A stretch of 59,853 nt of DNA, filler included. It is 8 parts of 8 records of this genome, joined end to end, with 100 filler letters (N's around TTAATTAATTAA, not from the genome) between each part and the next. Parts side by side here need not be neighbours in the genome. Positions count along the whole stretch, not along the records: positions 33,029 to 38,459 come from SRR31156797_26966; 7 more parts are not named here. One strand, given 5' to 3'. The notes under the pieces are model-generated. The model made no database searches and was not told where the DNA came from. It worked only from the letters and a program-made list of their open reading frames with translations. Of the stretch, positions 1 through 59,853 are shown in pieces. Numbering within the stretch: position 1 is the first letter of the stretch; every line of letters begins with the position of its first letter. A program made the position numbers and the translations under genes.

Positions 1-1136
1 GCAGGATCGCTTTTTTTAAAGTATCCCGGTGTGGTGATGATCACATGCCCGAACTCGGGAGCCAGAAGCCGGGCCATGCCGTCTGCATCCTTATCGTCCT
101 GACAGGCAAACAGGAGCACCTTCGCCTTTTCGACCGATATGGTCAGGAAATTTTCCAGTGTCAGCGAGACGGAACGGGGCGTATGGGATCCGTCGAGAAT
201 GCAAAGCGGCTTCTCTGAAAGAAGCTGCATCCTTGCGGGCAGACTGGTGTTCCTAAAGCCCTTCAGCCATAGCGACCTGTCCCGATCGGGAAAGAGCCGG
301 GTCAGGACCTCCAGGGCCAGCGCCGCATTCCATGCCTGAATCTCTCCGGCCATCGTCAGCTCTCCCGTAAGGCTTCCTCCGTCCCTGCAGACAATGGTAT
401 AGCGACTGAAACCCGTCTCCTGGCTGAAATCGATGCGCTCTATTCGATCGTCAAGAAAGAGTAGCTCAGCCTCCATCTCTTCCGCCTTGTCCCGGAATAC
501 CCGGGCGGCTTCGCCCTCCTGGGGAGCGCTGAAGACGGGAATGCCCGTTTTTATTATACCGGCCTTCTCTGCGGCGATCAGCTCCAGGCTGTTACCCAGC
601 CACTGGGTGTGCTCCAGTTCTATCGGAGTAAGCACGACGGCTTCGGGTGCCACTGTGTTGGTGGCGTCGAGCCTGCCGCCAAGGCCCGTCTCGATAACGG
701 CCCAGCTGCATCCCGCTTCCTTGAACAGGAGAAAACCCAGAAGGGTTAGCAGCTCGAAAGTTGTGGGATCCGTACCGCCCGGCAGATCTCCCATGGACTC
801 GCGGATAGAGGAGATCATCCGGGTATAGGCCTCATCGCCGAGGGGTTTGCCGTCCACCTTTATCCTCTCTTTGTAGTGGAGGACGTGGGGTGAGCTGTAG
901 AGGCCGGTTTTGAATCCGCCTTCCTTCAACGCAGAGGCCAGGAAGGCGCAGACCGATCCTTTGCCCTTCGAACCGGCCGCGTGGATGATCTTGAAACTGT
1001 TCTGTGGATCTCCGAACTGCTTTAAAAGGACCCGCATGCGATCGGGACGGTAACGTCTCTTCAGATCCTTCGTGTTTTTCTCCAGATTGGTAAAGGATTC
1101 TATCCAGGAGAAAGCCTCATCGATATCTCTAAACAT
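1..1136 (-). CDS. folC: Folylpolyglutamate/dihydrofolate synthase (3'-truncated by window edge)
   Basis: Manual translation from ATG at 1136: MFRDIDEAFSWIESFTNLEK...IIHAAGSKGKGSVCAFLASAL...GLYSSPHV...ETGLGGRLDATN, all FolC motifs. Not in the ORF track because it runs off the edge. Confidence 0.93.
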   Translation of the reverse strand, partial: MFRDIDEAFSWIESFTNLEKNTKDLKRRYRPDRMRVLLKQFGDPQNSFKIIHAAGSKGKGSVCAFLASALKEGGFKTGLYSSPHVLHYKERIKVDGKPLGDEAYTRMISSIRESMGDLPGGTDPTTFELLTLLGFLLFKEAGCSWAVIETGLGGRLDATNTVAPEAVVLTPIELEHTQWLGNSLELIAAEKAGIIKTGIPVFSAPQEGEAARVFRDKAEEMEAELLFLDDRIERIDFSQETGFSRYTIVCRDGGSLTGELTMAGEIQAWNAALALEVLTRLFPDRDRSLWLKGFRNTSLPARMQLLSEKPLCILDGSHTPRSVSLTLENFLTISVEKAKVLLFACQDDKDADGMARLLAPEFGHVIITTPGYFKKSDP

Positions 1137-2431
1137 CAGCGTCTTTTTCTCAGGGCGTCTCCGTGGGTGGTGAAGCCCTCGTAGTCCGCCAGGACCTCTA
1201 CATGGGGGGATATCTCTTTCAGGGCGCCGGGACTGGTATAGATGACGGAGGAATACTTGATAAAGTCCCTCACCGATACGGCCGACCAGGTGCGCGCGTT
1301 TCCTCCCGTGGGGAGAACCGCATTGGGTCCGACGGCGTAGTTGGCGATTGAGAAAGGTGTGTCCTCGCCAAGGAGGATCTCTCCGGCGTTCCTTATCAGA
1401 GCCAGGGTTTCAAAGGGCTCCTCCGTCTGCAGCTGGAGATGCTCGGTGGCGAAGAGATTGGCAAGCTCCGCCGCTTCCTCAAGTGAGGCGGTAAGGATGA
1501 TGCCGCCGTAGCCCCGCATCACGTCTTCCACAAAGGTCTTCCGGGGCTCGGGAAGCTCGCTGCAAAACTCCTCTATATACCGGGCGCAGCCGTCAGCCAG
1601 CTCCTCGCTTGGCGTGATGAGAAGGGCCGCGGAATCTGAGCCGTGTTCGGCTTCGATAAGAAGATCGAGGGCCACCTTGCGGGGATCCGCCTTGCCGTCG
1701 GCTATGACGATGGACTCGGACGGCCCTGCGGGAAGGCCCACGTCCACCTGGCCGTAAAGGAGCCGCTTGGCAGCGGTAACATACATGCTTCCGGGGCCGA
1801 GCAGTTTGTGAACGGGCCTGATGCTCTCGGTGCCGTAAGCCAGGGCCGCCACGGCATGGGCTCCCCCTACCTTATAGACCTCTCCTACGCCGCAGAGCTT
1901 CGCCGCGTAGAGACAGGCGGGATCCACCTTCCCGTCCTTATCCGGAGGCGTCACAACCGCGATCCTGTCGACGCCGGCCACCTGAGCGGGCACGGCCAGC
2001 ATATAGAGCATGGATGGAAAATTCCCCCGGCCCCGGGGGACGTACAAGCCGGCGGATTCTATGGGAATAGCCTTCTCTCCGGCCAGCATCCCGGGACATA
2101 TCTCTACCATAGTCATGGCCTCGGGCTTCTGGGTTATATGAAATCGCCTGATATTGTCAATAGAGTATTCCAGTGCCTCTTTGACCTCGTCGCTGATGAG
2201 CTTGTCCGCTTCATTCCACTCCTCTTCCGAAACACGGAGTTCCATTGAGACCGGAGTGCCGTCGAAATTGTGATTGTAATCCCTGAGAGCGGCATCGCCC
2301 TCGTTCTTCACCCTGAGGACAATCTTCTCCACAGCGTCGCGGACCTCTGAAATATCCGTCTCTGAACGGGACAGGAGCGTGTCCCGCGCGGACCTGTCCA
2401 TGGAATTCCAATCGTATCTGTTAATCTTCAT
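1136..2431 (-). CDS. hisD: Histidinol dehydrogenase homolog (atypical active-site residues)
   Basis: GLYVPRG, KLLGPGSMYVTAAK, GLPAGPSE, AEHG, ATEHL, NAVLPTGG motifs. Start taken at ATG 2431 after RBS GAAAGGA. Stop overlaps the folC start (TGATG). Confidence 0.85.
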   Translation of the reverse strand: MKINRYDWNSMDRSARDTLLSRSETDISEVRDAVEKIVLRVKNEGDAALRDYNHNFDGTPVSMELRVSEEEWNEADKLISDEVKEALEYSIDNIRRFHITQKPEAMTMVEICPGMLAGEKAIPIESAGLYVPRGRGNFPSMLYMLAVPAQVAGVDRIAVVTPPDKDGKVDPACLYAAKLCGVGEVYKVGGAHAVAALAYGTESIRPVHKLLGPGSMYVTAAKRLLYGQVDVGLPAGPSESIVIADGKADPRKVALDLLIEAEHGSDSAALLITPSEELADGCARYIEEFCSELPEPRKTFVEDVMRGYGGIILTASLEEAAELANLFATEHLQLQTEEPFETLALIRNAGEILLGEDTPFSIANYAVGPNAVLPTGGNARTWSAVSVRDFIKYSSVIYTSPGALKEISPHVEVLADYEGFTTHGDALRKRR

Positions 2432-2556
2432 AAAAGTGTTCCTTTCATTTGTAGGGTGGTGCGGCTCTGCCCTATGGCATGATCCGGAAGGTTTCGGACT
2501 GCATGCGTTAAAGTATACCGGGTAGTCGGAGCATGTAAAGAACGGCTGCCTGCCGT

Positions 2557-2910
2557 TCAAAGCATGGTCATCTCAATCCTGCCGCCTATGCTGAGGGTAT
2601 CGCCCGGATTGATTTTGATATATTTCCCGGCCTTTATTTTCTTGCCGTTTATCATGGTGCCGTTGCTGCTGTCTCTGTCCTGCACAAAGTAGCTGCCTCG
2701 GATCTGTTGAATCTCAAGATGGAATCGTGAGACCAGGCCGTCTTCTATGACAAAGTCATTCTTCTTATCTCTGCCTATGGTCATTCGGCTTGCAATCTTG
2801 ATCTCTTTCCCATTGAACAGAAGGCAGCGGATGGTTTTATGCCCCACCTTCTTCAACCTCTTTCCGACGGGACTGTCCTGGATAATCGTTTCATCTTTCA
2901 CTAGAGGCAC
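2557..2910 (-). CDS. FHA domain protein
   Basis: IGRD...VSRFH...DRDSSNGTMING is the FHA signature. Confidence 0.88.
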   Translation of the reverse strand: MPLVKDETIIQDSPVGKRLKKVGHKTIRCLLFNGKEIKIASRMTIGRDKKNDFVIEDGLVSRFHLEIQQIRGSYFVQDRDSSNGTMINGKKIKAGKYIKINPGDTLSIGGRIEMTML

Positions 2911-3085
2911 TCCTGCGTTATATAATAAAATAAATAGTGGCCGAGGTACAGTAATAACGAGAAATTCGGCCTATGTCTGAGCACGTCCGGCTGCGTGTTA
3001 AATATCAAGTTTGATATTGCCGATAATTCATGATAAAGCGCACGGATTAAAATAGAATGATGTAAGCCGTGTTCAGGAGGATGCA

Positions 3086-3520
3086 ATGAAAGCCAGTGCG
3101 GATTTTCCTACTATAAACGATAAAAAGCCGGAAGGAGTCAGTCCCGGAGGGGTGCCTTACAGGGTCCTGATTATCGATGACTCCATGTTCGTACGCAAAC
3201 AGATCGGACAGATCCTTACCAGCGAAGGGTTTGAGATCGTCGATCAGGCCGGAGACGGGGTAGAGGGGATTGAAAAATACAAAGAGCACTCCCCCGGAAT
3301 CGATCTGGTGACTCTGGATATAACCATGCCGAGGATGGACGGCGTTACGGCCCTGGAAAAGATTATCCAGTTCGATCCGCAGGCCCGCGTGGTTATGATC
3401 AGCGCCCTGGGCAAACAGGATCTTGTTAAAAAGGCTCTTATCGCCGGTGCCAAGAACTATATCGTAAAGCCTCTGGACAGAAAGAAAGTCCTTGAGCGCG
3501 TAACCTCTGTTCTGGACTGA
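3086..3520 (+). CDS. cheY: CheY-type single-domain response regulator
   Basis: VLIIDDS, LVTLDITMPRMDG, SA, YIVKP motifs. N-terminal extension resembles spirochaete CheY. Confidence 0.85.
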   Translation: MKASADFPTINDKKPEGVSPGGVPYRVLIIDDSMFVRKQIGQILTSEGFEIVDQAGDGVEGIEKYKEHSPGIDLVTLDITMPRMDGVTALEKIIQFDPQARVVMISALGKQDLVKKALIAGAKNYIVKPLDRKKVLERVTSVLD

Positions 3521-3544
3521 TTTTTTTCGTTCCGCTATCCCTGT

Positions 3545-4249
3545 TCAGATAGAAGGGATGCGGCAGGGAATCCCCTCCGCCAGAAAGAGATCCCGAATCT
3601 CTTCCATATAGGACCGGCTTGTCGTTTCGTGCTCGTTATAGGCGGGATCCAGGCAGTTTTCAGGTTTGAAGGGGTTCAGAACGTAATCACGACAGCCCCT
3701 TATGAAACCCGCCAGTTCGGCCACCCACTCTTTTCTTATCAGATCAGGATGCACTGTCGTTCTGAACTGTGCGGGGATTCCGGAATCAATGATCATACGG
3801 ACGGACTTCTTCAGGGCGGTTGAGGCGCTGGCCGGAACCCCCAGCTGTGCCAGGTTTGTGAAGGACGTTTTAATATCCATGGCGATAAAGTCGGGAGCTT
3901 CGGTCTCCATTACCGATGCCAGACGTTCGGCAAGCAGGCCGTTGGTGTCCAGTTTTATCCGCAGCCCCGTTTCCGTTCGAACGATGCGGATGAAATCACT
4001 CAGGCCTTCGAATAAAAGCGGCTCCCCTCCGGATATAACCACCCCTCCCAGGAGGGGAGCCCTGTTTTTTAAAAATTGAATCACTTCATCCCTGTCAATC
4101 AGACCTTCCCTATCTCCCAGAACGAGTCCCGAATTATGACAGTAGGGACAGCGCATGTTGCATCCCGGAAAGAATATGACTGAGGCGACTCTTTCCGGGT
4201 AATCCAGCAGGGATGTCTTCAGAAGTCCGACGGATGGGGGCAGTCGCAT
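3545..4249 (-). CDS. nrdG: Anaerobic ribonucleotide reductase activating enzyme (radical SAM)
   Basis: GCNMRCPYCHN (CX3CX2C), SGGEP, DTNG. Last gene of the nrdD operon. Confidence 0.92.
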   Translation of the reverse strand: MRLPPSVGLLKTSLLDYPERVASVIFFPGCNMRCPYCHNSGLVLGDREGLIDRDEVIQFLKNRAPLLGGVVISGGEPLLFEGLSDFIRIVRTETGLRIKLDTNGLLAERLASVMETEAPDFIAMDIKTSFTNLAQLGVPASASTALKKSVRMIIDSGIPAQFRTTVHPDLIRKEWVAELAGFIRGCRDYVLNPFKPENCLDPAYNEHETTSRSYMEEIRDLFLAEGIPCRIPSI

Positions 4250-4254
4250 CTTCG

Positions 4255-4794
4255 TCAGGCGGTTACCGATTCCAGAGCGAACAGATTCTCGACATCCGAC
4301 GGATGGCAGGTCCTGTACAGCTCCTTACCCTCCGCATCCTGAAAGATGACGGTGGGCGCGGAGAATACCATGTTTTCGGAAGCGGCTTCCAACCCCCTTT
4401 CCATATCCACATTCAGATGCTCCCCTTCCAGGGGGAGCATGTCCAGAACGTCCTTCATAGCGGGGCAGTTGGGACAGCTGCTTCGATAGAAATAGCTGTA
4501 GCCGCTGATATTCTCTGTTGAGGCTATTGTCTTATCGGTTACGGGAGAGAGCTCCTCGATGGAAGCCGGCTCCTGCTGGGACTCATCATTATCGAAGGCG
4601 GCGGGAGCGCTGCTATCGGCGCTGAAGGCGACTCTCTCTTTATACTCGCCCTTCTTCCCGACGTTCCAGTTCTTAACGGAGCGGTAATAGCCTACGATAC
4701 GGGAGTACACCTCGGTATTCTGTCCCTCCACATTGTTCATCTGCTCCTTGAGGGCGGCGATTTCACTGTCGATTTCTCTGATTCTGGTTTTCAT
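4255..4794 (-). CDS. Stand-alone class III RNR glycyl-radical domain fused to a thioredoxin/glutaredoxin-like domain
   Basis: N-terminal coiled coil, then EVYSRIVGYYRSVKNWNVGKKGEY (glycyl-radical loop), an acidic linker, then YFYRSSCPNCPAM...SAPTVIF (CxxC plus cis-Pro thioredoxin fold). ATG lies 1 nt after the nrdD stop, with RBS AGGAGAGG. Confidence 0.85.
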   Translation of the reverse strand: MKTRIREIDSEIAALKEQMNNVEGQNTEVYSRIVGYYRSVKNWNVGKKGEYKERVAFSADSSAPAAFDNDESQQEPASIEELSPVTDKTIASTENISGYSYFYRSSCPNCPAMKDVLDMLPLEGEHLNVDMERGLEAASENMVFSAPTVIFQDAEGKELYRTCHPSDVENLFALESVTA

Positions 4795-4795
4795 T

Positions 4796-6907
4796 TCATT
4801 CCTCTCCTTTGGCCATAAGCGCAGCTTTTTCGTTTTCAAGGTCTTCTATTCTTGATTTGATCTTCCTTTTCTCTTCTTCCTGGCAAATAGGGCAGTTAAA
4901 GTGTTCTCCCCTCAGATAGCCATGGGTCTTGCATATGGAGAAGGTGGGGGAGATCGTGAAATAGGGAAGCCTGTAGTTATGGGCAATGGATTTCACCAGT
5001 TCCCGGCAGGCTTTCCAGTCCTCGATCGCCTCTCCCAGGAAACCGTGGAAGACGGTTCCTCCCGTATACCGCGTCTGAAGATCATCCTGAAGGTCCAGGG
5101 CCTCGAAGATATCTTCCGTATAGTCAACGGGCAGCTGGGTGGAGTTGGTATAGTAGGGATTGTCTTCGGTTCCGGCAGTTATGATGCTGGGGAAATGCTT
5201 CTTGTCATGCTTGGCCAGGCGGTAGCTCGTGCTCTCCGCAGGTGTCGCTTCGAGGTTGAAAAGGTCCCCCGTTTTTTCCTGGTAATCTGACAGTCTCTGG
5301 CGCATATGATCCAGAATCTCTCCGGCGAAGTCATGGGCGTCCCTGTCGGTGATATCTTTTCCCATAAAGTTGATCAGACACTCGTTCATTCCGTTGAGCC
5401 CTATAGTGGAAAAGTGATTGTTCAGATGGGAGAGATAGCGCTTGGTATAGGGGAAGAGCCCCGAATCCAGTAGGCGGTTGACCACCTTCCTCTTGACCAC
5501 CAGGGAGTCGCGTGCCAGATCCATCATATGGTTGAGCTGCTCGAAGAAGTCGCTCCGGCTGCCGGCAAGGAATCCGAGACGGGCCAGGTTTATGGTGACA
5601 ACGCCGATGGAGCCGGTGAATTCATCAGAACCGAACAGACCGCCGCCCCGTTTGCGCAGCTCCCTCTTGTCCAGCTGAAGACGGCAGCACATGGACCTGA
5701 CGTCCTCGGGATTAAGATCGGAATTGATGAAGTTCTGAAAGTAGGGCGTTCCGTAACGGGACGTCATCTCGAAAAGCAGCTGCGCGTTCTCGCTGTCCCA
5801 GTCAAAGTCCTTGGTAACGTTGTATGTGGGGATGGGATAGGCGAAGCCCCGGCCGTTGGCGTCTCCCTGAATCATAAGTTCGATAAAGGCCTTGTTGATC
5901 ATCCCCATCTCTTCGAGGCAGTCTCCGTAGGAGAAGTCCTGTTCCTCGCCGCCGACGATGGCCTTTCTCTCCTTCAGGTCATCGGGAACGGTCCAGTCCA
6001 GAGTTATATTGGTAAAGGGAGCCTGGCTGCCCCAGCGGGAAGGGGTGTTCACACCGAAGATAAAGCTCTGGATGCACTGCTTTACCTCCTTGTAGCCCAG
6101 CTTGTCGACCCTGACAAAGGGAGCCAGGTAGGTATCGAAGCTGGACAGGGCCTGGGCTCCGGCCCATTCGTTCTGCATAATTCCCAGAAAATTAACGATC
6201 TGGAAGATCAGGGTTGACAGATGGCTGGCGGGCCGGGAGGTAATCTTCTCACTGACGCCTCCCAGTCCCTCTGCGATGAGCTGACGGATAGACCAACCGG
6301 CGCAGTAACCGCTGAACATGGACAGGTCGTGGATGTGCATGGCTCCGCTGCGGTGCGCTTCCGCCACCTCTCTGGAATAGATATTCTTCAGCCAGTAGTT
6401 CGCTGTGATGGTTCCCGAATTGTGAAGGATCAGCCCTCCCAGGGAGAAGTTGACGTTGGCATTCTCGTTCACCCTCCAGTCTGACTGGGAAAGGTAGCCG
6501 TCCATGGTTTCGTTGATATCCAGCATCAGCTTTCTGGTATCCCTGATAGCCTCGTGCCGTGCCCTGTACAGGATGTACGCCCGGGCTATATCCACCTCAT
6601 TGTTTTCGATCAGCACCTTCTCAACGATATCCTGTATCTCTTCAACGGCGGGGGCTGAGTTGGGATGCCTGTCAGACATAAAGACGATCAGATTAGCCTC
6701 GACGCTCTTGGTCAGCCGATCGCTCAACTCATCGTCCTTACCGTGAACGGCATCAACCGCCTTGACGATGGCCTCGCGGATTTTGATCCTGTTGTAGGGG
6801 ACGACGCTGCCGTCCCGTTTTACAACCCTTTGAATGACGCTTTCTGCAGGCGACGCAGCTTTAGCCTCGTCGCCAAGAAAGACCCTCCAGTCGTTCTTAA
6901 GCTCCAT
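4796..6907 (-). CDS. nrdD: Class III (anaerobic) ribonucleoside-triphosphate reductase catalytic subunit, lacking the glycyl-radical loop
   Basis: ATP cone (VVKRDGSVVPYN), HIHDL, RSMCCRL, EATPAESTSYRLA, YTGGTVFH, CxxH...CPIC zinc site. No RxxGY motif before the stop. Confidence 0.95.
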   Translation of the reverse strand: MELKNDWRVFLGDEAKAASPAESVIQRVVKRDGSVVPYNRIKIREAIVKAVDAVHGKDDELSDRLTKSVEANLIVFMSDRHPNSAPAVEEIQDIVEKVLIENNEVDIARAYILYRARHEAIRDTRKLMLDINETMDGYLSQSDWRVNENANVNFSLGGLILHNSGTITANYWLKNIYSREVAEAHRSGAMHIHDLSMFSGYCAGWSIRQLIAEGLGGVSEKITSRPASHLSTLIFQIVNFLGIMQNEWAGAQALSSFDTYLAPFVRVDKLGYKEVKQCIQSFIFGVNTPSRWGSQAPFTNITLDWTVPDDLKERKAIVGGEEQDFSYGDCLEEMGMINKAFIELMIQGDANGRGFAYPIPTYNVTKDFDWDSENAQLLFEMTSRYGTPYFQNFINSDLNPEDVRSMCCRLQLDKRELRKRGGGLFGSDEFTGSIGVVTINLARLGFLAGSRSDFFEQLNHMMDLARDSLVVKRKVVNRLLDSGLFPYTKRYLSHLNNHFSTIGLNGMNECLINFMGKDITDRDAHDFAGEILDHMRQRLSDYQEKTGDLFNLEATPAESTSYRLAKHDKKHFPSIITAGTEDNPYYTNSTQLPVDYTEDIFEALDLQDDLQTRYTGGTVFHGFLGEAIEDWKACRELVKSIAHNYRLPYFTISPTFSICKTHGYLRGEHFNCPICQEEEKRKIKSRIEDLENEKAALMAKGEE

Positions 6908-6978
6908 GCTCCCCTCCCAGGAAAAGTAAAAAAAATATTCTGTCGTCTTTTTAATTGAGTTTAATTATTTATCTTTAT

Positions 6979-7434
6979 CTATTCAGTAAGAGTTTCGATG
7001 ATGCTTACGAACTCTTCTACGTTCTCAAAATGTCTGTATACCGAAGCGAAGCGGACATAGGCTACCTTGTCCAGGGCATAGAGCTGGGTCATGACCATCT
7101 CTCCCAGATCCACAGAACTGATTTCATGGCTGGATTTTCCCTTCAGATTAGCCTCATCCTCTATATCATGAAGAATGCTGTCTACCTTGACCTGGGATAC
7201 AGGTCTTTTTTCAACGGCTCTCTGGATACCCCTTTCCAGCTTTTTTATATCGAAAGGCTGGCGCGTGTTATCCTTCTTTACAACCATCAGAGGGATCTCT
7301 TCCACCTTTTCATAGGATGTGAAGCGATAGCCGCAAGAGGAACACTCGCGGCGGCGTCTGATAGAAGTACCGCTGATATTCTGCCTTGACTCGATGACTT
7401 TATCGTCCAGATTGTCGCAAAGGGGACATTTCAT
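6979..7434 (-). CDS. nrdR: Transcriptional repressor NrdR
   Basis: MKCPLC...KVIESR...IRRRRECSSCGYRFTSYE, ATP cone, DKVAYVRFASVY. Confidence 0.96.
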   Translation of the reverse strand: MKCPLCDNLDDKVIESRQNISGTSIRRRRECSSCGYRFTSYEKVEEIPLMVVKKDNTRQPFDIKKLERGIQRAVEKRPVSQVKVDSILHDIEDEANLKGKSSHEISSVDLGEMVMTQLYALDKVAYVRFASVYRHFENVEEFVSIIETLTE

Positions 7435-7448
7435 TTCTTTCTCCGGCA

Positions 7449-7519
7449 ACACTATATATGGGGCGCCATATAATGTGTTTCTTTTGACGTAAATCAATAT
7501 ACCACACCAGATATGGGTT
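7449..7519 (-). promoter_or_regulatory. Two NrdR boxes upstream of the nrdR-nrdD operon
   Basis: ACACTATATATGGGGC (7449-7464) and ACACCAGATATGGGTT (7504-7519) resemble the NrdR-box consensus acaCwAtATaTwGtgt and lie directly upstream of nrdR. Confidence 0.75.
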
Positions 7520-7619
7520 TTCAAGTTGGAAACAAGGATTTACTAAAAAATTAAATAGAATCAAATCTTTGAAAATCAATCATGGTCCTGTATGATAGAA
7601 TAAGTTCCTGAAGGAGAAA

Positions 7620-9305
7620 ATGATGCCTTTCGAATTAAAAATCAATACGATTAACGAATTCCACAATGAGGTTGTCCGCCGCTTCGCTGATCGTCCGTTT
7701 CTTTACTTTGTAGACGAAGAGCCAATCAGCTATAATGAGTATGCCGGACAGGTTCGCAATTTAAGAAAAAAGTTGATTCAAGCGGGTGTTAAGAAGGGAG
7801 AGCCCGTGGCTCTTCTGGGGCCGGCCTCCCCGAACTGGGCTGTGTCCTTTATGGCCGTGATGAGTGCCGGACTCGTGGTCGTGCCTATCATGGAGGACTT
7901 TCCCGCCGGCGATATCAATCACATCCTATCCGACTCGGGAGCCAGGGCGGCCATGATAGCGTCCCCTTACCAGAGCAGAAACGACCTTCCAGCCCTCAGC
8001 GGCCTGCCCCTGTTCAGTCTGGAAGATCTGAATCAAATAGACGGTTCTCCGCTTAATACCGGAGAGAGGGAGAGTTCAGGACCGCCTCCCTTTACAGAGG
8101 CTGAGCATCCCGAAGCCTGCGAAGCCGACGGGGATGGCTGCTACCCCGCCTCTCCCTCGGACGTCGCCGAGCTGCTGTACACATCCGGGACGACCGGCCA
8201 CTCCAAAGCGGTGATGCTGACCCATAACAATCTTGTCACCAATCTCTATGAAGGGACCGATCTGATAGATGAGTGCTTTGACGAACAGACGATACTGATG
8301 TCTCTGCTTCCCATGGCCCATGCCTACGGATCCACATCCGCGTTCCTCTCCATTATGTACAAGGGGCCCCGCATCTGTTTTCTGAGACGGAAACCCACAC
8401 CCGAATACCTTCAGACCGTATTCCGCAAGGTTCAGCCCACCGTTCTAGGCGGAGTGCCTCTGATCTTCGAGAAAATATTCCAGAAAAAGATACAGCCCAT
8501 GATCAGATCCAGGCGCTTCCTGGCCTGGGGGGTAGAGAACTCAACACTGTTCAGGAAGGCCTTCTATCGCCTGGCCGGGCGCTCTGTATTGAAATACTTC
8601 GGAGGGAAGATCCGGTGCATTATCATCGGAGGCGCCACCTTCAGCGAACAGGTGGAAACCTTTATGCGCGAGGCAAAGATTCCTTACCTTCTGGGCTACG
8701 GGCTGAGCGAGACCTCTCCGCTTCTCACCTTCTCCTCCCTGGGGGAATCGCGCTTCGGATCGGTAGGGCATGCGGTACGCCATACGGAGATTAGGATTTC
8801 CTGTCCCGATGACAAGGGGATCGGAGATATCGAAGTAAGGGGCCCCCAGATTATGAAGGGATATTTCAGGCGGAGCGAGGATACGGAAAAAGCCTTTACC
8901 CCGGACGGGTGGTTCAAGACCGGAGACCGGGGGATCATGGACGAGGACGGCTTCCTGTACATACGCGGGCGGAGCAAGAACGTCATCGTCGGGAGCTCGG
9001 GGGAAAATATCTACCCCGAAGTGATAGAGACCATGCTGAACGCTTACGATATTGTCGAAGAATCCCTGCTTTACATGGAAGGGCGATCTCTTACGGCCCT
9101 GATCTATCCCGATAGGGAATTGGCGGAAATGCGTTTCGGTGGAGACGAGAAGGCCCTTGCCGAGGCTCTGGACGCTGTGAGGATCGATTTAAACAAAGGA
9201 TTGTCCATGAACGCAAAGATCACCGGCATAAGACTGAGGGCCGAACCCTTTGAAAAAACGCCGACCAGAAAAATCAAAAGGGCCCTTTACATCCCCGGCT
9301 ACTGA
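7620..9305 (+). CDS. Long-chain fatty acyl-CoA synthetase (AMP-binding)
   Basis: LYTSGTTGHSK, GYGLSETSP, GWFKTGD, GRSKNVIV...GENIYPE. Confidence 0.9.
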   Translation: MMPFELKINTINEFHNEVVRRFADRPFLYFVDEEPISYNEYAGQVRNLRKKLIQAGVKKGEPVALLGPASPNWAVSFMAVMSAGLVVVPIMEDFPAGDINHILSDSGARAAMIASPYQSRNDLPALSGLPLFSLEDLNQIDGSPLNTGERESSGPPPFTEAEHPEACEADGDGCYPASPSDVAELLYTSGTTGHSKAVMLTHNNLVTNLYEGTDLIDECFDEQTILMSLLPMAHAYGSTSAFLSIMYKGPRICFLRRKPTPEYLQTVFRKVQPTVLGGVPLIFEKIFQKKIQPMIRSRRFLAWGVENSTLFRKAFYRLAGRSVLKYFGGKIRCIIIGGATFSEQVETFMREAKIPYLLGYGLSETSPLLTFSSLGESRFGSVGHAVRHTEIRISCPDDKGIGDIEVRGPQIMKGYFRRSEDTEKAFTPDGWFKTGDRGIMDEDGFLYIRGRSKNVIVGSSGENIYPEVIETMLNAYDIVEESLLYMEGRSLTALIYPDRELAEMRFGGDEKALAEALDAVRIDLNKGLSMNAKITGIRLRAEPFEKTPTRKIKRALYIPGY

Positions 9306-9664
9306 GCGGAGGAGCTGGCGTCGGCCTCTTTGTTATACGAACCGTTCTCTTTGAGCTCTTCGTAGCTGAGTGTTTTACTGATCACCGTCCTGCTTTCCAC
9401 ATCGATACCATCAACGGCGGGGATCAGGCTGTAACCCGATTCATCCTTGAGGACGCTGAGATGAAGCTCCGGACGGGAGTCTCCTGAAAAGATTAGAGAG
9501 ATCCCCAGGGGATTGGGCGGATTGATGCCGATGAAGATTCTCAGACTTTTCTGGTCCGGACTCAGTTCGTATGGGTAGAGGCTGTCGTAGAGTACGAGCC
9601 TTTCCTCCGACCTCGCTTCTAGTCGGATCTCATCCGCCCCATCTTTTGTCCGGATATCCAGATC
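9299..9664 (-). CDS. Hypothetical protein, C-terminal fragment
   Basis: Open frame from the contig edge to TAG at 9299-9301 (...YPYELSPDQKSLRIFIGINPPNPLG...DASSSAQ*). Confidence 0.55.
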   Translation of the reverse strand, partial: DLDIRTKDGADEIRLEARSEERLVLYDSLYPYELSPDQKSLRIFIGINPPNPLGISLIFSGDSRPELHLSVLKDESGYSLIPAVDGIDVESRTVISKTLSYEELKENGSYNKEADASSSAQ

Positions 9665-9764
9665 NNNNNNNNNNNNNNNNNNNNNNNNNNNNNNNNNNNN
9701 NNNNNNNNTTAATTAATTAANNNNNNNNNNNNNNNNNNNNNNNNNNNNNNNNNNNNNNNNNNNN
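9665..9764. other. Artificial contig linker
   Basis: N44-TTAATTAATTAA-N44, which gives stops in all six frames. Base composition changes abruptly across it. Confidence 0.98.
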
Positions 9765-9848
9765 GGGTGTTTAGCAAAGTGACTGTACAAGAAATTAATT
9801 AAAATCTATATAGTTAAGACGAGAAAAAATATAAGTAATAAAAATAGG

Positions 9849-9881
9849 AAGAATTCTCATTTTTTTGAGGATTCTTTTTTT
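9849..9881 (+). terminator. Intrinsic terminator
   Basis: Stem AAGAATTCTCA/TGAGGATTCTT followed by a T run. Confidence 0.6.
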
Positions 9882-9961
9882 ATGTCAAAGTGATGAAAGC
9901 CTTTAAAAGTATGGGCTAGATGAATTTATAAGGAAATTTTAAGAAAACTTTTGCATAATAT

Positions 9962-10004
9962 TGACCTAAAGGTCATTGACTCTTCGGTCATTGTATGTTA
10001 ATAT
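9962..10004 (+). promoter_or_regulatory. Sigma70 promoter overlapped by tandem palindromic operators (likely TetR sites)
   Basis: TGACCTAAAGGTCA (9962-9975) and TGACTCTTCGGTCA (9977-9990). -35 TTGACT (9976-9981), 17 nt spacer, extended -10 TGnTAATAT (9996-10004). Confidence 0.75.
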
Positions 10005-10052
10005 GTATGTATATAAGATGAAATAGAGATATATTAAAAGAAAGGAGAATGA

Positions 10053-10676
10053 ATGACGCTGAAAACTAAAGACAAAATTTTAGTAAGTGCTAAAAAATTA
10101 ATAGGTGATAAAGGATATAACAATACTAAAGTAATAGATATAACAAAAGATGCAGGAATAGCAAAAGGAAGCTTTTATACATATTTTCAAACAAAAGAGG
10201 ATGTATTCGTAGAGCTTCTAGAGAGTATGTTTGATGAATATAAAAGAACATTTGATGAAATAGAGTATACAGGAAACCTTAAAGATGATGTTGAAAAATT
10301 CATTGAAAATGTTTATAGATCAGCAATGCTCGATAAAGAGGGGATAAAAATTTTATCAAGTATGTTTATGAGTGTTGAACTTTCTGAAAAGATTATTTCT
10401 ATAAGAAATAAATTCATGAAAGGGACAGAAGAACATTTAAAAAGATTATTTGAATCAAATGCTACTGAGATGAATGAAGATGCGATAGGCAGACTTCAAT
10501 ATTTATCTCCGGCAATGGAAAAATTAATAAGAGTATATGTGGTTGGAACATTAATACTTGATTTTGAAAAAATTGACTGTGGCCCGTTTGCCGAGAGAAG
10601 AAATTTATTACCTGAAGATATAGTACTGCATAAGCAATTCTTAGCAGAAACAATATATAGAGCATTAAAAAAATAA
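10053..10676 (+). CDS. TetR/AcrR family regulator
   Basis: N-terminal HTH: KGYNNTKVIDITKDAGIAKGSFYTYFQTKE. Confidence 0.93.
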   Translation: MTLKTKDKILVSAKKLIGDKGYNNTKVIDITKDAGIAKGSFYTYFQTKEDVFVELLESMFDEYKRTFDEIEYTGNLKDDVEKFIENVYRSAMLDKEGIKILSSMFMSVELSEKIISIRNKFMKGTEEHLKRLFESNATEMNEDAIGRLQYLSPAMEKLIRVYVVGTLILDFEKIDCGPFAERRNLLPEDIVLHKQFLAETIYRALKK

Positions 10677-10706
10677 TTAACAATAAATAACTAAGGAGGA
10701 ACTATT

Positions 10707-11963
10707 TTGAAAAAAGCAGCACTATTATTAATCTATTTGACATTAGTAGCTAACTCTTTTGCCGAAAAAATAGTATTAACTCTTGATGAAGCGGTTGAAA
10801 CTGCAAAATCAAAAGAAAAACAAATTAAACAGGCAGAAGTTAATTTAGAAAATTATAAACTTCAAAAAGATGAAGCATTTAAAAGCGGATTACCTCAAGT
10901 ATCATATTCAGGGTATTACGGAGTAGTAGAGGATGTTGATGATCCAAACAACCAATATTATTTACAGGTTACGCAACCTGTTTTTAACGGTTTTAGAATT
11001 AAGACAGCAATTGAGAACTCTGATAAATATATGGATTTAGGAAAACTTGCCCTTGAAAATACTAAAAATCAAGTTGGCTTGGGAGTTATTGAAACATATG
11101 TAAATATTCAAAAGTTAGACAGACAGCTTCAAATACTTCAAAACTCTAAAAAAGTATTAGATGAGAATAATGCAAGAGTTAGCAGATTATATGAACTTGG
11201 AATGTTACCTAAAACAGAAGTTTTAGATATTAAACAATCGTTAATAGAAGTTGAGACAAGTGTTATTCAATTAGAAAACTCAATTGAACTTAGCTTGATT
11301 AGCTTAAAAAATTCACTAGGAATTAATATCAATGAAGAGATAGAACTTGGAGATATCGATAACTTACATGTTGATGTAGCAGTTATTGATGTTGAAAGTG
11401 ATATTTATAATGCTAAATCAAATAATATAGCTATGCAGATGCAACAAATTACAACTGATCTAACTAGAGCAAGTGAGGTTGTCAGTAGAGCTGACCTTAT
11501 GCCAAGTGTAAACTTATCTGCTCAATACGGGAACTTATCGACTGTAAACGGAGAGATAACTGATGCATTTAAAGATGAAAATATGGCTTGGACAGTTGGA
11601 GTAAGTATTTCAGGAACACTTTTTTCATGGGGGCAAAAAGTAGATGTTTATGACAGAGCAAAAAATAATACTTTAAATGCCGAGTATAATGAAAAAATCG
11701 CAGAAGAAAACGTAGAACTTGGAATTAAATCAGCTTATTTAGAGCTTTTAAGATTAGAAAAATTAAAAGAAGCTAGATCTAAGGCACTTGAAAGTTCAAA
11801 AGAAAACTTTAAACTTCAATCAAAATCATATGAAAATCAGTTAATTACATCAACGGATTTTCTTAATGCAGAAAATGAATTAAGACAAGCTGAAATCAGC
11901 TTAATGGAAACAGAATTAGATCTGTTTTATGCATATCAAAATTATATGACATTAATAAAATAA
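10707..11963 (+). CDS. TolC family outer-membrane efflux protein
   Basis: Signal peptide, LTLDEAV, two OEP repeats (LPQVSY / MPSVNL), TTG start with RBS AAGGAG. Confidence 0.88.
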   Translation: MKKAALLLIYLTLVANSFAEKIVLTLDEAVETAKSKEKQIKQAEVNLENYKLQKDEAFKSGLPQVSYSGYYGVVEDVDDPNNQYYLQVTQPVFNGFRIKTAIENSDKYMDLGKLALENTKNQVGLGVIETYVNIQKLDRQLQILQNSKKVLDENNARVSRLYELGMLPKTEVLDIKQSLIEVETSVIQLENSIELSLISLKNSLGININEEIELGDIDNLHVDVAVIDVESDIYNAKSNNIAMQMQQITTDLTRASEVVSRADLMPSVNLSAQYGNLSTVNGEITDAFKDENMAWTVGVSISGTLFSWGQKVDVYDRAKNNTLNAEYNEKIAEENVELGIKSAYLELLRLEKLKEARSKALESSKENFKLQSKSYENQLITSTDFLNAENELRQAEISLMETELDLFYAYQNYMTLIK

Positions 11964-12027
11964 TAATAGAATTGACTTCAATTCTAATTTGAAAAAATTA
12001 AATATTAATATTTCAGGAGGGTTCAAA

Positions 12028-13518
12028 TTGAAAAGACATTATAATAAACTGTTGCTTTTACTTGTAGCCATATCAGTTGTATCATGTAGACCAAGTCAAG
12101 ATGTAGAAAAAGCAAGAGCAAAGGCAAAAACGAAATTTGAAAAAGCAAGAGCAAATTATGAAAAAGCAAAATTCGAATATGAAAAAATCGGAGTAGAAGA
12201 AAAAGAGGAAAAAAGAAAAGCTGTTAAAACTCAGGAGTTAAAATTAGAAGAGATTAGCAGAAAAATAAGAACAAACTCTACTTTTGTACCTAAGAGTGAA
12301 ATTGCTTATACTGCACCGGCAGGAGAAGTTGTTAAAATAAATTATAAAAACGGAGATATGGTTAAAAAAGGAAATTTAGTTCTTGAAATTGATAGTGAAA
12401 ATGTAATTGGTAACTATAAAACTGCTGAAGCAAACTATATGTCTGCAAAAGCGACTTATGAAGAAACTAAAAAATTCCAAGAATTGACTGTTAAAAATAA
12501 TTTAGTAAGTGCTGAAACAAATATGACTTCTGCAAAAGAAACATATGAAAAAGCATTTAGAGGAGCAAAAGCTGAAGAGATATCTATTCAGGAATCATCA
12601 TTAAAATCAGCAGAAGAAGCTTTAAAACAAGCAAAATTCTCTTATGAAAGAAATAAAAAATTATATGATGAAGAGTTAATCTCTGAATCTTCATATGTAT
12701 CAGTTGAAACTGGATACCAACAAGCATTAGCAGCTTATGAAACAGCTAAAAGCAGCTTAGAGCTAACACTTGAAGGAACTGACGAAGAGGATTTAAGATC
12801 ATTAAAAGCAAGTTATGACAGAGCAGTATCATCGTATGAATTAGCTAAAAAAAATGTTGATGAAAAAGCATGGAAATATACAATTGCAAGATCAGAAGCG
12901 CAATATAAATCAGCCTTAGCAAACTATGAAATTGCAAAAGAGAGCTATGATGATTTAACAGTTGAAGCAAAACTTGCCGGAGTAGTTTCAGGACTTGTTG
13001 TAAAAAAATATGAGGAAACTGGAAATGAACAAACTTTATTTACAGTAGTAGATCAAACAAAAATGGAATTAACTTCAGGATTAACAGCTAGAGAGTTAGT
13101 AGAGCTTGATAGAAGCGCTGAAATAGAAGTTTATGTTGATGATTTAGAAAAAACATACAACGCAAAAATTGTAGAAGTTGATCCAACTGCAGATCCTTCG
13201 ACTAATAAATTTAATGTAAAAGTAGTACTTGAAAATAATAATAAAGAACTTAAAAAAGGTATGTACGCAAGAGTATTTTTTAGAAGTCAAACTAAAAAGA
13301 CTTTAGTTGTTCCTAAAGAATCAATAGTAATTAAAGATCTATATACTTATGTATTTTTAAATAACGATGGAGTTGCTAAAAGAGTCAGAGTTGACTTAGG
13401 TGTTGGTACTGACAATAGACAAGAAATAATAAGTGATGAAATTAAAGCAGGAGATAAAATAGTTGTTGAAGGGCAATTCTTCCTTCAGGATAATGAGAAA
13501 ATAGAAGAGGTGGAGTAA
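12028..13518 (+). CDS. RND efflux periplasmic adaptor (MFP) with long helical hairpin
   Basis: Lipobox VVSC, lipoyl halves (GEVVKINYKNGDMVKKG / VEAKLAGVV), LKKGMYARV, GDKIVVEG. TTG at 12028 after GGAGG. Confidence 0.88.
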   Translation: MKRHYNKLLLLLVAISVVSCRPSQDVEKARAKAKTKFEKARANYEKAKFEYEKIGVEEKEEKRKAVKTQELKLEEISRKIRTNSTFVPKSEIAYTAPAGEVVKINYKNGDMVKKGNLVLEIDSENVIGNYKTAEANYMSAKATYEETKKFQELTVKNNLVSAETNMTSAKETYEKAFRGAKAEEISIQESSLKSAEEALKQAKFSYERNKKLYDEELISESSYVSVETGYQQALAAYETAKSSLELTLEGTDEEDLRSLKASYDRAVSSYELAKKNVDEKAWKYTIARSEAQYKSALANYEIAKESYDDLTVEAKLAGVVSGLVVKKYEETGNEQTLFTVVDQTKMELTSGLTARELVELDRSAEIEVYVDDLEKTYNAKIVEVDPTADPSTNKFNVKVVLENNNKELKKGMYARVFFRSQTKKTLVVPKESIVIKDLYTYVFLNNDGVAKRVRVDLGVGTDNRQEIISDEIKAGDKIVVEGQFFLQDNEKIEEVE

Positions 13519-16451
13519 TGGGTATTTCAAAATTTGCAATAAAAAGAACAGTTTTAACGATTATGTTAACTGTTTCGATGGTTGCAGTTGGGGTATTGAC
13601 AATAATGGATATGTCTTCTCAGCTTCTTCCAAACTTTAATATACCGGTTATTTTGATCCAAACTCAATGGAGCGGAGCATCACCTGACGATGTTGAAAAA
13701 TTAGTTACATCTGAGATAGAGGATTCATTAACCGGAATCGAAGATATGACAGATATACAAACCTATTCAGCACAGGGTTTTTCTACAGTAGTAGTAAACT
13801 TCGACTATGGAACAAAAGCTGAAGATAAAGTAGATGATATTAGAGCGAAAGTAGATAATGTAAGAAACAGCTTACCAGATGGAGCAGATGATTCAACAAT
13901 TCAAAAAATTGACATAAATGCATCACCGGTAGTTGTATATAATGTTTATGGAGCAGATCTAATAGAATTAAACTCAATTGCAGAGAATACAATTAAACCA
14001 AGACTTGAAAAAGTAAGTGGTGTTTCAAGAGTTGACGTAAGTGGAGGTCTTGAAACAGAAGTAAGAATTGAGCTTAATGAAACAAAAATTAACAGTTACG
14101 GATTGAATCTTCAAAGTGTAAGCACTTTAATTAGTGCAGCAAATGTTAACAGACCTTTAGGAAGTGTTGATGAAGGATTAAAAGAGTTTAACATAAAAAT
14201 GAAAGGGGAGATTGAATCCCTTCAAGAAGTTAAAGATGTAATTATCTATAATAATAACGGTAACTTTATAAGAGTTGGAGATATTGCAGAAGTAAGACTA
14301 GCTACAAAAGATGTTAGTTCATATGCACGTCAAAACTCTCAGGAAGCAGTAAGAATAGAAGTATATAAGATGGACGATGGTAATACAGTAGAGATCGTAG
14401 AAGACGCTAAAGTAATGATGGTTGAAATCGAATCTGGTCTGCCTGATAATATCGAATCAGTAATAGCCTCAGATGATTCAACAGCAATTGGTTCATCAAT
14501 TGGAACAGTAACGAATAGTGCAATGCAGGGATTAGTTCTTGCCGGTATAGTACTTTTAATTTTCCTTAAAAACTTCAGAGCAGCAATTATAGTTGCGATA
14601 TCAATTCCGGTATCAGTAATATTTACATTTGCTCTGTTACCATTAAGAGATATTAACTTAAACTTAATCTCTTTAATGGGACTAGCACTAGGTATAGGAA
14701 TGCTGGTTGATAATGCAGTAGTAGTTATGGATAACATATTCAGACATATAACTGAGCTGAAAGAGGATAAAGTTACAGCAGCGGCTAATGGAGCTTCTGA
14801 GATGAGTTTCTCAATTATAGCTTCAACATTAACAACAGTTGCGGTATTTATTCCGATTATCTTAAAACAGGGGATGGCGAGAGAAGTATTCCATGATATG
14901 TCATTTTCAATAGCTTTCTCATTATCAGCTTCACTGTTCATAGCATTAACTTTTGTACCTATGGCAGCTGCAAAATTACTTGATCCTTCAAAAGTAACTT
15001 TAAAAGAGGGAAAACTATTAACTTTAATTAAAAAATACTATTTAGTGGTTCTTGATTGGTCGCTAAAACATAGAATAAAAACTTATTTGTTAACTATAAT
15101 TATTTTCTTCGCTGTAGTAATAGGTGGAGGAAGTAAGGTTAAATTTGCCTTCTTCCCTGAAATGGATGAAGGGAAATATAAGATAGTTGGAACTATGCCT
15201 AAGGGATTAGAGATATCAAAAGCAGATGGTATAGCAAGAATAGTTGAAGAGATTGTAGCAGAAGATGAATTTACGGTAGACTACTCTGCGCTTATCACAG
15301 CAGATCAGGTTACATTAAATGTACAGGCTCAAAAGAAAGATACAGGAAGTATTGTCGAAGCAATAATGAAACCTATTAAAAAAATATTAGGAAAAGCTCA
15401 AGAAGAGGAAGAACAAAAAAGAAAAGAGAGTATAAATGAAATAATGGCTCAGGTTAGAGCAAAACTTCAGGGAATTCCTGATGTTAACTTCGTAGTTGAA
15501 TTAGACGGAGGAGGAGGTCCTGAAGGTGGGGGAGCAAGTGGAGATGTACAGTTAAACTTACAATCAGATAACTCATTTGCACTTCAGCTATACTCGACAC
15601 AAGTCTTAGAAGGATTTAGACAACTTGATGGATTTGTTGATCAAAGCTCATCATTTGAAGGTGGAAATCCTGAAATTAAATTAGATTTCGATAGAGATAA
15701 AGCTGATTATTATGGATTAAACGTATCTACAATAGCTAGTTATATTTCTACTCAGGTTAAAGGTAGTGAAATATTTGCTATCAAAGCCGGAAACGAAGAA
15801 GTAGATGTAACAATAAGATATGCAGAATCAAGTAGAGCGTCATTAGAGGATATCTCTGAACTTGAATTTGCAGGAAATATAGGAACAGTTAAACTAAGAG
15901 ATTTAGCAGAAATAACAATAGTAGAAGGAAAAACTCAAATTGATAAGAAGAATAGAAAGCAGATAATTACAATATCAGCTAATCTGGAAGGAATGGCTCT
16001 AAGTGAAGGGGTTGCAAAAGCAACAGCTTTAGTTGAAACTATAGGAGTTCCTGCAGGAATTGAATACTCATTTGGTGGAGATCAGGAACAGATGGGAGAT
16101 GTATTTGGAGATCTGTTATTTGGACTTGCAATATCTATATATGTAATTTACTTCATACTTGCAGCGCAGTTTGAATCATTTACAATGCCTGCGATAATAT
16201 TAGGAACATTACCATTATCAATAATCGGTGTAATATTAGGTTTAGTTATTACTAATACGAATTTAGATATTATGGTAATGGTTGGTATAGTAATGCTTGC
16301 CGGAATAGTTGTAAACAATGCAATCGTACTAGTTGATTACATAAACTTACTTAGAGCAAAAGAGATACCATTAAATGAAGCGATAAGAGAAGCTGGTAGA
16401 ACAAGACTTAGACCGGTACTTATGACTACAATGACAACTGTACTAGGAATG
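13518..16451 (+). CDS. AcrB-type RND efflux permease (3'-truncated at contig end)
   Basis: GMLVDNAVVVMDNI, GIVVNNAIVLVDY, RLRPVLMTT. Confidence 0.93.
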
Positions 16452-16551
16452 NNNNNNNNNNNNNNNNNNNNNNNNNNNNNNNNNNNNNNNNNNNNTTAAT
16501 TAATTAANNNNNNNNNNNNNNNNNNNNNNNNNNNNNNNNNNNNNNNNNNNN
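16452..16551. other. Artificial contig linker
   Basis: N44-TTAATTAATTAA-N44. Confidence 0.98.
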
Positions 16552-16787
16552 TTGAAAACGAAAAAGTTCAGGTGGTAAATATTAATAATGGCGAACGTTT
16601 GGAGACCTACGTTATTAAAGGCGAACGCGGCTCTGGCACAATTTGCCTTAACGGACCGGCTGCACGTAAAGTAGCAGTAGGCGATGTGGTGATTATTATT
16701 TCATACGCACAAATGGATTTCGAAGAAGCCAAGTCGTTTAAACCCAGTATTATTTTTCCGGATATAGAGACCAATCAGGTTGTTTAA
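16552..16787 (+). CDS. panD: Aspartate 1-decarboxylase, C-terminal fragment
   Basis: [20 protein letters not shown]...[11 protein letters not shown]...GDVVIIISY. Confidence 0.92.
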
Positions 16788-16814
16788 AAATCAAAATACT
16801 GTCGTTCTTTTTTA

Positions 16815-17393
16815 TCAGAATTTCCACAAAGCATATTTCAATTTTAACATTATTTCCTGATGTTTTACTTCTGTTCCAAAATAGGAAGAAGATGATGTCT
16901 TTATCAGTTTTTCGATGGATTGAAACCCGCGACAATAATGTAAGGAAGCATCTAATTTCTTAAACTTCCAGCCAATTCCTGCCTGCCATTTAAATTCAGG
17001 GGTTTTCTGTTCATGCCAGTAGCCACCAAACTGTTGAGCTATTATTATTCCACCGTTCACAAAAATCTTCTCTCCAATTTGCTGAGTTAATGAAACTGGG
17101 AAATTAATTGAATGCCATAATACGTTTAATTCATCTCCGAAAAAATCAGTTAAATCAGGTGAAAGATATTGAGCTTCCATACCAAATGAAACACCTGTTT
17201 TTTCAAAAACAAAATAACTTAGTTCAATTCCTACTCCCGGAGAAAATGCACTTTCGGGGCTGTATGGATTTTCACGAGTGCTTTTGTTGATATAATAACC
17301 TGCCTTTGTTATTGCACTTACTTCAAATCTTTCCTGAGAATGACAGATTCCTGCAATAAATATTGTTGCGATTAATAATACAGATTTTTTCAT
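16815..17393 (-). CDS. Putative outer-membrane beta-barrel protein
   Basis: Signal peptide MKKSVLLIATIFIAG, alternating beta strands, C-terminal Phe. Confidence 0.65.
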   Translation of the reverse strand: MKKSVLLIATIFIAGICHSQERFEVSAITKAGYYINKSTRENPYSPESAFSPGVGIELSYFVFEKTGVSFGMEAQYLSPDLTDFFGDELNVLWHSINFPVSLTQQIGEKIFVNGGIIIAQQFGGYWHEQKTPEFKWQAGIGWKFKKLDASLHYCRGFQSIEKLIKTSSSSYFGTEVKHQEIMLKLKYALWKF

Positions 17394-17421
17394 TTTTACT
17401 ATTTTCTTTAATGATTGTTGT

Positions 17422-19743
17422 TTAAAAATTATATTTAAATCCAATAGATGGGATAATGGGAAAAAGAGAAACCTGCTTTATTTTTTCTCTGCTCTTATAA
17501 TAGTACCACGGGTTCATCCGGTTGTAAATATTATAAACCGAAAATGACCAGCTGATTTTCCTGCTGTCGGTTTTTTGATTTACAATGTTGTATCCAATAT
17601 CGAGGTGGTGAAAAGCAGGCATTTTATAGTTATTCGGATTGTTGTATGTTTGCCGGATGACTTCCCATTGATTATAGTGATCGGCAAATTCCCTTCCCGG
17701 AGTCAATAATCCCTCATATTCCAAATCAGAAATACTCAAGTTATTTCCCGATTGCAATGTAAACCCGATAGAAACCGAACGTTGCTTTTTATATGATTCT
17801 CTCAGCTTGTATTCAGCAAGAAAAGAAACATCGTGCCTGCGGTCGTATTTAAAAGGAAACCAATTCCCCCGGTTTAATTCTTTGAATTTTCTTTCTGACC
17901 AGGAAAGTGTATACGAAACCATTCCTGTCAGATTTCCGGTGTTTTTCCGGGTTAAAAACTCAATTCCATATGCACGTCCTTCACCTACCAAAACATTTTT
18001 ATCCCAATCCAATTCTTTAGGATTGAGAAAGGCAATACCCTCATCAAACCGAACCACATTTTCCATCCATTTGTAATACCCTTCAATATTAAAGGTGATA
18101 TTGTCGATATTTTTACTGCCAAAACCAATGGTAAACTGGCGCGCTGTCTGGGGGCCGATATTTTTTGTTGATGCCACCCACAAATCGGTAGGCATACCAA
18201 AAGAGGAATTTGTCAGTAAATGAATATTCTGAACCATTTGTGTAAAGGAGGATGTTAAGGCCCAGTTGGAGAATAGATTGTAGTTTGCAGAAAATCGTGG
18301 TTGAAGATGCAAATACTTTTTCCCCTCAGTGAAATAAGCTGAAAAACGAATGCCTGCATTGAGTTTTAATTTGGTCAAATCAACAACATTTTCAATATAA
18401 AAATCATGAAGCAAAGCGCGGGTTTTATGTGTATCGTTAAATGAAATATCCGACTCTGAACTTTTTAGCTGAATGATATTGGGATTAAAAATAAAGTGTG
18501 ATAGTTTTGAGCCAAAACGTATGGTATAATAGGGATTGGCATAAAAATCAAAATCAGATTTTAAGGAAACATCGTGTAGTTCAGATGTTGTTTTAAATAA
18601 TGTTTGTGTATTTTCACCTTTTGCTTTCCCCAGTTCGTTATGTTGGAAGTGGCTGTAATAAACTGAAAAGTTAGAAAACATTTTTGCTGAAAACACTTTA
18701 TTCCAGCGCAACACGCCGGTAATATTTCCCCAATTATACCTGTATTTTGAAGTTGAGGTTTTGTCCTCTTTAGTATTTGAGAACAAATTATCCTTTCCGG
18801 AATAAAAGCTTAAATACAAGCGGTTGTCCGAATTAAAAATCCAGTTTGCTTTTGCATTAAAATCGTAAAAATAATAACCGTAAAGCCCGTTTTCGGAATT
18901 TAATTTCTGAAGTGCTGCCATTGGTAAATCAAGGAAAGTCCGTCGAGCTGAAACAATGAATCCGCCTTTTTCTTTTTTGATTGGGGCTTCATAAGTAAAA
19001 CGTCCTGAAACCGGGCTAATCGACAATATTCCCCGGCTGTTTTTCAGGTTCCCTTCTTTCATTGCAATGTCGAGAACTGAGGAAAGTCTTCCCCCGTATC
19101 TTGCAGGTACACCACCTTTTATAAGCGTGACATCTTTAATTGCATCGGTGTTAAATACAGAAAAAAATCCCAGCAGATGATTGACATTGTAAACCGGCAC
19201 ACCGTCGAGCAGAATCAGGTTTTGGTCAGAACTTCCTCCGCGAACGTTAAAACCGGCTGTATTTTCGGCTCCCTGTTTGATGCCGGGCAGAAAATGCAAT
19301 GTTTTTAACACATCCTGCTCACCTAAAATTACAGGTGCCGATTCAATCATTTGCATTGTAATTCGTGGCTGACTGAGCAGTGACAATTCGGGATTGTTCC
19401 TTTTCATCTCACTGGCAACAACTTCTATTTCAGCCAAATCAATTCCTCTTTGCAAACTAATATTCAGAGACGTATCTTGTTTTAACACAAAAACAACGAT
19501 TGCTTTTTTGTAACCTACAAACCGGAACTCAAACTCACAGGATTCTTCTGTATTTACTGTTAAACTAAAAAAACCATAACTGTTGCTTACGGTGCCCTGC
19601 CCGGTAGTTTTGTTCAATACAGTTGCGCCAATAAGCCGTTCTCCCGAGTTATCGTCGCTTACATATCCTGAAACTGTTTGTTTGTTTTGTGCTTGTAGTA
19701 TTTGAGATGTCAATACGATAAATCCAATCAATAAAATTCTCAT
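17422..19743 (-). CDS. TonB-dependent receptor with N-terminal carboxypeptidase-regulatory-like domain
   Basis: SGYVSD..SGERLIGATV...SNSYGFFSL; plug FNVRGGSSDQNLILLDGVPVYN; YGGRLSSV; C-terminal KYNF. Confidence 0.92.
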   Translation of the reverse strand: MRILLIGFIVLTSQILQAQNKQTVSGYVSDDNSGERLIGATVLNKTTGQGTVSNSYGFFSLTVNTEESCEFEFRFVGYKKAIVVFVLKQDTSLNISLQRGIDLAEIEVVASEMKRNNPELSLLSQPRITMQMIESAPVILGEQDVLKTLHFLPGIKQGAENTAGFNVRGGSSDQNLILLDGVPVYNVNHLLGFFSVFNTDAIKDVTLIKGGVPARYGGRLSSVLDIAMKEGNLKNSRGILSISPVSGRFTYEAPIKKEKGGFIVSARRTFLDLPMAALQKLNSENGLYGYYFYDFNAKANWIFNSDNRLYLSFYSGKDNLFSNTKEDKTSTSKYRYNWGNITGVLRWNKVFSAKMFSNFSVYYSHFQHNELGKAKGENTQTLFKTTSELHDVSLKSDFDFYANPYYTIRFGSKLSHFIFNPNIIQLKSSESDISFNDTHKTRALLHDFYIENVVDLTKLKLNAGIRFSAYFTEGKKYLHLQPRFSANYNLFSNWALTSSFTQMVQNIHLLTNSSFGMPTDLWVASTKNIGPQTARQFTIGFGSKNIDNITFNIEGYYKWMENVVRFDEGIAFLNPKELDWDKNVLVGEGRAYGIEFLTRKNTGNLTGMVSYTLSWSERKFKELNRGNWFPFKYDRRHDVSFLAEYKLRESYKKQRSVSIGFTLQSGNNLSISDLEYEGLLTPGREFADHYNQWEVIRQTYNNPNNYKMPAFHHLDIGYNIVNQKTDSRKISWSFSVYNIYNRMNPWYYYKSREKIKQVSLFPIIPSIGFKYNF

Positions 19744-19752
19744 ATGCAGAGG

Positions 19753-20631
19753 TTATAATTTGATGTTTGTTTCTGAACAAGAGCCAAAGATTCCGTAACC
19801 CTCATTTATGTTGGAATACATTTGAACAGGCTCAAAAAAAGGCAAGTCAGAAACTTCTCTAAAACGAGTTAAAATTGTTGTTTTCAGGTATTTGCTGTAA
19901 TGCTCGTCGGCATTTAAAAAACTTACTTTTTCAGTACAATTGGATGGAGTATTCTCTACAAAATCGAGAAGAATAAAATCCATGGTTTCGCCGTCGCAGC
20001 CTTCATCGGTTAAATGAATACCTAAAAAGAGAGTAAAACCATATTTAGCTTCAGTATCAATTGCTTTGTTAAAATCATCGACATAAGGTGAATTTATTAC
20101 TTTACGTGATCCACCGTATTTGATGTCGTTCACAACCCAGTTTTCATAGATCCAGTAATTGTCTTTCCCGGGTTTGTCATTTAACCGGATATGTAAATCA
20201 AATACCCCCCGGGTGCTATCGTAGCTAGTAAAACCCTTCATCTCTTTTGAATAGTCAATCTCGGGAGCAAATGGAACAGTTGTAGTTCCCGAAACAAGAG
20301 GATAATTGTCAGCTTCAGCTACAATTTTATAGGTTTTCCCTTTTTCGGGTTTTTTATCAAGAATATATTTCCCGTTTCCTAAGGGTTTCAGGACCCCCAC
20401 TTGTTTATTTTCCTCGTATAAAACAAGCTGTGCATTGTTTACCGTTTCAAAGTCACCATTTTTATCTAGGCTGCGCGACAATGTTAGTTTTGCATTTACC
20501 GTTGAATCAGGGTTTAAAATGCAGTTTAGGCATAAGCGGGGTTCATGTTTAAAATCGAGAATTACTTCTTTTTCACATGAAACAATTAAAATGCATACAC
20601 TTACAAAAAAAAGAAAAATGTGATTTTTCAT
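19753..20631 (-). CDS. Lipoprotein, DUF4249-like
   Basis: Lipobox IVSCEK and C-terminal EPVQMYSNINEGYGIFG. Typical partner of this TonB receptor type. Confidence 0.75.
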   Translation of the reverse strand: MKNHIFLFFVSVCILIVSCEKEVILDFKHEPRLCLNCILNPDSTVNAKLTLSRSLDKNGDFETVNNAQLVLYEENKQVGVLKPLGNGKYILDKKPEKGKTYKIVAEADNYPLVSGTTTVPFAPEIDYSKEMKGFTSYDSTRGVFDLHIRLNDKPGKDNYWIYENWVVNDIKYGGSRKVINSPYVDDFNKAIDTEAKYGFTLFLGIHLTDEGCDGETMDFILLDFVENTPSNCTEKVSFLNADEHYSKYLKTTILTRFREVSDLPFFEPVQMYSNINEGYGIFGSCSETNIKL

Positions 20632-20636
20632 ATTCT

Positions 20637-20669
20637 TAATAAAATAAGCAGGAGATTGTCTCCTGCTTA
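20637..20669 (-). terminator. Intrinsic terminator or stabilising hairpin after the lipoprotein gene
   Basis: Perfect 11-bp stem TAAGCAGGAGA/TCTCCTGCTTA, followed by TTTTATT on the minus strand. Confidence 0.7.
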
Positions 20670-20683
20670 ACGTTAAATATATT

Positions 20684-21805
20684 TTACCAACCCCAATCTG
20701 GTGAAGGATAATTATTGCTATTTCCTAATCCATAACCTTCAGGGTAATCAATAGGATAATAATCATTACCATCAAAACCAAATCCTCTAAAAGTAACTTT
20801 TGCGGCAAAATTTATTGAAGGTATTGATAAATATGAAGAGGGTTGATAATATGTTGTTTGTCCATAGTGAGTTAATGTAAAATCGATACTTGGTTTTACT
20901 TCTGCACTATAATGAATCCTTATGTCCTCATATGTGGGTAAAGAGCCAATCTGACATTTTATTTCAGTAATTCCATACGTTGTATAGTAATCTTTCCAAC
21001 CAAAGATAGTTTTCTTTTGACCTCTCTGATTAAGCATTACTCTAATGCCATTATTCCATTTCAGCTGGTTTTCATTATAATCAAACCAATCATATAAATA
21101 TTGTTCCACATATAGTTTGTTGTTGATTCTTCTGTTGCTTATATTAGGTTTCATATGCCATACTGCATCCCCTGTTTTTGGGTCATCATTTTCAAAAAGA
21201 TCTATTGTCGAGAAACTGTTACTAAAAGATTTTAATTTAGGTAGCATTATAACAGTCTTCCCATCAATGTTAGAATATATGTCTTTTAATTTTTTTGAAT
21301 CACCATCTGCAATAATAATTTGGTCATACATGGTATATTTGATAATACTTCTACCAACTTTATAAATACCTTTATTATTTAAAACTGGCAAAAAATATCT
21401 GGTGCAATAAGGATAGTCAATTGAACAATCTTCAATATCAGAATTGTTGAAAATTAAATTATCAGAATTTTGTTTTTTAAATTTGAGAAACTCTTCATAG
21501 GAATTTAAACTCTCATATTTTTGAAATAATAAATCGAATTCAGCCCTTGCTGATTTAATACCCATTTTAGTCTCCCAGTTTTGCTTATCAATTACACTCA
21601 TGTGATTTAGCATATGAATTATACTATCAACCTTGTCCATATTTTTAAAAATCAGATATCCATCCTCTACATACACATCAGGCTTAACCACTTCCTGTGG
21701 TTGTACTTCATCCGTTAGCTGACGGACATTTAGTTCATCTTTCTGGCAACCATTAAAAATGGTTAACGCTGTTGCTACCATAGCAAAAACAAATAATTTT
21801 TTCAT
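20684..21805 (-). CDS. Surface lipoprotein, DUF4848-like
   Basis: Lipobox FNGCQKDE, DVYVEDGYLIFKN, VLNNKGIYKVG. Aromatic-rich C-terminal half. Confidence 0.65.
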   Translation of the reverse strand: MKKLFVFAMVATALTIFNGCQKDELNVRQLTDEVQPQEVVKPDVYVEDGYLIFKNMDKVDSIIHMLNHMSVIDKQNWETKMGIKSARAEFDLLFQKYESLNSYEEFLKFKKQNSDNLIFNNSDIEDCSIDYPYCTRYFLPVLNNKGIYKVGRSIIKYTMYDQIIIADGDSKKLKDIYSNIDGKTVIMLPKLKSFSNSFSTIDLFENDDPKTGDAVWHMKPNISNRRINNKLYVEQYLYDWFDYNENQLKWNNGIRVMLNQRGQKKTIFGWKDYYTTYGITEIKCQIGSLPTYEDIRIHYSAEVKPSIDFTLTHYGQTTYYQPSSYLSIPSINFAAKVTFRGFGFDGNDYYPIDYPEGYGLGNSNNYPSPDWGW

Positions 21806-21875
21806 TACGTTTGTAAAGTTTTATGGAGCAGTAAGCTGTAACTTTCTGCTCCCAATTAATAAAACATCATTTGCA

Positions 21876-21975
21876 NNNNNNNNNNNNNNNNNNNNNNNNN
21901 NNNNNNNNNNNNNNNNNNNTTAATTAATTAANNNNNNNNNNNNNNNNNNNNNNNNNNNNNNNNNNNNNNNNNNNN
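21876..21975. other. Artificial contig linker
   Basis: N44-TTAATTAATTAA-N44. Confidence 0.98.
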
Positions 21976-22547
21976 TGGCCGCCGACAAAACCCTCACCTC
22001 GGCCCAGGGTGGACCGTTCGTGACGGCCGGCGATTTCAAGGCCGACGGCAAACCTGCCGATGCGCTTCAGGTCAGCTTGAACAATTTGGACGTCCATTTG
22101 AATCAGCTTGAGGGGTTACAGACAATTCTGCGCAGGTTGCCGTTGACCTCTCCGATGGATTATTTCCATGTGACGAGCAAATATGGCAAACGCAGGGATC
22201 CGTTCAACCGCCGTTGGGCGATGCATTACGGGCTCGATATGGGCGGTGTCTATAAGTCGTCTGTCTATACGACGGCACCGGGCGTTGTTACGTATGTCGG
22301 CTGGAAGGGTAACTACGGCCGGTTGGTCGAGATCGACCACGGGGCGGGGGTCAAGACCCGGTACGGTCACCTTGCCAAGACCCTGGTGAAGAAGGGTCAG
22401 AAATTGAAATTCCGAGAGAAGATCGGCCTTCTTGGAAATTCAGGCCGGAGCACCGGCGCCCATCTGCATTACGAGGTTTCGTTCAAGGGTAGGCCGAAAG
22501 ATCCCATGAAATTCATCAAGGCAGGTCGCCATGTTTTCCAAGAATAA
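21976..22547 (+). CDS. M23 family endopeptidase (5'-truncated)
   Basis: HYGLD (HxxxD), YGHL, GRSTGAHLHYEV (HxH). Confidence 0.9.
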
Positions 22548-23007
22548 GAGAGACCTGGACAACGGCATGGCTACGCCCAATGCAAAGCCGGCCGTTCCGT
22601 CCATCATCAGCACAGATATGAAAATCGTCGGCGATATCATCAGCGACGGAGAAGTCCAAGTGGACGGCGCCGTCGAGGGCGATATCAAAAGCAAAGTCCT
22701 TTTGGTCGGCGAACCGGCCAGCATAAAAGGTGAGATCATTGTCGATACCATCGAAGTGTTCGGCACCATCAATGGTCAGATCAAGGCGGAATCCGTTACC
22801 CTAGCCAAAACGGCGCATGTGGTTGGCGATATCCTCCATGAAAATCTGGCTATTGAAAAAGGGGCTTTCCTCGAAGGTCATTGCAAACGCATGCCCGAAC
22901 GCAAGGATCCGGGTATAAGCCTGGTGCGGCAAAGTGGCAGCGGCGACCTTTCGCCGGAAAAGGCAAAACCCGGCGAAGACAGCGATAAGCAGGCCAAGAC
23001 GACTTAG
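22531..23007 (+). CDS. Bactofilin (polymer-forming cytoskeletal protein)
   Basis: MFSK N-terminus, SIISTDMKIVGDI...VDGAVEGDI...IEKGAFLEG beta-helix repeats. Overlaps the M23 gene. Confidence 0.92.
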   Translation: MFSKNKRDLDNGMATPNAKPAVPSIISTDMKIVGDIISDGEVQVDGAVEGDIKSKVLLVGEPASIKGEIIVDTIEVFGTINGQIKAESVTLAKTAHVVGDILHENLAIEKGAFLEGHCKRMPERKDPGISLVRQSGSGDLSPEKAKPGEDSDKQAKTT

Positions 23008-23057
23008 GCCTGAAACGGATTGAATTCAGCCAGATACGAGTGGCGGGCGGTTTCCGG

Positions 23058-23954
23058 TTAAACCGCCCCTGTGGCCGGCTCGGGTTTTCCGAGATTTCCG
23101 AGAAACTTTTCGATTTCCTGAACCAATTCGGGTTTGGCCAAGTTTGGCGCGTGGCCCACTTCCGGCACGCTGACGGAGGCGATGCCGGAAAGGCCTGATT
23201 GCATGTGTTCGAAGGTTTCGGCGCTCAGCATTTTGGATTGTTCTCCGCGAAAGGCCAGGATGGGAACCCGGGCAAGGGCGCAAAAAAGCGGCCATAAATC
23301 CTGTTCCTGGCGACGCAATTCGGCCAGGGCTTTGCCGATTGCCGGATCCCAATTGGTAACGAGAGCTCCATCCACGGCACGGAAGGTGTTTTCGGTGAGC
23401 GTTCGCCACTCGTCATCGCTTTGCGCCGGCATGTCGGGAAACGACTTTTTCATGTAGCTGATGGCCTGATCCAAATCGGAATAACGCCGATATTTCCCGA
23501 TATGGGCCGTCACGAGATCCAGCGCTCCGCCGCCTATCTCGGGACCGATGTCGTTGAGAACGGCTCCGGCAAGAACGGATGGTGCCGCCACGGCGATGGC
23601 GGCTGCCAGTAGGCCACCGAACGAAGTGCCGACGATGACGACGTTGTGCAGGTTCAAAGCCGCCAACAAGGCACGAATATCGCCGATCCAGGCTTGCGGC
23701 GAGTAGGCATGCCGGTTGCTGCCGTATTGCGACCGTCCGACACCGCGATAGTCCGGGCAGATCACAAGGTGACGGTGCGAAAGGACGGTTGCCAGTTGAT
23801 GATAGTCCCGGCAATTTCGTGACATTCCGGCAAGGCAGAGTACGCTTGGATTGGTCCGGGCGCGTCCGCCGTATCGGCGGTAATAGAGCCGCGTTCCGTC
23901 AAAGGAAGTCAGGAAATGTTCGGTGAAACCGGCGTCGATTGCTTCCCCGGGCAT
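23058..23954 (-). CDS. Alpha/beta hydrolase
   Basis: PDYRGVGRS, GTSFGG nucleophile elbow, LNDIGP, GHAP. Confidence 0.88.
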   Translation of the reverse strand: MPGEAIDAGFTEHFLTSFDGTRLYYRRYGGRARTNPSVLCLAGMSRNCRDYHQLATVLSHRHLVICPDYRGVGRSQYGSNRHAYSPQAWIGDIRALLAALNLHNVVIVGTSFGGLLAAAIAVAAPSVLAGAVLNDIGPEIGGGALDLVTAHIGKYRRYSDLDQAISYMKKSFPDMPAQSDDEWRTLTENTFRAVDGALVTNWDPAIGKALAELRRQEQDLWPLFCALARVPILAFRGEQSKMLSAETFEHMQSGLSGIASVSVPEVGHAPNLAKPELVQEIEKFLGNLGKPEPATGAV

Positions 23955-23981
23955 CGGTGTATGCCGCCCCCGGTTCTCCTC

Positions 23982-24671
23982 CTAAAGGCCGAGAATCGCC
24001 GGGAGTTCCTTCAAACTTGTGATGGTAAACTCGGGCTTTCCCGGAAGGCTTTCAGGATCATCGCCGTTTCGGTTGACCCAAACGGTCCGAAATCCGAATT
24101 TAGCTGCCGCCGCCGCATCCCATGCATTGGAGGCGAGAAACAGGATGCGTTCGGCCGGTACCTTCAAGCGGTCAACGCCGATTTGATAGGCGTCCGGATG
24201 CGGTTTGAAGATTTTTGCCGCGTCGACCGATATGACCTGGTTCAGAAGCTCGTTGATGTCGGCATAACGGACGGCTGCGGTCAACATGGTCGTGGATCCA
24301 TTCGATAGAATGGCTGTTTTCATTCCGGCGTCCTTCAGGCCACCGAGAACGTCCCTGACGTCCGGAAAGACATCGAGCCTCAACCACAATTCCATCAAAC
24401 GTGAACGCAGGATGTCTCCGCGAATGCCCAGGTGCGCCATCGCCGAATCCAGACTGTTTCCGGTGACGTGCCAGAAGTCGGTATACTCGCCCATAAGGCT
24501 GCGAATCCAGGCATAGGCGACTTGTTTCGAGCGCCAGACGGAGACCAGCGGCGCAACCTTGTTTCCAAGCGATTCACCGCATCGCGCCACAGCCGAGCCG
24601 ACGTCGAAAAGCGTGCCGTAGGCATCGAACACACAGACGTCGATATTGGTTAAAGGTCGGGTTTCCGGCAT
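23982..24671 (-). CDS. Haloacid dehalogenase type II
   Basis: FDAYGTLFDV, WRSKQ, ILSNG, FKPHP, SNAWD. Confidence 0.9.
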   Translation of the reverse strand: MPETRPLTNIDVCVFDAYGTLFDVGSAVARCGESLGNKVAPLVSVWRSKQVAYAWIRSLMGEYTDFWHVTGNSLDSAMAHLGIRGDILRSRLMELWLRLDVFPDVRDVLGGLKDAGMKTAILSNGSTTMLTAAVRYADINELLNQVISVDAAKIFKPHPDAYQIGVDRLKVPAERILFLASNAWDAAAAAKFGFRTVWVNRNGDDPESLPGKPEFTITSLKELPAILGL

Positions 24672-24780
24672 TCTTTGACCCCGTCTTGTAGACAACCTGA
24701 AAATTTCCGCACCGTTATGCGCTCTCCGTAAAGAGCGGTCAACCTCGGTGAAATCCCTACACGTTTGAATCCGCGCGGCG

Positions 24781-26856
24781 CTACCTTTCCAGGTCCTTGT
24801 CCAATGCCAGCGCCACCTGGGCGCCGTTCACACGGGTACGGTAGACCTGGAGGTTTTCCATGACCCTTTGGATATAGTTCCTGGTTTCCTTGAATGGAAC
24901 GGATTCTATCCAATCAATGACATCGACCGACGGATTTCGCGGATCGCCGAATTCGCGGATCCACCTACGGGCCCGGGCCGGGCCGGCATTGTAGGCGGCG
25001 AGGGCGAGCACGTAGGATCCATCGAAATTGTCGACCATTCCGGATAAATAGGCCTGTCCCAGACGCAGGTTGAAATCGGGATCGCGGACCAGGCGGTCCT
25101 TCGAATATTTCAGGCCCATATCCTTGGCCTGGCGTTTCGCGGTTGCCGGCATCAGCTGCATAAGGCCGCGGGCGCCGGCCGAACTGATGGCACCCTTCCA
25201 GAAGGCGCTTTCCTGTCGGATGACGGCAAGCGCCAATGGCGCTTCGATTGCCGCAACGCCTTTGGTTGGTTCCGGCAAGTGGACGGTCGGATACCCGGCC
25301 TTGAGTAACATGTGACCGCTTCGCGCGGCTTGTTTGGCCATTCTGATGGCCAGATCCGGTCGTCCGGCAACCGCGGCGAGACCGGCCGTCATTGCCTGCC
25401 AACCGGAGGTATCCGATATGTCGGCTATGGCCGATACGAAGGGCCGCAGATGTTTTTCGGCTTTCGCTTGATGAAGGATCCGGACCGCCCGGACGAGTTC
25501 GTGCTTGGCGAATACGGCAAGTTCCTGTTCGGTCGGTTGTGGGTCCTTGGGCATTTTGACCCCGGCATCCGGACTGGCGCGCAATGCCGCCAGTTGGCCG
25601 TAATAGGTTGTCGTCAATCGCCCGGCAATGCCGTACCAAAGCTTGGCCAGACGGGGAATTTTCATGGCTTCGGCGGCCCGGCCGCTCCAATAGGCGCCGC
25701 GAGCCCGGCTGATTGGGTATTTGACGGCCTGGTACATGGCGACAAAATGGTCCAGGGCGACCGAATGGTCTTCAAGAAACCGAAGCGCGATCCATCCGGC
25801 CAGCCATTCGGCATCGGCGAGACTGGCGGCTCCGTCCTCTTCGGCTTTCATGCCGTGGTTTTTGGCGATTTCGTAGGCTTCGCTGATCAAACCGTCTTCA
25901 AGGGCGGATCGCGCCAGGATCGCCCGCTCGATCCACCATTTCTCCGGTCGGACAGGATCCGGCGGTGCATCCTGCAGCAGTTCACGCGCCGATTCATGGC
26001 GACCCTTGCGCCGGCGCCAACGCAATCTTTCATAAATCAGGCCGGTATGATCTTTCAGTTGTGGCGGGATTTTTTCGATGGCTTTGTCGACACCGCCGAT
26101 ACGCCGCATCAACATTAACCGGGCTTCTCCGAGCGCCCGTGAGCCGGCATCCACTTTCCACAACATGCGCCGGGCCGGCCAATAGCGTTCGTCCCAAATC
26201 AGGCGTTCGAGGCGCGCCCGGTGGTCGTCGCGGGAAAGAAACTTGCGGTATCGCTTGTAAAAAACGCGTTCCTGCGCCTTCGTGAAATCGCCGTTGATCC
26301 AGATATCGCGAACCGCTGCCCGGCCATCGATTTCCTGATCCTTGGCCAATAGGGCGGCGGCATGGCGGATACGGCCTTCAGTGCTGATCGGCGGATGTTT
26401 TTCGAACCAGGCGAGCACTTCCTGAGCGTCCATGCTGACAGGCAGCTTTGCCTCGGCCCGCTCGTGCAGTTGTCGGGTTTGCGGCCATTCCGGGTTTTCG
26501 GCCATAAACCGGGCGATGCTGTCGAACCCGGCTTTGCTGTCCGGGCGCACCAGATCGAGCCAAGCGACGATTTTTCCGACCAATGGGTCGGTTGCTTTGG
26601 CCGCCTGCCGACGCGCCGATTTCCACTGTTTCTTGTCGATCGCCTTGAATATGGCGGCGGTTGTTTTTGCGTCTTCCGGCGAAAGCGGCGCGGCGGGTGC
26701 CGAAGGTGCAGAGACGAGAAGCAGACACAACAGGAATACGCCGACCAGCGCCGGGGCGTGGCCACGATACCATCCTCCGGTCGCAACCCGGTCCTCTTGC
26801 CACGGTGCCTGCGTTCGCATGGGCCAGACTGTACGCACCATTGTCAATTGTCTCAA
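24781..26856 (-). CDS. Soluble lytic murein transglycosylase (Slt70-like); start uncertain
   Basis: [36 protein letters not shown]. Confidence 0.92.
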
Positions 26857-26960
26857 GCCGGGAAAACGCTTTCCGACCCGTCGGCATCGCTTGCCGGTCC
26901 GGATCGGACAGTTTATGTTCGCGCGAAACCTGGCAACGAACGATTAACGGAGTAAATGAA

Positions 26961-27833
26961 ATGTTCAGGGGTTCAATGCCCGCTCTGATCACGCCTTTCA
27001 AGGATGGCGCGGTGGACGAGCCGGCGTTCCGAGATTTCGTGGAATGGCAGATTCAGGAAGGGTCGGAAGGTCTGGTTCCGTGCGGAACCACAGGCGAATC
27101 GCCGACTCTCAGCCACGACGAACACATGCGGGTGACCGAAATGTGCATCGAAGTGGCCAACGGACGGGTGCCGGTCATAGCCGGAGCCGGGTCCAATTCG
27201 ACCCGCGAGGCCATCGGCCTGGCAAAACACGCCAAAGCGGCGGGTGCCGATGCGGTATTGGTGGTGACACCCTACTACAACAAACCGACACAGGAAGGGC
27301 TGTACCAGCACTACAAAGCCATTCACGACGCGGCCGAGATCCCGATCATCATCTACAATATTCCGGGACGGTCGATCGTCGACATGACGGTCGAAACCAT
27401 GGCCCGATTGGCGAAAATGCCAAATATCGTCGGCGTCAAGGATGCGACCAACGACTTGGCGCGGCCCATGCGCACGCGATTGGCCTGCGGTACCGATTTC
27501 TGCATTCTTTCCGGCGAGGACGGCACCGCCGTGCCGTTGCTGGCCGGCGGCGGTCACGGCTGCATTTCGGTCACCGCCAACATTGCCCCGCGTCTGTGTT
27601 CCGACATACAGAAGGCGTGGCGCGCCGGTGACATGAAAACGGTGATGGAACTGCAGGATAAATTGATGCCGTTGCACACCGGGCTTTTTTGCGAAACCAG
27701 CCCCGGGCCGGTGAAATATGCCGCCAGCCTGCTCGGCAAATGCACGGCAGACGCCAGGCTTCCCATCTGCGAGATTGCCGATTCCAGCAAGGAAACGGTG
27801 AAAAAGGCGATGGTCGGCGCCGGACTTCTGTAG
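26961..27833 (+). CDS. dapA: 4-hydroxy-tetrahydrodipicolinate synthase
   Basis: [34 protein letters not shown]. Confidence 0.97.
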
Positions 27834-27858
27834 CCGGCGACGGCCGCGATCCAACGCG

Positions 27859-28338
27859 ATGGCGCAAAAGAAGAAAAAAAAGGAACCCGGAAATGTCGTG
27901 GCGCGCAATCGCAAGGCGCGCCACGATTATTTCATTGAGGACAGCTTCGAGGCCGGAATCATGCTTTCCGGAACCGAGGTGAAATCCCTGCGCCTGGGGC
28001 GAGGCAGCATCAACGAGGCCTATGCCGGCGAGAAGGATGGGGCACTTTGCCTGTTCAACGCCTTCATTCCGGAATACGAATCGGCCAGCAAATTCAATCA
28101 TGTGCCCCGGCGGCACCGCAAGCTGCTCATGCACAAACGGGAAATTGCCCGTCTTCTCGGTGCCGTTCAACGCGACGGCATGACGCTGGTACCTCTGAGC
28201 GTCTATTTCAACGATCGCGGCATCGCCAAGGTGGAATTGGGCCTGGCCCGCGGCAAGCACCATTACGACAAGCGCGCCAGTATCAAGGAACGAGACTGGA
28301 AGCGCGACAAGGCCCGATTGTTGCGTGAGAAAGGTTGA
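27859..28338 (+). CDS. smpB: SsrA-binding protein
   Basis: [34 protein letters not shown]. Confidence 0.97.
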
Positions 28339-28395
28339 GGCGAACGAAGCGCGACCGAGTCCGACATGCCGTTGTCGTCGAAGCCGGAGTATCCG

Positions 28396-28608
28396 ATGTC
28401 CGATCAAAATGATTCGCGTATTGTCGACCTGGAAAGTCGCCTCGCCCATCACGAACGAATGGTTGAGGATCTGTCGTCGGTCATGGCCGGGCAGGGCCAA
28501 GTCATCGACAAACTGGCCCATCAGGTCCGGCGCCTGAGCGAACGCATCGAGGATATTGAAAACGCCTTGCGTTCGATTCAGGGCGATCGGCCACCGCCGC
28601 ACTATTGA
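28396..28608 (+). CDS. slyX: SlyX family protein
   Basis: RIVDLESRLAHHE...coiled coil...PPPHY C-terminus. Confidence 0.85.
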   Translation: MSDQNDSRIVDLESRLAHHERMVEDLSSVMAGQGQVIDKLAHQVRRLSERIEDIENALRSIQGDRPPPHY

Positions 28609-28617
28609 GTGCCGCAA

Positions 28618-28902
28618 ATGGCGAGTTCGAACGAGTCTTCAACGGCGGTTCCGGACTATTTTGTTTATGTCCTGCGCAATGGTGCCGGCGTCACCTACAC
28701 CGGCATTGCCAAGGACGTGGAGGCCCGTCTTGCCAAGCACAACGCGAATAAAGGGGCCCGTTTTACCCGCGGACGCGGGCCGTGGACAGCGGCCCATGTG
28801 GAGGGGCCTTTATTACGAGGGGATGCCCTGCGCCGCGAACGGACTCTGAAAACCGACCGCCGGTTCAAGGCCGCGCTAAAGGCGAAATTCGTGGAAGATT
28901 GA
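28618..28902 (+). CDS. Small GIY-YIG nuclease (UPF0213/YhbQ-like)
   Basis: FVYVL...TYTGI.KDVEARLAKHN..KGARFTRGRGP...ALRRE. Confidence 0.85.
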   Translation: MASSNESSTAVPDYFVYVLRNGAGVTYTGIAKDVEARLAKHNANKGARFTRGRGPWTAAHVEGPLLRGDALRRERTLKTDRRFKAALKAKFVED

Positions 28903-28936
28903 TCCGACCAATATCCCTCACACGAATTCTGTGTTG

Positions 28937-30196
28937 CTATGCCGATGAGCCCGACAAGCGGCGATAAGCCATCCGTGACATCAGCGCACCGGCGGCACCG
29001 ATCAGCGAGACCACCGTCAATAATCCGAATGTGGCGGTGTAGCTTCCGATCAATCCGTGAATGCCCGATAACGTCGCCGGGCCGAATGCGACGCCGGCAA
29101 AGGTGATTGCCAGGGATGTCCCGGTGATGGGGCCGATCTGGGCGATCGGGGCCAAACGGGCGAGTTCCGCCAAATAGACTCCGTTCCAGCCGATGGCTGC
29201 CATGCCGAAAACGATAAATAGAACCTGAATTCCCAAAATCGGCCAATCGGGACCGACCAGCGTCGAGACCGCCGCCGCAACCGCCGCAATGAGGCCGATG
29301 ACGGCCAGGGTTCCGGGGCCGTTGCCGACGCGATCGGCGACCCAACCCCACATCAAGCGGCCGAAGACGCTGGCAAGCTGGACGATGGAGAGGACCAGCC
29401 CAGCTTCGATCAGAGTCATGTGGACGTCTTCGACCAGCAACGTCACCAAAAAGGCGACCAGGCTGAGCTGGGTCACCGTGAAGAAAAAGGATGCCGAGAC
29501 CAGCCAGCGGATCGGTCGATTGGCCCAGATAACGTTGAGGCCGCTCTTGAGGCCGCCGGCAAGTTTCCATTTCGGGTCGCGGTCATCGTCCCAGCGCCTT
29601 CTGTTTACCTGCAGCACGACCAACAGCATGATCAAGGTTGCCCCGACGACGACGGGAACGGCACGCCATCCGGCATAGATCGTTATTGCGGGTGCAATCA
29701 ATCCGGCCAGCGCACCGCCCAGGGGAACTCCGGTCTGTTTGATGGAAAAGATCAAATTGCGCCGCTTTTTTCCGGCGAATCGGGTCAACAGATGGGATGC
29801 CGACGGATTTGTCAGCGCATAACCGATGCCGATCAGGATCGATGCTACGGCGATGCTGACCAGACTTGGAATTGTTGCGATGGCGCAACCGGCGAGACCA
29901 AGCAGCAGGCTCGCCTGGCTAGCCCGGCAAGCACCCCAGCGCCGGACCAGCCCTCCGGCAATTGGCGAAAACAGGCTGGCACTGCCGAAGACGATGCTGA
30001 CCTGGAACCCGATCTGTGATGCCGGAACGTCAATGGCTTTGGCAACCGCCGGTGCGATTGCCGACAGCATCAAAACGGCCAGGGACGTGGTTGCCTGAAC
30101 CGACGTTGTTCCGGCCACGACAAACAATGGATTGACGTTGGAAGGGTTTTGGTTTTCGGATGGGTTTTTCGGCGGCGTTTTATTTTCGTTCAGCAT
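28937..30196 (-). CDS. MFS transporter
   Basis: About 12 hydrophobic segments, GGLVRRWG and GWVADRVG motif-A-like loops, SIKQTGVPLGG. Confidence 0.88.
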   Translation of the reverse strand: MLNENKTPPKNPSENQNPSNVNPLFVVAGTTSVQATTSLAVLMLSAIAPAVAKAIDVPASQIGFQVSIVFGSASLFSPIAGGLVRRWGACRASQASLLLGLAGCAIATIPSLVSIAVASILIGIGYALTNPSASHLLTRFAGKKRRNLIFSIKQTGVPLGGALAGLIAPAITIYAGWRAVPVVVGATLIMLLVVLQVNRRRWDDDRDPKWKLAGGLKSGLNVIWANRPIRWLVSASFFFTVTQLSLVAFLVTLLVEDVHMTLIEAGLVLSIVQLASVFGRLMWGWVADRVGNGPGTLAVIGLIAAVAAAVSTLVGPDWPILGIQVLFIVFGMAAIGWNGVYLAELARLAPIAQIGPITGTSLAITFAGVAFGPATLSGIHGLIGSYTATFGLLTVVSLIGAAGALMSRMAYRRLSGSSA

Positions 30197-30882
30197 GGAT
30201 ATCCTGGCGCGTTTCCCGCGAGGCCATTGAACAGGCCAAGCATTTTTTCGCGCCAAGCATATACTGCGTCGTCCGGTTCGAGCAGCCTGAATTCGCTGAT
30301 CGCTCGCGCCCACTGGAAACCGCCGAACACGATGTGATCGGCATAGCCGGGAAAATCGCCGGAAATAAAGGGCTGATCTTTCAGCGTTGCACGCAGGGGG
30401 GCCAGACTGGCCCGGAAATCGGTCACACGGTCTTCTCGTCCGGCCTGCACCTCTTCGAGCGTCCGCCCGAGGTGTCTTTCGCGGCTCGATCGGAAATAAT
30501 CTTGGTCGGCCGGATCGAGATGAAGAAATATGTCGTGGATGATCAGCGGAGAAATGCCGGGAAGCTGGACCCGGTCTGCCCATTGGTTGATGAACCGGCA
30601 TATGCCGGTGGCTTGGCCGTTGCCGAACATCGGGGCCGCATCGGGATAGGCGCGTTCGAGATAACACGCGATCGCCCAACTGTCGAAAACCGTTACGCCG
30701 TTGTCGATCAGCACCGGAACCCGGTCCTGGCCGCTGAACGCGAGAAGAGGCTTGTCCGAGAACCGGATGGGAACGGTCTCGGCTTCCAGGCCCTTGTTCG
30801 CCAAGGCCATCCGGATTCGCCAGCAATAGGGACTGAACGTGCGCCCGTCGGCACCGGTCAATTCGTAAAATTTTCGAGCCAT
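30190..30882 (-). CDS. Glutathione S-transferase, beta-etherase (LigE)-like family
   Basis: FSPYCWRIRMALANKGL, VPVL.D, DSWAIACYLE, PGYADHIVFG.FQWAR. Confidence 0.8.
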   Translation of the reverse strand: MARKFYELTGADGRTFSPYCWRIRMALANKGLEAETVPIRFSDKPLLAFSGQDRVPVLIDNGVTVFDSWAIACYLERAYPDAAPMFGNGQATGICRFINQWADRVQLPGISPLIIHDIFLHLDPADQDYFRSSRERHLGRTLEEVQAGREDRVTDFRASLAPLRATLKDQPFISGDFPGYADHIVFGGFQWARAISEFRLLEPDDAVYAWREKMLGLFNGLAGNAPGYPC

Positions 30883-30897
30883 CGATGCGTGGCCCCG

Positions 30898-31590
30898 TCA
30901 GCGACGCTGATATTGGGTGCTGCCGAACAGCGTTTCCTTGGTTTTATCGTCCATTGGGGCGGTCGATTGGTGTTCCTTTAAAAGTTCCACACCCTTTTGA
31001 ACCGCCGGCCGGTTGGCGATGGCATCGAACCAGCGCTTCAGATTGGGGAAGTCGTCGATATTCTGGCCCTGGCGCTCGGGACGTCTGAGCCATGGGAAGG
31101 TGGCCATGTCGGCGATGGAATAATCCCCTGCCAAGTATTCGGATTCGCCGAGGCGGCGGTCGATGACGCCGTACAGGCGTCCCGCTTCATTGGTATAGCG
31201 GTCGACGGCATAGGGGATCGGTTCCGGTGCGTAGTGCCGGAAATGATGGGTCTGTCCGAGCATCGGCCCGACACCGCCCATCTGGAACATCAGCCATTGA
31301 ATGACCTGATAGCGTTCGGCCATATCCCGGGGCATGAAGCTGCCGGTTTTATCGGCTAGATACATCAGGATCGCGCCCGATTCGAACAGCGAATAGGGTT
31401 TGCCGCCGGGGCCGTCCGGATCGACGATGGCGGGCATTTTGTTGTTCGGGCTGATGCGCAGGAAATCGGCTTCGAACTGGTCGCCTTTGCCGATGTCGAT
31501 CGGGATTACATTGTACGCGAGGCCGACCTCTTCGAGCATGATGGAGACCTTGAAGCCGTTCGGCGTCGGCCAGGTGTAGAACTGGATCAT
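30898..31590 (-). CDS. Nu-class glutathione S-transferase (YfcG/YghU-like)
   Basis: WPTPNGFKV, SPNNKMPAI, FESGAIL, WLMFQMGGVGPMLGQ, YSIADMATFPW. Confidence 0.9.
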   Translation of the reverse strand: MIQFYTWPTPNGFKVSIMLEEVGLAYNVIPIDIGKGDQFEADFLRISPNNKMPAIVDPDGPGGKPYSLFESGAILMYLADKTGSFMPRDMAERYQVIQWLMFQMGGVGPMLGQTHHFRHYAPEPIPYAVDRYTNEAGRLYGVIDRRLGESEYLAGDYSIADMATFPWLRRPERQGQNIDDFPNLKRWFDAIANRPAVQKGVELLKEHQSTAPMDDKTKETLFGSTQYQRR

Positions 31591-31695
31591 GTCGGCGTGT
31601 CTGTTGTTGCGTATGGGTACCCGATAGATGGGGCGGATGCCCGTTTCATGGAAGAGCGGGTCTCATCATCCCCAAAAAAACGGGCTTCGCGCGAA

Positions 31696-32316
31696 CTACG
31701 CAACCGCTGCCAGACGTTCGGAAGCGGCGGTGAACTCCGCTTCCAACTGATCGTATTCGGTCACCATCGGATATTGGGGAAATTCACGAACGACGTTTTC
31801 CGGCGACCGGAAAAGAATTCCGGCATCGGCCGCTGCCAGCATGGTCGTATCATTATAGGAATCGCCTGCCGCCATGACCGAGAAGTTCAATCCCTTGAAG
31901 GCTTCGACCGACTGACGTTTTTGATCGGGCATGCGAAGCCGATAGTTGACGACGCGTCCCGACGCATCGACGTCGAGTCGGTGGCAAAACAGCGTTGGCC
32001 AGCCGAGTTGCCGCATCAACGGTTTGGCGAAATCGTAGAAGGTGTCCGAAAGGATGACGACCTGAAACCGTTCGCGCAGCCGATCCAGGAATTCACGGGC
32101 CCCTTCCATCGGGCCCATGCCGCCGATAACCTCCTGGATATCGGGCAGTTTGAGCCCGTGTTCGTCCAGGATCTTCAAGCGCTGTGTCATCAGCACATTG
32201 TAGTCGGGAATGTCGCGGGTGGTTGCCCTGAGCGCTTCGATGCCGGTCCGTTCGGCAAAATTGATCCAAACTTCGGGAACCAGGACCCCCTCAAGGTCGA
32301 GGCAGACGATTTGCAA
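31696..32316 (-). CDS. thrH: Phosphoserine phosphatase/homoserine phosphotransferase
   Basis: CLDLEGVLVPEVW, TTRDIPDY, LSDTFY, AGDSYNDTTML. TTG start after GAGGAGG. Confidence 0.93.
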   Translation of the reverse strand: MQIVCLDLEGVLVPEVWINFAERTGIEALRATTRDIPDYNVLMTQRLKILDEHGLKLPDIQEVIGGMGPMEGAREFLDRLRERFQVVILSDTFYDFAKPLMRQLGWPTLFCHRLDVDASGRVVNYRLRMPDQKRQSVEAFKGLNFSVMAAGDSYNDTTMLAAADAGILFRSPENVVREFPQYPMVTEYDQLEAEFTAASERLAAVA

Positions 32317-32570
32317 GGCTGATACCTCCTCGTTGTCTTGTTGTTGGGGATATAGCAGGCGAAGGGTGATTGCGGCAAACGGGAATATCCGGCGAATCCA
32401 TCGATTGTGCGGTTGGACGTCGTGAATTGATCGATAAATGAAGGTGGTCTCGGTTTCTGCTATGTTGGATGCCGTCCAAAGAAAGAGCCAACGATACAAC
32501 TGAAAAACAGTTGCTCAGATGTTCGGCGGCCATGCTGAGTTGCCGACCTGCTTGGGAGGGAAGGGGCGCA

Positions 32571-32928
32571 ATGCCCATTGTTACGACACTGGAGCCATCT
32601 GTTCACGGTACGGAAACAGGAGGCCGTCACGATTGGATCGAAATATCCGCGGCGGTTGCCCGTTATGATCGGGCTGACGATATCGAAAAGGAAAAGATCC
32701 TCGACCACATTACGGACGATGACGAATTTGATCCAAAAGCTGTTTTGTTGTTCCTGAACTCTGGACGTCCCGAGGCGCAGCCCGGAACAGAACCCAATCT
32801 CTTGTTGTCCGCCTATTGTTTGTTCGTGCAGGATCGGGTGCCCGAAGCTCTTGCGATCTGTTCCGGAATTTTGAATGCCGGCATAGAAAGGTCATTTCTG
32901 CTTGATGTTGTTACCCGCTGTCTGGTGG
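32571..32928 (+). CDS. Hypothetical protein (3'-truncated)
   Basis: Open frame after a GGAGG-like RBS, running into the linker. No recognised motif. Confidence 0.4.
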
Positions 32929-33028
32929 NNNNNNNNNNNNNNNNNNNNNNNNNNNNNNNNNNNNNNNNNNNNTTAATTAATTAANNNNNNNNNNNNNNNN
33001 NNNNNNNNNNNNNNNNNNNNNNNNNNNN
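32929..33028. other. Artificial contig linker
   Basis: N44-TTAATTAATTAA-N44. Confidence 0.98.
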
Positions 33029-33071
33029 AGCCCGCAATCGCCTACTTTGCATATACTTCCCGTTGGGGTTA
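33029..33071 (+). repeat. 3' end of an attC-like recombination site (R' core GTTGGGGTTA), truncated by contig edge
   Basis: GTTGGGGTTA (33062-33071) is the exact reverse complement of TAACCCCAAC (33982-33991) at the far end of the Rpn gene. Confidence 0.6.
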
Positions 33072-33141
33072 ATGAGGACTTACATCTCCAGAAATTCTAT
33101 TAAATCAAGAAAAATAGTATTTTTGAAAAAATGTTTTTAAG

Positions 33142-33984
33142 ATGGAAGAGTTAAAAGAAAGATATATCAATCCGTTTACTGACTTTGGTTTCAAAAGACT
33201 ATTTGGTGAAGAACCTAATAAGGATTTGTTGATTGATTTTCTAAATGAAATACTAAAACACCAACAAGGTCGAATTGTTGATTTGACTTACTTAAAGACT
33301 GAGCAATTAGGAAAAACAGATATTGATAGAAAGGCAATATTTGACTTGTATTGTGAAAATGAAAAAGGAGAGAAATTTATTGTTGAAATGCAGAAGAGCA
33401 AGCAAAACTTCTTTAAAGATAGAAGCGTATATTATTCAACATTTCCAATTCAAGAGCAAGCTCAGAAATCAGATTGGAATTATGAATTAAAAGCAGTTTA
33501 TACAATTGGAATATTAGATTTTGTGTTTGATTCAGACAAAAATGATTCAAACAAATTTCGATATGATGTAAGACTTCAAGATATTGAGACTAATAAAACG
33601 TTCTACGATAAATTGACTTTTATATACTTTGAAATGCCAAAATTCAATAAGTCAATAGATGAATTGGAGAGTCATTTCGACAAATGGTTATATGTTCTTA
33701 AAAATCTTCATAAACTAGACCGATTACCAGAAAAGTTGAAAGAACAGGTTTTCGAGAAAGTATTTGAAGTTGCTGAGATTGCGAAGTTTTCTCGTGAGGA
33801 ATACATGTCATATGAGGACAGTTTAAAGTATTATCGAGATATTAAAAATTCATTAGATACTGCAAAACTAGAAGCCAAAGAAGAAGTTGTGTTGAATTCA
33901 ATAAAAATGGGGTTAGATTCGGAAACAATTTCAAAAATCACAGGGTTATCTATTGAACAGGTTGAAAGAATAAGAAATTACTAA
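33142..33984 (+). CDS. Rpn family PD-(D/E)XK nuclease (recombination-promoting nuclease/putative transposase)
   Basis: YINPFTDFGFKRLFG, IFDLYC...FIVEMQ, DRSVYY, FEMPKF, C-terminal ISKITGLSIEQV. Confidence 0.92.
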   Translation: MEELKERYINPFTDFGFKRLFGEEPNKDLLIDFLNEILKHQQGRIVDLTYLKTEQLGKTDIDRKAIFDLYCENEKGEKFIVEMQKSKQNFFKDRSVYYSTFPIQEQAQKSDWNYELKAVYTIGILDFVFDSDKNDSNKFRYDVRLQDIETNKTFYDKLTFIYFEMPKFNKSIDELESHFDKWLYVLKNLHKLDRLPEKLKEQVFEKVFEVAEIAKFSREEYMSYEDSLKYYRDIKNSLDTAKLEAKEEVVLNSIKMGLDSETISKITGLSIEQVERIRNY

Positions 33985-34118
33985 CCCCAACAAGCCATTA
34001 TAATGAATTGCGCGTGAGGCTGTTCTACGTTGTGAAATTAAGATGTTAAGCAAATCCAATTAACTTTGTGGGGATTCGGAAAAAGCGCAACTCATCATAT
34101 GGCCGATCCGTTAGCTAC
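33982..34118 (+). repeat. attC-like site (integron-cassette-type hairpin)
   Basis: CCCCAAC directly after the stop codon. Arms GCCATTATAATGAATTGCGC (33994-34013) and GCGCAACTCATCATATGGC (34085-34103) pair with one extra base and two mismatches that become G-T pairs on the bottom strand. Ends in GTTAGCT (34110-34116). Confidence 0.65.
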
Positions 34119-34139
34119 AATCACCCCTATTATTCAGGA

Positions 34140-34375
34140 ACACTTGAGTTTCTAAGCTAACGGGCGTACCTTCACCGTTAGAGCTCCTAGACAAGGCCGG
34201 TTTTTGCAATGGTGTTTAAAGTAACCCGAGCGCAATCAAGGTTAAAATGTAAAAGACATATGTGATCATTTATTTATATGTCTTGGGTTTGAGTTTAATG
34301 GTGTTGCAGTATGTATTTATTGTAAACCCGATCGGAATAATATCAAAGCGTAAGAATACATTTCATGGAGCTTTC
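34140..34375 (+). ncRNA. Candidate IS110 bridge RNA (boundaries approximate)
   Basis: Lies downstream of the junction -10 box. Stems CTAACGG/CCGTTAG, AAGACATAT/ATATGTCTT and AGCTCC/GGAGCT. Duplicated module AATGGTGTT...AACCCGA-N4-AAT whose second copy (TCGGAAT) matches the circle junction. Confidence 0.6.
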
Positions 34376-34397
34376 AAAATTATTTAAATGAGAGGTT

Positions 34398-35753
34398 ATG
34401 AAAAAGAAATGCATGAGTTTAGAGGTTGTAAATCCTAATGCCGCAGGTATTGATATTGGTAGTAAAAGTCATTGGGTTGCAGTAGGGCAAGATTCACAGG
34501 ATGTAAAAGAGTTTGGAGTCTACAGTGAGGATCATCAGGCCTTATGCGAGTATTTGCAAGAGAATCAAGTAACCACAATCGCAATGGAAAGCACCGGAAC
34601 CTATTGGCAAAATCTGTTTTCTTCGTTAGTAGGTTATGGTTTCGATGTTATACTTGTAAATGGCAGACAAACCAAGAATGTTCAAGGTAAGAAGACAGAT
34701 ATTAAAGATTGTCAATGGATCCAAAAACTACACAGTTTAGGATTATTAAGTAAAAGCTTTCTTCCGGATAGTACGACAGACGTTATTCGTACTTATTCAA
34801 GACATCGCCAAAATTTACTTAAACAATCTTCCAGAACAGTATTAAAAGTGCAAAAATATTTACGCTTAATGAATCTACGTTTAGATGTTGTAGTTAAGGA
34901 TGTTGTCGGATTAACAGGGACTAAGATCATAAATGACTTTTTAGGTGGGGAAAGATCAGGAAAGGTCTTGGCTCAGAATAGGCATTATAACTGTCGCAAA
35001 AGTGAAGAAGAAATATCAAAAGCACTTCAGTATAATGGACGAGAAGATTACTTATTTGCATTAAAACATGAATGGCGTACCTACTTGCATTTACAACAAC
35101 AAATAAAAGAAGTAGACACAGAGATAAAAACACTTTTAGAAGATATAATTGATAAGGATGATAATAAGAAACAGCATGTTACTGAAGAAAAGAGTCATAA
35201 AAGAAAAAACAAGAATACGATACATGGCGCAGATATGAACCAATTGGCCTATAAGTATTTTGAAGGGATTGATTTAATGGCAATAGAAGGAGTAAATGAT
35301 GCCACTATAATGGCAATTATCAGTGAGGTAGGGTTAGAGGGAATTCGAAAATTTAGTTCAGCAAAACAGTTTTCCTCCTGGCTTCGCTTAGCTCCCAATA
35401 ATAAAATTAGTGGAGGCAGAGTTTTGAGTCAACATTTGCCCAAGGGAAGTAGTCGTTTAAAAATTGCTTTACGAAATGCAGCCAATGCCATTGGAAACTT
35501 AAAAGAAGGCTATTTAGCCGAATTCTTTCATAAACTAAACTATAAAAAAGGTCGAGCAACAGCAGTAAGTGCAACAGCCAGAAAACTATCCGTTATCATA
35601 TGGAATATGTTAGTAAAGGGCGTTGCCTATAATCCTCCAGTTCAATATTTATACCTAGATCAGAAAAGAAAAATGGGTTTAGTTCATAGAATAAAAAAAC
35701 AAATGAATAAATTTGACATCAACCCAGAAGATTTAGGTTTTTCAAATGCTTGA
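34398..35753 (+). CDS. IS110 family transposase/recombinase (DEDD RuvC-like + Tnp20 domain)
   Basis: AAGIDIGS, AMESTGTYW, KKTDIKDC (DEDD); IEGVN...FSSAKQFSSWLRLAP...ISGG; ATARKL. Confidence 0.95.
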   Translation: MKKKCMSLEVVNPNAAGIDIGSKSHWVAVGQDSQDVKEFGVYSEDHQALCEYLQENQVTTIAMESTGTYWQNLFSSLVGYGFDVILVNGRQTKNVQGKKTDIKDCQWIQKLHSLGLLSKSFLPDSTTDVIRTYSRHRQNLLKQSSRTVLKVQKYLRLMNLRLDVVVKDVVGLTGTKIINDFLGGERSGKVLAQNRHYNCRKSEEEISKALQYNGREDYLFALKHEWRTYLHLQQQIKEVDTEIKTLLEDIIDKDDNKKQHVTEEKSHKRKNKNTIHGADMNQLAYKYFEGIDLMAIEGVNDATIMAIISEVGLEGIRKFSSAKQFSSWLRLAPNNKISGGRVLSQHLPKGSSRLKIALRNAANAIGNLKEGYLAEFFHKLNYKKGRATAVSATARKLSVIIWNMLVKGVAYNPPVQYLYLDQKRKMGLVHRIKKQMNKFDINPEDLGFSNA

Positions 35754-35940
35754 TAATCTGAATTATGGGTTTGACGTTAGTCGGAAGGCAAGATGAGCAG
35801 CTTGGTTAATATAAGATGAATTACAATTTGAAAAATAGGATTGAAAATATAGGCTTATTGATTGAAGGTTGGTGCAAGAAAAAAATAGTTTTTGCCACCG
35901 CGCTTCTGCCCTTCGGGACAGTTGGGGTAGCCAACTCACA

Positions 35941-36001
35941 TTGCACACATTTGCAAATCGCATCAGCTGACACACAAACCGAAATTTGCAAAAGAGTGCA
36001 A
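35941..36001. repeat. Imperfect inverted repeat upstream of the phosphoesterase gene
   Basis: TTGCACACATTTGCAAAT ... ATTTGCAAAAGAGTGCAA, 16/18 complementary. Confidence 0.6.
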
Positions 36002-36030
36002 TCTTTGCCGACGCTCAAAAAACTGCATAC

Positions 36031-36690
36031 ATGAAACGACTCTTTGCTATTGGTGATATTCATGGTTGTTTTGATTCATTTAAAGAATTAGTTGAAACTC
36101 AAATTCAGCTTTCAAAAGATGATAAGCTTATTCTATTAGGCGACTATATTGACAGAGGCAATAAAAGTAAAGAGGTTATTGATTATATTATTGACCTTCA
36201 AGAAAAAGGATTTGATATTATTACTCTTCTTGGGAATCACGAGATGCTACTTTTAGAAACTCTTGAGGATGAAAAGAACAAATCTAAATGGATTCAAAAT
36301 GGTGGAACCGAAACACTAAAAAGCTTTAAGATTGAATCAGTTAACGATATTCCCCCCGAATATTTAGAATTCTTTAAAAATCTGCAGAACTATTATTCAT
36401 TCGAAGAATTCTTGTTTGTTCATGCAGGATTTAATGATAAAGTAGTTAATCCATTTCAGGATACCTATTCGATGATTTGGAAAAGTCAAGCTACGTATTC
36501 TAATCCAATACTTGCAGATAAAAATATTATTCACGGACATAGACCAATTACTACAGAACGTTGTATGAAACAACTTGGTGAAAATAAGCAAGTAATAAAC
36601 ATTGATACTGGTTGTGTTTATAAGGAAAAGGTTGGTTATGGAAAGTTAACTGCAATTGAATTGTATTCAAAAATGCTATTCTACGTATAA
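36031..36690 (+). CDS. Metallophosphoesterase (Ser/Thr protein phosphatase, PphA/ApaH-like)
   Basis: IGDIHG, LGDYIDRG, LGNHE, FVHAG, HGH, NIDTG. Confidence 0.92.
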   Translation: MKRLFAIGDIHGCFDSFKELVETQIQLSKDDKLILLGDYIDRGNKSKEVIDYIIDLQEKGFDIITLLGNHEMLLLETLEDEKNKSKWIQNGGTETLKSFKIESVNDIPPEYLEFFKNLQNYYSFEEFLFVHAGFNDKVVNPFQDTYSMIWKSQATYSNPILADKNIIHGHRPITTERCMKQLGENKQVINIDTGCVYKEKVGYGKLTAIELYSKMLFYV

Positions 36691-36695
36691 TTTTA

Positions 36696-36731
36696 TATAT
36701 TTGATTATTCTTAATTCGCGAATCGCGAATT
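36696..36731 (+). promoter_or_regulatory. Bacteroidota -7 promoter box plus palindromic operator
   Basis: TATATTTG (TAnnTTTG, 36696-36703) followed by the perfect inverted repeat AATTCGCGA-A-TCGCGAATT (36713-36731), 13 nt before the ATG. Confidence 0.65.
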
Positions 36732-36744
36732 GAAAACAAAAGAT

Positions 36745-37266
36745 ATGAAAAAGCATAATGGGATGCGCCCCCAAGACATAGTTGTTTTACTAAAAATCAT
36801 AGCCTTAAAGCATGATGATTGGTATAACTCTGATTTAGCACAATCATTAAAAATCAGTCCATCTGAAATATCCGAAGTATTGAATAGGTGTAAAATTGCA
36901 GGCTTAATAGATTCAAAAAAACGTAAGGTTAATATTAATTCCTTTATGGAATTTTTAATCTACGGTTTAAAATATGTGTTCCCTACTCAGCCAGGTGCTA
37001 TAGTAAAAGGAATTCCTACAGCGCATTCGGCATCACCGATTAAGGAGCATATTTCAAGTGGTTCAGATATTTATGTTTGGTCAAGTGCCAAAGGAACTCA
37101 ACGTGGACAATCAATAGAACCTCTTTTTAAATCAATTCCTCAGATTGTACAAGATGACATATTATTCTATGAGTTACTGGCTATTGTTGACACAATACGG
37201 GTTGGACGAGTTAGAGAAATAAACATAGCTAAAACAGAACTGGAAAAACGATTAAAGCATGCTTAG
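36745..37266 (+). CDS. Winged-HTH protein, putative AbiEi-like antitoxin
   Basis: MRPQDIVVLLK...DLAQSLKISPSEISEVLNRC..AGLI (HTH). Stop overlaps the nucleotidyltransferase start. Confidence 0.65.
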   Translation: MKKHNGMRPQDIVVLLKIIALKHDDWYNSDLAQSLKISPSEISEVLNRCKIAGLIDSKKRKVNINSFMEFLIYGLKYVFPTQPGAIVKGIPTAHSASPIKEHISSGSDIYVWSSAKGTQRGQSIEPLFKSIPQIVQDDILFYELLAIVDTIRVGRVREINIAKTELEKRLKHA

Positions 37267-37951
37267 TACAAATATTGAAATGCTACAGACAGTAGCAAAC
37301 GGGTTAGGAGTTTTAAAAGATGATATGGTATTTGTTGGCGGTGCAGTAGCTGAATTGTATGCGAGTAATCCTGAATTATCTGATATAAGACCAACGCTTG
37401 ATGTGGATTGCGTTATTGAATTGCGTTCAAAAACAGCACATGTCAAATTAGAAGAAGACTTAAGAGCTTTAGGGTTTGCTAATGACACCTCAAAAGGAGC
37501 TCCTATTTGCAGGTGGATTTATCAGGATATTATGGTAGATGTAATGCCTTCTGATTCTGATATATTGGGATTTAGCAATAAGTGGTATGATGAAGGAATT
37601 GAAAAGAAGATTTCAAAAACTCTTCCAAATGGAACTGAGGTATTCGTATTTACACCAGAATATTATTTAGCAGCAAAGTTTGAAGCTCATAAAGGGCGTG
37701 GTGGAAATGATTTAAGGCAAAGCCACGATTTTGAGGATATCATTTTCATACTAGATAATTGTTCCGAAATTCTGGATAATATTTCAAACGCAAATGAGTC
37801 TGTGAAAACATATTTAAAAGAGGAATGTAGTAATTTATTGAAAAATGATGGAATAACAGAAGGAATTGAAAGTGCTTTGACCTATGGTTCAGAAGAAGAA
37901 GCTACTGAAATAATTATTGAATTAATCCAAAGTATAGCTGATATTGAATAA
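37259..37951 (+). CDS. Putative nucleotidyltransferase toxin, AbiEii-like
   Basis: VFVGGAV...RPTLDVD...VDVMP...KFEA...R...SHDFEDI, the Pol-beta-like NTase motif order of AbiEii/MenT-type proteins. Confidence 0.7.
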   Translation: MLSTNIEMLQTVANGLGVLKDDMVFVGGAVAELYASNPELSDIRPTLDVDCVIELRSKTAHVKLEEDLRALGFANDTSKGAPICRWIYQDIMVDVMPSDSDILGFSNKWYDEGIEKKISKTLPNGTEVFVFTPEYYLAAKFEAHKGRGGNDLRQSHDFEDIIFILDNCSEILDNISNANESVKTYLKEECSNLLKNDGITEGIESALTYGSEEEATEIIIELIQSIADIE

Positions 37952-38445
37952 TGAATAAAGGTAAACAAACATATAAATTACCTAAGGGGTGGATATTTGT
38001 TACGCTTGAAGATGTGTCAAAACAAATTACTGATGGTTCTCATAACCCTCCTAAATCAGTAGATTCAGGCATACCTATGCTAAGTGCACGAAATATTGAA
38101 GATAGTAATATTGCTTTTGATGATGTGCGCTATTTAACAACTGAAGATTTTGCTTATGAAAATCAAAGGACGAAAATTGAACATGGAGATGTATTACTTA
38201 CAATAGTAGCAACAATAGGTCGCACAGCTGTTGTATCAAAGAATATTAATCCAAAATTTGCATTGCAAAGAAGTGTTGCTGTCATTAAACCATTAATAAA
38301 CAGTGAGTTTTTAATGTATTGCTTCCAATCTCCACGATTTCAGAAAAAACTAATAGAGAATGCAAAAGGCACAGCTCAAAAAGGAGTTTATCTAAAAACA
38401 CTGCGGAACCTCGAAATTCCAATTGCGCCCAAACCCTTTGGTTAA
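37951..38445 (+). CDS. hsdS: Type I restriction-modification specificity subunit, N-terminal TRD only (truncated near contig end)
   Basis: LPKGWIFVTLEDV, ITDGSHNPP, GDVLLTIVATIGR, GTAQKGV.LK.L..LEIPIAP. Confidence 0.85.
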   Translation: MNKGKQTYKLPKGWIFVTLEDVSKQITDGSHNPPKSVDSGIPMLSARNIEDSNIAFDDVRYLTTEDFAYENQRTKIEHGDVLLTIVATIGRTAVVSKNINPKFALQRSVAVIKPLINSEFLMYCFQSPRFQKKLIENAKGTAQKGVYLKTLRNLEIPIAPKPFG

Positions 38446-38459
38446 TCGGGTGCCCTTTG

Positions 38460-38559
38460 NNNNNNNNNNNNNNNNNNNNNNNNNNNNNNNNNNNNNNNNN
38501 NNNTTAATTAATTAANNNNNNNNNNNNNNNNNNNNNNNNNNNNNNNNNNNNNNNNNNNN
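38460..38559. other. Artificial contig linker
   Basis: N44-TTAATTAATTAA-N44. Confidence 0.98.
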
Positions 38560-38814
38560 CGTATGCTCTTTTAAATCGTTGATGACGATTTTCTCGAGTT
38601 CGCCCCCCAGGCTTGTGATGATGGAAGCCATCAGGTCATGGGTAAGCGGTCGGGGTGTTGCAAGCCCCTTCAAACGTCGGTCGATAGCGAGTGCTTCATG
38701 GATCCCGATCAGGATCGGAAAGCTTCGTTCGCCATCGTTTTCCTTCAGGATGATGACCTGGGAATCACCCGTTTCCATGATAATGATTCGAGCCAGATCC
38801 ATCCGAACGAGCAT
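38560..38814 (-). CDS. Bifunctional nuclease family (DUF151) protein, 3'-truncated
   Basis: VIILKE..GERSFPILIGIHEA.AI...PRPLTHDL. Confidence 0.88.
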
Positions 38815-38927
38815 GATTAGCCCTTCCTGTAAACCAGATAAAAACAGTACCGGTCACGCTTCTGGCTGTCAAGCAAACAGCTGGAAAACGCAGTTTTCGA
38901 CCCGGAAAAGCGGGTCTTTTATGTAGT

Positions 38928-39794
38928 TCAGGAACACGATGACTCGATTAACGCGTTGAGTTTAGCGACTTCATCGCTGCTCATGGAAATCCCATGTTCC
39001 TCAGCCGGATAAACACCTTTCGTTACGTCCTGAACATACGTAGCAAAGGCGTTCGTCAGGATGTCATGCACGTTTGCATATCGTTTGATCGATGTTGGTG
39101 GATGCCCGGCCGTATACCCCAGCATATCATGAAGGACGATGACATTGCCATCACAATAGGGTCCGGCAATGCAACCAATAACAGGAAGCGACGTTCGTTC
39201 GGTTATCATGCGGGCGACTTCCTGCGGGATCGCTTCCAGAAGCAGGGCTACAGCACCCGCTTCTTCCATGATCCGGGCATCTTCGATTAATGAAACCGCG
39301 TTTTCGGCTGTTTTACCCTGTGCTCTGTATCCCCCATACTGGTGTATCGATTGAGGACGAAGCCCGAGGTGGACCATGACTGGAATGCCGGTGGCAGAAA
39401 TCGCCCTGACGGTGTCCGCATACTGCCTGTCGCCTTCAAACTTGATGCAATCACATCCGGTTTCCGCCATCATGCGACCAGCGTTCCGGATCGAATCTTC
39501 TACACTGACCTGACACGTCAGGAAGGGCATATCGCCAATCAGAAATGCATTCGGAGCACCTCGACGAACAGCTTCCGTAATTGTAATCATCTGGTCAAGT
39601 GTCACCGGAAGTGTCGAAGGATGCCCGAGACAAACTTCGCCATAGGTATCGCCAGTTAAAATGACATCAACACCCGCTTCTGCCATCAGGACTGCGGTTG
39701 TGAAGTCATAGCAGGTAAGCATCGGGATGCGTCTGCCTTCTTTTTTCCAGTCCATCAGTGTTTTGATGGTGATTTTTGTCTTGTTCGTGGACAT
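38928..39794 (-). CDS. panB: 3-methyl-2-oxobutanoate hydroxymethyltransferase
   Basis: MLTCYD, TGDT, GDMPF, KFEG, HLGLRPQS, LVHDMLG-like motif. Confidence 0.9.
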   Translation of the reverse strand: MSTNKTKITIKTLMDWKKEGRRIPMLTCYDFTTAVLMAEAGVDVILTGDTYGEVCLGHPSTLPVTLDQMITITEAVRRGAPNAFLIGDMPFLTCQVSVEDSIRNAGRMMAETGCDCIKFEGDRQYADTVRAISATGIPVMVHLGLRPQSIHQYGGYRAQGKTAENAVSLIEDARIMEEAGAVALLLEAIPQEVARMITERTSLPVIGCIAGPYCDGNVIVLHDMLGYTAGHPPTSIKRYANVHDILTNAFATYVQDVTKGVYPAEEHGISMSSDEVAKLNALIESSCS

Positions 39795-40060
39795 AAGGGG
39801 CAGAGGATACGACTCCCGGGACCTTCCGGCAAGCCTGTTTATCGAAGTCTGATTGAACAACGCCTGTCAGCAGTGTTCAAAACAGCTTTTTCTGGAGTAT
39901 CAAAATTGTCTATTTTCTCCATTTCATCAGGTTTTCGCGTGTTATTGAAAGAATGATAAGCAGGTTCTGGAAAACTTTGTTCTACTCTTACAATTGCCTA
40001 CATCCTCAAGTGGACGTTCAGGTGGTTTGCAATTTGTTGGTGGAATACTAGCATGATGCC

Positions 40061-41560
40061 ATGACAAACAGACAGGAAGTATCCAATACAGATCTGATCT
40101 CCCGGGTCAGCCAGTTTGGTGGACAGCGGGTTTTACTGGTAGGGGATCTGATTCTCGATCGGTATATCTACGGTGACGCTGAGCGGATCAGTCCGGAAGC
40201 GCCGGTCCCGGTCTTGCGTGTCGTTGAGAAAAACCGGGCGGCAGGAGGCAGTGCGAATGTCGCAACCTGCCTGAAAGCACTCGATATCGAAGTGGTTTTG
40301 TGTGGAATCGTGGGCCAGGACATGTACGGCTCCCGGCTGATCGAACTGCTCGAAGAACTCCAGACCGACACGTCGGGGATCGTGCGGGTTGAAGATCGAC
40401 CGACAACTACGAAAACACGTCTGGTAGGTCTGGCACAACACCGTCACCGCCAGCAGTTGCTTCGCGTTGATGAGGAGATCGCCAAACCCCTGTCGGATGA
40501 AGATGCAACGCGCATTCAGAATGCTGCCATCAAAGCCGCTCAAACGTCCGACGTGATTTGTATTGAGGACTACCAGAAAGGGTTGATCGCTCCTGAACTG
40601 GTGAAGTCTCTTGTGGACATTGCGCAGGAACGGGATATTCCGGTTCTCGTCGATCCGGCTTTGATGTCGGATTATTCCCTCTATCGTGGCGCTACTCTCC
40701 TGACACCCAACCGGAATGAACTCTCTGTAGCAACTGGGCAACGGTGTGATTCAACCGAGGTCGCAGCGGATGTCGCGGAAGAGCTTCGCAAAGAACTGGG
40801 CTGCAAGGCGATTGCGGTTACGCTGGATCGCGACGGTGCTGTACTGGTCAGCGAAGGGGATGGCGCTGAGCATATCCCCACCCGTCCTCGCAGTGTCTAT
40901 GACAATACCGGAGCGGGTGACGCAGTACTTGCAATGCTTGCATCAGCCATCGCCGCGGGTGCGGAGATGGCCGAAGCCGTTCAGCTGGCGAACATCGCTG
41001 GTGGTCTGGAAGTCGAAAAGTTCGGATGCGTTCCGGTTACGAAGGAAGAAGTGCTTGCAGAACTCCGCCTTGAAGCGGACCGGAAAGCCGGCAAGCTACG
41101 AGGTGTTGAAGAACTTGTCGCAGAGCTGGAGCTCCGCAGGAGCCGTGGAGAAACGGTAGTCTTTACGAACGGCTGTTTTGACCTGATTCACGCAGGGCAC
41201 GTGGACTATCTTTCGCGAGCCCGTCAACTGGGTTCAATGCTCGTCATCGGTTTAAACAGTGATGATTCCGTTCGTGCCCAGAATAAAGCAACCAATCGTC
41301 CGATCTGCAATCAGCAGGAACGGGCACGCGTGCTCGGTGCATTGGAATGCGTTGATTACGTGGTCGTATTCGAAGATCCGGATCCCGACCGGATTGTCCG
41401 CCAGGTCAAGCCGGACATCCTGGTGAAAGGGGAGGACTGGGCTGAGAAAGGCGTCATCGGTCGCGAGTTCGTTGAATCCCGAGGCGGGAAAGTCGTGCTG
41501 CTGCCCCTGGTCAAAGGACTCAGTACCACCGAATTGATTCGAAGAATCAATTCGGAATGA
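40061..41560 (+). CDS. hldE: Bifunctional heptose-7-phosphate kinase / heptose-1-phosphate adenylyltransferase
   Basis: GDLILDRY...RISPEAPVPV, DNTGAGD (kinase); FTNGCFDLIHAGH, GLNSDDSV, LVKGEDW (transferase). Confidence 0.95.
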   Translation: MTNRQEVSNTDLISRVSQFGGQRVLLVGDLILDRYIYGDAERISPEAPVPVLRVVEKNRAAGGSANVATCLKALDIEVVLCGIVGQDMYGSRLIELLEELQTDTSGIVRVEDRPTTTKTRLVGLAQHRHRQQLLRVDEEIAKPLSDEDATRIQNAAIKAAQTSDVICIEDYQKGLIAPELVKSLVDIAQERDIPVLVDPALMSDYSLYRGATLLTPNRNELSVATGQRCDSTEVAADVAEELRKELGCKAIAVTLDRDGAVLVSEGDGAEHIPTRPRSVYDNTGAGDAVLAMLASAIAAGAEMAEAVQLANIAGGLEVEKFGCVPVTKEEVLAELRLEADRKAGKLRGVEELVAELELRRSRGETVVFTNGCFDLIHAGHVDYLSRARQLGSMLVIGLNSDDSVRAQNKATNRPICNQQERARVLGALECVDYVVVFEDPDPDRIVRQVKPDILVKGEDWAEKGVIGREFVESRGGKVVLLPLVKGLSTTELIRRINSE

Positions 41561-41697
41561 AGATTGGAAAACGGGTACTGCGACAGGTTCGTTTTGGAGA
41601 GCGTTAGAAACGAACTTCAACAAACACACGAACTTCACTGACGTACGAATTGCAGCGTCACCTCATCCGTCCTTTTCGCGGTACCAGTTTCTGTTTC

Positions 41698-42717
41698 TTA
41701 TGCTACCGCTTCTGTCATTGTCGGAGTTGCTTGGATGATTTCCTTCAGGACTTCATCTGTCGAAATCCCTTCCGCTTCACCTTCGAAGTTCAGCAGGACG
41801 CGGTGACGCATTGCCGGCAGGAACACCTTTTGAATATCCGAGAAACTGGCGTTATAGCGTCCGTCGAGCATGGCCTGCAGTTTGGCTCCGAGAGTAATCG
41901 CCTGGGCGGCACGCGGACTGGCTCCCCAGCGGACGTACTTGTTCGTGACGCCAACGGCGTACTGGCCTTCCGGGTGTGTGGCCAGGGTCAGCCGGATCGC
42001 ATAGTCCTGAACATGCGGCGCCATGATGATGCGGCGAACGAGATTCTGTGAGCCGAGAATCTCCGGTCCATTCATGACCGGCTTTATGTCAGGTTTATAT
42101 CCAGTCGTCGTGCGATCGAGGATGGTCTTGAGTTCATCTTTGCTGGAGTAGGGCACGGTCAGCTTGTAGAGAAAACGGTCGAGCTGTGCTTCCGGCAGGG
42201 GATAGGTCCCTTCCTGCTCGATGGGGTTCTGTGTTGCCATCACGAAGAACGGCTCTTCCAGTTTGAAGTGTGTTCCCGCTGCCGTGATGGAATGTTCCTG
42301 CATCGCTTCCAGCATGGCTGATTGCGTCTTTGGGGTCGCACGGTTGATTTCGTCTGCCAGGATGATCTGTGCGAACAGGGGGCCTTTCTGGAACTGGAAC
42401 TCGCGTGTACCTGTCGTGGGGTCTTCGGAGATGATATTGGTACCGATGATGTCGGCTGGCATCAAGTCTGGCGTGAACTGGATTCGGGAGAAATCCAGGT
42501 GGACTGCCTCCGAAAGGGTACGAATCAGGTACGTTTTGCCCAGGCCAGGAACACCTTCCAGCAGCGTATGCCCTCCGACCATCAGGCAGGTCAGAACACC
42601 TTCCACGATGTCATCATGTCCGACGAACGCCTTGCCGATCTCCCGGCGGAGCATGTCGAACTTGTTCTGGAATTCCTTGATCGCCTTTTCGACGGCGGGA
42701 TCAACCTTGTCTGCCAT
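41698..42717 (-). CDS. MoxR family AAA+ ATPase
   Basis: LEGVPGLGKT, RIQFTPDLMPADI, DEINRA, ATQNPIEQEGTYPLPEAQLDRF. Confidence 0.95.
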   Translation of the reverse strand: MADKVDPAVEKAIKEFQNKFDMLRREIGKAFVGHDDIVEGVLTCLMVGGHTLLEGVPGLGKTYLIRTLSEAVHLDFSRIQFTPDLMPADIIGTNIISEDPTTGTREFQFQKGPLFAQIILADEINRATPKTQSAMLEAMQEHSITAAGTHFKLEEPFFVMATQNPIEQEGTYPLPEAQLDRFLYKLTVPYSSKDELKTILDRTTTGYKPDIKPVMNGPEILGSQNLVRRIIMAPHVQDYAIRLTLATHPEGQYAVGVTNKYVRWGASPRAAQAITLGAKLQAMLDGRYNASFSDIQKVFLPAMRHRVLLNFEGEAEGISTDEVLKEIIQATPTMTEAVA

Positions 42718-42762
42718 GATTCAACTCCTTCACGTAGATGCAAACGCCGGTTAACGGATTCA

Positions 42763-44129
42763 TCATCCTCCAGCGTGTTCGTCTTTTTCGTCGTTCATAT
42801 CTTTGCGTGCCCGACGCTTGGCTTTCAACAGCCGGGAAGTCACGTCTTCGCTCTTTTCTTCGTCCTGTTTGTCGCCGGGAGCAGGGGGGCGACGCTTTTC
42901 CTTGAATTCTTCCTGGACCCTGGCTCCACCGAGAGCTGAATGAATATCTCCAACAGGTCCTTCTTCCGCCTGATCACCTGCATCAAATCGTACAGCCTTG
43001 CTCGGGGCCTCTGATTCTTCGGTATTCAATACGGTTCCCGGTGCATCCTTTCGTGTTGTTGTTCGTTCGGTCCGGACTTTGTCTTTGGTTTCCTTCAGTT
43101 GACCGAGAGAAGCAGTGCTCCTGTCTCCGGTCTGTCCGAGGACCGTCACCGTGTGCGTAATTGACTGGAACATCGGGATGATGTACCGGAATCGAATGAT
43201 CCATCCAACACATTCAGCCAGCAGGATCGAACCAATGATCGCAATCGTCCCCTGGTAAATCGTTCCGACGCCAAACAGCAGGACCACCAGCAGGATCACC
43301 TCAGCAAACAGCGAGAATGCCAGCCAGTTCGCAAGCCTCCTGACCGCGACATCCAGCAGGAACAGCGGCAGCAGAATCCATGCAAGCACCCAGTCCCAGA
43401 CAGGCTTGCTTGACGTGCTGGGCGGAAGATCATGGGAAAATACATTCGCCAGTTTCGGGTTATCGATATCTTCGATCCACCGTCCGTCCGTGATCTCCTG
43501 GATCTGACGCAGCAGGGCTTCATTCGTGGACAACTCACGGTATTCAGGAGAATAGGGTACTGAGAGCCCTGTATGGATCGCACCGAGATTCTCTTCCCCG
43601 TCGATGATGTTCATGTTCGCGATATACTGCCCCGCCTGATCGATCTCGAAGGTGCCTTCGTAGTGTCCGGGGCCAGTCTGCGAGAACGTGACCGGCACGA
43701 CCGTCTGATCGGGCTTGATGATTCCACCGGGAAGGCGCAGGTGATCGAGGTACCCTGCATCTTCATCCAGTGCTTCGATGATGATTCGCCCCTGGTTGCC
43801 TTCCATCCGTGTGAAGACATCGAAGTTCGCAGGAGCATCCTGCTTGAGCGACCAGCGGACAATCTGTGCCCACAGCTTGGAGAAATTTTCCCACTGCACC
43901 CAGTCGCCACCCCAGCGAGGCCACATCCCGCTTGTGAATGCAACCGCTTTGCCCAGTTCATATTGCCAGTGAGCCAGCACTGGATCATTGCCTTCTTTGG
44001 TCGGGCGGATCAACGGTGTTACGGCAAGTGACTTGGGTGATGTCAGTACCATTCCACGAAGAGGAGGCAGAGTGTCTCCCGCATAGATGCCTGCCAGTAG
44101 TTCATCATGAGCATAGGCAATCTGGGGAC
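42763..44129 (-). CDS. Membrane protein, C-terminal part (likely VWA/glutamine-amidotransferase-like MoxR partner), 5'-truncated
   Basis: DPVLAHWQYELGKAVAFTS, YSPEY, C-terminal TM segments (LFLLDVAVRR). Directly upstream of moxR. Confidence 0.65.
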
Positions 44130-44229
44130 NNNNNNNNNNNNNNNNNNNNNNNNNNNNNNNNNNNNNNNNNNNNTTAATTAATTAANNNNNNNNNNNNNNN
44201 NNNNNNNNNNNNNNNNNNNNNNNNNNNNN
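44130..44229. other. Artificial contig linker
   Basis: N44-TTAATTAATTAA-N44. Confidence 0.98.
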
Positions 44230-44253
44230 AAACGACCGCAATACGGTTTGTAA

Positions 44254-44949
44254 TTGGCCCGCCTCGGAATCATTACGGGTCTTCTCAATGAGGCACGGGT
44301 TCTTGGCGCACGGCAAACCGAAAACGATCACCGCATTTGCGTTGCCGGGGCCAACTCCGAAAGGGCCGCCGTCCTTGCCGAACAATCGATAACCCAGGGC
44401 GTTGACGGCCTCATCAGCTTCGGGTTGGCGGGCGGGCTCGATCCGGCCCTGTCCTGCGGCGATATCGTGTTGCCGCAAACGATCGTCCTCGACGATCGGC
44501 AATGGCCCACGAACGGACCCTGGCGCCAGATCTTTTCGGATTTATTGTCTGACCGCTTCACGGTTCGTGCAGGGGCGATCGCCGGATCCGGTGAAATGCT
44601 ATCGAACCCGGACGAAAAGCACCGTTTGTTCAAAAATACCGGCGCCGTCGCCGTCGACATGGAAAGCCACGCGATCGCCGCTGTTGCGGCCGCTCACGAC
44701 ATTCCTTTCATCGCGGTTCGAATTGTTGCCGATCCGGGCAATCAATCGGTGCCCGCATGGCTGGCCAATGTGATAGACGACAACGGAGAAACGAAATACG
44801 CGGCCGTGTTTTTCGGAATGATCTCGCACCCCTTCGACCTGCCGGACCTGATCCGGCTGGCCCGATACAACCGAAAATCCGTGGGTGTGCTAGGCCGCGT
44901 TGCTCTTGTCGCCGGGATCGATTTCGGGTTCGGCCAACCCGGCGGTTAG
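44254..44949 (+). CDS. hpnG: Hopanoid-associated nucleoside phosphorylase
   Basis: LGIITGL..EA, ISFGLAGGLDP, AVDMES, RIVAD. Hopanoid gene context. Confidence 0.82.
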   Translation: MARLGIITGLLNEARVLGARQTENDHRICVAGANSERAAVLAEQSITQGVDGLISFGLAGGLDPALSCGDIVLPQTIVLDDRQWPTNGPWRQIFSDLLSDRFTVRAGAIAGSGEMLSNPDEKHRLFKNTGAVAVDMESHAIAAVAAAHDIPFIAVRIVADPGNQSVPAWLANVIDDNGETKYAAVFFGMISHPFDLPDLIRLARYNRKSVGVLGRVALVAGIDFGFGQPGG

Positions 44950-46026
44950 CGATTCGAACACGAACTCTGCCGGCCGCTGTTTTTCCAGGGGAATCTCTGG
45001 AACCATCGGCTTTTGCGTATCGACGCCCTTCAAGGCAACCTTGAGCGCCTTTAGGGGGTGCGTGACGGTATCGGCCACAGCCGTCGGTTCATAACCGCAA
45101 TGGACCATGCAATCGGCGCATTTTTCGTAGTTGCCGGTGCCGTATTGGTCCCAGTCGGTTTCTTCCATCAGGGCCTTGAAGGTGGGCGCGAAACCTTCGC
45201 CCAAAAGATAGCAGGGCCGCTGCCAGCCGAAGATATTGCGGGTCGGGTTGCCCCAGGGCTTGCACCGGTATTCCTGATTGCCGGCCAGGAAATCCAGATA
45301 CAGGCTGGATTGATTGAAACGCCACTTCTTGCCGTCGCCAAGGCGGAACAACGCGCGGAAGAACTCCTTGGTCCGGGTCCGGTTCATGAAGTGCTCCTGC
45401 GCCGGCGCCCGCTCGTAGGCATAGCCGGGGGCCACGGTGGTGCCTTCGACATCCAGGTCGTCGGTAACGAAACTGAGGAAATCCGCGATATTTTCCGGGT
45501 CGGCATAGTCGAACAAGGTGCAGTTGACCGTCACCCTGAACCCTTTTTCCCGGGCTGCGCGGATGGCCGAAACCGCCCGGTCGAAGACGCCTTCCTGGCA
45601 AACGGCGCGATCGTGGTGTTCGCGATCGCCATCCAGGTGAATCGAGAAGGTCAGGTACGGGCTGGGCTTGAAGCGATCCAGGCGCTTTTCCAGCAGCAGT
45701 GCGTTGGTGCACAGATAGACGAACCGTTTCTGCGCGATCAACCCCTCGACGATTTCGACGATTTCCTTGTGAAGAAGCGGTTCGCCGCCGGGAATGGAAA
45801 CGATCGGCGCGCCGCATTCCTCGGCCGCGTCCAGGCATTCCTTGGCGCTCAGGCGGCGATTCAGGATCTTGTCCGGATAATCGATCTTGCCGCATCCGGC
45901 ACAGGCCAGGTTGCATCGGAACAGGGGTTCCAGCATCAGAACCAGCGGATAGCGGTGATTGCCGCGCAGTTTCTGGCCAAGGATATAAGCGCCGACGCGA
46001 ATCTGCTGAATTAGGGGAACAGCCAC
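44890..46026 (-). CDS. hpnH: Adenosyl-hopene transferase (radical SAM)
   Basis: YPLVLMLEPLFRCNLACAGCGKIDYP, PGGEPL, CADCMVHCGYE. Confidence 0.95.
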   Translation of the reverse strand: MAVPLIQQIRVGAYILGQKLRGNHRYPLVLMLEPLFRCNLACAGCGKIDYPDKILNRRLSAKECLDAAEECGAPIVSIPGGEPLLHKEIVEIVEGLIAQKRFVYLCTNALLLEKRLDRFKPSPYLTFSIHLDGDREHHDRAVCQEGVFDRAVSAIRAAREKGFRVTVNCTLFDYADPENIADFLSFVTDDLDVEGTTVAPGYAYERAPAQEHFMNRTRTKEFFRALFRLGDGKKWRFNQSSLYLDFLAGNQEYRCKPWGNPTRNIFGWQRPCYLLGEGFAPTFKALMEETDWDQYGTGNYEKCADCMVHCGYEPTAVADTVTHPLKALKVALKGVDTQKPMVPEIPLEKQRPAEFVFESLTAGLAEPEIDPGDKSNAA

Positions 46027-46042
46027 TAAATCCGATCTCCGA

Positions 46043-47014
46043 TCAGTTTCCCCGCCCGATCTGCCGGGCCACCTCTTCGAGGCTGTGCGGGAGTTTGAAG
46101 TGCATGCTTTCCTCGATGTCGCCGACCTGTTCGACAGAAACTTTTCCGAAATCGCCCAATCGGTGAATTAGGTCGAGGACCAGTTCCTCCGGCGCCGAAG
46201 CGCCGGCCGTGATGCCGACGGTATTGACGCCGTTCATCCATTCGGGATCGAGGCCTTCGGCATCATCGATCAAATAGCTGGGAATTCCCATGTCGCCGCC
46301 GATCTCGCGAAGGCGGTTGGAATTGGAACTGTTCTGGGCGCCGACGACGAGCAGGATGTCGGCCATGTCGACGAGCTGCCGAACCGCCGTCTGGCGGTTT
46401 TGCGTGGCATAGCAGATATCCTTGACGTCCGGGCCCTTGATCTTCGGAAAACGCTCCTTCAAGGCCGAGATGATATCCCGGGTCTCGTCGACGGACAGGG
46501 TCGTTTGCGTCACGTAGGCGACCTCGTCCGGATTCTGCACCTTCAGATCTGCGACCTCGTCGGGCGATCCGATCAGGTGGACGCCGCCGGGAATGCGACC
46601 CTGCGTGCCTTCGACCTCGGGGTGGCCGGCATGGCCGATCAGGATGACCTCGCGACCGTATTTCGAATGGTTCTGCCCTTCCTTGTGAACCTTCGACACC
46701 AGCGGGCAGGTGGCGTCGATTACCGGCAGGTCGCGCCGGTTGGCCTCTTTCTGCACGGCTTCGGAAACGCCGTGGGCGCTGAAAACGGTGACGGCGCCGT
46801 CCGGGACATCGGTCAATTCCTCGACGAAAACCGCCCCCTTGGCTCTAAGGGATTGAACGACGTGGCGATTGTGAACGATTTCGTGCCGGACATAGACCGG
46901 CGGCCCGAACATCTCGAGAGCCCGCTCGACAATCTCGATGGCCCGCTCCACACCGGCGCAAAAACCCCGGGGTTGAGCCAGCAACACCCTCAAATTCCTG
47001 TCTTTCGTATTCAA
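46043..47014 (-). CDS. ispH: 4-hydroxy-3-methylbut-2-enyl diphosphate reductase; start approximate
   Basis: [48 protein letters not shown]. Confidence 0.96.
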
Positions 47015-47217
47015 TTTCCTAAGGTCCCCACGGGTTCGTTTTATGCAAGGCGAAGGGTTCTGCCTCGGTCTTCTGGAAAATAAGGATGAACCGCCGCGAA
47101 TTGAAGGGAATTCGGTGCCGTTTCGCCCGGCCGGCCGAAGTAGCAACAAATTGGCTGTGGAACTTCCGGGTTGTTATACTCCGGCCGCAATCGATCCACT
47201 CACTGGAATGACATCGG

Positions 47218-48210
47218 ATGAAGGTACTGGTAACGGGCGCCACGGGGTTCGTCGGATCGGCGGTGGCGAGGGCCGCGCTGGCGCGCGGCCACGACGTCCG
47301 TGCCCTTGTTCGCGCCGGCGGCGACCGGCGAAATATGGATGGACTTGACGCCGAAACCGTCGAAGGCGACCTCAACGATGCCAGCAGTCTGGTTGCGGCC
47401 TGCCGCGGCTGCGACGGCCTGTTCCACGTCGCCGCCGATTACCGCCTGTGGACCCGCGACGCCGATGCGATGATGCGCACCAACGTCGAGGGCACAATCA
47501 ACCTTATGAAATCGGCCGTCGATGCCGGAATTTCACGCATCGTCTATACCAGCAGCGTCGCCACCCTGGGCCTGAACGCCGACGGCACCCCGGCGGACGA
47601 AGAAACATCCGTGTCCCTTGCCGGCATGATCGGGCCTTACAAGAAATCGAAATTCCTGGCCGAACAGGCTGTCCGCGATCTTACGGCCGAAACCGGCGCC
47701 CCCATCGTCACCGTCAACCCATCGACGCCGATCGGCCCGCGGGACATCAAGCCGACGCCGACCGGGCGACTGGTGGTCGAGGCGGCGACCGGAAAAATGC
47801 CGGCCTACGTCGATACCGGCCTCAATATCGTTCATGTCGACGATGTCGCCGCCGGACATCTGCTCGCCTTCGAAAAAGGCGCGGTCGGGCAGCGCTACGT
47901 TCTCGGTGGCGAAAACCTGAGCCTGCAGGCGATATTGACGGAAATCGCCGGCCTTACGGGCCGCCGGCCGCCGCGTTTTCGTATCCCGCACGACCTGATC
48001 ATGCCGATCGCCTGTATGGCCGAGGCCTGGACCCGCATGACCGGCGGCGCCGAACCCTTCGTCACGATCGACGGCGTCCGCATGGCAAGGAAAAAAATGT
48101 TCTTTTCCAGCGAAAAGGCGAAAAAGGACCTCGGCTATTCGCACCGGCCGGCCATCGATGCGATAAAAGACGCCCTTTCCTGGTTTCGAGAGAACGGTTA
48201 TCTGACCTGA
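47218..48210 (+). CDS. hpnA: Hopanoid-associated sugar epimerase / NAD-dependent dehydratase
   Basis: VTGATGFVG, FHVAADYRLW, YKKSK, IGPRDIKPTPTG. Confidence 0.9.
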   Translation: MKVLVTGATGFVGSAVARAALARGHDVRALVRAGGDRRNMDGLDAETVEGDLNDASSLVAACRGCDGLFHVAADYRLWTRDADAMMRTNVEGTINLMKSAVDAGISRIVYTSSVATLGLNADGTPADEETSVSLAGMIGPYKKSKFLAEQAVRDLTAETGAPIVTVNPSTPIGPRDIKPTPTGRLVVEAATGKMPAYVDTGLNIVHVDDVAAGHLLAFEKGAVGQRYVLGGENLSLQAILTEIAGLTGRRPPRFRIPHDLIMPIACMAEAWTRMTGGAEPFVTIDGVRMARKKMFFSSEKAKKDLGYSHRPAIDAIKDALSWFRENGYLT

Positions 48211-49211
48211 TGGCATCGCCGACATTGCATACGGGATGGAAGCTGGCCGCCTTCGCCATCGGGGCGGCAATCCTTGGATTCCTGATCCACTCGGTCGATT
48301 TCGGTGCCGTTGTCGACGGCATTCTCGGTATCGGCTGGGGAATTGCCGCAATCGTCGCCTACCGCTTCGTCAACCTGCATCTCGATGCATTGGGATGGTT
48401 CCGCCTGATCGCAAAACCGGCGAATGTCGGGCAGGGGCCGGTTTTCCTGTTCCGCTGGATCGGCGAATCGGTCAACCAGTTGTTGCCGGCCGCACAGGTC
48501 GGCGGCGAGGTGGTGCGCGCCCGGTTGCTGTCCCGGCACGGGTACCCGGCAATTGTCTCGGCGGCTTCGGTGATCGTCGATTTCACCATGGGGCTGGCCT
48601 CGCAGTTCGTTTTCACCGTGATCGGGGCGGGCCTTCTGATTGCGCACGCCGGCACCGACGGGCAGGCCGAACTGGTCGGATTTACCGTCCTGGCGATGGC
48701 GCTGATCGTTATCGCGGTCTATGCGGTGCAACGCTTAGGGGGATTTGCCGGCACGGCGCGATTGCTGCGCTCGGCCGCGCTGGGGCGGAAACTGGCCGGT
48801 TTTGCCGACGACATGGAAGCCTTGGACGGCGACGTCCGCGCGCTCTATGCCCGCCGAAACGATGTCCTTGTTTGCGGCTTCTGGCGGTTCGTTTCGTGGA
48901 TGGCGCATGTTATTGAGGTCTGGCTGATTTTCTGGTTCCTGGACAATCCGATCGGCTGGGGCGAAGCCCTGGTCCTGGAAAGCCTCGGCGCCGCCGTTCG
49001 TTCCGTCGCCTTCGCCATTCCCGGCGCCATCGGCGTGCAGGAAGGCGGCCTGATCCTGATCGGCCTGGCGCTCGGCATTGGGGCCGAACAGACCCTGGCC
49101 ATGGCCCTGGTCAAACGGGCCCGGGAAATCCTGGTCGCCGGACCCGGCTTGATCGCCTGGTGGCTGGCCGAACGCCGCCCCGTCCGCGCCGTCGGGGATG
49201 GCCCGTCATGA
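48210..49211 (+). CDS. Flippase-like membrane protein (lysylphosphatidylglycerol synthase TM domain, HpnL-like)
   Basis: RWIGESVNQLLPAAQVGGE, IPGAIGVQEGG, LVKRAREI. Translationally coupled to hpnA. Confidence 0.8.
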   Translation: MASPTLHTGWKLAAFAIGAAILGFLIHSVDFGAVVDGILGIGWGIAAIVAYRFVNLHLDALGWFRLIAKPANVGQGPVFLFRWIGESVNQLLPAAQVGGEVVRARLLSRHGYPAIVSAASVIVDFTMGLASQFVFTVIGAGLLIAHAGTDGQAELVGFTVLAMALIVIAVYAVQRLGGFAGTARLLRSAALGRKLAGFADDMEALDGDVRALYARRNDVLVCGFWRFVSWMAHVIEVWLIFWFLDNPIGWGEALVLESLGAAVRSVAFAIPGAIGVQEGGLILIGLALGIGAEQTLAMALVKRAREILVAGPGLIAWWLAERRPVRAVGDGPS

Positions 49212-50488
49212 CGGCTGCGCTGCAAGTCTCGGTACTGGTCGATCTCTATTGGTCGAAGGACGCTGGCGGCCATGTCAAATGCTGGGAAAAACTGGCCAGG
49301 GCGGCGATCGCACAGGCCGACCAACTGGACCTGACGGTTCATTTCCTGGGGCCCGACGGCGACGTCACCGAACTGTCGCCGAACGTCCGTTACCGGTTTC
49401 ACGCGCCGGCGCTGGCAACCGACCGCTTTCGTTTTCTGTCCGGCGTACCCGATCACACCGATCTCGGCCGCCGCAACAAAAGCCTTGAGGACGCCATTGG
49501 AAACGCCGACATCCTGCATACGACGATGACCGATTTCGCCTTCACCCGTTCGGCCGAACGTTTCGCCAGCGAACACGGCATTCCTTTGGTCAATTCCATG
49601 CATACGGACCTGCCCGGCTGCGGGCGCATCTTCGGCGCCAAGATCATCGAACGGATATTCGGCAAAAGCCTGTCGCGGCCCCTGCTCGACGGCGGTCTGC
49701 ATCTGGATCAAATGATCGAGCGCACCATCGTCGCCAAGGTCCGGCGCCATCAGAAAAAATGCGTCCATGCCCTGGTTTCGAAGCCGGAGGACCTGGCGGC
49801 GGCGGCCGAATCGCTGGGTGCCGAGCGCGTATCGTTCCTGCGGCGAGGCATCGACCGCGACCTTTTTTCACCGGCCCGGCGCGACAGGGCCTGGTTTCAG
49901 GAAACCTACGCCATCCCGCAAACCGACTTCGTGATCGCCTTTGCCGGGCGTTTGAACTTGGGAAAAAACGTTCGCATGCTGGCCGAAGCGGTTTCACGCC
50001 TGATCGATAGGGGATTGCCGGTCAGGCTGTTCTGCGCCGGCGACGGCGAAGACCGCGCCTTGATCGGTGAAATGCTGGGCGACCGTGCTATCTGTCCGGG
50101 AATTCTCGATCCCGAGACCCTGGCCCGCGTCTATGCCGGTGCCGATCTGTTCGCCAGTCCGTCGAAATTCGAAGTTTTGGGAAATGTCGTGTTGGAAGCC
50201 CTGTCGTCCGGCCTGCCGGTGTTCGTGGCAAAAGAAAGCGGCATGGGCCGCGTCGTGATCGACGGCGAAACCGGCCGGACCCTGGGTGGCGACGAAGTTC
50301 AGGCATGGACCGACGCCATCGAGCAAATCGTTCGAAACTCCGAACACCGCGATAGAATGGCCGCCGCCGCCAGGGCCTATGCGCAAACCGACATCCCGAC
50401 CTGGGACGACGTTCTCGCCCGAGATCTGTTGCCGGTCTGGCAAAAGGCGGCGGCTGGTACAGGTCGGGGCGGGGCAGGGGCATCGTGA
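49208..50488 (+). CDS. GT4 family glycosyltransferase
   Basis: AGGHVK, HTDLP, RRGID, FAGRL..GKN, PSKFEVLGNVVLEALSSGLPV (EX7E). Confidence 0.88.
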   Translation: MTAALQVSVLVDLYWSKDAGGHVKCWEKLARAAIAQADQLDLTVHFLGPDGDVTELSPNVRYRFHAPALATDRFRFLSGVPDHTDLGRRNKSLEDAIGNADILHTTMTDFAFTRSAERFASEHGIPLVNSMHTDLPGCGRIFGAKIIERIFGKSLSRPLLDGGLHLDQMIERTIVAKVRRHQKKCVHALVSKPEDLAAAAESLGAERVSFLRRGIDRDLFSPARRDRAWFQETYAIPQTDFVIAFAGRLNLGKNVRMLAEAVSRLIDRGLPVRLFCAGDGEDRALIGEMLGDRAICPGILDPETLARVYAGADLFASPSKFEVLGNVVLEALSSGLPVFVAKESGMGRVVIDGETGRTLGGDEVQAWTDAIEQIVRNSEHRDRMAAAARAYAQTDIPTWDDVLARDLLPVWQKAAAGTGRGGAGAS

Positions 50489-51276
50489 AACAGGATTTCG
50501 GCCAGAGGATACTCGTTCTCGTTCCGCACCCCGATGACGAAGTCGTCGGCTGCTGCGCCGCCATCGACCGTGCGATTGCCGGCGGCGCACAGGTTTTCGC
50601 CCTTTATCTGACCACCGGCGTGCCGTCGGCCGACGTCCTTTGGCCCTGGCATCGAAACGGTCATGGGGCCCGCGTTGCAACCCGGCGTGACGAAGCGGAA
50701 CGGGTCGCAAGCCTGATCGGCCTGAAGCCGGCCGGTTTTTCCGACATACCGACCCGGCAATTGCGCCATCACCTGGCCGAAACAAAGGCCCGCATCGAAA
50801 CCGCCATAACCGAGCACGCCATCGATACCCTGTGGACCCCGGCCTACGAAGGCGGCCACCAGGACCATGACGCCGCGAACGCGCTGGCCAGTCTATTCTC
50901 CGGACAAATCAGAGTATTGGAATTCGCCGAATACAATTTCCGGGGCGGCCGGGTGCGATCGCAACGTTTCGCCAATGAAACCGGCGCGGAAACGGTTCTC
51001 GATCTGTCGCAAGACGAGATCGAGCGCAAATTGGCCTGTCTGGCCGTCTACCAATCGGAAAAGGCCAACCTGCTTTTCGTCGAATCGAAGCGCGAATGTT
51101 TCCGCCCACTGGCCGACTACGCCTACGAGAAGCCCATTCATTCAGGTAAATTGTTCTACGAACGCTTCCATTGGGTGCCGTTCCGCCATCCGCGGGTCGA
51201 TTTCACGCCCTCGAAAGACGTCCGTGAAACCCTGTCGGCCTATCTCGATGCGCAGAAAAAGGATGAACGGGTTTGA
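50485..51276 (+). CDS. PIG-L/LmbE family deacetylase
   Basis: VPHPDDE, TRRDEA, GGHQDHD, YQSE. Confidence 0.88.
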   Translation: MKQDFGQRILVLVPHPDDEVVGCCAAIDRAIAGGAQVFALYLTTGVPSADVLWPWHRNGHGARVATRRDEAERVASLIGLKPAGFSDIPTRQLRHHLAETKARIETAITEHAIDTLWTPAYEGGHQDHDAANALASLFSGQIRVLEFAEYNFRGGRVRSQRFANETGAETVLDLSQDEIERKLACLAVYQSEKANLLFVESKRECFRPLADYAYEKPIHSGKLFYERFHWVPFRHPRVDFTPSKDVRETLSAYLDAQKKDERV

Positions 51277-51279
51277 TCG

Positions 51280-52323
51280 ATGAACAATAACCTGGCCGAC
51301 ACCTGCCGAAATGCGCTGATCGCCTGGGTCGGCGGCATGTCCCGCATGCCCGTGGCGGTATCGGTGGCGGCGGTCGCGGCAACGGTCCTGATCGCCGTCT
51401 ATGTCGCCGGCAATTTCTCGATCAACACCAATACCGACGACATCCTGTCGGCGGAATTGCCGTTCCGGAAGAATTCCATCGCCCTGAAACAGGCGTTCCC
51501 GCAACTGACCGACAACATCGTCATCGTCGTCGATGCGCAGACCGCCGATCTTGCCGACGATGCGGCGATTGCGCTGGGAACCGAACTTCGCAAGTCCCCG
51601 GAACTGTTCGGCAACGTGTTCGATCCGGCGGCGCATCCCTTTTTCCGCCGCAACGGCCTTTTGTTTCTGGACACAGACGAACTTTACGACCTCAGCGACC
51701 GATTGGCCGAGGCCCAGCCGTTTCTGGGCGTCCTGTGGCAGGATCCAAGCCTGCGCGGCCTGTTTTCCATGCTCGAACGCGCCATCGATTTCATCGTCGA
51801 AGACGGCGAAGAGGCGGTCCCGATCGAGATCGGCGGCGTCCTCGTCGCCATGTCCGACGTGATCGAAGCGCAAAGGGAAGGGCGGTTCGCCCAGCTTTCC
51901 TGGCAGAAACTGATGGTCGGAAACGACGACGAACCGAACCGGCGTTTCGTCGTTATCGAACCGCCGCTCGATTATTCGTCGTTGCTACCGGCCGGCCCGG
52001 CCCTTCGCGGGGTGCGCGAAACTGCGGCCGTGTTGGGCCTGACACCCGACAACGGTGTTCTTATCCGGCTGACCGGCCCGGCCGCCATGGCCCATGACGA
52101 ATTGAAAAGCGTCGAGGCGGGCATGGGATTTGCCGGCCTTCTGTCCTTGTCGCTGGTCGTCATCCTCCTTCTTGTCGGCTTCAAATCGATCCGGCTGGCG
52201 GCGGCGACCTTCGTCACACTGATCATGGGCCTGATCTGGACGGCCGGGTTCGCGATGCTGGCCATCGGCGAATTCAACCTGATCTCGGTCGCCTTCGCCG
52301 TCCTGTTCATCGGCCTTAGCGTC
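51280..52323 (+). CDS. hpnN: Hopanoid-associated RND/MMPL transporter (3'-truncated)
   Basis: FSINTNT..ILSAELPFR, FFRRNGLLFL, RLTGP, NLISVAFAVLFIGLSV. Confidence 0.88.
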
Positions 52324-52423
52324 NNNNNNNNNNNNNNNNNNNNNNNNNNNNNNNNNNNNNNNNNNNNTTAATTAATTAANNNNNNNNNNNNNNNNNNNNN
52401 NNNNNNNNNNNNNNNNNNNNNNN
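52324..52423. other. Artificial contig linker
   Basis: N44-TTAATTAATTAA-N44. Confidence 0.98.
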
Positions 52424-52744
52424 ATCGACCAGATTGTCGAAATTGTAGGTGCTGCGAACTCTCTGCAATCGCTTGGTTGCGACGTCGAGGCGATCAAAAA
52501 CCAGATCGATCCGGGTTTGGCTCGGATCCAGACGTGCTGTTTCGACCGCACGCAGAAGGGTCGAAAAATCGTGCGCGATAAGGGCGATATCGTAGGACTG
52601 CTCGAAAACGGTACCGGGCAATCCTTCCTCGACCGATTTGGACGTCAGGTTGACGAAAACCCCGATCCCGACGACGGTTGCCAGCGCAACGCCGGCAAGA
52701 AACATCGCTGATCCGGAAAAAATCGAATTGAGTTGTGCTCGCAT
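52424..52744 (-). CDS. Membrane-anchored sensor-like protein, N-terminal fragment
   Basis: N-terminal TM helix followed by amphipathic helices. Truncated, so the signalling function is inferred only. Confidence 0.45.
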
Positions 52745-52903
52745 TGGTCGGACGTCTCCATGTCGTTCTTATGACCGGTTTTTCCGGTTTTCGATTGGCG
52801 GGATTGGGCGGCCACTCGAAAATTCTTACCGGCCTTCTTGCTATTGGCTCGAAACAGTTCCTCAAACGAGGAATGCCAAGCATGAAAGGGGTTTGCCGTG
52901 GGG

Positions 52904-53941
52904 CTAATCGGCGCCGTCGCCGGGGTTCAATCCGACACCGCGATAGAACCGGGCGGCGCCTGGATGAACCGGGACTGTTACCCCCGTAAGGGCGCTTTCC
53001 AGCTGGATGAACCGCCCCTTCGGATGGCCGTTTTGCAGCAGCCGTGCGGTGCGTTGGCTCCAAAGCGACCGGGTCACCTCAAAAACCAGATCTTCCGGGA
53101 TATCGGCCCGGACGACGAAAAGGGCCATGACTTCCAGGGTCGGGGTTTTGCCGACCCGGCCGTATATCCCTTCCGGGATCTCGCCTCGCTGAAGAAAGCC
53201 GTTTTCCTTGGTTATTTTGTCGACCTCGGGCCCGGTCACGGCAAGGAGGGAAACGTCGAGCTCGCTCGACAGCTCAAGGATCGAAGAAGCCGGGTAACCG
53301 GCGAAAATCAGAAACGCGTCGAGCGTTCCGCCGATCATTTTTTTCGCCGAAAGTGCCGGTTTGACGTATTCCGGACTTATCTCGCTTTCCGACAGGCCGT
53401 AGGCGGCCATCAAAATGCAGGAATCGATCAGGGTTCCCGACCCCGGTTCGTCCAATGAAACCCGCTTTCCCCGAAGATCCCGGACCGAGCGAATGCCGCC
53501 GTCGCGACGCACCACGATATGAAGACTTTCCGGATACAGCGCGGCAATGGCCCGCAGGCTCGATACGCGCCCTTTTTTCTCGAAAATTTCGGCTCCCTTG
53601 TAGGCCCAGAAGGCCGTATCCGCCTGAACCAGGGCCGCCTCCAACTCTCCCGACGCAAGGGAGTTGATGTTCGACACGGAGCCATTCGAAATCTGGGCGA
53701 CCGACAGGATACCGGGAACACCGCAGACCGTTCCCGGTTCGCAGACTTCATCGGAAGCCGGTTCGATAAGCCCCCGGGCGATCAGGGATCCGATCGGAAA
53801 GTAGGTTCCGGCGACACCGCCCGTACCGATGCGGAAATAGGGGCTGGATTTCGGCGCGGCGCCGACACCATCGGCGGTAACCACAGAGAGGCAAACACCA
53901 ACCGCGACCAAGAGATGGAGATTTTTGAGCCAAGGACCCAT
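52904..53941 (-). CDS. TAXI family TRAP solute-binding protein
   Basis: IGTGGVAGTYFPIG, SNGSVSNI, LYPESLHIV, DLRGKRVS..EPGSGT, PVHPGAARFY. Confidence 0.92.
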   Translation of the reverse strand: MGPWLKNLHLLVAVGVCLSVVTADGVGAAPKSSPYFRIGTGGVAGTYFPIGSLIARGLIEPASDEVCEPGTVCGVPGILSVAQISNGSVSNINSLASGELEAALVQADTAFWAYKGAEIFEKKGRVSSLRAIAALYPESLHIVVRRDGGIRSVRDLRGKRVSLDEPGSGTLIDSCILMAAYGLSESEISPEYVKPALSAKKMIGGTLDAFLIFAGYPASSILELSSELDVSLLAVTGPEVDKITKENGFLQRGEIPEGIYGRVGKTPTLEVMALFVVRADIPEDLVFEVTRSLWSQRTARLLQNGHPKGRFIQLESALTGVTVPVHPGAARFYRGVGLNPGDGAD

Positions 53942-54340
53942 CGGTGAACTTCCCCCCAGAGTAGTTCTCTACTTAAGCGTCATCGCACATTACCACAGGT
54001 AGACAGCCCTCCCCTCGGCGTGGGGCGGTTTCCAGCTGGTGGCATGCGGTTTGCGCCAAAGTCGGCCATTCGACGTCGACAAATCACAGCTTCCGAAGCC
54101 TGAAATCAGGCTTGCGGTGCGGTCGGTATCAGCGCCTATGTCGTTGCTCTGCGACAATTTGCCGCCACCATGCATGTCAAACCATGGTCCGAAAACAAAT
54201 ACTCCCAGGAAAAGACATACAGTGCGGCGTATCGGAATAAAATTCGGGAATCTACCGATAGGGCCGGCAATCCTAAGATTTGCCGATGTTTTGCCGCCGG
54301 TGGGGGGCGGGAAATTCCGTTGTCGGCCCTGCCGGACCCC

Positions 54341-55339
54341 TCAACCGACTTCGGAAATCAGAATTGCCTCGGTCAGTTTCAGGTCGTCCTCCAGGCTGCG
54401 GAAGGGCCGGATATTCTTCTCTTTCAGCACGGCGTGGTAGCCGCGAACCGCTTCTTCCGGGGCCAGCTTTCCTTCAACCACCTGGCGCATCATGGCGACG
54501 ACGTCCAACGGCGATTCAGCCAGATTGATCTTGCGCCCGAACAGCGCCACCTTGGCGCCGTGGCTGGCGGCCTGGCGGAGCAGGGTAAAGGTATCGGCCG
54601 AGGTGCCGGCCGAACCGCCGAGAACGCCGACGACCAACTGGTCGTCATAGGCGCACAGTTCATCCATGGCGGCCGCGCCGTTATAGGCGATCTTCAGGAA
54701 CAGCGGTGATTCGGCTTCGGACAAACCGGCCAGGGCGTGCAGGATGTTGTCGTTGACGAAATACCCGATGTCGGCCGCGTCGATTCCCGTTTCCACGTTC
54801 GGATTGAAGACCTCCAGGAAGTAGCGCATGCCGGTCGCTTCGGCATCGGCGCGGAATTCGCTGAATGCCTGCAGCGTGCGCAGGTCGGCGTCGACGTCGT
54901 TGACGAAGGTCATCGAATAGAGGCAGAGGTCGCAGCCCAGGCGGCGCGCATGGGCGAGATTGGCCGAGCGGAACGGGCGGGACGCCTGCTTAAGGTAATT
55001 GGCGTGCCGGGTGTTCCAGATATCGGTGGAATCGTTGGCGCGAATGGCCGGCGTCACCTGCGAGCCGTCGAACGTGCCGCCGGCGGCCAGCCGTTCATAG
55101 CAGCTGACGCTGGTCAGCATGATATCGACAAGATCCTGTGCGACGATCGCGCGCATCTGATCGAGATATTCTTTCAGCGTCTTGTAGCCGACGGTCGGCA
55201 TGCCGTCGGCCCCGATGCGCGGACCGGGCGCGGTTGTCGCGAACCCCATGTCGCCGTCCTTGGCATCGGCGATGATGAAATCGGCGGGCGTGCCGGTGCC
55301 GGCAAGGGTTCGGGAAAGCTTGTCGTCTAATCGGGCCAT
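54341..55339 (-). CDS. Uncharacterised class I aldolase-like TIM-barrel protein
   Basis: ADAKD, FLEVFNP, LFLKIAY (candidate Schiff-base Lys), VLGG, LFGRKI; the motif order of DhnA/LacD/LsrF-type aldolases. Confidence 0.6.
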   Translation of the reverse strand: MARLDDKLSRTLAGTGTPADFIIADAKDGDMGFATTAPGPRIGADGMPTVGYKTLKEYLDQMRAIVAQDLVDIMLTSVSCYERLAAGGTFDGSQVTPAIRANDSTDIWNTRHANYLKQASRPFRSANLAHARRLGCDLCLYSMTFVNDVDADLRTLQAFSEFRADAEATGMRYFLEVFNPNVETGIDAADIGYFVNDNILHALAGLSEAESPLFLKIAYNGAAAMDELCAYDDQLVVGVLGGSAGTSADTFTLLRQAASHGAKVALFGRKINLAESPLDVVAMMRQVVEGKLAPEEAVRGYHAVLKEKNIRPFRSLEDDLKLTEAILISEVG

Positions 55340-55383
55340 TTCTTGTTTTCTCCCAGGATCAGGTTTGTCGGACCGCGTTGCAG

Positions 55384-56058
55384 TCAATTGACGGGCAATT
55401 CATTCCACAGCGGATGAAGGGCGGGCTCGTCCTCGATGATTTTCGTGAACCGCGGCAGGGGTTCTTGGAAATAGTTGTCGGCGTGATCGTCGTTGACCTG
55501 CGACACCTCGCCGGCCAGCACCGCACCGGAACCGGCTTCGCCGTAAAAACGGTGCTCCAGGAACCGCTCGATGGTGATGCTTTCGCCGGGGCGCAGAACC
55601 AGCGGCTCTCCCGGCGCGACCGTGCGGGCGATCCCGTCGGTGCGAACCGTGACGTCGGTATCCAGGCGGTTTCCCCGTTCATCCAGGTTGTACATCTCGA
55701 TGACCATGTTGCCGCCGCCGCGGACAATGATGTCTTCCATCTTCACCTTGTGGGAATGGAACGGAATGAACTGCATTTCGCCAACTACCATCAGTTTCTC
55801 GGCGTAGGGCATGCCGTCGGGGTCGTCCTGGCGGCCGTTGCGCAGGCAAAACAGCAACAGACCGAATTCGTCGTATCGGCCTTTTTGGAAATCGGTGACG
55901 TCCCAGCCCATCTGGCGGTCGAGACACCATCTGGCCACGTCCGGATTCTGTTTCCATTGATCGACCGACCATTCGGCCCAGGGCGGCAGGTGAAATCGAT
56001 GTTCGGCGAAAAGCCGCTTCGCCTCGCGAATGGCAACATTGATGGTCGATCGCTTCAC
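55384..56058 (-). CDS. D-lyxose/D-mannose family ketol-isomerase (cupin)
   Basis: MKRSTIN, GWDVTDF, YAEKLM, PFHSH..KMEDII.RGGG, GEVSQVNDD..DN.F. Confidence 0.9.
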   Translation of the reverse strand: MKRSTINVAIREAKRLFAEHRFHLPPWAEWSVDQWKQNPDVARWCLDRQMGWDVTDFQKGRYDEFGLLLFCLRNGRQDDPDGMPYAEKLMVVGEMQFIPFHSHKVKMEDIIVRGGGNMVIEMYNLDERGNRLDTDVTVRTDGIARTVAPGEPLVLRPGESITIERFLEHRFYGEAGSGAVLAGEVSQVNDDHADNYFQEPLPRFTKIIEDEPALHPLWNELPVN

Positions 56059-56125
56059 GTTTTTTCGATCCTTCGGTTATTATAAGATCGGAAGCCCCGG
56101 GTTGCCGGTAACCCGGACCTGCCGT

Positions 56126-56986
56126 CTATCCCTTCACCGCGCCCAGGGTCAGGCCGCGCACGATATAGCGTTGCGCCAAAAGCGCAACCAGCACCGGCGG
56201 AATCATGGCGATCATCGCGCGCACCCCCATGAACCAGAACTGCACGCCCCGGGTATCGACGGCGCCGGCCATATGCACGGGAACCGTGATCGCATCCCGG
56301 CTCGACAGCGTGATGGCGAAAAGGAACTCGTTCCAGGAAAAGGCGAAAATGATCAACCCGGTCGCGGCGATGCTGGGTGCCGCCAGCGGCAGGACGATTT
56401 GCAGGAATGCCGTCATGTAGCCGCCGCCGTCGACCAGGGTCGCTTCCTCCAGTTCGATCGGCATGTCGATGAAGGTCTGGCGCAGGATGACGACAACGAA
56501 CGGCAATACGAATGTGGCGTTGATCAGGATCAGCGCCAATTGCGTATCCAAAAGGCTGAAATACCTGAAGACCAGGTAAAACGGAATGATCGTCGCCACC
56601 GGCGGCAGGACGCGCTGGGACAAGAACCAGATCGTGATGTCCTTGTTGCCGATGATGCGGAAATTGAACCGCGCCAGCGCATAGGCCGCCGGTGTGCCGA
56701 GCAGCAGCGCCAGCAAGGATGCGCCGACGGCGATCATCGTACTGTTGGTCAGGGCCCGTTTGGCTTCCGGCGAGGCGATTTGCGACACCCAGTTGTCGAT
56801 GGTCGGCTCGAAGTGGATCCACGGAATGCCCAGGCCGGACACCGTGAACGTATCGAGCGGATTGCGCAGGCTCGTCGAAAAAGCCCAATAGATGGGAAAC
56901 AGGAAGATCAGGGCAACGCAGATGCCGATCAGCGAATAAATCGCATAGCGCAGAGGTTCGCCGCTGGTTCCGATTTGATCACGCAT
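56126..56986 (-). CDS. Carbohydrate ABC transporter permease (MalG-like)
   Basis: ELEEATLVDG, FSWNEFLFA, GLTLGAVKG. Confidence 0.93.
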   Translation of the reverse strand: MRDQIGTSGEPLRYAIYSLIGICVALIFLFPIYWAFSTSLRNPLDTFTVSGLGIPWIHFEPTIDNWVSQIASPEAKRALTNSTMIAVGASLLALLLGTPAAYALARFNFRIIGNKDITIWFLSQRVLPPVATIIPFYLVFRYFSLLDTQLALILINATFVLPFVVVILRQTFIDMPIELEEATLVDGGGYMTAFLQIVLPLAAPSIAATGLIIFAFSWNEFLFAITLSSRDAITVPVHMAGAVDTRGVQFWFMGVRAMIAMIPPVLVALLAQRYIVRGLTLGAVKG

Positions 56987-57926
56987 AGGTATCCCTCAGT
57001 TTCCTGAAGAAGAAAGTGACAACGATCATGGTGAAGATCAGCAACATGTAGGCCATGGCGCTGGCATAACCGAGATCGAAGAATCTCAACCCCGTCCTGA
57101 AACTCAGGAAGGAATAGGATTGGGTGGCGACGCCGGGACCGCCTCCGGTCAGGGCGAAGGGCACGTCGAAAAGCTTCAGCGCCTCGGCGACACGCAACAG
57201 CAGAACGATGATGACTGTCGGCTGCAGGATCGGCAGCACGACTTCCTTCATCATGTCCCAACCCGACGCGCCGTCGACCACGGCCGCTTCGTAAAGTTCG
57301 TCCGGCACCGATTGCAGGGCGGCCAGGAAAACCAGGAAGCAGAAAGGCGTCCATTGCCAGATGTCGACGAATACGACGCTGGCCAGGGCCCAGTTCGGGT
57401 TTGACAGGAACTGGATGCCGGTGAAGCCCAGCGGGCCGCCCTCCTCGTAGAAAATGGTGAAAAACAAATAGCCCACCGCAATGGGCGTCGCGAAAATGGG
57501 CAAGATCATGACCGCCCGCATGGCGGCGCGCCCGAACAGGTTCCGGTTGAACAGCAAGGCCAGACAGAAGCCCAACAACAATTCGGCCGGCACCGCCGTC
57601 AGAATGAAAATGGCGGTGACCTTGACGGCACTGATGACCTGACTGTCCGAGAAAGCGCGCTTGAAATTGTCGACCCCGATGAATGTCGAGATCGATTTCT
57701 GTTCCTTGTGCACGATCGAGCGCGTCCGCGGTTTGCCCGATTTGAGGATCACCGGATTGCCCTCTTTATCGAGAACTACCACCCGTTCGCGCGTGATCTC
57801 GGTTTTGTTCTCAATGTTGAAAAAGGCCAGATAAAGGGAATAGCCCAACGGAAAGATTGTAAAGGCCAGAACCCATATCACGGCCGGCATGAGAAACAGG
57901 AATTTTACCCGTCCCGTCCAGCGCAT
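56979..57926 (-). CDS. Carbohydrate ABC transporter permease (MalF-like)
   Basis: DIWQWTPF, ELYEAAVVDGAS, LTGGGPG, DLGYASA. Confidence 0.93.
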   Translation of the reverse strand: MRWTGRVKFLFLMPAVIWVLAFTIFPLGYSLYLAFFNIENKTEITRERVVVLDKEGNPVILKSGKPRTRSIVHKEQKSISTFIGVDNFKRAFSDSQVISAVKVTAIFILTAVPAELLLGFCLALLFNRNLFGRAAMRAVMILPIFATPIAVGYLFFTIFYEEGGPLGFTGIQFLSNPNWALASVVFVDIWQWTPFCFLVFLAALQSVPDELYEAAVVDGASGWDMMKEVVLPILQPTVIIVLLLRVAEALKLFDVPFALTGGGPGVATQSYSFLSFRTGLRFFDLGYASAMAYMLLIFTMIVVTFFFRKLRDTYA

Positions 57927-58009
57927 TGCGACGTCACCTTCTTTGTTGGCTCTCCGGCGGAAAGGAGCAGCCGGCTTCTGTCCGGCTGCTCCAGGTTACC
58001 GCGGATATC

Positions 58010-59662
58010 TTATTCGCTGTATCCGATCGCAGCTTGATAATACTCAAGCTGTTTCGCACGGCCGAGACGGTTGGTCACCGCCTCCCACGATTCTGCGGTG
58101 TTGTCCAAGGCCTCCTTGGCGGTGAGCGATCCGCCCATCGTCGAGGAAAGGTTCTTGTCGAGGATGTCCCAGTACTCGAAAGTGCCGGGAATGCGCAGAT
58201 AGGTCAGGGACGTATCGGCATAGAAGTTTTCCTGATAGGCACCGGTGTACGTCTTGACGTCTTCGCCATCCCAACCGGCCTTGATGTAGTCCTCAACCGT
58301 TGCCGAACCGAAGGGCTTCAGGAACTGATAGCTGAATCCCGGATCGACACCGGTCCAGCCGTTCTGGGAACTCCAGAGCGAAACCGGCTTGACGGCCATC
58401 AGCGACAGGAACGAATAGGTCGCTTCTGGATTGGCCGAGAAGTTGGAGACCACGCCGTGCCAGGAACCGCCCGTCGTGTTGCCGACCGCTTTCGGATTGG
58501 CGACCTTGACGAACTGCTTCTTTTCCATGTCGTAGTATTCTTCGGAAGCGGGCAGGATCGCCGCCGCGCAGTCGCCCTTGATCTTCGAGCGGCTGGTATC
58601 TTGGCACAACGAGCCGACGTCGCCCCAGCTGAAGACAAACACGGATTTGCCGCGCAGGAAATAATCCCACGCTTCGCCCAGGCTCCAGCCGACCTGTGCG
58701 GCCGGGCCGGTCTTATGCAGGGATTGCAGGAATTCGAGCGCCTTCAAGTGGCCGGGGCTGTTGATCAGCGGCTTCATGTCGGTCGGATCGAACCAGTAGA
58801 CATTGTGGTATTTGTCCACCTTCGGACCCGGCGTGACGGCGAAGGATGCCGACAGGGACTGGAAGTGATAGTGGCCCTGTTCGCCGACCTTTAGGTGCAG
58901 GACCATGCCGGCGTCGGGATCGGCGTCGTTCGAATCCCAGTTCTTGCCGTTGAAGTATGTGGCGATGTCGAGAAGCTGCTGCCACGTTTTCGGCGGCGAC
59001 GGCAGGTCGTAACCGAACTCTTTCTTGAAGGCTGCCTTGTGTTCGGCGTTCTCGAGCGCGCTCTTGCGATAGTAAAGGACCTGGCCGTCGGCGTCGTTCA
59101 GCACGCCATAGCTTTCGCCTTGCCAGGTGTGCAGGGCCTTCAAGGCCGGTGGCATGACGTCATAGGTCCATTTCGGGTATTCGCCCGATTGCATGAATTC
59201 GTCGATCGGATAGGCATACCCGTTCGGCACGATATCGCCGTACCAGAAGGCACCGACCATGAACGCGTCGTATTGCCCGCTGCCGTTTCTTAGATCGAGC
59301 ATCATTTTCGTGTAGTGCTCGGCGAACGGCAGTTCGATGACGTTGATTTTGCCGCCGGTCAATTCCTCCCAGACCGGCCGGAAGGCGTGCAAGGGGCCGG
59401 AAATTCCGCCCTTGGGGCCGCTGGCGTTGACGGTAAGGCTGATTTCCACCCCTTCGAAGGGTTGTTCGTTGGGTCCGAACAGGCTGCCCAGATCCTCGGC
59501 CTTCACGTTAATCACGGTGTTGTCGTAGTTGGGGCCGAGTTTAAGGTCGACGGTCCCGTCGCTTTTCCAGTCAACGAACTGGCCGGCGGTTGCCGAAGTC
59601 GCCACCATCATCGCTGCGATGGCGGTCGACCAGTAGAATCGTTTACCTAGCATTTTTTGCAT
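58010..59662 (-). CDS. Carbohydrate ABC transporter substrate-binding protein
   Basis: Signal peptide, WEELTGGKINVIELP, DGQVLYYRK, PPKTWQQL. First gene of the ABC operon. Confidence 0.9.
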   Translation of the reverse strand: MQKMLGKRFYWSTAIAAMMVATSATAGQFVDWKSDGTVDLKLGPNYDNTVINVKAEDLGSLFGPNEQPFEGVEISLTVNASGPKGGISGPLHAFRPVWEELTGGKINVIELPFAEHYTKMMLDLRNGSGQYDAFMVGAFWYGDIVPNGYAYPIDEFMQSGEYPKWTYDVMPPALKALHTWQGESYGVLNDADGQVLYYRKSALENAEHKAAFKKEFGYDLPSPPKTWQQLLDIATYFNGKNWDSNDADPDAGMVLHLKVGEQGHYHFQSLSASFAVTPGPKVDKYHNVYWFDPTDMKPLINSPGHLKALEFLQSLHKTGPAAQVGWSLGEAWDYFLRGKSVFVFSWGDVGSLCQDTSRSKIKGDCAAAILPASEEYYDMEKKQFVKVANPKAVGNTTGGSWHGVVSNFSANPEATYSFLSLMAVKPVSLWSSQNGWTGVDPGFSYQFLKPFGSATVEDYIKAGWDGEDVKTYTGAYQENFYADTSLTYLRIPGTFEYWDILDKNLSSTMGGSLTAKEALDNTAESWEAVTNRLGRAKQLEYYQAAIGYSE

Positions 59663-59853
59663 CTCCTCTCTCCCTTCCACCAAGCCGCCTCTCGTTAGTG
59701 GAAACGGCTTGATTGGACTAGTCACCCAAGTTGGCCGGGAACCGCCCTGGATTCCTCTTCCTTTTTCGTCCGCCGGAACCGGTATTGCCCGGTGCCGACG
59801 TCGAAATGCTCCCGCGTGTCTCCCGGCGGGGAGCGTTGGTCAAAATCGCCCGG

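Follow-up and report, generated by a model that had tools for sequence, protein, structure and literature searches.

A class III (anaerobic) ribonucleotide reductase made of two separately encoded chains is present in this spirochaete and conserved in many of its relatives. The window, a stretch of 59,853 nucleotides composed of eight joined parts of one genome, encodes a catalytic NrdD chain that ends before the glycyl-radical loop, and this loop is carried by the product of the next gene. The two genes, nrdD and the small gene, are separate and conserved, and their products together match single-chain relatives over the full length. To our knowledge, in every class III reductase characterised so far the glycyl radical resides on the catalytic chain. 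The literature searched, supplementary tables excepted, holds no published account of a two-chain NrdD/thioredoxin layout.

Gene organization and the nrdD junction

Four genes follow each other on the minus strand, in the order nrdR, nrdD, small gene, and nrdG:

6979-7524, minus strand: nrdR, ATP-cone/zinc-ribbon repressor (TIGR00244, 184.7 bits, cut-off 124.65; alignment starting at residue 31)
4796-6907, minus strand: nrdD, large chain, 703 residues and a TGA stop (PF13597, NF006126)
4792-4810, minus strand: junction, with AAAGGAGAGG (4810-4801), the nrdD TGA (4798-4796), the spacer base (4795), and the ATG (4794-4792)
4255-4794, minus strand: small-chain gene, 179 residues and a stop (matches to the end of NrdD profiles, homologues, AlphaFold2 model)
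3545-4249, minus strand: nrdG, radical-SAM activase (TIGR02495, NrdG2, 177.3 bits, cut-off 131.15)

The listed start of nrdR is TTG 7524, and its true start is more likely the ATG at 7434-7432. The ATG of the small gene (4794-4792) stands one base past the nrdD stop, in a different frame, and GGAGAGG, found 6 nt 5' of it, places a ribosome-binding site inside nrdD. A longer, 194-residue small ORF starting from TTG 4839 is given in the ORF listing, and 44 aligned relatives favour the start at ATG 4794. At the other end, nrdG starts 5 nt downstream of the small-gene stop. A scan for promoters and terminators returned counts no higher than in shuffles.

The first-pass annotation had read here a 703-residue NrdD ending soon after CKTH...CPIC with no glycyl-radical motif, followed 1 nt later, in another frame, by an ORF with its own ribosome-binding site that opens with a heptad helix and carries YSRIVGYY. 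All these elements are recovered: the ORF at 6907-4796 matches positions 1-539 of the Pfam NRDD profile, base 4795 separates it from the next ORF, and the latter matches NRDD positions 531-562, with G35 as the radical glycine. That the junction is not an assembly indel is borne out by one contig of an independent run (X4) that spans it gap-free (4638-4860), and by related loci that are also split. The contigs of run X2 stop at 4790 and 4798, short of spanning the junction, those of X3 lie outside it, and coverage by the RNA run X8 is confined to 5186-5341. Interruption of nrdD by an intron, an intein, or a homing endonuclease, as reported for split nrdD genes of phages (PMC3653736), was considered and rejected, because the gap is 1 nt and the tail of the large chain is a 28-residue helix.

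The large chain

The large chain exceeds the cut-offs of curated models for the class III NrdD catalytic barrel. It matches Pfam NRDD (PF13597) over profile positions 1-539 of 562 (E 8.5e-178, 592.9 bits, cut-off 26.2) and NF006126 with 1098.4 bits (cut-off 548). Its closest solved relative is the NrdD of T. maritima (4COI/4U3E, E 6e-38), and the alignment with 4COI stops at the zinc site. The following features were located on it:

6551-6829, minus strand: ATP-cone, residues 27-119 (PF03477, E 1.6e-21)
6293-6310, minus strand: GYCAGW segment with Y201-C202, the active-site cysteine, aligned to Tyr124-Cys125 of T. maritima
5681-5692, minus strand: finger loop M406-C407-C408-R409, double-cysteine type, aligned to SCCR of T. 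maritima
4883-4933, minus strand: zinc ribbon C659-K-T-H662 ... C672-P-I-C675, complete on the large chain
4799-4882, minus strand: predicted amphipathic tail helix, residues 676-703, first coiled-coil arm (model and alignment)

The GYCAGW segment and the MCCR motif are unchanged across 37 large chains, in which all four predicted zinc ligands, a Cys3His variant, are also invariant; the roles of the active-site and finger-loop residues follow those described for the T. maritima enzyme (PMC4493059). The chain ends with ...IKSRIEDLENEKAALMAKGEE and TGA (4798-4796), 28 residues past the zinc site, and this tail measures 22-38 residues (median 27) in 64 relatives. No glycyl-radical motif is present on the large chain. 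The only such motif in the whole window, YSRIVGYY, lies on the small chain, and the RxxGY loop that usually closes the C-terminus of the same NrdD chain sits on the 179-residue one.

The small chain

The 179-residue product, with the N-terminus MKTRIREIDSEIAALKEQM, is laid out as a docking helix, a glycyl-radical loop, a further helix, a disordered linker of ~40 residues, and a thioredoxin-fold domain:

4735-4794, minus strand: predicted N-terminal amphipathic helix, residues 1-20, second coiled-coil arm (AlphaFold2, complex model)
4684-4707, minus strand: glycyl-radical motif Y30-S-R-I-V-G35-Y-Y37, with the G35 codon at 4692-4690
4264-4503, minus strand: thioredoxin-fold domain, residues 98-177 (AlphaFold2 99-178, pLDDT about 96)
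4476-4465, minus strand: C107-P-N-C110, redoxin CxxC site

Its Pfam and NCBIfam matches are to NrdD profiles and cover no more than their final ~30 positions; for NRDD, these are positions 531-562 of 562 (E 7.1e-08, 32 bits, cut-off 26.2). The N-terminal helix is modelled at residues 2-21 (A1 numbering) with a pLDDT of 90-95. G35 and its flanks are invariant in 44 small chains (numbered one higher in the alignment), as are the CPxC cysteines and the conserved proline of the redoxin domain (A-P147-T-V). In the AlphaFold2 model of the lone small chain, the radical loop (residues 29-39) is disordered, with pLDDT < 50.

A Foldseek search with the thioredoxin domain returned 181 PDB chains at E <= 0.001, with thioredoxins at the top and a TM-score (target) of about 0.6. 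The window's small chain reaches 18.0 bits against Glutaredoxin PF00462, under the cut-off of 22.9, and some of its relatives have precomputed matches to PF00462, PF13098, or PF13192. Since it possesses this thioredoxin-fold domain, the small chain is more than a GrcA-like radical domain. Neither this half of the protein nor the interleaving of fused and split forms described below had been remarked upon in the first-pass annotation.

Among 233 database candidates of 99-315 residues, 193 are homologues of the small chain (E <= 0.001). The 120 listed homologues are 139-255 residues long, all with PF13597, and bear names as varied as glutaredoxin, thioredoxin, NrdD, and hypothetical. A search among short proteins gave three matches of 64-70 residues among four candidates, possibly clipped by contig ends.

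Conservation of the split in spirochaetes

The genome survey covered the best 80 of ~600 matching loci. In 75 of these 80 spirochaete loci, nrdD ends before the small gene, including those of the isolates T. bryantii, Treponema sp. OMZ 840, and T. lecithinolyticum. The nrdD stop codon of the 75 split loci is TAA in 52, TGA in 19, and TAG in 4; the three frame relations between the two genes are represented 26, 26, and 23 times, and the spacing ranges from -46 to 346 nt. With every stop codon and every frame relation represented, assembly error and programmed frameshifting are practically excluded. In Treponema sp. OMZ 840, an in-frame TAA is followed by 14 codons and then by the small-gene start. 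In at least two genomes (G001 and G004), an nrdD of the truncated type lies on one contig and the small gene with nrdG on another, among unrelated neighbours. The suggestion of a two-chain enzyme therefore stands, on the 193 small-chain homologues, the same split in 75 of the best 80 of ~600 loci with its varied stops and frames, and the unlinked genes.

The dedicated radical-SAM activase NrdG adjoins the small gene in the window and in 76 of the 80 loci (again the best 80 of ~600). Within this same survey, nrdR is found upstream of nrdD in 65 of the 75 linked split loci, and 62 of the 75 loci with nrdD upstream have the full set of nrdR, nrdD, small gene, and nrdG. Where the two reductase genes are unlinked (L014, L074, and L079), the small gene is found with nrdG and not with nrdD. 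Each of the five genomes examined (5/5) has a single large and a single small NRDD match. No match to class I/II reductases (PF02867) was obtained in 6 of the 10 genomes tested, namely one draft isolate genome, that of T. bryantii, which also has no TIGR02505 match, and five MAGs of unstated completeness.

Fused relatives, split point, and predicted docking

The position of the split becomes clear by comparison with P0133, a fused relative. The C-terminal 67 residues of the large chain match P0133 643-709 without a gap, so that the tail helix matches the first of two helices, and residues 4-173 of the small chain align to P0133 710-892, their N-terminal helix corresponding to the second. P0133 harbors both helices in a single chain, and the break of the split form falls at the turn of this hairpin. 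These alignments show, at the level of sequence comparison, that a helical hairpin has been inserted after the zinc site and before the radical loop, and that the chain is broken at the hairpin's turn. At this same site, fused relatives have inserts of 4, 9, 15, 26, 30, 46, and 52 residues.

Split and fused forms are interleaved in the family tree, with six changes of state, of which at least four are forced by well-supported branches. One clade of 41 rows, mostly labelled Treponemataceae, is entirely split. The two helices have median lengths of 27 and 28 residues in the two chains, and these lengths are so nearly constant that a correlation between the chains would hardly show (Spearman -0.06, p 0.66, n = 64).

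Docking of the two chains by a coiled coil, as put forward in the first-pass annotation, is supported by complex prediction. The pair scored 0.76 in 3/3 runs, the best of three controls scoring 0.00, although passing this test mainly shows likeness, because the halves of split genes tend to pass by resembling solved one-chain NrdDs. Of 78 solved complexes, 51 reach the mark applied, as do 2 of 108 mismatched pairs. The runs share at least 68% of contacts, with a partner pLDDT of at least 70. In the model, tail residues 683-694 contact small-chain residues 16-9 in antiparallel orientation, and the tail touches small-chain residues 2-20 at heptad spacing. Small-chain residues 27-32 are predicted to pair with the zinc-ribbon strands, and 23-38 and 45-63 to contact the barrel; confident contacts of the thioredoxin domain were not found. 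Together with the P0133 alignments, the model supports the two heptad helices as the arms of a hairpin, paired antiparallel to dock the chains.

Proposed mechanism

The ensemble is quite probably a naturally two-chain class III reductase, its proposed docking, activation by NrdG, and reduction by a tethered thioredoxin included. The large chain contributes the ATP-cone, the barrel with C202 and the cysteines of the finger loop (M-C407-C408-R), the complete zinc ribbon, and a C-terminal amphipathic helix. The small chain contributes the matching N-terminal helix, the G35 radical loop, the linker of ~40 residues, and the thioredoxin fold with its CPNC site. Antiparallel pairing of the helices would join the chains, and the radical loop would then enter the barrel as in a one-chain NrdD. 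NrdG, encoded next door, would generate the radical at the small chain's G35, and the tethered thioredoxin domain would re-reduce the active-site cysteines at each turnover before being itself recharged by the cellular thioredoxin reductase.

A redoxin fused to a radical subunit and serving as its reductant has a precedent (PMC6187632). The methionine of the finger loop, however, has been linked to formate-dependent reduction (PMC9669993), and its retention in the window (MCCR) counts against a thioredoxin reductant. E. coli thioredoxin did not support the T. maritima enzyme (PMC4493059), and the tethered thioredoxin is therefore a candidate reductant. A bolder version, which we regard as doubtful, makes the small chain a dissociable "radical cartridge" that would be activated off the enzyme, dock by its coiled coil, deliver both the radical and electrons, and be swapped after oxygen damage.

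Comparison with known systems

The one-chain NrdD/NrdG systems (T. maritima 4COI/4U3E, phage T4 1H78) have in common with the window the barrel, the ATP-cone, the active-site cysteine, the finger-loop Cys motif, the zinc ribbon, the RxxGY loop, and the adjacent NrdG. In contrast with them, the window has its radical loop on a second polypeptide, an inserted helical hairpin of ~55 residues broken at its turn, an appended thioredoxin fold, and a His as second zinc ligand. The fused spirochaete NrdD-thioredoxin proteins (database entries of 806-910 residues, such as P0133 and P0141) share the lineage, the radical loop, and the CPxC domain, but they are single chains and most possess shorter inserts (4-46 residues) or none.

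GrcA/YfiD of E. coli and Y06I of phage T4 are described as autonomous glycyl radical cofactors of pyruvate formate-lyase (PMC8683613, PMC13450708). The window's small chain resembles GrcA/YfiD as a small, separate glycyl-radical protein that would be activated by the activase of the enzyme, here NrdG. GrcA, however, comes on top of a complete enzyme, as an additional copy that acts once damage has occurred, whereas the window's small chain holds the sole radical loop, is an NrdD-family and not a PFL-family protein, and has a redoxin domain. The genomes with one large and one small NRDD match (5/5) have no complete enzyme with its own radical domain beside the small chain.

A split class II reductase, NrdJa/NrdJb of Pseudomonas aeruginosa, requires both chains, assembles as (ab)2, and is called a unique split RNR of a free-living organism in PMC4520616. 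It is likewise composed of a large catalytic and a small C-terminal chain, the latter performing dithiol exchange, but it depends on B12 and its small chain has no radical site. In Grx::NrdB of Facklamia ignava, a class I system, the redoxin on the radical-bearing subunit is the enzyme's own reductant (PMC6187632); there, the subunit is of the metal/tyrosyl-type radical and the Grx is N-terminal. The same source, its Table S1 aside, reports only one grx::nrdD fusion, from a Lachnospiraceae bacterium.

Origin and maintenance of the split

The split may be kept as a neutral fission, for access of the activase to the loop, or for exchange of damaged chains. Neutral fission comes close to an even chance: a stop and a start at the turn of a pre-existing hairpin would be costless, and the split would drift in and out with no function of its own. 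The exact coincidence of the split with the turn fits this account, as do the graded inserts of the fused forms (4 to 52 residues), the repeated changes of state on the tree, and a gene order otherwise unchanged in 62 of 75 loci. The uniformly split 41-row clade runs against it, and the narrow length range of both helices suggests that the two-chain form has been under lasting constraint. Neutral fission and a weak advantage look alike in these data.

Selection for a spare part, by analogy with GrcA/YfiD, is an unlikely reason for the split. Oxygen would cut only the 20-kDa radical chain, to be replaced by a copy activated by NrdG. Such an exchange would suit a radical loop that sits on its own small chain, itself attached mainly through a two-helix coiled coil, and the modelled disorder of the loop in the lone chain suggests that it is likely accessible to the activase off the enzyme. 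The small gene also stays beside nrdG when unlinked from nrdD, and spare parts for further glycyl radical enzymes have been considered plausible but unvalidated (PMC8683613). Against it, and weakly so for the gene count, the single small gene per large gene and the 1-nt gap with a ribosome-binding site within nrdD suggest coupled 1:1 production and not a pool of spares. After cleavage at G35, the docking helix (1-20) would probably stay bound to the large chain and could stand in the way of a replacement. The enzyme that GrcA rescues has its own radical domain, which the large chain lacks, and fused relatives are scattered among split ones in the tree. Finally, an assembly frameshift, a decaying pseudogene, or a programmed frameshift or readthrough yielding one fused chain, as the indel-like 1-nt offset between the window's ORFs might suggest, is highly improbable in view of the varied stops, frames, and spacers of the split loci, the genes unlinked in two genomes, the in-frame TAA of OMZ 840, the gap-free independent contig, the invariant catalytic residues, and the absence of another detectable RNR in 6/10 genomes.

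Significance

According to a 2026 review, small radical proteins are known for no glycyl radical enzymes other than formate lyases (PMC13450708). The two-chain reductase occurs in cultivable Treponema and is apparently the sole reductase in some. It offers a natural system for how an activase reaches a buried glycine, and it allows tests of radical-chain exchange after oxygen damage and of a tethered thioredoxin as the reductant of double-cysteine NrdDs. In genome annotation, the large gene could pass for a truncated pseudogene, and the small gene is inconsistently named. If the radical cartridge were true, this class III reductase would work like the two-subunit class I enzymes, and it would represent the first spare-part system outside pyruvate formate-lyase.

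Gene organization

The minus strand of the window carries four tightly packed genes, nrdR, nrdD, a small gene, and nrdG:

7524..6979, minus strand, nrdR ORF as listed (184.7 bits on TIGR00244)
6907..4796, minus strand, nrdD, encoding the large chain (703 aa)
4794..4255, minus strand, small gene, encoding the small chain (179 aa)
4249..3545, minus strand, nrdG (177.3 bits on TIGR02495, cut-off 131.15)

The listed nrdR ORF opens at a TTG located 30 codons upstream of the start of the NrdR family-model alignment (window 7432-7524), and the ATG at 7434 is the likely start. NrdD matches positions 1-539 of the 562 of the Pfam NRDD profile (E 8.5e-178), and the profile search also finds an ATP-cone. 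The chain ends 28 residues past its zinc site (C659, H662, C672, C675) with a charged, heptad-patterned tail. The TGA stop (4798-4796) is followed by a single base and then by the small-gene ATG, with GGAGAGG 6 nt upstream of it; an upstream TTG was rejected as start in favor of this ATG at 4794. The small protein matches the NRDD profile over its last 32 positions only (531-562; E 7.1e-08, 32 bits, cut-off 26.2) and carries YSRIVG35YY, the sole such motif in the window. The first-pass annotation therefore described correctly a truncated NrdD adjacent to an ORF bearing YSRIVGYY. It identified the radical motif of the small protein and overlooked its C-terminal half, which is a redoxin-like domain bearing CPNC.

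In the large-chain alignment of this NrdD lineage, the zinc site (4883-4933) reads Cys-x2-His ... Cys-x2-Cys, H662 being invariant in 37 sequences. Four cysteines occupy this site in the phage T4 enzyme.

Conservation of the split

A search of database proteins of 99-315 aa returned 193 small-protein homologues among 233 candidates. The 120 homologues listed all carry PF13597, are 139-255 aa long, and share from 79% down to about 34% identity with the small protein; their named sources are Spirochaetales, Spirochaetaceae, or Treponema. In an alignment of 44 small proteins, numbered one higher than the true protein, no variation is seen at the radical glycine and the residues flanking it, at the two CPxC cysteines, or at the thioredoxin proline.

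Scanning species-representative genomes gave at least 598 matching loci, of which the best 80 were kept. The NrdD ORF ends before the small gene in 75 of these 80. Among the other five, four have 2.3-4 kb upstream and no nrdD there, and one, with just 150 nt of upstream sequence, is uninformative. Three of the 80 loci belong to cultured isolates, Treponema bryantii XBD1002, Treponema sp. OMZ 840, and T. lecithinolyticum ATCC 700332. At the split loci, nrdD stops at TAA (52), TGA (19), or TAG (4), and the small ORF is distributed 26/26/23 over the three frames relative to nrdD. The distance from the nrdD stop to the first aligned small-chain residue ranges from -46 to 346 nt (median 67); start codons at the printed junctions were chosen by a heuristic. 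In OMZ 840 the two ORFs share one frame, but a TAA and 14 codons separate them; a 909-aa open frame over both genes was refuted by this in-frame TAA on direct translation. Two genomes hold a truncated-type nrdD (719 and 716 codons, with the same terminal helix) beside unrelated genes, their small gene and nrdG being on another contig. An assembly indel, a pseudogene, and a programmed frameshift are each incompatible with the even frame spread, the variable spacers, and the unlinked copies.

At the window junction itself, one contig from an independent run spans 4638-4860 with two substitutions and zero gaps; in two other runs no contig bridges it. The gene fission is confirmed as real and conserved, and the two-chain reading of the first-pass annotation is supported by the recurrent split and the unlinked genes.

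In the independent metagenome run X2, both contigs covering the region terminate at the gene junction (at 4790 and at 4798) without crossing it, which may reflect strain variation there. At another locus (L060:2050-4621), the small-gene frame is open for 856 codons, back across the whole nrdD ORF in another frame. The nrdD stop lies 41 nt before the small-gene start, and the long open frame is probably a composition effect.

Break point and fused relatives

A search for longer relatives gave 36 matches among 929 candidates. Ten are canonical or partial NrdDs devoid of a redoxin tail, and 25 harbor a thioredoxin-like tail within one chain. The spacer from the last CxxC to EVYSRIVGYY is 4 aa in every one of the 10 canonical NrdDs; among the 25 fused proteins its length is 4 (6 proteins), 9 (1), 15 (1), 26 (12), 30 (2), 46 (2), or 52 aa (1). 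The 52-aa form, P0133, possesses two helices in cis. Its residues 643-709 align ungapped with the last 67 large-chain residues (57% identity), and residues 710-892 with small-chain residues 4-173 (E 1e-26). Since these segments are consecutive, the two chains map end to end on one chain, with the break at the turn between the two helices. Across 64 split relatives, the tail of the large chain measures 22-38 aa (median 27). The small-chain leader measures 25-31 aa (median 28) and has hydrophobic residues spaced 3-4 apart.

Predicted complex and small-chain fold

The complex was predicted with ESMFold2, without the alignments built here. Each of the three runs scores 0.76, against 0.00 for the highest-scoring of three controls; the runs share at least 68% of contacts, with partner pLDDT of at least 70. 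Of 78 solved complexes, 51 attain the mark for this score, as do 2 of 108 mismatched pairs. Because halves of split genes tend to pass on resemblance to solved one-chain enzymes, passing is mainly a sign of such resemblance; the modelled contacts still carry information. Large-chain residues 683, 687, 690, and 694 contact small-chain residues 16, 13-16, 9-13, and 9, respectively, and the large-chain tail and the small-chain helix would form an antiparallel pair at heptad spacing, which supports the coiled-coil docking proposed earlier. Small-chain residues 27-32 are modelled pairing with the zinc-ribbon strands (655-659, 668-672), and residues 23-38 and 45-63 against barrel residues. The thioredoxin domain makes no confident contact in the predicted complex.

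The small chain alone was modelled by AlphaFold2 on the 44 sequences (numbering one above the true protein):

2-21, helix, pLDDT 90-95
29-39, radical loop, pLDDT < 50
41-54, modelled helix, block mean pLDDT 55
61-84, linker, pLDDT < 50
99-178, domain, strand-helix-strand-helix-strand-strand-helix, pLDDT about 96

For this last domain, Foldseek retrieves 181 PDB chains with E <= 0.001, which places it among the thioredoxins.

Proposed mechanism

In the large chain, Y201-C202 aligns with Tyr124-Cys125 of T. maritima NrdD, and the double-cysteine finger loop M-C407-C408-R with its SCCR; both are invariant in 37 relatives. One study ties double-cysteine NrdDs to thioredoxin-type reduction and the finger-loop methionine to formate use (PMC9669993). 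According to another, E. coli thioredoxin did not support the T. maritima enzyme (PMC4493059). By analogy, the tethered thioredoxin domain could be the enzyme's own reductant; a precedent is found in Facklamia ignava, whose radical subunit NrdB carries a fused glutaredoxin (PMC6187632).

The small chain is the most likely target of NrdG, as nrdG lies directly 3' of the small gene in 76 of the 80 loci and remains beside it where nrdD is elsewhere.

Comparison with known systems

The closest family is the one-chain NrdD/NrdG system, all of whose features are found except that the radical loop is here on a second chain. Split reductases are known in other classes, the present split being of class III. 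The class II NrdJa/NrdJb of P. aeruginosa is called a unique split RNR in a free-living organism (PMC4520616), and phage reductases, interrupted nrdD included, are split via introns, inteins, or homing endonucleases (PMC3653736). Neither case applies to the window. Searches of openly accessible full texts turned up no description of a class III reductase whose radical chain is encoded by a gene of its own.

Evolution of the split

A quick maximum-likelihood tree was built from 91 NrdD cores (65 split, 18 fused, 8 canonical), cut at the zinc site to keep the split trait from driving topology; one locus with X was left out. Sampling is biased, the split rows coming from the best 80 genome loci and the fused ones from a word-based protein search. 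The split state requires 6 changes, at least 4 being forced by well-supported branches, although the uncertain root leaves the direction and number of fission or fusion events not established. One clade of 41 rows, most of them carrying the label Treponemataceae, consists of split forms throughout. The nearest relatives of the window NrdD are two Oceanispirochaeta MAGs (up to 85% identity). One locus labelled uncultured Collinsella (Actinomycetota), L025, nests inside a Treponema clade, which a binning error or a recent transfer would explain.

Neutral fission is considered the likeliest single reason why the split persists. Easier access of the activase and exchange of damaged chains are alternatives. 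The latter, a hypothesis put forward in the first-pass annotation for the case of oxygen damage, is mildly disfavored. Since no complete enzyme stands beside the small chain, the system falls outside a strict definition of GrcA-type spare parts.

Reductase complement

A Treponema MAG holds a lone small-chain gene (L065:3986-4531), with neither nrdD nor nrdG within 4 kb on either side, which may represent an additional radical-chain copy. The same genome carries, at the end of a contig, an nrdD of the truncated type (L083), as well as another NrdD homologue of 32% identity in an 809-codon open frame (L085).

Ten genomes were tested for the class I/II large-subunit profile PF02867. It has no match in 6, namely T. 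bryantii and five Treponema MAGs, and is present in the other four, control genomes giving the expected results; TIGR02505 is also not found in T. bryantii. In 5 of 5 genomes, the NRDD profile has a single large match and a single small one. Subject to the completeness of the assemblies, the split enzyme would have to be functional, as the only source of deoxyribonucleotides in several of these organisms.

Follow-up and report, generated by a model that had tools for sequence, protein, structure and literature searches.

We found that a gene encoding an Rpn-family protein is very probably a mobile gene cassette belonging to an integron-like array system that occurs in many Bacteroidota. The gene lies in the window, a 59,853-nt stretch of DNA in which eight contigs are joined by N linkers, on a contig of 5.4 kb (33029–38459; 34% G+C). 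Because a contig joint (N44-TTAATTAATTAA-N44; 32929–33028) lies directly to the left of this contig, the DNA left of 33029 is unrelated to it. The cassette is preceded by half of one attC-like recombination site and followed by a complete one, which is itself followed by an IS110-family insertion sequence (IS). Since the 5.4-kb contig carries just one and a half sites and no recombinase, the cassette array of the source organism is something that we infer and do not see.

The cassette spans 1,048 bp (33063–34110, + strand): its first bases are the TT past the upstream crossover, and its last is the G of the R′ core in its own site. Its cargo gene (33142–33984, + strand) encodes a protein of 280 amino acids that Pfam and NCBIfam describe as an Rpn-family PD-(D/E)XK nuclease or putative transposase. 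The protein matched Pfam PF12784 (E = 1e-78) and NCBIfam TIGR01784 (100.3 bits against a cut-off of 52.1), placing it in the Rpn family (PDDEXK_2). The sequence GTTGGGGTTA at 33062–33071, which spans the cassette boundary between G 33062 and T 33063, is the exact reverse complement (10/10) of TAACCCCAAC at 33982–33991, and the TAA inside TAACCCCAAC is the stop codon of the Rpn gene. The contig contains 6 pairs of 10-nt inverted repeats within 1.2 kb, compared with a mean of 16 in 200 shuffles; as this count is not above chance, the significance of the repeat comes solely from its position at R′ and R″ and from comparison with other genomes. The upstream site is represented by its 3′ half (33029–33068, + strand), which comprises the L′ arm, the spacer and the R′ core GTTGGGG (33062–33068) and is truncated by the end of the contig. 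Twelve sites, all from other genomes, were made into a profile, which matched this half site at 33028–33066 (E = 0.0014), and a 26-nt stretch of it (33031–33056) was by eye identical to part of a site in another genome, G002 (L098:13268–13397). Because this half site precedes the Rpn gene and a complete site follows it, the gene lies between two sites.

The complete attC-like site is 132 nt long (33985–34116; − strand, the bottom strand being the one that folds), as delimited by covariance model R2, by its stem and by family covariation. It consists of R″ (CCCCAAC, 33985–33991), a spacer (33992–33993), a 20-nt L″ arm (33994–34013), a variable loop that holds the arms ~71 nt apart (34014–34084), a 19-nt L′ arm (34085–34103), a second spacer (34104–34109) and R′ (GTTAGCT, 34110–34116). 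R″ and L″ are separated by 2 nt in this site, compared with 3–4 nt in most relatives. When both strands were folded, the bottom strand gave an unbroken 19-bp stem with a single bulged base in the L″ arm, whereas the top-strand stem was interrupted by mismatches (A·C on top, T·G on the bottom). The site therefore has the make-up of an integron attC, namely an imperfect palindrome with AAC/GTT in its R″ and R′ boxes, L″ and L′ arms, an extra-helical base and a bottom-strand fold. The stability of the fold was no better than that of shuffled sequences (z = +0.43 for the bottom strand and +1.01 for the top strand), and the site was weak by sequence alone (E = 6.1 with a sequence-only profile). By contrast, model R2, made from 17 sites of other genomes and built without the window, recovered 33985–34116 over its whole length (34.9 bits, E = 2.2e-7, model positions 1–131 of 131) and also placed R″ at CCCCAAC. 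The next best match in the stretch scored 15 bits, and nothing else there was significant. Across 18 sites of the family, 21 pairs were 90.2% paired, compared with 33–50% when the partners were slid; 15 pairs showed double changes, and the covariation score was 0.498 as against at most 0.141. Three G·U pairs on the bottom strand were each conserved in 14–17 of the 18 sites. An Rfam scan of 33030–36000 with E values up to 10 returned three chance-level matches, with no attC and no bridge-RNA family among them.

These results bear out most of what the first-pass annotation had read from this part of the sequence. It had described the 10/10 complementarity between the start and end of the cassette, as well as an imperfect hairpin with one extrahelical base and pairs that form on the bottom strand only, and both descriptions hold. 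The closing GTTAGCT core that it reported is present but lies at 34110–34116, not 34111–34117; the joint that it proposed for an excised cassette, 34110 to 33063, is correct. Its central reading, a cassette in a Bacteroidota contig, is strengthened by the half of a second site upstream and by a family model that finds the downstream site without having been trained on the window.

In contigs of public sequencing runs, breakpoints fall at the upstream cassette boundary. Twelve contigs from three runs had the upstream half site in common and diverged at 33064–33074, and no fewer than three further contigs of the source run carried the same half site joined to different DNA. Fixed synteny of the Rpn gene had been named as grounds for rejecting the cassette reading; contigs from other runs instead broke at 33062–33067, so the gene does not have a fixed neighbourhood. 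A close relative of the Rpn cassette was present on two contigs (runs X3 and X4), with the match beginning at 33062. Rpn as cargo elsewhere was seen on two short contigs of one study only, and tblastn found no Rpn relatives in the fetched loci of other genomes. Neither an excision joint of the cassette, a circle, an empty site nor an excision joint of the IS was present in the run contigs, which drop rare forms.

One alternative is that the cassette was once mobile but that the array is now dead, having no recombinase left and bearing the IS insertion as a sign of decay. Domain and family searches found no recombinase gene on the cassette contig or on two other low-G+C contigs of the stretch, as the first-pass annotation had expected for the contig, so that none is within reach there, and in proteobacterial integrons IS1111-attC elements reportedly mark where a decaying array ends. 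However, the contig is too short to bear on the recombinase, the attC-like site is intact because the IS lies outside its 7-nt R′ core, and the source run holds the several contigs described above in which the half site is joined to other DNA. We consider such a relic rather unlikely; the cassette system may still be active at the present day.

Similar sites are widespread in the phylum. The search for further copies that the first-pass annotation had proposed was carried out with a covariance model (R1), which matched 79 of 151 Bacteroidota genomes; the relatives are marine and sediment Bacteroidia and Flavobacteriia. Long arrays of co-oriented cassettes occur in relatives. In one array of the related genome G001, 13 of the 17 junctions showed complementarity of 9 nt or more between R′ of site n−1 and R″ of site n, compared with a match over at least 8 nt in 10 of 289 non-adjacent pairs. 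The complementarity between start and end cores that had been predicted for homologous loci is therefore present in a related array, at no fewer than 13 of its 17 junctions, and these junctions, the 10/10 match in the window and the contig breakpoints all place the boundary at G/TT.

We found that the sites are linked to a gene for an Xer-like tyrosine recombinase. Of 20 Xer-like genes, 13 had R1 sites less than 10 kb away, and in 12 of those 13 cases the sites were downstream and co-oriented, whereas no R1 site was present within 10 kb of any of 20 IntI-type genes. At the level of whole genomes, the sites were associated with the Xer-like gene at an odds ratio of 6.7 and with IntI at one of 1.4, with shared ancestry ignored. 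The array-linked recombinase, of which a 373-aa protein at locus L082 is an example, heads the array in the same direction as the cassettes. It scored 200 bits against TIGR02249, below the IntI cut-off of 265, has 29 residues where VchIntIA has 72 (~43 fewer, in the IntI-specific domain) and carries an extra N-terminal part of ~100 residues. The recombinase that acts in relatives would most likely be this Xer-like enzyme, with its extra N-terminal part and without the IntI-specific insertion.

Another possible explanation is that these are ordinary integron cassettes on which a true IntI encoded elsewhere acts in trans, the Xer-like gene being a bystander or cargo. Consistent with this idea, the sites follow the classical attC plan with a G/TT crossover, 50 of 151 genomes of the phylum contain an IntI-type gene that passes the curated TIGR02249 cut-off, and in one genome (G021) an IntI-type gene lies 3.7 kb from a four-site array. 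Yet sites accompany 13 of 20 Xer-like flanks and none of the 20 IntI-gene flanks, and genomes with sites are not enriched for IntI (29/50 versus 50/101). In addition, an IntI above the cut-off was found in none of the five genomes that contain relatives of the IS, all of which have such sites and three of which have cassette arrays, and the G001 array has duplicated cassettes. These observations make action by IntI in trans improbable. An adjacent IntI with the additional domain, which defines an integron, was found neither on the contig nor in the arrays of relatives. Hence the term integron-like in the first-pass annotation is apt but integron in the strict sense is not, as the annotation had proposed to look for a linked recombinase with the IntI-specific insertion, and the one linked in relatives is Xer-like and lacks it.

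Beyond the complete site lies an IS110-family insertion sequence of 1,669 bp (34118–35786, + strand), with CAATC at its left end and GTCGGAA at its right end. It begins 2 nt past the GTTAGCT core and is absent from the first-pass annotation. Homology among 79 relatives of the IS starts and stops at these ends, and copies at different places in one genome diverge exactly outside them; the ends are good to ~3 nt, because the core is not resolved. Run X2 contained two 151-nt pieces of the IS only. The element encodes an IS110-family, presumably RNA-guided transposase of 451 amino acids (34398–35753, + strand) with PF01548 and PF02371 (DEDD and Tnp) domains, which matched NF033542 (IS110 equivalog) with 217 bits against a cut-off of 140. 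Together with these domains, a long structured non-coding end upstream of the gene, the lack of terminal inverted repeats and a specific target assign it to the IS110 group.

The left non-coding end (34118–34397, + strand) is a candidate bridge RNA. Its structure is conserved in 17 copies, with 55 pairs, 18 of which show compensatory changes. Within it, AGCTAACGG (34156–34164) is the complement, over 9 nt, of the target CCGTTAGCT (34108–34116). GCTAACG was unchanged across the 17 copies, and in one locus (L003) the adjoining bases change together with the target. The target motif CCGTTA was found 4–7 nt to the left of the IS in nearly all copies; the positions nearest the junction vary, and CCGTT 8–12 nt away is constant. 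All 64 site matches in IS loci had the same direction as the transposase, and the site ended at the left end of the IS in 17 of 35 loci with a full flank. About half of the IS copies were at CGTTA motifs outside such sites. A stem score computed for the sequences beside the IS gave similar results for real and shuffled flanks.

It is hardly credible that the hairpin and GTTAGCT core are part of the IS110 element, as its end or as a carried copy of its target, instead of part of a cassette system. Although the IS begins so close to the core, has CGTTAG at its right end as well and contains a candidate RNA that complements the core region, copies at different places in one genome have no sequence in common to the left of CAATC, which refutes this candidate; moreover, roughly half of the copies lack an adjoining hairpin of this kind, and many array sites have no IS nearby. 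Chance, in the form of a random 10-nt inverted repeat and a terminator-like or REP-like palindrome after the gene, is also very improbable, for although shuffled sequence contains such repeats no less often than the contig does and the fold is energetically no better than that of shuffles, the site is recognised by an independent structural model, covariation backs its fold, the second site sits exactly at the partner position and other contigs break at G/TT.

To the right of the IS, DNA that is either the next cassette or the array flank begins (35787–36032, + strand). It contains a conserved ~70-nt motif (35937–36009) that is present again in three loci (L030, L031 and L093) and is many-fold over-represented in sequencing runs X3 and X4. 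A search with the family model found no further attC-like site downstream on the contig.

We compared these elements with known systems, as far as the excerpts of the published accounts used here describe them. Like the sedentary chromosomal integrons and the attC clusters without an integrase (CALIN) that IntegronFinder defines (PMC9024848), the arrays are co-oriented, consist mostly of single genes and have lineage-specific site types. The cassette likewise ends in an imperfect palindrome of the 130-nt class with AAC...GTT outer boxes, an inner stem that is longer, a double-prime arm that carries extra bases, pairs that form on the bottom strand only and a G/TT crossover indicated by chained complementarity of R′ and R″. 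Unlike in integrons, the array-linked recombinase in Bacteroidota has no IntI-specific domain, has ~100 extra N-terminal residues and is co-directional with the cassettes, and the true IntI-type genes of the phylum are unlinked to these sites.

The layout also resembles that of the rAID-1 arrays of gut Bacteroidales, which have an XerD-like tyrosine recombinase at the 5′ end of short, low-G+C, co-directional genes, and whose repetitive intergenic sequences Ross et al. (2019) termed reminiscent of integrons; they are defined by a recombinase at least 44% identical to BF9343_RS08045 and at least two downstream genes of at most 41% G+C (bioRxiv 10.1101/471110; PMC12247911). Our relatives show a layout of this type, with sites downstream and co-oriented in 12 of 13 loci, and the contig in the window has 34% G+C; the recombinases are set side by side here by description, that is, by their Xer-like nature. 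Each system is present in more than half of the genomes searched for it (226 of 423 for rAID-1 and 79 of 151 for the sites here). The cargo here is an Rpn nuclease, whereas that of rAID-1 is an immunity gene, and the portions of the rAID-1 text used here describe motifs but no folded attC-like structure, G/TT crossover or chained complementarity.

The IS has two sets of counterparts. Members of the IS1111-attC group (ISPst6, ISKpn4 and ISPa21; Tetu and Holmes 2008, and Post and Hall 2009, via PMC11187229) are likewise IS110/IS1111-superfamily elements that lie in one orientation at one end of cassette recombination sites, and the insertion of IS1111 members at cassette sites is now explained by a guide RNA that the IS encodes (PMC11187229). 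As judged from the parts of that account used here, our element differs in being of the IS110 type, with a 280-nt non-coding end upstream of the gene and 33 nt downstream in place of the long downstream non-coding end and subterminal inverted repeats of the IS1111 type, and in having a Bacteroidota host, Xer-type array sites as its target and about half of its copies in sites. It resembles IS621 and other IS110 bridge-RNA elements, as described in the sections consulted, in its DEDD and Tnp domains, its long structured left non-coding end without inverted repeats at the ends, its sequence-specific target and the stretch of candidate RNA complementary to that target; unlike in IS621, the transposase is longer, at 451 amino acids, and Rfam has no match to the candidate bridge RNA (PMC11208160).

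These findings suggest how the cassette and the IS may move. In the cell, the 132-nt site would fold from the bottom strand, and a tyrosine recombinase would cut between the G and the TT of the R′ core, such that the cassette could be released as a ~1.05-kb circle and inserted again at a different site. Such a history of excision and re-entry would be the reason that TAACCCCAAC exactly complements the first bases of the cassette, GTTGGGGTTA. The non-coding RNA of the IS is predicted to pair with the conserved spacer-plus-R′ sequence CCGTTAGC, and this complementarity would explain why the IS family lands in one orientation at the R′ end of sites.

In E. coli, Rpn proteins are toxic nucleases that act against phage (PMC10400941), and an Rpn nuclease as cargo fits the idea of such arrays as stores of toxin and defence genes. 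On a broader reading, to which we give about even credence, Bacteroidota contain a second gene-capture lineage of the integron type, with an Xer-like recombinase that has no IntI domain, folded bottom-strand sites and a G/TT crossover; it would be present in about half of genomes and largely invisible to finders that require IntI. The same reading includes an IS110 guide tuned to the spacer-plus-R′ box, by which an RNA-guided transposon would parasitise, and may reshape, the cassette system. The IS110 element described here would be a natural pairing of a guide RNA with a recombination-site target in Bacteroidota, a parallel to what IS1111-attC elements represent in Proteobacteria. A survey that demands IntI would not count these arrays among complete integrons. 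Current understanding is that integron integrases depend on their extra domain for reading the bases that flip out of folded attC sites. If a widespread cassette system with the same site plan does use an Xer-like enzyme, it would represent either another way of reading such sites or an older form of the integron.

The seven N44-TTAATTAATTAA-N44 linkers of the window (9665-9764, 16452-16551, 21876-21975, 32929-33028, 38460-38559, 44130-44229 and 52324-52423) divide it into eight contigs with a G+C content of 0.31 to 0.61; adjoining stretches may derive from different organisms, and any feature that appears to cross a linker is an artefact. The Rpn finding sits at the extreme start of the fifth contig (33029-38459, 5,431 bp, G+C 0.34), where an Rpn-family PD-(D/E)XK nuclease gene (33142-33984) is followed by the gene of an IS110-family RNA-guided transposase (34398-35753). 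Genes 3' of this insertion sequence (IS), within 35986-38445, encode a metallophosphatase (calcineurin-like phosphoesterase), a helix-turn-helix (winged-helix) protein, a 230-aa protein of a family that was not recognised and a truncated type I restriction specificity subunit. Our site model found no additional attC-like site among them, and they could be a multi-gene cassette or flank beyond the array. The window itself holds one cassette, one and a half sites and one IS, on a short contig of a mixed record; an array, a recombinase and activity in this organism we infer from relatives and from contigs of public sequencing runs.

The first-pass annotation had read the Rpn gene as an integron-like cassette, and every sequence feature that it listed for the cassette ends is present. 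GTTGGGGTTA lies at 33062-33071; the Rpn stop codon overlaps its exact reverse complement, TAACCCCAAC, at 33982-33991. On the bottom strand, inverted arms at 33994-34013 and 34085-34103 form a stem of 19 bp that has a single bulged base, whereas on the top strand the stem is interrupted by mismatches. The closing core GTTAGCT is also there, but at 34110-34116, one base to the left of its annotated position. Each of these features, taken by itself, is not beyond chance: the fold of the window site was no more stable than those of shuffles, and 6 pairs of ten-base inverted repeats no more than 1.2 kb apart occur in the contig, compared with an average of 16 in shuffled sequences. Support for a cassette must therefore come from where the features lie and from comparisons across genomes.

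A common plan of about 130-133 nt is seen in many flanks of IS relatives and in long series of intergenic repeats from those genomes: xxxxAAC, a short spacer, a first arm (~20 nt), a variable middle, a second arm (~17-19 nt), a 5-6-nt spacer ending in CC, and GTTxxxx. Below, the first and last of these boxes are R'' and R'. When 18 sites were aligned as bottom strands, the consensus contained 21 pairs, 15 of which had compensatory double changes. Pairing held in 90.2% of cells, compared with 33-50% when partners were slid by 1-3 columns, and the covariation score was 0.498 versus at most 0.141; on four of five measures, 0 of 500 shuffles reached the observed values. At three pairs, 14-17 of the 18 sites had G.U on the bottom strand, equivalent to A.C mismatches on the top strand, which indicates that the bottom strand is the one selected to fold, as it is in integron attC sites.

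A covariance model of the site type had been proposed as a check, and we trained one on 17 sites, excluding the window, and ran it with filters off; E-values from our models are rough. A related model of the site family, R1, recognised sites in 79 of the 151 genomes sampled from the phylum. The window-free model matched 33985-34116 end to end (34.9 bits, E about 2e-7). The model also agreed with the annotated R'' at CCCCAAC and did not choose the nearby CTAAC. Its runner-up in the 59.8-kb window, on the neighbouring G+C-rich contig (30659-30698, minus strand; 15 bits, E 0.036), consists of outer boxes and a short stem only and is probably a chance match. A sequence-only profile was weak on the window site (E 6.1). 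Upstream, a profile of 12 sites from other genomes matched 33028-33066 (E 0.0014), so the contig starts within the 3' half of a further site, which places the Rpn gene between two sites. By eye, in printed sequences, a 26-nt stretch of this half site is identical to part of a site in the relative G002.

The relation between the two ends of the Rpn cassette recurs in long arrays. G001, a Draconibacterium-type assembly reached through the fetched locus L037, contains a ~24-kb stretch with 18 co-oriented sites spaced 0.6-4 kb apart. At 13 of 17 junctions a script found R' and the bases that follow it to be the exact reverse complement, over at least 9 nt, of the following site's R'', and one further junction was complementary by eye. 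Among non-adjacent pairs, 10 of 289 matched over at least 8 nt, and some of these involve duplicated cassettes, as judged by eye. Such chained complementarity is the expected product of repeated rounds of excision and insertion in which the cut falls between G and TT, and the 10/10 match in the window (33062-33071 against 33982-33991) is the relation seen between neighbouring sites in G001.

The upstream half site is common to 12 contigs in three public runs (one the probable source run and two from one other study), which diverge from the window at 33064-33074. A close relative of the Rpn cassette is present on two contigs of the other study, which differ from the window by 15 and 23 letters across about 300-390 nt; their match to the window starts at 33062 and is preceded by 27 unlike letters. 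Both sides of the G/TT point are therefore joined to other partners elsewhere, and the Rpn gene is not in the fixed synteny that had been named as evidence against a cassette. In the two runs of the other study, summed depth in the first 110-nt bin, which covers the half site, was ~20-25 times that of the Rpn gene. We found no excision circle or empty site among the public-run contigs, in which rare forms are dropped.

Beside the cassette lies an IS110 element that was absent from the first-pass annotation. Homology among 79 relatives of the transposase locus extends from about 34118 to 35786, and copies from separate loci of a single genome stop matching exactly outside CAATC on the left and GTCGGAA on the right, which gives an IS of 1,669 bp, with ends good to about 3 nt, that starts 2 nt after the R' core. 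Its left end, 280 nt of non-coding sequence with the invariant motif GCTAACG, has 55 consensus pairs, 18 of them with compensatory changes (17 copies), and is a candidate bridge RNA, in keeping with the bridge or seek RNAs described for IS110-type elements (PMC11208160, PMC11187229). A guide-like stretch, AGCTAACGG (34156-34164), is complementary to CCGTTAGCT (34108-34116); in L003, another IS locus, guide-like stretch and target both differ from the window yet still match each other. The target motif, CCGTTA or CGTT, stands 4-7 nt left of the IS in nearly all copies and is the conserved spacer-plus-R' part of the attC-like site family. The window-free model found 64 sites in the 79 IS loci, and every one is co-oriented with the transposase. 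Of the 35 loci that have a full left flank of 3 kb, 17 have a site whose end, 250-325 nt upstream of the start codon, coincides with the IS left end (four of the 17 are training rows of the model); the remaining copies are at CGTTA motifs outside attC-like sites. The element is a Bacteroidota counterpart, with the IS110 build, of the proteobacterial IS1111-attC elements cited in PMC11187229; our search of the literature on IS110, bridge RNA and attC found no IS110-type element homing to such sites in Bacteroidota. The Rpn cassette retains an intact site of its own, since the insertion falls beyond the 7-nt R' core, and the IS is the first part of whatever follows the cassette. The gap from the IS to the next gene contains a conserved, imperfect ~70-nt palindrome (35937-36009), seen again in L030, L031 and within a G001 array (L093). 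Its depth in two marine runs exceeds that of the Rpn gene many-fold, and 36002 is a point of divergence for several contigs. The palindrome could act as a promoter, leader or small RNA borne by a cassette.

As annotated, no tyrosine recombinase gene is present on the fifth contig, and the window's other two contigs of low G+C also lack one. Genes of the IntI type, above the curated cut-off (TIGR02249, full-length; for example, loci L130-L149), occur in 50 of the 151 genomes, mostly in single copy. Sites were found in 29 of these 50 and in 50 of the 101 others (odds ratio 1.4, ancestry uncorrected), and none lay within 10 kb of the 20 best IntI-type genes. The exception is an IntI-type gene in G021, 3.7 kb beyond a four-site array. 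All five genomes with IS relatives hold sites of the modelled family, three of them in cassette arrays, and none of the five has an IntI above the cut-off. Many TIGR02249-type genes are 0.2-1.5 kb from a contig end, which hints at an adjoining repeat.

By contrast, an Xer-like protein (E at most 1e-50; 51 of 151 genomes) goes with the sites: these occur in 41 of the 51 genomes that encode it and in 38 of the 100 that do not (odds ratio 6.7, again ignoring shared ancestry). Two arrays in G001 each have a tyrosine recombinase gene on the cassette strand within about 1.2 kb of the first site. Outside G001, 31 sites in 13 loci lie within 10 kb of the 20 best Xer-like genes, downstream and co-oriented in 12 of the 13. 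A linked recombinase, the search for which had been proposed as a check, was found in relatives, but not with the IntI-specific insertion: aligned with VchIntIA (2a3v) over 106-270 and 300-371, the 373-aa G001 protein has 29 residues where the integrase has 72, and its alignment with XerA (5hxy) has no comparable break. This protein carries an N-terminal extension of about 100 residues. It passes NF040815 ('site-specific tyrosine recombinase/integron integrase'; 223 bits, cut-off 220) and falls below TIGR02249 (integron integrase; 200 versus 265 bits, matched in two pieces). Its paralogue beside the 24-kb array (L088 1495-2337, minus strand) is only 280 aa long. The N-terminal extension and the catalytic domain are retained, the latter 98% identical; no SAM-like core-binding domain was detected, so the paralogue looks like an internal deletion. 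Separately, a gene for a 308-aa tyrosine recombinase is present in G002 in ~30 near-identical copies, of which several cluster within 20 kb (for example, contig C6:1066303-1085696); this looks like a multi-copy mobile element of its own.

Bacteroidota are listed among integron-bearing phyla (PMC8618304, PMC9668308), and the available portion of the IntegronFinder 2.0 report gives for Bacteroidetes only In0 elements and one complete integron, in Salinibacter (PMC9024848). We found no description of site structure in the literature on Bacteroidota integrons and attC. The rAID-1 arrays, reported from 226 gut Bacteroidales out of 423 (Ross et al. 2019, bioRxiv 10.1101/471110), have the same layout as the site arrays here; a folded site, a G/TT crossover and chained complementarity go unmentioned in the part of that description available to us. 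From its linkage to the sites, the Xer-like enzyme is most likely the one that moves the cassettes. Near-identical site types in G001, G002 and G003 (L092, L096, L007 and others) suggest that cassettes of one site type pass between genera.

Follow-up and report, generated by a model that had tools for sequence, protein, structure and literature searches.

An apparently intact IS110-family element with a structured bridge-type RNA beside an attC-like site

The insertion and its surroundings

The window, meaning the whole stretch of DNA that was analysed (59,853 nucleotides, eight parts joined end to end), contains the element on a 5.4 kb contig that begins at position 33029. All features mentioned below are on the plus strand. 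The contig starts inside an attC-like site, so that only the 3' half with its CCGTTGGGGTTAAT end is present (33029-33075, motif at 33062), and this half resembles the attC-like flank of one of the relatives of the element (L069). Other contigs of the probable source run match this upstream site up to 33065 and then diverge. The site is followed by a cassette ORF of 280 codons (33142-33984), annotated as an Rpn-family nuclease / putative transposase (NCBIfam TIGR01784, 100.3 bits versus a cut-off of 52.1), which lies between this site and a second attC-like site at the element (33981-34118). These are the only two attC-like sites of the contig, which is without an integrase. The second site, delimited by sequence and a constrained fold, begins with CTAAC (33981-33985), overlapping the stop codon of the cassette ORF, carries GTTAG at 34110-34114, and has imperfect inverted arms at approximately 33994-34013 and 34086-34105, while its fold is weak (-7.4 kcal/mol, z about 0 to -0.8). 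On the other side of the element, the start of the next cassette (35787-36030) provides the right target flank, GGCAAG and onwards, and a segment of this cassette start (35852-36002) is repeated elsewhere in the sample.

The element encodes a DEDD transposase of 451 amino acids (34398-35753), which matched PF01548 (84.1 bits, cut-off 29, E = 1.2e-23), PF02371 (42.3 bits, cut-off 21.3, E = 9.9e-11) and NF033542 (217.2 bits, cut-off 140), all above their cut-offs, and by these matches the ORF product is an IS110-family RNA-guided transposase, as had been predicted originally. In the translation, D19, E64, D101 and D104 are candidates for the catalytic D-E-D-D and occur in GIDIG, MEST and TDIKD contexts, and S338, a candidate for the serine of the Tnp domain, aligns with the serine of the ESG motif of ISCro4, in what is only a partial alignment.

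The motif-bearing left junction reads CCGTTAGCTAC-AA-TCACCCC (34108-34127) and the right junction ACGTTAGTCGG-AA-GGCAAG (35774-35792), with 8 of 12 bases in common. Two copies of an AA core dinucleotide, placed by the window sequence together with the junctions of relatives, are located at 34119-34120 and 35785-35786. Between them lie a non-coding left end of 277 nt (34121-34397), with the -10-like hexamer TATTAT at 34128-34133, the transposase gene, and a short right end (35754-35784) that contains the -35-like hexamer TTGACG (35771-35776) and CGTTAGTCGG (35775-35784). With the core counted once, the element comprises 34121-35786, i.e. 1666 bp (~1.67 kb). The junction strings and both hexamers were all found where the original prediction had put them; its range of 34109-35790 includes flank bases and had to be trimmed to the ends fixed by the relatives. 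Measured from the G|TT within GTTAGCT (34110-34116), the element was inserted 10 nt further 3', in agreement with the predicted position of about 10 nt past the G/TT crossover. Since CGTTAG-N4-AA is not rare in the window (3 occurrences, a count also reached by 20 of 100 shuffles, versus an expectation of 1.5), the window alone proves nothing.

Target motif, hairpins and cassette arrays

The ends could be placed on both sides in 59 of 80 fetched relative loci, in addition to the window, and the remaining 21 loci were excluded from every count. In four genomes with multiple copies, the sequences of these copies cease to match one another precisely at two points, to the left of AA-TCC... and to the right of ...GTCGG-AA. 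Among the 50 distinct left flanks of relatives, 48 have CGTT at positions -10 to -7, 47 have A or G at -6, and 39 have C at -1; after CGTT, most have GC at -2/-1 and then AA. AA is present at the left junction in 46 of these flanks, in line with the prediction of an AA core, unlike the CT core of IS621. The target of the family, (C/A)CGTT(A/G)-N3-GC-AA, falls within the local attC consensus, and the orientation of insertion relative to the palindrome is identical in all. It is the relatives that establish where the element ends, its core, its single orientation and its target motif. Across approximately 50 independent insertions these points held up, and so did the proposal that the donor end mimics the target, CGTTAG being common to both. 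There are no terminal inverted repeats, and the window, the relatives and the insertion in L008 all show a simple insertion with a short core, without a longer duplication.

The latter relative, L008, cleanly splits a GH36-like coding sequence that carries CCGTTAnnnnCAA, and when set against intact homologues of 747 aa its two flanks join up at 498|499; there is no palindrome at this position. This bears on the question of what is recognised. If, in the manner of integron integrases and group IIC-attC introns, the element recognised the folded single-stranded attC hairpin and not a duplex sequence read by RNA, this would fit the many insertions at the 3' foot of ~125-nt palindromes and the single orientation relative to the palindrome throughout. 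However, in addition to the case of L008, a hairpin with z below -2 was found in only 12 of 42 flanks compared to 8 of 50 control CGTTR sites, some of which are vacant array sites, so that targets were not separated from controls, and an earlier set of z-scores (12 of 31) likewise gave no separation. Moreover, some copies adjoin right-end-like sequences or mini-elements, and the target motif is kept even at insertions without a hairpin. Recognition of the fold is therefore very unlikely in our view. Because of the insertion in the GH36-like gene and the many flanks without a hairpin, we conclude that the element follows a sequence motif and not the attC fold. The attC-like nature of the cassette site was upheld, and it is the predicted specialisation on this site that has to be reworded accordingly, as one for sequence.

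In two genomes of relatives the sites form arrays. The first (G001) contains 17 same-strand palindromes of ~125 nt, 2 of which are occupied, the second (G004) ~15-17, with 1 occupied, and both arrays are located beside a TIGR02249-like recombinase gene, from which they begin at most ~1.2 kb away. The sites are spaced 0.6-2.9 kb apart with mostly single ORFs in between. Compared with the inverse core RYYYAAC and core GTTRRRY of integron attC sites, they begin and end as AAC...GTT, with arms that are imperfect and a spacer that is unpaired, and of the GTTRRRY box only GTTR is conserved. For an nhmmer profile derived from 29 array sites in these two relatives, the loci contained 43 matches and the window had no match, and an energy scan of high-GC contigs was uninformative. 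The array-linked recombinase scored 212.7 bits with TIGR02249, below the integron-integrase cut-off of 265, it is without the IntI-specific insert (14 residues versus 56 at VchIntIA 186-241, ~42 fewer), and its best solved relative is archaeal XerA. We regard the arrays as integron-like, with an Xer-like recombinase beside them.

The same features leave room for a different reading, in which the repeats are a lineage-specific REP-like or terminator-like family, served, if at all, by an Xer-type recombinase, and the element is a REP-targeting IS110 like IS621 or ISPpu10. The sub-threshold score, the proximity to archaeal XerA, the missing VchIntIA 186-241 stretch and the conservation of no more than GTTR would all suit this reading. 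Against it stand the same-strand arrangement, with the above spacing, intervening ORFs and a nearby recombinase in two genomes, the AAC...GTT ends with unpaired spacer and imperfect arms, and the fact that integrons have been reported in Bacteroidota, as far as the available part of that report goes (PMC8618304). We regard it as unlikely, but worth keeping in mind. If the sites are indeed attC-like, the element is relevant for integron biology, as it targets the cassette side of such sites in Bacteroidota arrays and leaves the hairpin undamaged: joint movement with the cassette that follows would be possible, and outward-facing ends could alter the expression of downstream cassettes. The arrays beside a recombinase without the IntI insert are noteworthy in their own right.

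The left-end RNA and its guide segments

The long left end encodes a bridge-like RNA. An alignment of 31 left-end sequences (A2) gave a consensus fold of 27 pairs in 5 helices, which are paired in 97.6% of cases, versus 83.1% in shuffles and 26-48% with slid partners. Compensatory changes occur in 16 of the 27 pairs, the covariation score is 0.499 versus 0.206, and none of 500 shuffles reached the score of the fold. The G-U pairs in helix H2 fit transcription of the plus strand. These data demonstrate the RNA fold, with two internal loops in the long left end. A search of Rfam 15 gave no matches at the gathering score, and none up to E = 10. Upstream of the loops is GCTAACG (34156-34162), which is nearly invariant in A2. 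The right end and the targets carry its reverse complement, CGTTAGC, and GCTAACG is a candidate for an arm of a 7-bp subterminal inverted repeat or for an RNA anchor. It is complementary to the donor positions in all variants and retained in both mini-elements (2/2).

Loop 2 (34245-34363), the putative donor-binding loop, was delimited by the fold and pair counts and consists of H4 (34245-34250 / 34358-34363), H5 (34300-34329) and the donor guide TCGGAAT (34332-34338), which equals the right-end bases. As RNA, this UCGGAAU corresponds in sense to the final four bases of the right end together with the core, and at the two right-end bases that vary it is identical in 31 of 31 and 48 of 48 variants, with six tetramer states. 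This correspondence also bears on the possibility that the common CGTTAG-N4-AA is a target-site duplication, or that the boundary was misplaced and the element ends before CGTTAG, as might be suspected from the 8 of 12 bases that both window junctions have in common. The right-side tetramer is constant (TCGG and variants) and covaries with the RNA of the element in 48 of 48, whereas the four bases on the left side vary among copies within one genome. A target-site duplication was rejected on this ground, and hardly any probability remains for this alternative as a whole.

Loop 1 (34195-34243), delimited in the same way, is the putative target-binding loop, with H2 (34195-34198 / 34240-34243), a 5' side (34199-34209), H3 (34210-34228) and a 3' side that includes GCGCAATC (34230-34237), which tracks left-end positions +1/+2 in 33 of 33 variants. 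The loop-1 segment GCGCAAUC has the same sense as the junction of target-left, core and left end, and its identity at left-end base +2 holds in 33 of 33 variants, a count behind which there are only about two independent TC-to-TT changes. The covariation of the loop guides with the target amounts to a weak excess over permuted pairs: own targets fit the two loop-1 sides slightly better than permuted ones (3.86 versus 3.47, 1/3000; 2.20 versus 2.06, 21/3000). For the window copy itself, the agreement between its target and its loop guides is poor, with matches at 1 of 4 and 4 of 9 positions. An RNA segment pairing with the left end beyond +2/+3 was not found, only clade-level signals, and opposite the core the 5' side of loop 1 has AA and not UU. 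Both sense-strand guide segments (34230-34237 and 34332-34338) lie 3' of the loop hairpins.

The locus thus harbours an apparently intact IS110-family insertion sequence with a structured bridge-type RNA upstream of the recombinase. We are confident, though not certain, that such an intact element with its bridge-type RNA was inserted here conservatively, at an AA core 10 nt past the attC-like G|TT. Since this G|TT belongs to the R' end of the cassette site, recombination there would leave the attC-like hairpin whole and make the element the first part of the next cassette. The guide segments would pair with the bottom strands, comparable to the left guides of IS621, and the CGTTAG that is invariant in donor and target may be read by a fixed part of the complex. 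Candidates for reading this anchor are the recombinase, acting on the 7-bp inverted repeat CGTTAG/CTAACG, and the GCUAACG of the RNA.

Candidate circle promoter and relation to known systems

In the proposed cycle, the excised circle would join TTGACG to TATTAT and thereby drive the RNA. The empty allele and the circle junction expected from the original prediction were not found for this copy. The contigs of the probable source run, the one DNA run in which the locus is present, show only its occupied form, without any joint across 34120/35787 or back-joint; a sister run was identified as well, and no RNA run containing the locus was found. For the empty allele, words of 22 nt from the left flank and 24 nt from the right flank had 0 matches each in metagenome contigs. 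Indirect evidence for circles comes from two relatives (L038 and L054), in which junctions of right end, AA and left end adjoin mini-elements, and these junctions also agree with the ends and the core given above. Circularised ends would bring TTGACG and TATTAT 17 nt apart (10 nt of the right end and 7 nt of the left end), which confirms the geometry that had been claimed. Purely as a sequence match, this candidate junction promoter agrees with the sigma-70 consensus at 5 of 6 positions in both hexamers, the best sigma-70-type match in the element family. The housekeeping promoters of Bacteroidota differ from the sigma-70 consensus, and the claimed resemblance to a Bacteroidota-type promoter turned out weak, at most 4-5 of 6.

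It is quite conceivable, at somewhat below even chances, that the circle junction does not drive the RNA in the host and that another promoter or read-through from the cassette array does so instead. TTGACG would then be conserved because it overlaps the ACGTTAG anchor, and indeed distant members retain ACGTTAG but have a -35 that has decayed to AAAACG, TTTACG and similar sequences. A score of at least 4 of 6 in both hexamers is reached by only 12 of 42 distinct junctions, and the low Bacteroidota-type match points the same way. On the other hand, most members have a hexamer starting with TA at a fixed spacing of 16-17 nt, the window junction scores high in both hexamers, and the available parts of the literature document junction promoters for IS621 (PMC11208160, PMC11208158) and for ISEc11 and ISEc21 (PMC11187229).

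What differs from known bridge systems is the guide order, opposite to that of IS621, and the 7-bp anchor common to donor and target. In the portions of the IS621 and ISCro4 reports that were available (PMC11208160, PMC11208158), these elements resemble ours in their DEDD recombinase, which carries a Tnp domain at its C-terminus, in the contrast between a short right end and a long left end specifying an RNA of two loops, in a 2-nt core that is not accompanied by a duplication, in the covariation of guides with the donor end, and in a -35/-10 pair split across the ends. However, their proteins are very distant (only residues 293-412 align, E ~1e-5) and shorter (~326-341 aa versus 451 aa). In addition, the top-strand-sense guides are on the 3' side of each loop here and, in the same accounts, on the 5' side in IS621, and the donor guide of our element is only 4 bases plus the core. 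Because this geometry and these guide lengths are unlike IS621, the family provides a test of the generality of the IS621 model with respect to guide order, core pairing and handshake bases. With 33 RNA variants and ~50 target sites it is a well-sampled natural family for bridge-recombinase work, which also tests how a fixed anchor combines with programmable bases.

Instead of the 2-3 bp repeats given for the IS110 group in the descriptions at hand, the element has the candidate 7-bp CGTTAG/CTAACG repeat, for which a comparison is offered by the IS1111-attC group (ISKpn4, ISPst6, ISPa21), members of the IS110 superfamily with Proteobacteria as hosts. The accessible text on that group (PMC11187229) describes insertion in one orientation at one end of attC sites, a top-strand guide before the bottom-strand guide, as in IS1111 seekRNAs, and subterminal inverted repeats of at least 7 bp (range in IS1111 7-17 bp). 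The single orientation and, apparently, the guide order are alike in our element, and its 7-bp pair is a candidate for such repeats. By contrast, the RNA and non-coding region of that group are downstream of the transposase according to this text, whereas here they are upstream, with 277 nt before the start codon and only 33 nt after the stop codon (35754-35786, core included). The repeats of the IS1111-attC group are positioned 7 and 3 bp from the ends, whereas in the pair ACGTTAG / CTAACG(T) of our element the left arm lies ~37 nt inside and not ~7 nt. The same source describes for ISEc21 a short RNA that originates in a non-coding region upstream and matches a linear sequence target on both strands, as here, and circles with a junction promoter, for which the counterpart here is a candidate only; in ISEc21 the bottom-strand match is 5' of the top-strand match, an order that is apparently opposite in our element.

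Like the REP-targeting IS110 elements, as far as they are covered by the available material (IS621 in E. coli REPs; ISPpu10, bioRxiv 10.64898/2026.03.19.712850), the element targets an intergenic palindrome that is present many times, and thereby has numerous near-identical safe sites at its disposal. In our case, by contrast, the repeats are cassette boundaries in arrays beside a tyrosine recombinase, which places the element within a cassette that is potentially mobile. The group IIC-attC introns are likewise a class of mobile elements specialised on attC sites, but in the part of the report available (PMC3001079) they are retroelements that read the folded strand, and their chemistry and recognition are therefore unrelated to those of the element.

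The Bacteroidota-wide lineage could be a hybrid of both known branches of RNA-guided DEDD elements, with its RNA upstream as in IS110, its guides in the order of IS1111 (top-strand before bottom-strand), a 7-bp subterminal repeat that doubles as the invariant half of the target, very short guides of 4 bases plus the core, its own right end as a target, and, as its home, cassette arrays served by Xer-like recombinases without the IntI insert. We put this forward tentatively, as a proposal that is rather more likely to fail in some part than to hold as a whole. If it is true, recognition would be split between a hard-wired anchor and programmable guides. The use of its own right end as a target would explain tandem mini-elements.

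The element, its ends and the AA core

The IS110-family insertion occupies positions 34121-35786 (1666 bp, + strand), on a contig at 33029-38459 (5,431 bases, G+C 0.34). The window holds eight contigs with G+C values of 0.31-0.61, concatenated by N44-TTAATTAATTAA-N44 linkers (9665-9764, 16452-16551, 21876-21975, 32929-33028, 38460-38559, 44130-44229, and 52324-52423), thus adjacency across the linkers is meaningless and nothing beyond this contig counts as a neighbor of the element. The window is probably a mixed bin. The ORF at 34398-35753 encodes a 451-aa protein that matches PF01548 and PF02371 and scores 217 bits against the NCBIfam model 'IS110 family RNA-guided transposase' (cut-off 140). 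All strings quoted in the original prediction were found at their positions in the window. The motif CGTTAG-N4-AA occurs three times in the window against 1.5 expected, which is not significant alone, therefore the test had to rest on relatives. Scanning one genome from each species gave 213 stretches encoding relatives, of which the best 80 were kept, with 60-82% identity and almost all from Bacteroidota. Both ends could be placed in 59 of these 80 loci and in the window, and the remaining 21 loci were excluded from every count.

In four multi-copy genomes, the copies have one and the same sequence between AA-TCC... and ...GTCGG-AA, and their flanks are unrelated. When the flanks of the relatives were aligned, as the original prediction had proposed, CGTT was present at -10 to -7 in 48 of the 50 distinct left flanks, with A or G at -6 (47/50), G at -2 (36/50), and C at -1 (39/50). 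The left junction dinucleotide was AA in 46 of these flanks, TA in two, and CA in two, and the right end across the family reads ACGTTAGT(C/T/A)(G/A)(G/T)-AA. The target departs from the donor at -1 (C versus G) and at +1, which delimits the exchanged core to exactly AA, as had been predicted. The copy at locus L008 splits a GH36-like (alpha-galactosidase-type) gene, the pieces of which lie at L008:1209-2729 and from L008:4388 onward. Relative to an intact homologue of 747 aa (80% identity), the left piece stops with residue 498 and the right one resumes with 499; this continuity was also seen against two more distant homologues, and beyond AA there was neither loss nor duplication. The same genome carries an intact paralogue of the split gene, 79% identical, about 20 kb away. 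Loci L003 and L004, both on MAG contigs, have an identical left flank and element and different right flanks, a pattern compatible with an exchange of cassettes or with copies recombining with each other.

Joining the ends in the window gives TTGACG-17-TATTAT, with five of six matches in each hexamer, the best of 42 distinct family junctions. At least 5/6 matches in the -35 were found in 23 of the 42 junctions, and at least 4/6 in both hexamers in 12. The -35 shares bases with the conserved ACGTTAG, and in distant members the -35 decays while ACGTTAG is kept. The junction was a poor fit to the Bacteroidota-type promoter motif, the geometry of which had also been invoked in the original prediction. 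As a sequence match, the junction is a plausible candidate promoter.

A putative guide RNA and the CGTTAG anchor

An RNAalifold consensus from 31 left ends, which aligned well, contained five helices. Paired cells made up 97.6% of the alignment, compared to 83.1% when shuffled and 26-48% with slid partners, two-sided changes occurred in 16 of 27 pairs, and the covariation score was 0.499 versus 0.206. The G-U pairs in helix 2 agree with transcription of the + strand, and Rfam held no counterpart of this RNA. The fold has two internal-loop modules, a putative target-binding loop 1 (34195-34243) and a putative donor-binding loop 2 (34245-34363). The 3' side of loop 2 holds the donor guide, TCGGAAT (34332-34338), which reads in the same sense as the final four bases of the right end together with the core. 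The right-end tetramer has six forms in the family (TCGG, TTGG, TAGG, TCAG, TTAG, and TCAT), and the loop 2 RNA tracks it in all 31 aligned left ends and in 48/48 variants.

In loop 1, the 3' side carries GCGCAATC at 34230-34237, which reads as target positions -4 to -1, the core, and the first left-end bases. The base after AAT was C in all 28 variants with a left end TC and T in all five with TT, although this 33/33 covariation represents about two independent changes. The four bases before the loop 1 core match the target exactly in L015, L041, L054/L055, L056, and L070, and the unusual CA left junction of L056 is mirrored in its RNA. There was a weak excess in the fit of the loop 1 segment to its own target (2.20 of 4 versus 2.06 permuted; 21 of 3000 permutations), and likewise in that of the reverse complement of the loop 1 5' side to the right flank (3.86 of 9 versus 3.47; 1 of 3000). 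A search across variants found no RNA segment pairing with the left end past +2/+3, and the 5' side of loop 1 carries AA where core pairing would need UU.

Neither loop covers CGTT(A/G) at -10 to -6, where the target logo is strongest. CGTTAG is also present in the right end of the element, in the same register as in the target, and the left end contains its nearly invariant reverse complement as GCTAACG (34156-34162). Two mini-elements of about 90-105 bp (L038:2633-2740 and L054:2886-2995; L055 has the identical sequence) retain three parts alone, namely the start of the left end, G(C/A)TAACG, and the right end, which makes a cis role for CGTTAG/CTAACG, as a subterminal inverted repeat, probable. 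Both the protein and the GCUAACG of the RNA are candidates for its reader. The mini-elements lie head-to-tail with full copies, sharing a single AA, indicating that the right end can itself be used as a target; right-end-like sequences also adjoin copies in L002, L016, and L045.

The attC-like site and integron-like arrays of relatives

The contig begins partway through the 3' half of an attC-like site (33029-33075), and a further site extends from CTAAC (33981-33985), within which the upstream ORF has part of its stop codon, to GTTAG (34110-34114), with imperfect inverted arms in between. These sites bracket a 280-aa Rpn-family ORF, which is therefore a cassette, 1,048 bp from GTT to GTT. Other contigs in the sole run containing this contig match the first site through 33065 and then diverge. 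As the original prediction had it, the insertion point is 10 nt beyond G|TT; this places it with the next cassette and leaves the hairpin and the GTTAGCT box intact. Should the local recombinase use G|TT as its cutting site, the element would move together with the downstream genes as one cassette. Downstream, a 150-nt repeat with a GC-rich hairpin (35852-36002), including a 19-nt inverted repeat (35940-35958/35984-36002), had no Rfam match and is common to other contigs of the sample, which diverge on both sides. Beyond a phosphoesterase-like gene, overlapping ORFs (36730-37951 and 37951-38445) comprise, in order, a weak HTH match, a 230-aa ORF without family, and a type I restriction S-subunit fragment running to the contig end; they look like a defense-type cluster, with no attC-like site between them.

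Two genomes of relatives contain arrays of same-strand AAC...GTT palindromes, G001 with 17 of about 125 nt each, spaced 0.6-2.9 kb, and G004 with about 15-17. In both, the array starts at most about 1.2 kb from a co-oriented tyrosine recombinase gene, and elements occupy two sites in G001 and one in G004. Array sites are near-identical within one genome, and vacant ones mostly read GTTRnnnn(C/T)AAT, thus the AA core belongs to the site consensus. The hairpin in the window was weak in energy (z about 0), z-scores did not separate targets from controls, and a profile of the G001 and G004 array sites gave no match in the window. The array recombinase scored 212.7 bits against an integron-integrase cut-off of 265, has 14 residues where VchIntIA has 56, and lacks the IntI-specific insert. 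For these reasons we term the sites attC-like and the arrays integron-like. Judging from the copy in the GH36-like gene of L008, the element follows sequence, not fold. Array-head tyrosine recombinases were located at L089:1915-3300, G004:C1:4171112-4171912, and G001:C4:1523479-1524069. The array recombinase is Xer-like, with archaeal XerA as its best solved relative, and is without about 42 residues at the extra domain of VchIntIA; that of genome G005 has an N-terminal extension of 185 aa. Integrons have been reported in Bacteroidota (PMC8618304).

Relation to known IS110 and IS1111 elements

RNA guidance in IS110/IS1111 elements is known (PMC11208160, PMC11208158, and PMC11187229), as are the circles that they form and the promoters at the circle junctions. 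Homing of IS110 elements to REP repeats is known from the bridge-RNA literature, and homing of IS1111-group elements to one attC end from PMC11187229. As described in parts of PMC11208160 and PMC11208158, the top-strand-sense guides of IS621 (LTG and LDG) are located 5' of the loop hairpins, and its 3' guides have two 'handshake' bases for the other DNA. Here, in contrast, the two sense-strand segments come 3' of the hairpins, and after each there are bases fitting the partner DNA. Siddiquee et al. (PMC11187229) report that in IS1111 seekRNAs the complement of the top strand precedes the match to the bottom strand, and that ISEc21, an IS110-type element, has the opposite order; on that account, the order found here is like IS1111 and opposite to ISEc21. 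The end layout, a long left end and a right end of 33 nt, is like IS110, whereas the 7-bp CGTTAG/CTAACG repeat is IS1111-like in length, the repeats of the IS110 group being only 2-3 bp in the passages of Durrant et al. that treat them. The observation behind the original prediction is confirmed, and its interpretation is supported with qualifications on fold, promoter, and array recombinase. In the literature searched, we found no description of a family with IS110 layout on Bacteroidota cassette sites, although supplements may list orthologues; from 2024 on, 'bridge RNA' together with attC retrieved only Durrant et al., with attC just in the reference list. The family is of interest for its inverted guide order, for an anchor common to donor and target, for its mini-elements, and for the unusual array-side recombinase.

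The 451-aa protein is distant from IS621 and ISCro4 (a 120-residue match at E about 1e-5), and has relatives of 57% identity in Pontibacter and of 38% on enterobacterial plasmids. One of the latter, L096 (Enterobacter plasmid NZ_CP042553.1, 109780-111120), is an IS110-family transposase with an upstream gap of 840 nt, and among relatives from cultured hosts it may be the closest one for experimental work. Its gene has an IS66 element as neighbor, on IncF plasmids from several Enterobacterales.

What the first reader, a model, noticed from the sequence alone, without database searches (positions are those of the whole stretch)
34140..34375. Candidate bridge RNA with two duplicated guide modules
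Seen: the 277-nt non-coding left end holds two copies of AATGGTGTT...AACCCGA-N4-AAT (34208-34236 and 34297-34338), separated by a perfect 9-bp stem (34253-34284) and enclosed by AGCTCC/GGAGCT. The variable part of module 2, TCGGAAT, equals the predicted donor junction TCGG-AA-T. The variable part of module 1, GCGCAAT, shares only CAA with the local target. A 5' hairpin contains AGCTAACGG (34155-34163), the exact complement of the target flank CCGTTAGCT, and ACAAGGC (34191-34197) equals the reconstructed empty-site junction. Known: IS110 bridge RNAs have separate target- and donor-binding loops. Inference: modules 1 and 2 are the target and donor loops of a bridge RNA with a different architecture, possibly with additional recognition of the CGTTAG core.
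Basis: partly seen in the sequence, partly recalled or inferred. Interest (0 to 1): 0.8.

Follow-up and report, generated by a model that had tools for sequence, protein, structure and literature searches.

The report
Bridge RNA of an IS110 element
The non-coding left end of this insertion sequence encodes the guide ("bridge") RNA that such elements use to find their own ends and their insertion site; it is a natural variant whose guide segments sit in the opposite order to the well-studied IS621 RNA.

Summary
The described features are real. They lie in the 277-nt left end of an IS110-family insertion sequence (34121-35786; transposase 34398-35753).

In 119 distinct left ends from 160 related loci the region keeps a covarying RNA fold with two look-alike stem-loop modules.

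- **Module 2 is the donor-binding loop.** UCGGAA (34332-34337) equals the last four bases of the right end plus the AA core in 110 of 111 RNA-donor pairs.
  - Of GCGC, only the last two bases plus AA match the left flank.
  - The next bases (UC) match the element's own left end, like a handshake guide.

The guide order is therefore top-strand complement 5' and bottom-strand match 3'. That is the reverse of IS621 and ISEc21. It is the order reported for IS1111 seekRNAs, although here the RNA lies upstream of the transposase.

GCUAACG (34156-34162) is exact in 112 of 119 left ends. It is complementary to CGTTAG in the right end and to CGTTR in about 95% of target sites. It could be a third guide, but this is unproven.

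ACAAGGC is a coincidence. No expression data were available.

Verdict: a new variant of a known kind.

The parts
34109..34114 (+). CGTTAG in the left target flank (target positions -10 to -5)
   Evidence: Read. In 125 unique insertion sites, -10 to -7 are C110, G113, T115, T119 and -6 is A82/G35.
34119..34120 (+). Left copy of the AA core. The element proper starts at 34121.
   Evidence: Copies within one genome diverge upstream of (C)AATCC and downstream of GGAA. A natural RE-AA-LE junction is seen in L089.
34128..34133 (+). TATTAT, a possible -10 box of a junction promoter (inferred only)
   Evidence: Read. It would lie 17 nt from TTGACG (35771-35776) in a circle junction. It was not called in relatives.
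34136..34153 (+). 5' stem-loop SL1 (AGGAAC / GUUUCU)
   Evidence: Helix 1: 4 of 6 pairs change on both sides. Also predicted by the single-sequence fold.
34156..34162 (+). GCUAACG, the left copy of a subterminal inverted repeat and a candidate third guide
   Evidence: Exact in 112 of 119 distinct left ends. Complementary to CGTTAG(T/C) in the right end and to CGTTR in targets.
34183..34187 (+). Closing helix P1, 5' strand (pairs with 34367-34371)
   Evidence: 5 of 5 pairs change on both sides; 99.3% of cells are paired.
34195..34198 (+). Outer stem of the target-binding loop, 5' strand (pairs with 34240-34243)
   Evidence: Helix 3: 97.4% paired, 2 of 4 pairs change on both sides.
34199..34207 (+). 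[quoted passage not shown]
   Evidence: Mean 4.83 of 8 complementary against 4.26 shuffled, z 6.8, 0 of 2000 shuffles reach it. In this copy 34202-34207 pair with 35788-35793 (6 pairs, one G-U; by reading).
34210..34228 (+). Inner hairpin of module 1 (UGGUG...ACCCG)
   Evidence: Helix 4: 100% paired; the apical pair has CG 29, UA 20, UG 8.
34232..34238 (+). 3' strand of the target-binding loop: GC (left flank -2, -1), AA (core), UCA (handshake-like match to the element's left end)
   Evidence: Identity with the left junction: -2 is 0.70 plus A (wobble-compatible), -1 is 0.86, core 0.92 and 1.00, +1 is 0.90, +2 is 0.98 against 0.80 shuffled. RD +2 covaries with 34237 in 98% of 111 pairs.
34245..34252 (+). 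Long-range helix P2, 5' strand (pairs with 34356-34363)
   Evidence: Helix 5: 98.9% paired, 6 of 8 pairs change on both sides.
34253..34284 (+).
   Evidence: 5 of 5 tested pairs change on both sides. Present in 77 of 119 left ends and missing from 42 of 57 in the more distant clade.
34300..34329 (+). Inner hairpin of module 2
   Evidence: Helix 7: 98.5% paired, 5 of 8 pairs change on both sides.
34332..34338 (+). 3' strand of the donor-binding loop: UCGG (right end -4 to -1), AA (core), U
   Evidence: The 6-mer equals the right end in 110 of 111 RNA-donor pairs. Positions -3, -2, -1 are identical in 100%, 99%, 100%.
34367..34371 (+). P1, 3' strand, followed by a U-rich run. Likely 3' end of the RNA near 34376.
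   Evidence: The consensus is GGAGCTTTTT. The 3' end itself is inferred.
34398..35753 (+). IS110-family transposase/recombinase, 451 aa
   Evidence: Pfam DEDD_Tnp_IS110 1.2e-23 and Transposase_20 9.9e-11. NCBIfam NF033542 'IS110 family RNA-guided transposase' 3.3e-64.
35771..35786 (+). Right end: TTGACG (-35-like), CGTTAG (35775-35780, right repeat copy), TCGG (35781-35784), AA core (35785-35786)
   Evidence: Read. TTTGACGTTAGTYRGAA is conserved at the right end of relatives.
35787..35795 (+). Right target flank GGCAAGATG
   Evidence: Read. Flanks of copies within one genome differ from here on.

Best explanation
Positions about 34136-34376 (+ strand) encode the bridge RNA (seekRNA) of an IS110-family insertion sequence spanning 34121-35786.

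**Fold.** The RNA forms a 5' stem-loop, a closing helix P1, a stem-loop with an internal loop (module 1, the target-binding loop), a long-range helix P2, an optional hairpin P3, and a second module (module 2, the donor-binding loop).

**Guides shown by covariation with DNA.**
- GC-AA on the 3' strand of module 1 has the sequence of the last two flank bases plus core. It runs on into UC(A), which matches the element's own left end, like a handshake guide.

**Order.** The order within the loop is top-strand complement first and bottom-strand match second. This is the reverse of IS621.

**Inferred from IS621 work.**
- The recombinase binds this RNA.
- It brings the circular RE-AA-LE junction and a target of form CGTTR-N3-R-Y-AA-(right flank) together.
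- It exchanges strands at AA.
- The RNA is made from the circle junction or by read-through.
For: **Protein family.** Pfam and NCBIfam both match.

**Boundaries and core.** They come from copies within one genome and from natural RE-AA-LE junctions.

**Structure** (58 left ends):
- 95.1% of cells are paired, against 84.2% when shuffled.
- 28 pairs change on both sides, against 16.6.
- 0 of 500 shuffles reach any of the measures.
- Slid controls give 26-51% paired.
- Invariant or frequent G-U pairs would be A-C on the other strand (for example UG 58 of 58, GU 48 of 58).
- The plus strand folds at -57.1 kcal/mol and the minus strand at -40.1.

**Donor.** 34333, 34334 and 34335 are identical to right-end positions -3, -2 and -1 in 100%, 99% and 100% of 111 pairs, through C/T/A, A/G and G/T variants. 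The 6-mer is identical in 110 of 111 pairs.

**Target.**
- Identity at -1, core position 1 and RD +2 lies above every shuffle.
- Right-flank complementarity gives z 6.8 overall, and 5.5 and 4.3 within the two clades, with 0 of 2000 shuffles reaching it.
- Examples: UUUCAGC with GCTGAAA in 3 of 4 sites, and UUUUCAAA with TTTGAAAA or TTTGAGAA in 3 of 7.

**Natural retargeting.** L039 and L093 carry UCAG-AA in module 1 and sit next to ...CGTTAGTCAG-AA, the right end of another family member.

**Distant relatives.**
- Chondrinema keeps the same geometry: UAAGGCCA is 8 of 8 complementary to the right flank TGGCCTTA in the copy scanned (L161). The two other copies carry one extra T after the core. 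GTATGGAATG is shared by the right end and module 2.
- Emticicia shares CGTATATAA between the right end and module 2.
Against: - No RNA data could be found, so transcription and both RNA ends are inferred.
- The single-sequence folding z-score is only -1.06.
- The sigma-70 scan found no plus-strand promoter in the integrated copy. It did not call the junction promoter in the natural junction of L089.
- Right-flank complementarity is partial: the mean is 4.8 of 8, and only 38 of 116 sites reach 6 or more.
- In this window the best register is shifted by one base.
- No RNA segment was found that covaries with the element's left end beyond +2 or +3, so the expected fourth guide is missing.
- Insertion sites and elements are related, so the shuffle tests overstate independence.
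Confidence: 0.85

Rival explanations
1. The conserved left end acts only as DNA. The repeated motifs are binding sites for the recombinase, as in classical subterminal repeats, and no guide RNA is involved.
For: - GCTAACG/CGTTAG is an inverted repeat between the two ends.
- IS1111-type elements are defined by such repeats (abstract and passages of PMC11187229; passages of PMC11208160).
- No transcript has been seen.
Against: - Helices keep pairing through G-U intermediates that exist on one strand only.
- The guide positions change base for base with the right end and with flanks at unrelated sites. Fixed protein sites do not predict this.
- The family's NCBIfam model is annotated as an RNA-guided transposase.
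Confidence: 0.04
2. The structure is mainly a leader of the transposase mRNA that controls translation or stability. The matches to the ends are by-products of end sequences being repeated inside the element.
For: - The fold ends 20-25 nt before the start codon, and the RNA may be co-transcribed with the gene.
- A long precursor is discussed for seekRNAs (passage of the Discussion of PMC11187229).
Against: - Complementarity to right flanks that lie outside the element, at 116 different sites, cannot be a by-product of internal repeats.
- The two-module layout matches the known function (passages of PMC11208158).
Confidence: 0.05
3. The RNA is an ordinary IS621-type bridge RNA. The left guides would lie on the 5' strand of each loop, and the reversed order would be an artefact of wrong boundaries or of the wrong strand.
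For: The RNA lies upstream of the recombinase gene, as in the IS110 group (passages of PMC11208160).
Against: - Boundaries are fixed by multi-copy genomes and by natural junctions.
- The strand is fixed by G-U pairs and folding energy.
- With these fixed, the strand of each loop that is identical to the left side plus core is the 3' strand. The strand complementary to the right flank is the 5' strand.
- This is opposite to the statements for IS621 and ISEc21.
Confidence: 0.04

Closest known systems
IS621 bridge RNA (IS110 group; Durrant et al. 2024, PMC11208160; Hiraizumi et al. 2024, PMC11208158; passages read)
   Same: - It is encoded in the left end, upstream of a DEDD/Ser recombinase.
- It has two pseudo-symmetric stem-loops with internal loops, one for the target and one for the donor.
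- A dinucleotide core is included in the guides.
- A short extension matches the non-cognate DNA (handshake).
- Its size is about 150-250 nt.
   Different: [quoted passage not shown] - Here the left-plus-core match is on the 3' strand and is short (2+2 nt and 4+2 nt). [quoted passage not shown]
- The core is AA, not CT.
- There are extra long-range helices P1 and P2.
- No guide for the right donor side was found.
seekRNAs of IS1111-type elements (ISEc11, ISPa11, ISKpn4; Siddiquee et al. 2024, PMC11187229; abstract and passages read)
   Same: - The order of the target matches is the same: the top-strand complement lies 5' of the bottom-strand match.
- There is an inverted repeat between the two ends.
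   Different: - In those elements the RNA lies downstream of the transposase. The repeats are 11-13 bp and lie 7 bp and 3 bp from the termini.
- Here the RNA is upstream and the repeat is 7 bp. The left copy lies 36-42 nt inside the element, within the RNA. The right copy lies 4 nt plus the core from the end.
ISEc21 seekRNA (IS110 type, PMC11187229)
   Same: An upstream non-coding region gives the RNA, which carries matches to both strands of the target.
   Different: In ISEc21 the top-strand match is 3' of the bottom-strand match. Here it is 5'.
Catalogue of 86 bridge-RNA covariance models covering 32,190 loci (bioRxiv 10.64898/2026.10.21.760802; abstract, section 2.4 and methods passages read)
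   Same: It states that many bridge RNA structures deviate from IS621 yet covary with target and donor. This family may well be among them.
   Different: The text I could read does not describe a reversed guide order in left-end RNAs or a distal third segment. Its figures and supplements were not available to me.

Membership tests
IS110-family insertion sequence | DEDD (RuvC-like) domain plus Transposase_20 (Tnp) domain recombinase | tested here: met
   PF01548 1.2e-23 (residues 16-157) and PF02371 9.9e-11 (293-365). NF033542 217 bits against a cut-off of 140.
IS110-family insertion sequence | Site-specific insertion with a short core present once in the circle junction and at both ends of the integrated copy | tested here: met
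   AA is present at both junctions. RE-AA-LE is seen in L089. The right flank starts like the element's own left end in L059, L089 and L125 and in L074. L077 was also flagged by the 5-base test, but its match may be chance.
Bridge RNA (IS621 type) | Structured RNA in the non-coding end with two internal-loop modules | tested here: met
   7 helices, 41 pairs, 95.1% paired, 28 pairs with changes on both sides.
Bridge RNA (IS621 type) | Loop bases covary with the donor (element ends) | tested here: met
   34333-34335 against the right end -3 to -1: 100%, 99%, 100% of 111 pairs. 34237 against the left end +2: 98%.
Bridge RNA (IS621 type) | Loop bases covary with the target flanks | tested here: met
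   Right flank z 6.8, 0 of 2000 shuffles. Left flank -1 and core position 1 lie above all shuffles. L039 and L093 are retargeted.
Bridge RNA (IS621 type) | [quoted passage not shown] | tested here: not met
   The order is reversed in both modules (against the statements read).
Bridge RNA (IS621 type) | The RNA is expressed and bound by the recombinase | not testable with these tools
   No RNA run was listed for the element.
IS1111 group | Long non-coding region and RNA downstream of the transposase | tested here: not met
   The right end is 33 nt and the left end 277 nt.
IS1111 group | Subterminal inverted repeats of 7-17 bp close to both termini | tested here: inconclusive
   A 7-bp repeat GCTAACG/CGTTAG(C/T) exists and is conserved (112 of 119). 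But its left copy lies 36-42 nt inside the element.
IS1111 group | The top-strand complement lies 5' of the bottom-strand match in the RNA | tested here: met
   against the text read.
IS1111 group | The transposase groups with IS1111 in a tree | not tested
   No reference IS1111 or IS621 proteins were at hand. tblastn of the plasmid collection found 534 records at E 1e-5 or better; none of the 60 rows listed bore an IS1111-type name.
Rfam families | Match to a curated covariance model | tested here: not met
   No match in 34121-34397 even at E up to 10. No match to the left ends of 14 and of 8 relatives.

The most novel reading that the evidence does not exclude
GCUAACG (34156-34162) is a third, constant guide segment outside the two loops. 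[quoted passage not shown]

The left half-site of both DNAs would then be read in two pieces: a short bottom-strand guide at the core and a distal top-strand guide. This would explain three things:
- why this family manages with only two flank bases in the loop guide;
- why its targets mimic its own right end;
- what subterminal inverted repeats of IS110/IS1111 elements are for, namely that one copy is RNA and the other is its DNA site.
Probability: 0.35. Interest if true: 0.7.

Novelty: new variant of a known kind. Interest (0 to 1): 0.45.

Why it matters
Bridge recombinases are being developed as programmable tools for inserting, excising and inverting DNA, and nearly all mechanistic knowledge comes from IS621.

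This abundant Bacteroidota family shows that a left-end bridge RNA can carry its guides in the opposite order. Pattern scans found 497 relatives in one genome collection and 550 in one metagenome collection. The RNA uses a very short guide next to the core.

If the conserved GCUAACG proves to be a distal guide, two things follow:
- It would add a third recognition segment to the design rules.
- It would give a function to the subterminal inverted repeats of IS1111-type elements. The seekRNA paper leaves that function open (passages read).

If it does not, this is simply one more natural bridge RNA variant. It is useful as an ortholog, but not a surprise.

Tried and rejected
- **Whole genome.** None is held for the window, and there is no second copy in the window. 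Ends were therefore defined from relatives.
- **Rfam.** Nothing in the left end, the flanks or the relatives. No tRNA.
- **RNA runs.** No RNA holder was listed.
- **Earlier notes of this scan.** None.
- **A guide for the element's left end (RD).** Mutual information found no column beyond 34236-34238. The high values for RD +7 to +9 follow the split between the two clades, which differ by an indel there. GGAGGAU after GCUAACG in some distant members is not conserved. GUUAG in the 5' strand of module 2 is present in only about half of the close clade.
- **Extension of the GCUAACG pairing into the variable neighbours.** Not significant.
- **Inverted repeats in distant relatives as proof of pairing.** Matches of 6-8 nt are reached by 15-32% of shuffles, and unrelated cross-pairs reach 8-9 nt. 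Only the 10-nt repeats of the Citrobacter and Polaromonas elements stand out (1 of 1000 each).
- **Right ends not found.** For Komagataeibacter, Phaeobacter, Paracaedimonas and L188 the right end was not found within 100 nt of the stop codon.
- **Sigma-70 junction promoter.** Not called in L089.
- **Wider target context.** CGTTRNNNRYAA occurs 3 times in the window against 3.1 expected, so the short motif alone does not mark targets.
- **Technical.** A first alignment run timed out and was repeated with faster settings.

Full report
**What is in the sequence.** The two-module pattern AATGGTG...CCCGA-N4-AAT occurs exactly twice in the window, against 0.01 expected. The region is the 277-nt non-coding left end of an insertion sequence. 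Its only gene (34398-35753, 451 aa) carries the two Pfam domains of IS110-family recombinases. It also matches the NCBIfam model named 'IS110 family RNA-guided transposase'. No whole genome is held for the window, and there is no second copy in the window.

**Relatives and boundaries.**
- A profile of 16 homologs found 497 relatives among 535 pattern matches in the species-genome collection, and 550 among 598 in metagenomes. The best 80 of each were returned. They are Bacteroidota elements with 60-83% protein identity.
- Copies within one genome (for example L007-L010) are alike from (C)AATCC... to ...GACGTTAGTCGGAA and differ outside.
- AA is the only sequence shared by both junctions, so it is the core.
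- L089 holds a natural RE-AA-LE junction followed by a full left end. The right flank also starts like the element's own left end in L059, L125 and L074.
- In the window the element is 34121-35786, with AA at 34119-34120 and at 35785-35786.
- I could place the left boundary in 135 of 161 sequences. Ten were dropped for disrupted left ends (L014, L030, L037, L038, L095, L113, L115, L132, L148, L152). Sixteen had under 255 nt upstream. This gave 119 distinct left ends.
- The right end was found by motif in 150 of 161 sequences. Both ends were found in 127, which gave 111 distinct RNA-donor pairs.

**A conserved RNA fold.**
- I aligned 58 of the 62 distinct close-clade left ends. L010 and L022 were left out as near-duplicates, and L042 and L043 for a long insertion.
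- With a 5' stem-loop added, 95.1% of 2,375 cells are paired, against 84.2% in shuffles. Twenty-eight of 41 pairs change on both sides, against 16.6. No shuffle out of 500 reaches any measure. Sliding the partners by 1-3 columns drops pairing to 26-51%.
- Many pairs are G-U, which fixes the plus strand. The plus strand of the window folds at -57.1 kcal/mol and reproduces these helices, while the minus strand reaches only -40.1.
- The single-sequence z-score (-1.06) is not significant on its own.
- The 9-bp hairpin is dispensable: it is absent from 42 of 57 left ends of the more distant clade.

**Module 2 reads the donor.** Right ends vary at -3 (C84, T26, A1), -2 (A65, G46) and -1 (G103, T8). 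Positions 34333, 34334 and 34335 are identical to them in 100%, 99% and 100% of 111 pairs. The whole 6-mer agrees in 110 of 111. [quoted passage not shown]

**Module 1 reads the target, in two parts.**
- In 125 unique insertions the left flank reads CGTTR at -10 to -6, is variable at -5 to -3, has R at -2 (G87, A31) and Y at -1 (C101, T16), and then AA.
- The 3' strand of module 1 (GAGCGCAAUCA) agrees with the left junction only from -2 on. At -4 and -3 the agreement is at chance (0.30 and 0.27). Position -1 (0.86), core position 1 (0.92) and position +2 of the element itself (0.98 against 0.80) exceed every shuffle.
- Lineages with GUCAUUC or GUAAUUC in the RNA have the same change at their left junction.
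- So this strand is flank(-2, -1) plus core, plus a short match to the element's left end. That is the behaviour described for handshake guides in IS621 (passages of PMC11208158).
- L039 and L093 carry UCAG-AA here and sit directly after ...CGTTAGTCAG, the right end of a different family member. In that case all four N4 bases match, so the segment is programmable in principle.
- The 5' strand of module 1 is complementary to the right flank, starting next to the core. The mean is 4.83 of 8 positions against 4.26 in shuffles (z 6.8). Within the two clades z is 5.5 and 4.3, and no shuffle of 2000 reaches the observed value. A same-sense control shows nothing.
- Variants go together: UUUCAGC with GCTGAAA, UUUAAGC with GCTTAAA, UUUUCAAA with TTTGAAAA.
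- A relative with 50% protein identity, in Chondrinema, has UAAGGCCA at the same place. It is 8 of 8 complementary to the right flank TGGCCTTA in L161. The other two copies carry one extra T after the core. All three sit at the end of the same IS3-family sequence.
- In the window, 34202-34207 pair with 35788-35793 (six pairs, one G-U), one base out of the usual register.

**Order of the guides.**
- The seekRNA paper states that ISEc21 (IS110 type) has the bottom-strand match first, whereas IS1111-type RNAs have the top-strand complement first (abstract and passages).
- Here the top-strand complement is first, in an RNA that lies upstream of the gene. The family thus combines the IS110-type location with the IS1111-type order.
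- Read on the opposite strand, the layout mirrors IS621: a long guide on the 5' strand, and core plus two bases plus handshake on the 3' strand.

**GCUAACG.**
- It is exact in 112 of 119 left ends, while its neighbours vary.
- It is complementary to CGTTAG(T) at -10 to -4 of the right end and to CGTTR in targets.
- The tolerated target variants are those that a G or U in the RNA could still pair with: -6 is A82, G35, T3 and -10 is C110, T6. The positions facing C or A are kept in 113-119 of about 120 sites.
- The motif recurs in targets with different wider contexts. It is therefore not just part of one host repeat.
- One relative (L184, 58% identity) has CGTTAC in the right end and GGUAACG in the left end, which is a compensated change.
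- Elements of Citrobacter and Polaromonas plasmids carry 10-nt repeats at the same two places. These repeats have different extensions (AGAAACTCCC/GGGAGTTTCT and AAGAAACAGA/TCTGTTTCTT), and each is reached by 1 of 1000 shuffles.
- L196 and L199 have 7-nt repeats directly 5' of the donor guide match (8 of 500 and 33 of 500 shuffles).

**Evidence against a third guide.**
- L101 has CGTTAC with an unchanged GCUAACG.
- Four left-end variants (L034, L035, L052, L076) face an unchanged right end.
- The bases next to the motif do not covary with the target.
- Repeats of 6-8 nt are common by chance.
- A protein reading CGTTR is not excluded.
- In Chondrinema, where the loop guide for the left flank is 7 nt long, the targets lack the repeat. 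This fits a division of labour but does not prove it.

ACAAGGC is a coincidence. AAGGCC is family-constant, and GGCC pairs with GGUY as the outer stem of module 1. The four insertions of one genome with the same RNA have unrelated right flanks. The first two bases of the module 1 N4 are not used in most members.

**Mechanism, with status.**
- Shown here: the fold, the donor guide, the two target guide segments, the AA core, and the existence of RE-AA-LE junctions.
- Inferred from IS621 and seekRNA work:
  - The RNA is transcribed and bound by the recombinase.
  - Two recombinase dimers hold the two loops with target and donor.
  - Strands are exchanged at the core.
- Inferred from this copy only: a junction promoter made of TTGACG (35771-35776) and TATTAT (34128-34133), 17 nt apart in a circle.
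  - The scan found no plus-strand promoter in the integrated copy, and none at the junction of L089.
  - Bacteroidota promoters differ from the sigma-70 consensus (recalled, not tested).
- Unknown: both RNA ends, and how the element's left end is recognised beyond +3.

**Novelty.**
- Bridge RNAs and seekRNAs have been known since 2024.
- A preprint of October 2026 reports 86 covariance models for 32,190 bridge RNAs. It says that many structures deviate from IS621 (abstract, section 2.4 and methods passages). Its figures and supplements, which may include this family, were not visible to me.
- Searches for 'bridge RNA' with IS110, with STIR and donor, with seekRNA/IS1111, and with Bacteroid showed no paper on this family. 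They also showed none on a reversed order in a left-end RNA, or on a distal guide.
- Rfam 15 has no matching family.
- I file it as a new variant of a known kind.

Noticed in passing
left flanks of many loci, e.g. L088, L084, L107, L009, L104; window 34050-34118: Many insertion sites share a longer context upstream of CGTTR, of the type GTGCTTCGAAATGCGCAACGTTTCATACC...AACGTTR. A second group shares GGTTTTTAGACAGACTGCCGTTA. Both look like repeated or structured host elements. No Rfam family matches them.
   Followed up: partly
window 35823-35897: A 75-nt stretch just right of the element is 92% identical to an unannotated stretch of a Persicobacter replicon (hit H5). There is no tRNA there and no Rfam match. 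It may be a conserved non-coding element.
   Followed up: no
window 33142-33984: The gene to the left of the insertion is a PD-(D/E)XK nuclease family transposase (PF12784, 1e-78).
   Followed up: no
L089 1630-1900; also L059/L060, L125, L074: The right end is followed directly by a left end (RE-AA-LE). This means tandem copies or an assembled circle. In L059 the second left end is diverged.
   Followed up: partly
L039 and L093, left junction: These two elements have UCAG-AA in module 1 and are inserted exactly at the right end of another member of the family. In L093 the flank still encodes the C-terminus of that member's transposase. They are insertion sequences that target the end of a sister element.
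   Followed up: partly
L161, L163, L164 (Chondrinema litorale plasmids): All three copies of a related IS110 element (50% identity to the family) sit at the same place at the end of an IS3-family element. The left flanks differ.
   Followed up: partly
L202: This is a degenerate copy. The left end lacks the 5' stem-loop, GCUAACG and P1, and the transposase match stops at residue 237.
   Followed up: no
window 34157-34181: In this copy CUAACGG pairs with CCGUUAG in a 7-bp hairpin, so the candidate third guide would be masked by a mimic of its DNA site. In relatives the hairpin is only 4-5 bp or absent.
   Followed up: partly
L015 2309-2426: There is a group II intron domain (RF01999, 70.5 bits) on the minus strand, about 300 nt upstream of the element's left boundary in that locus.
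   Followed up: no
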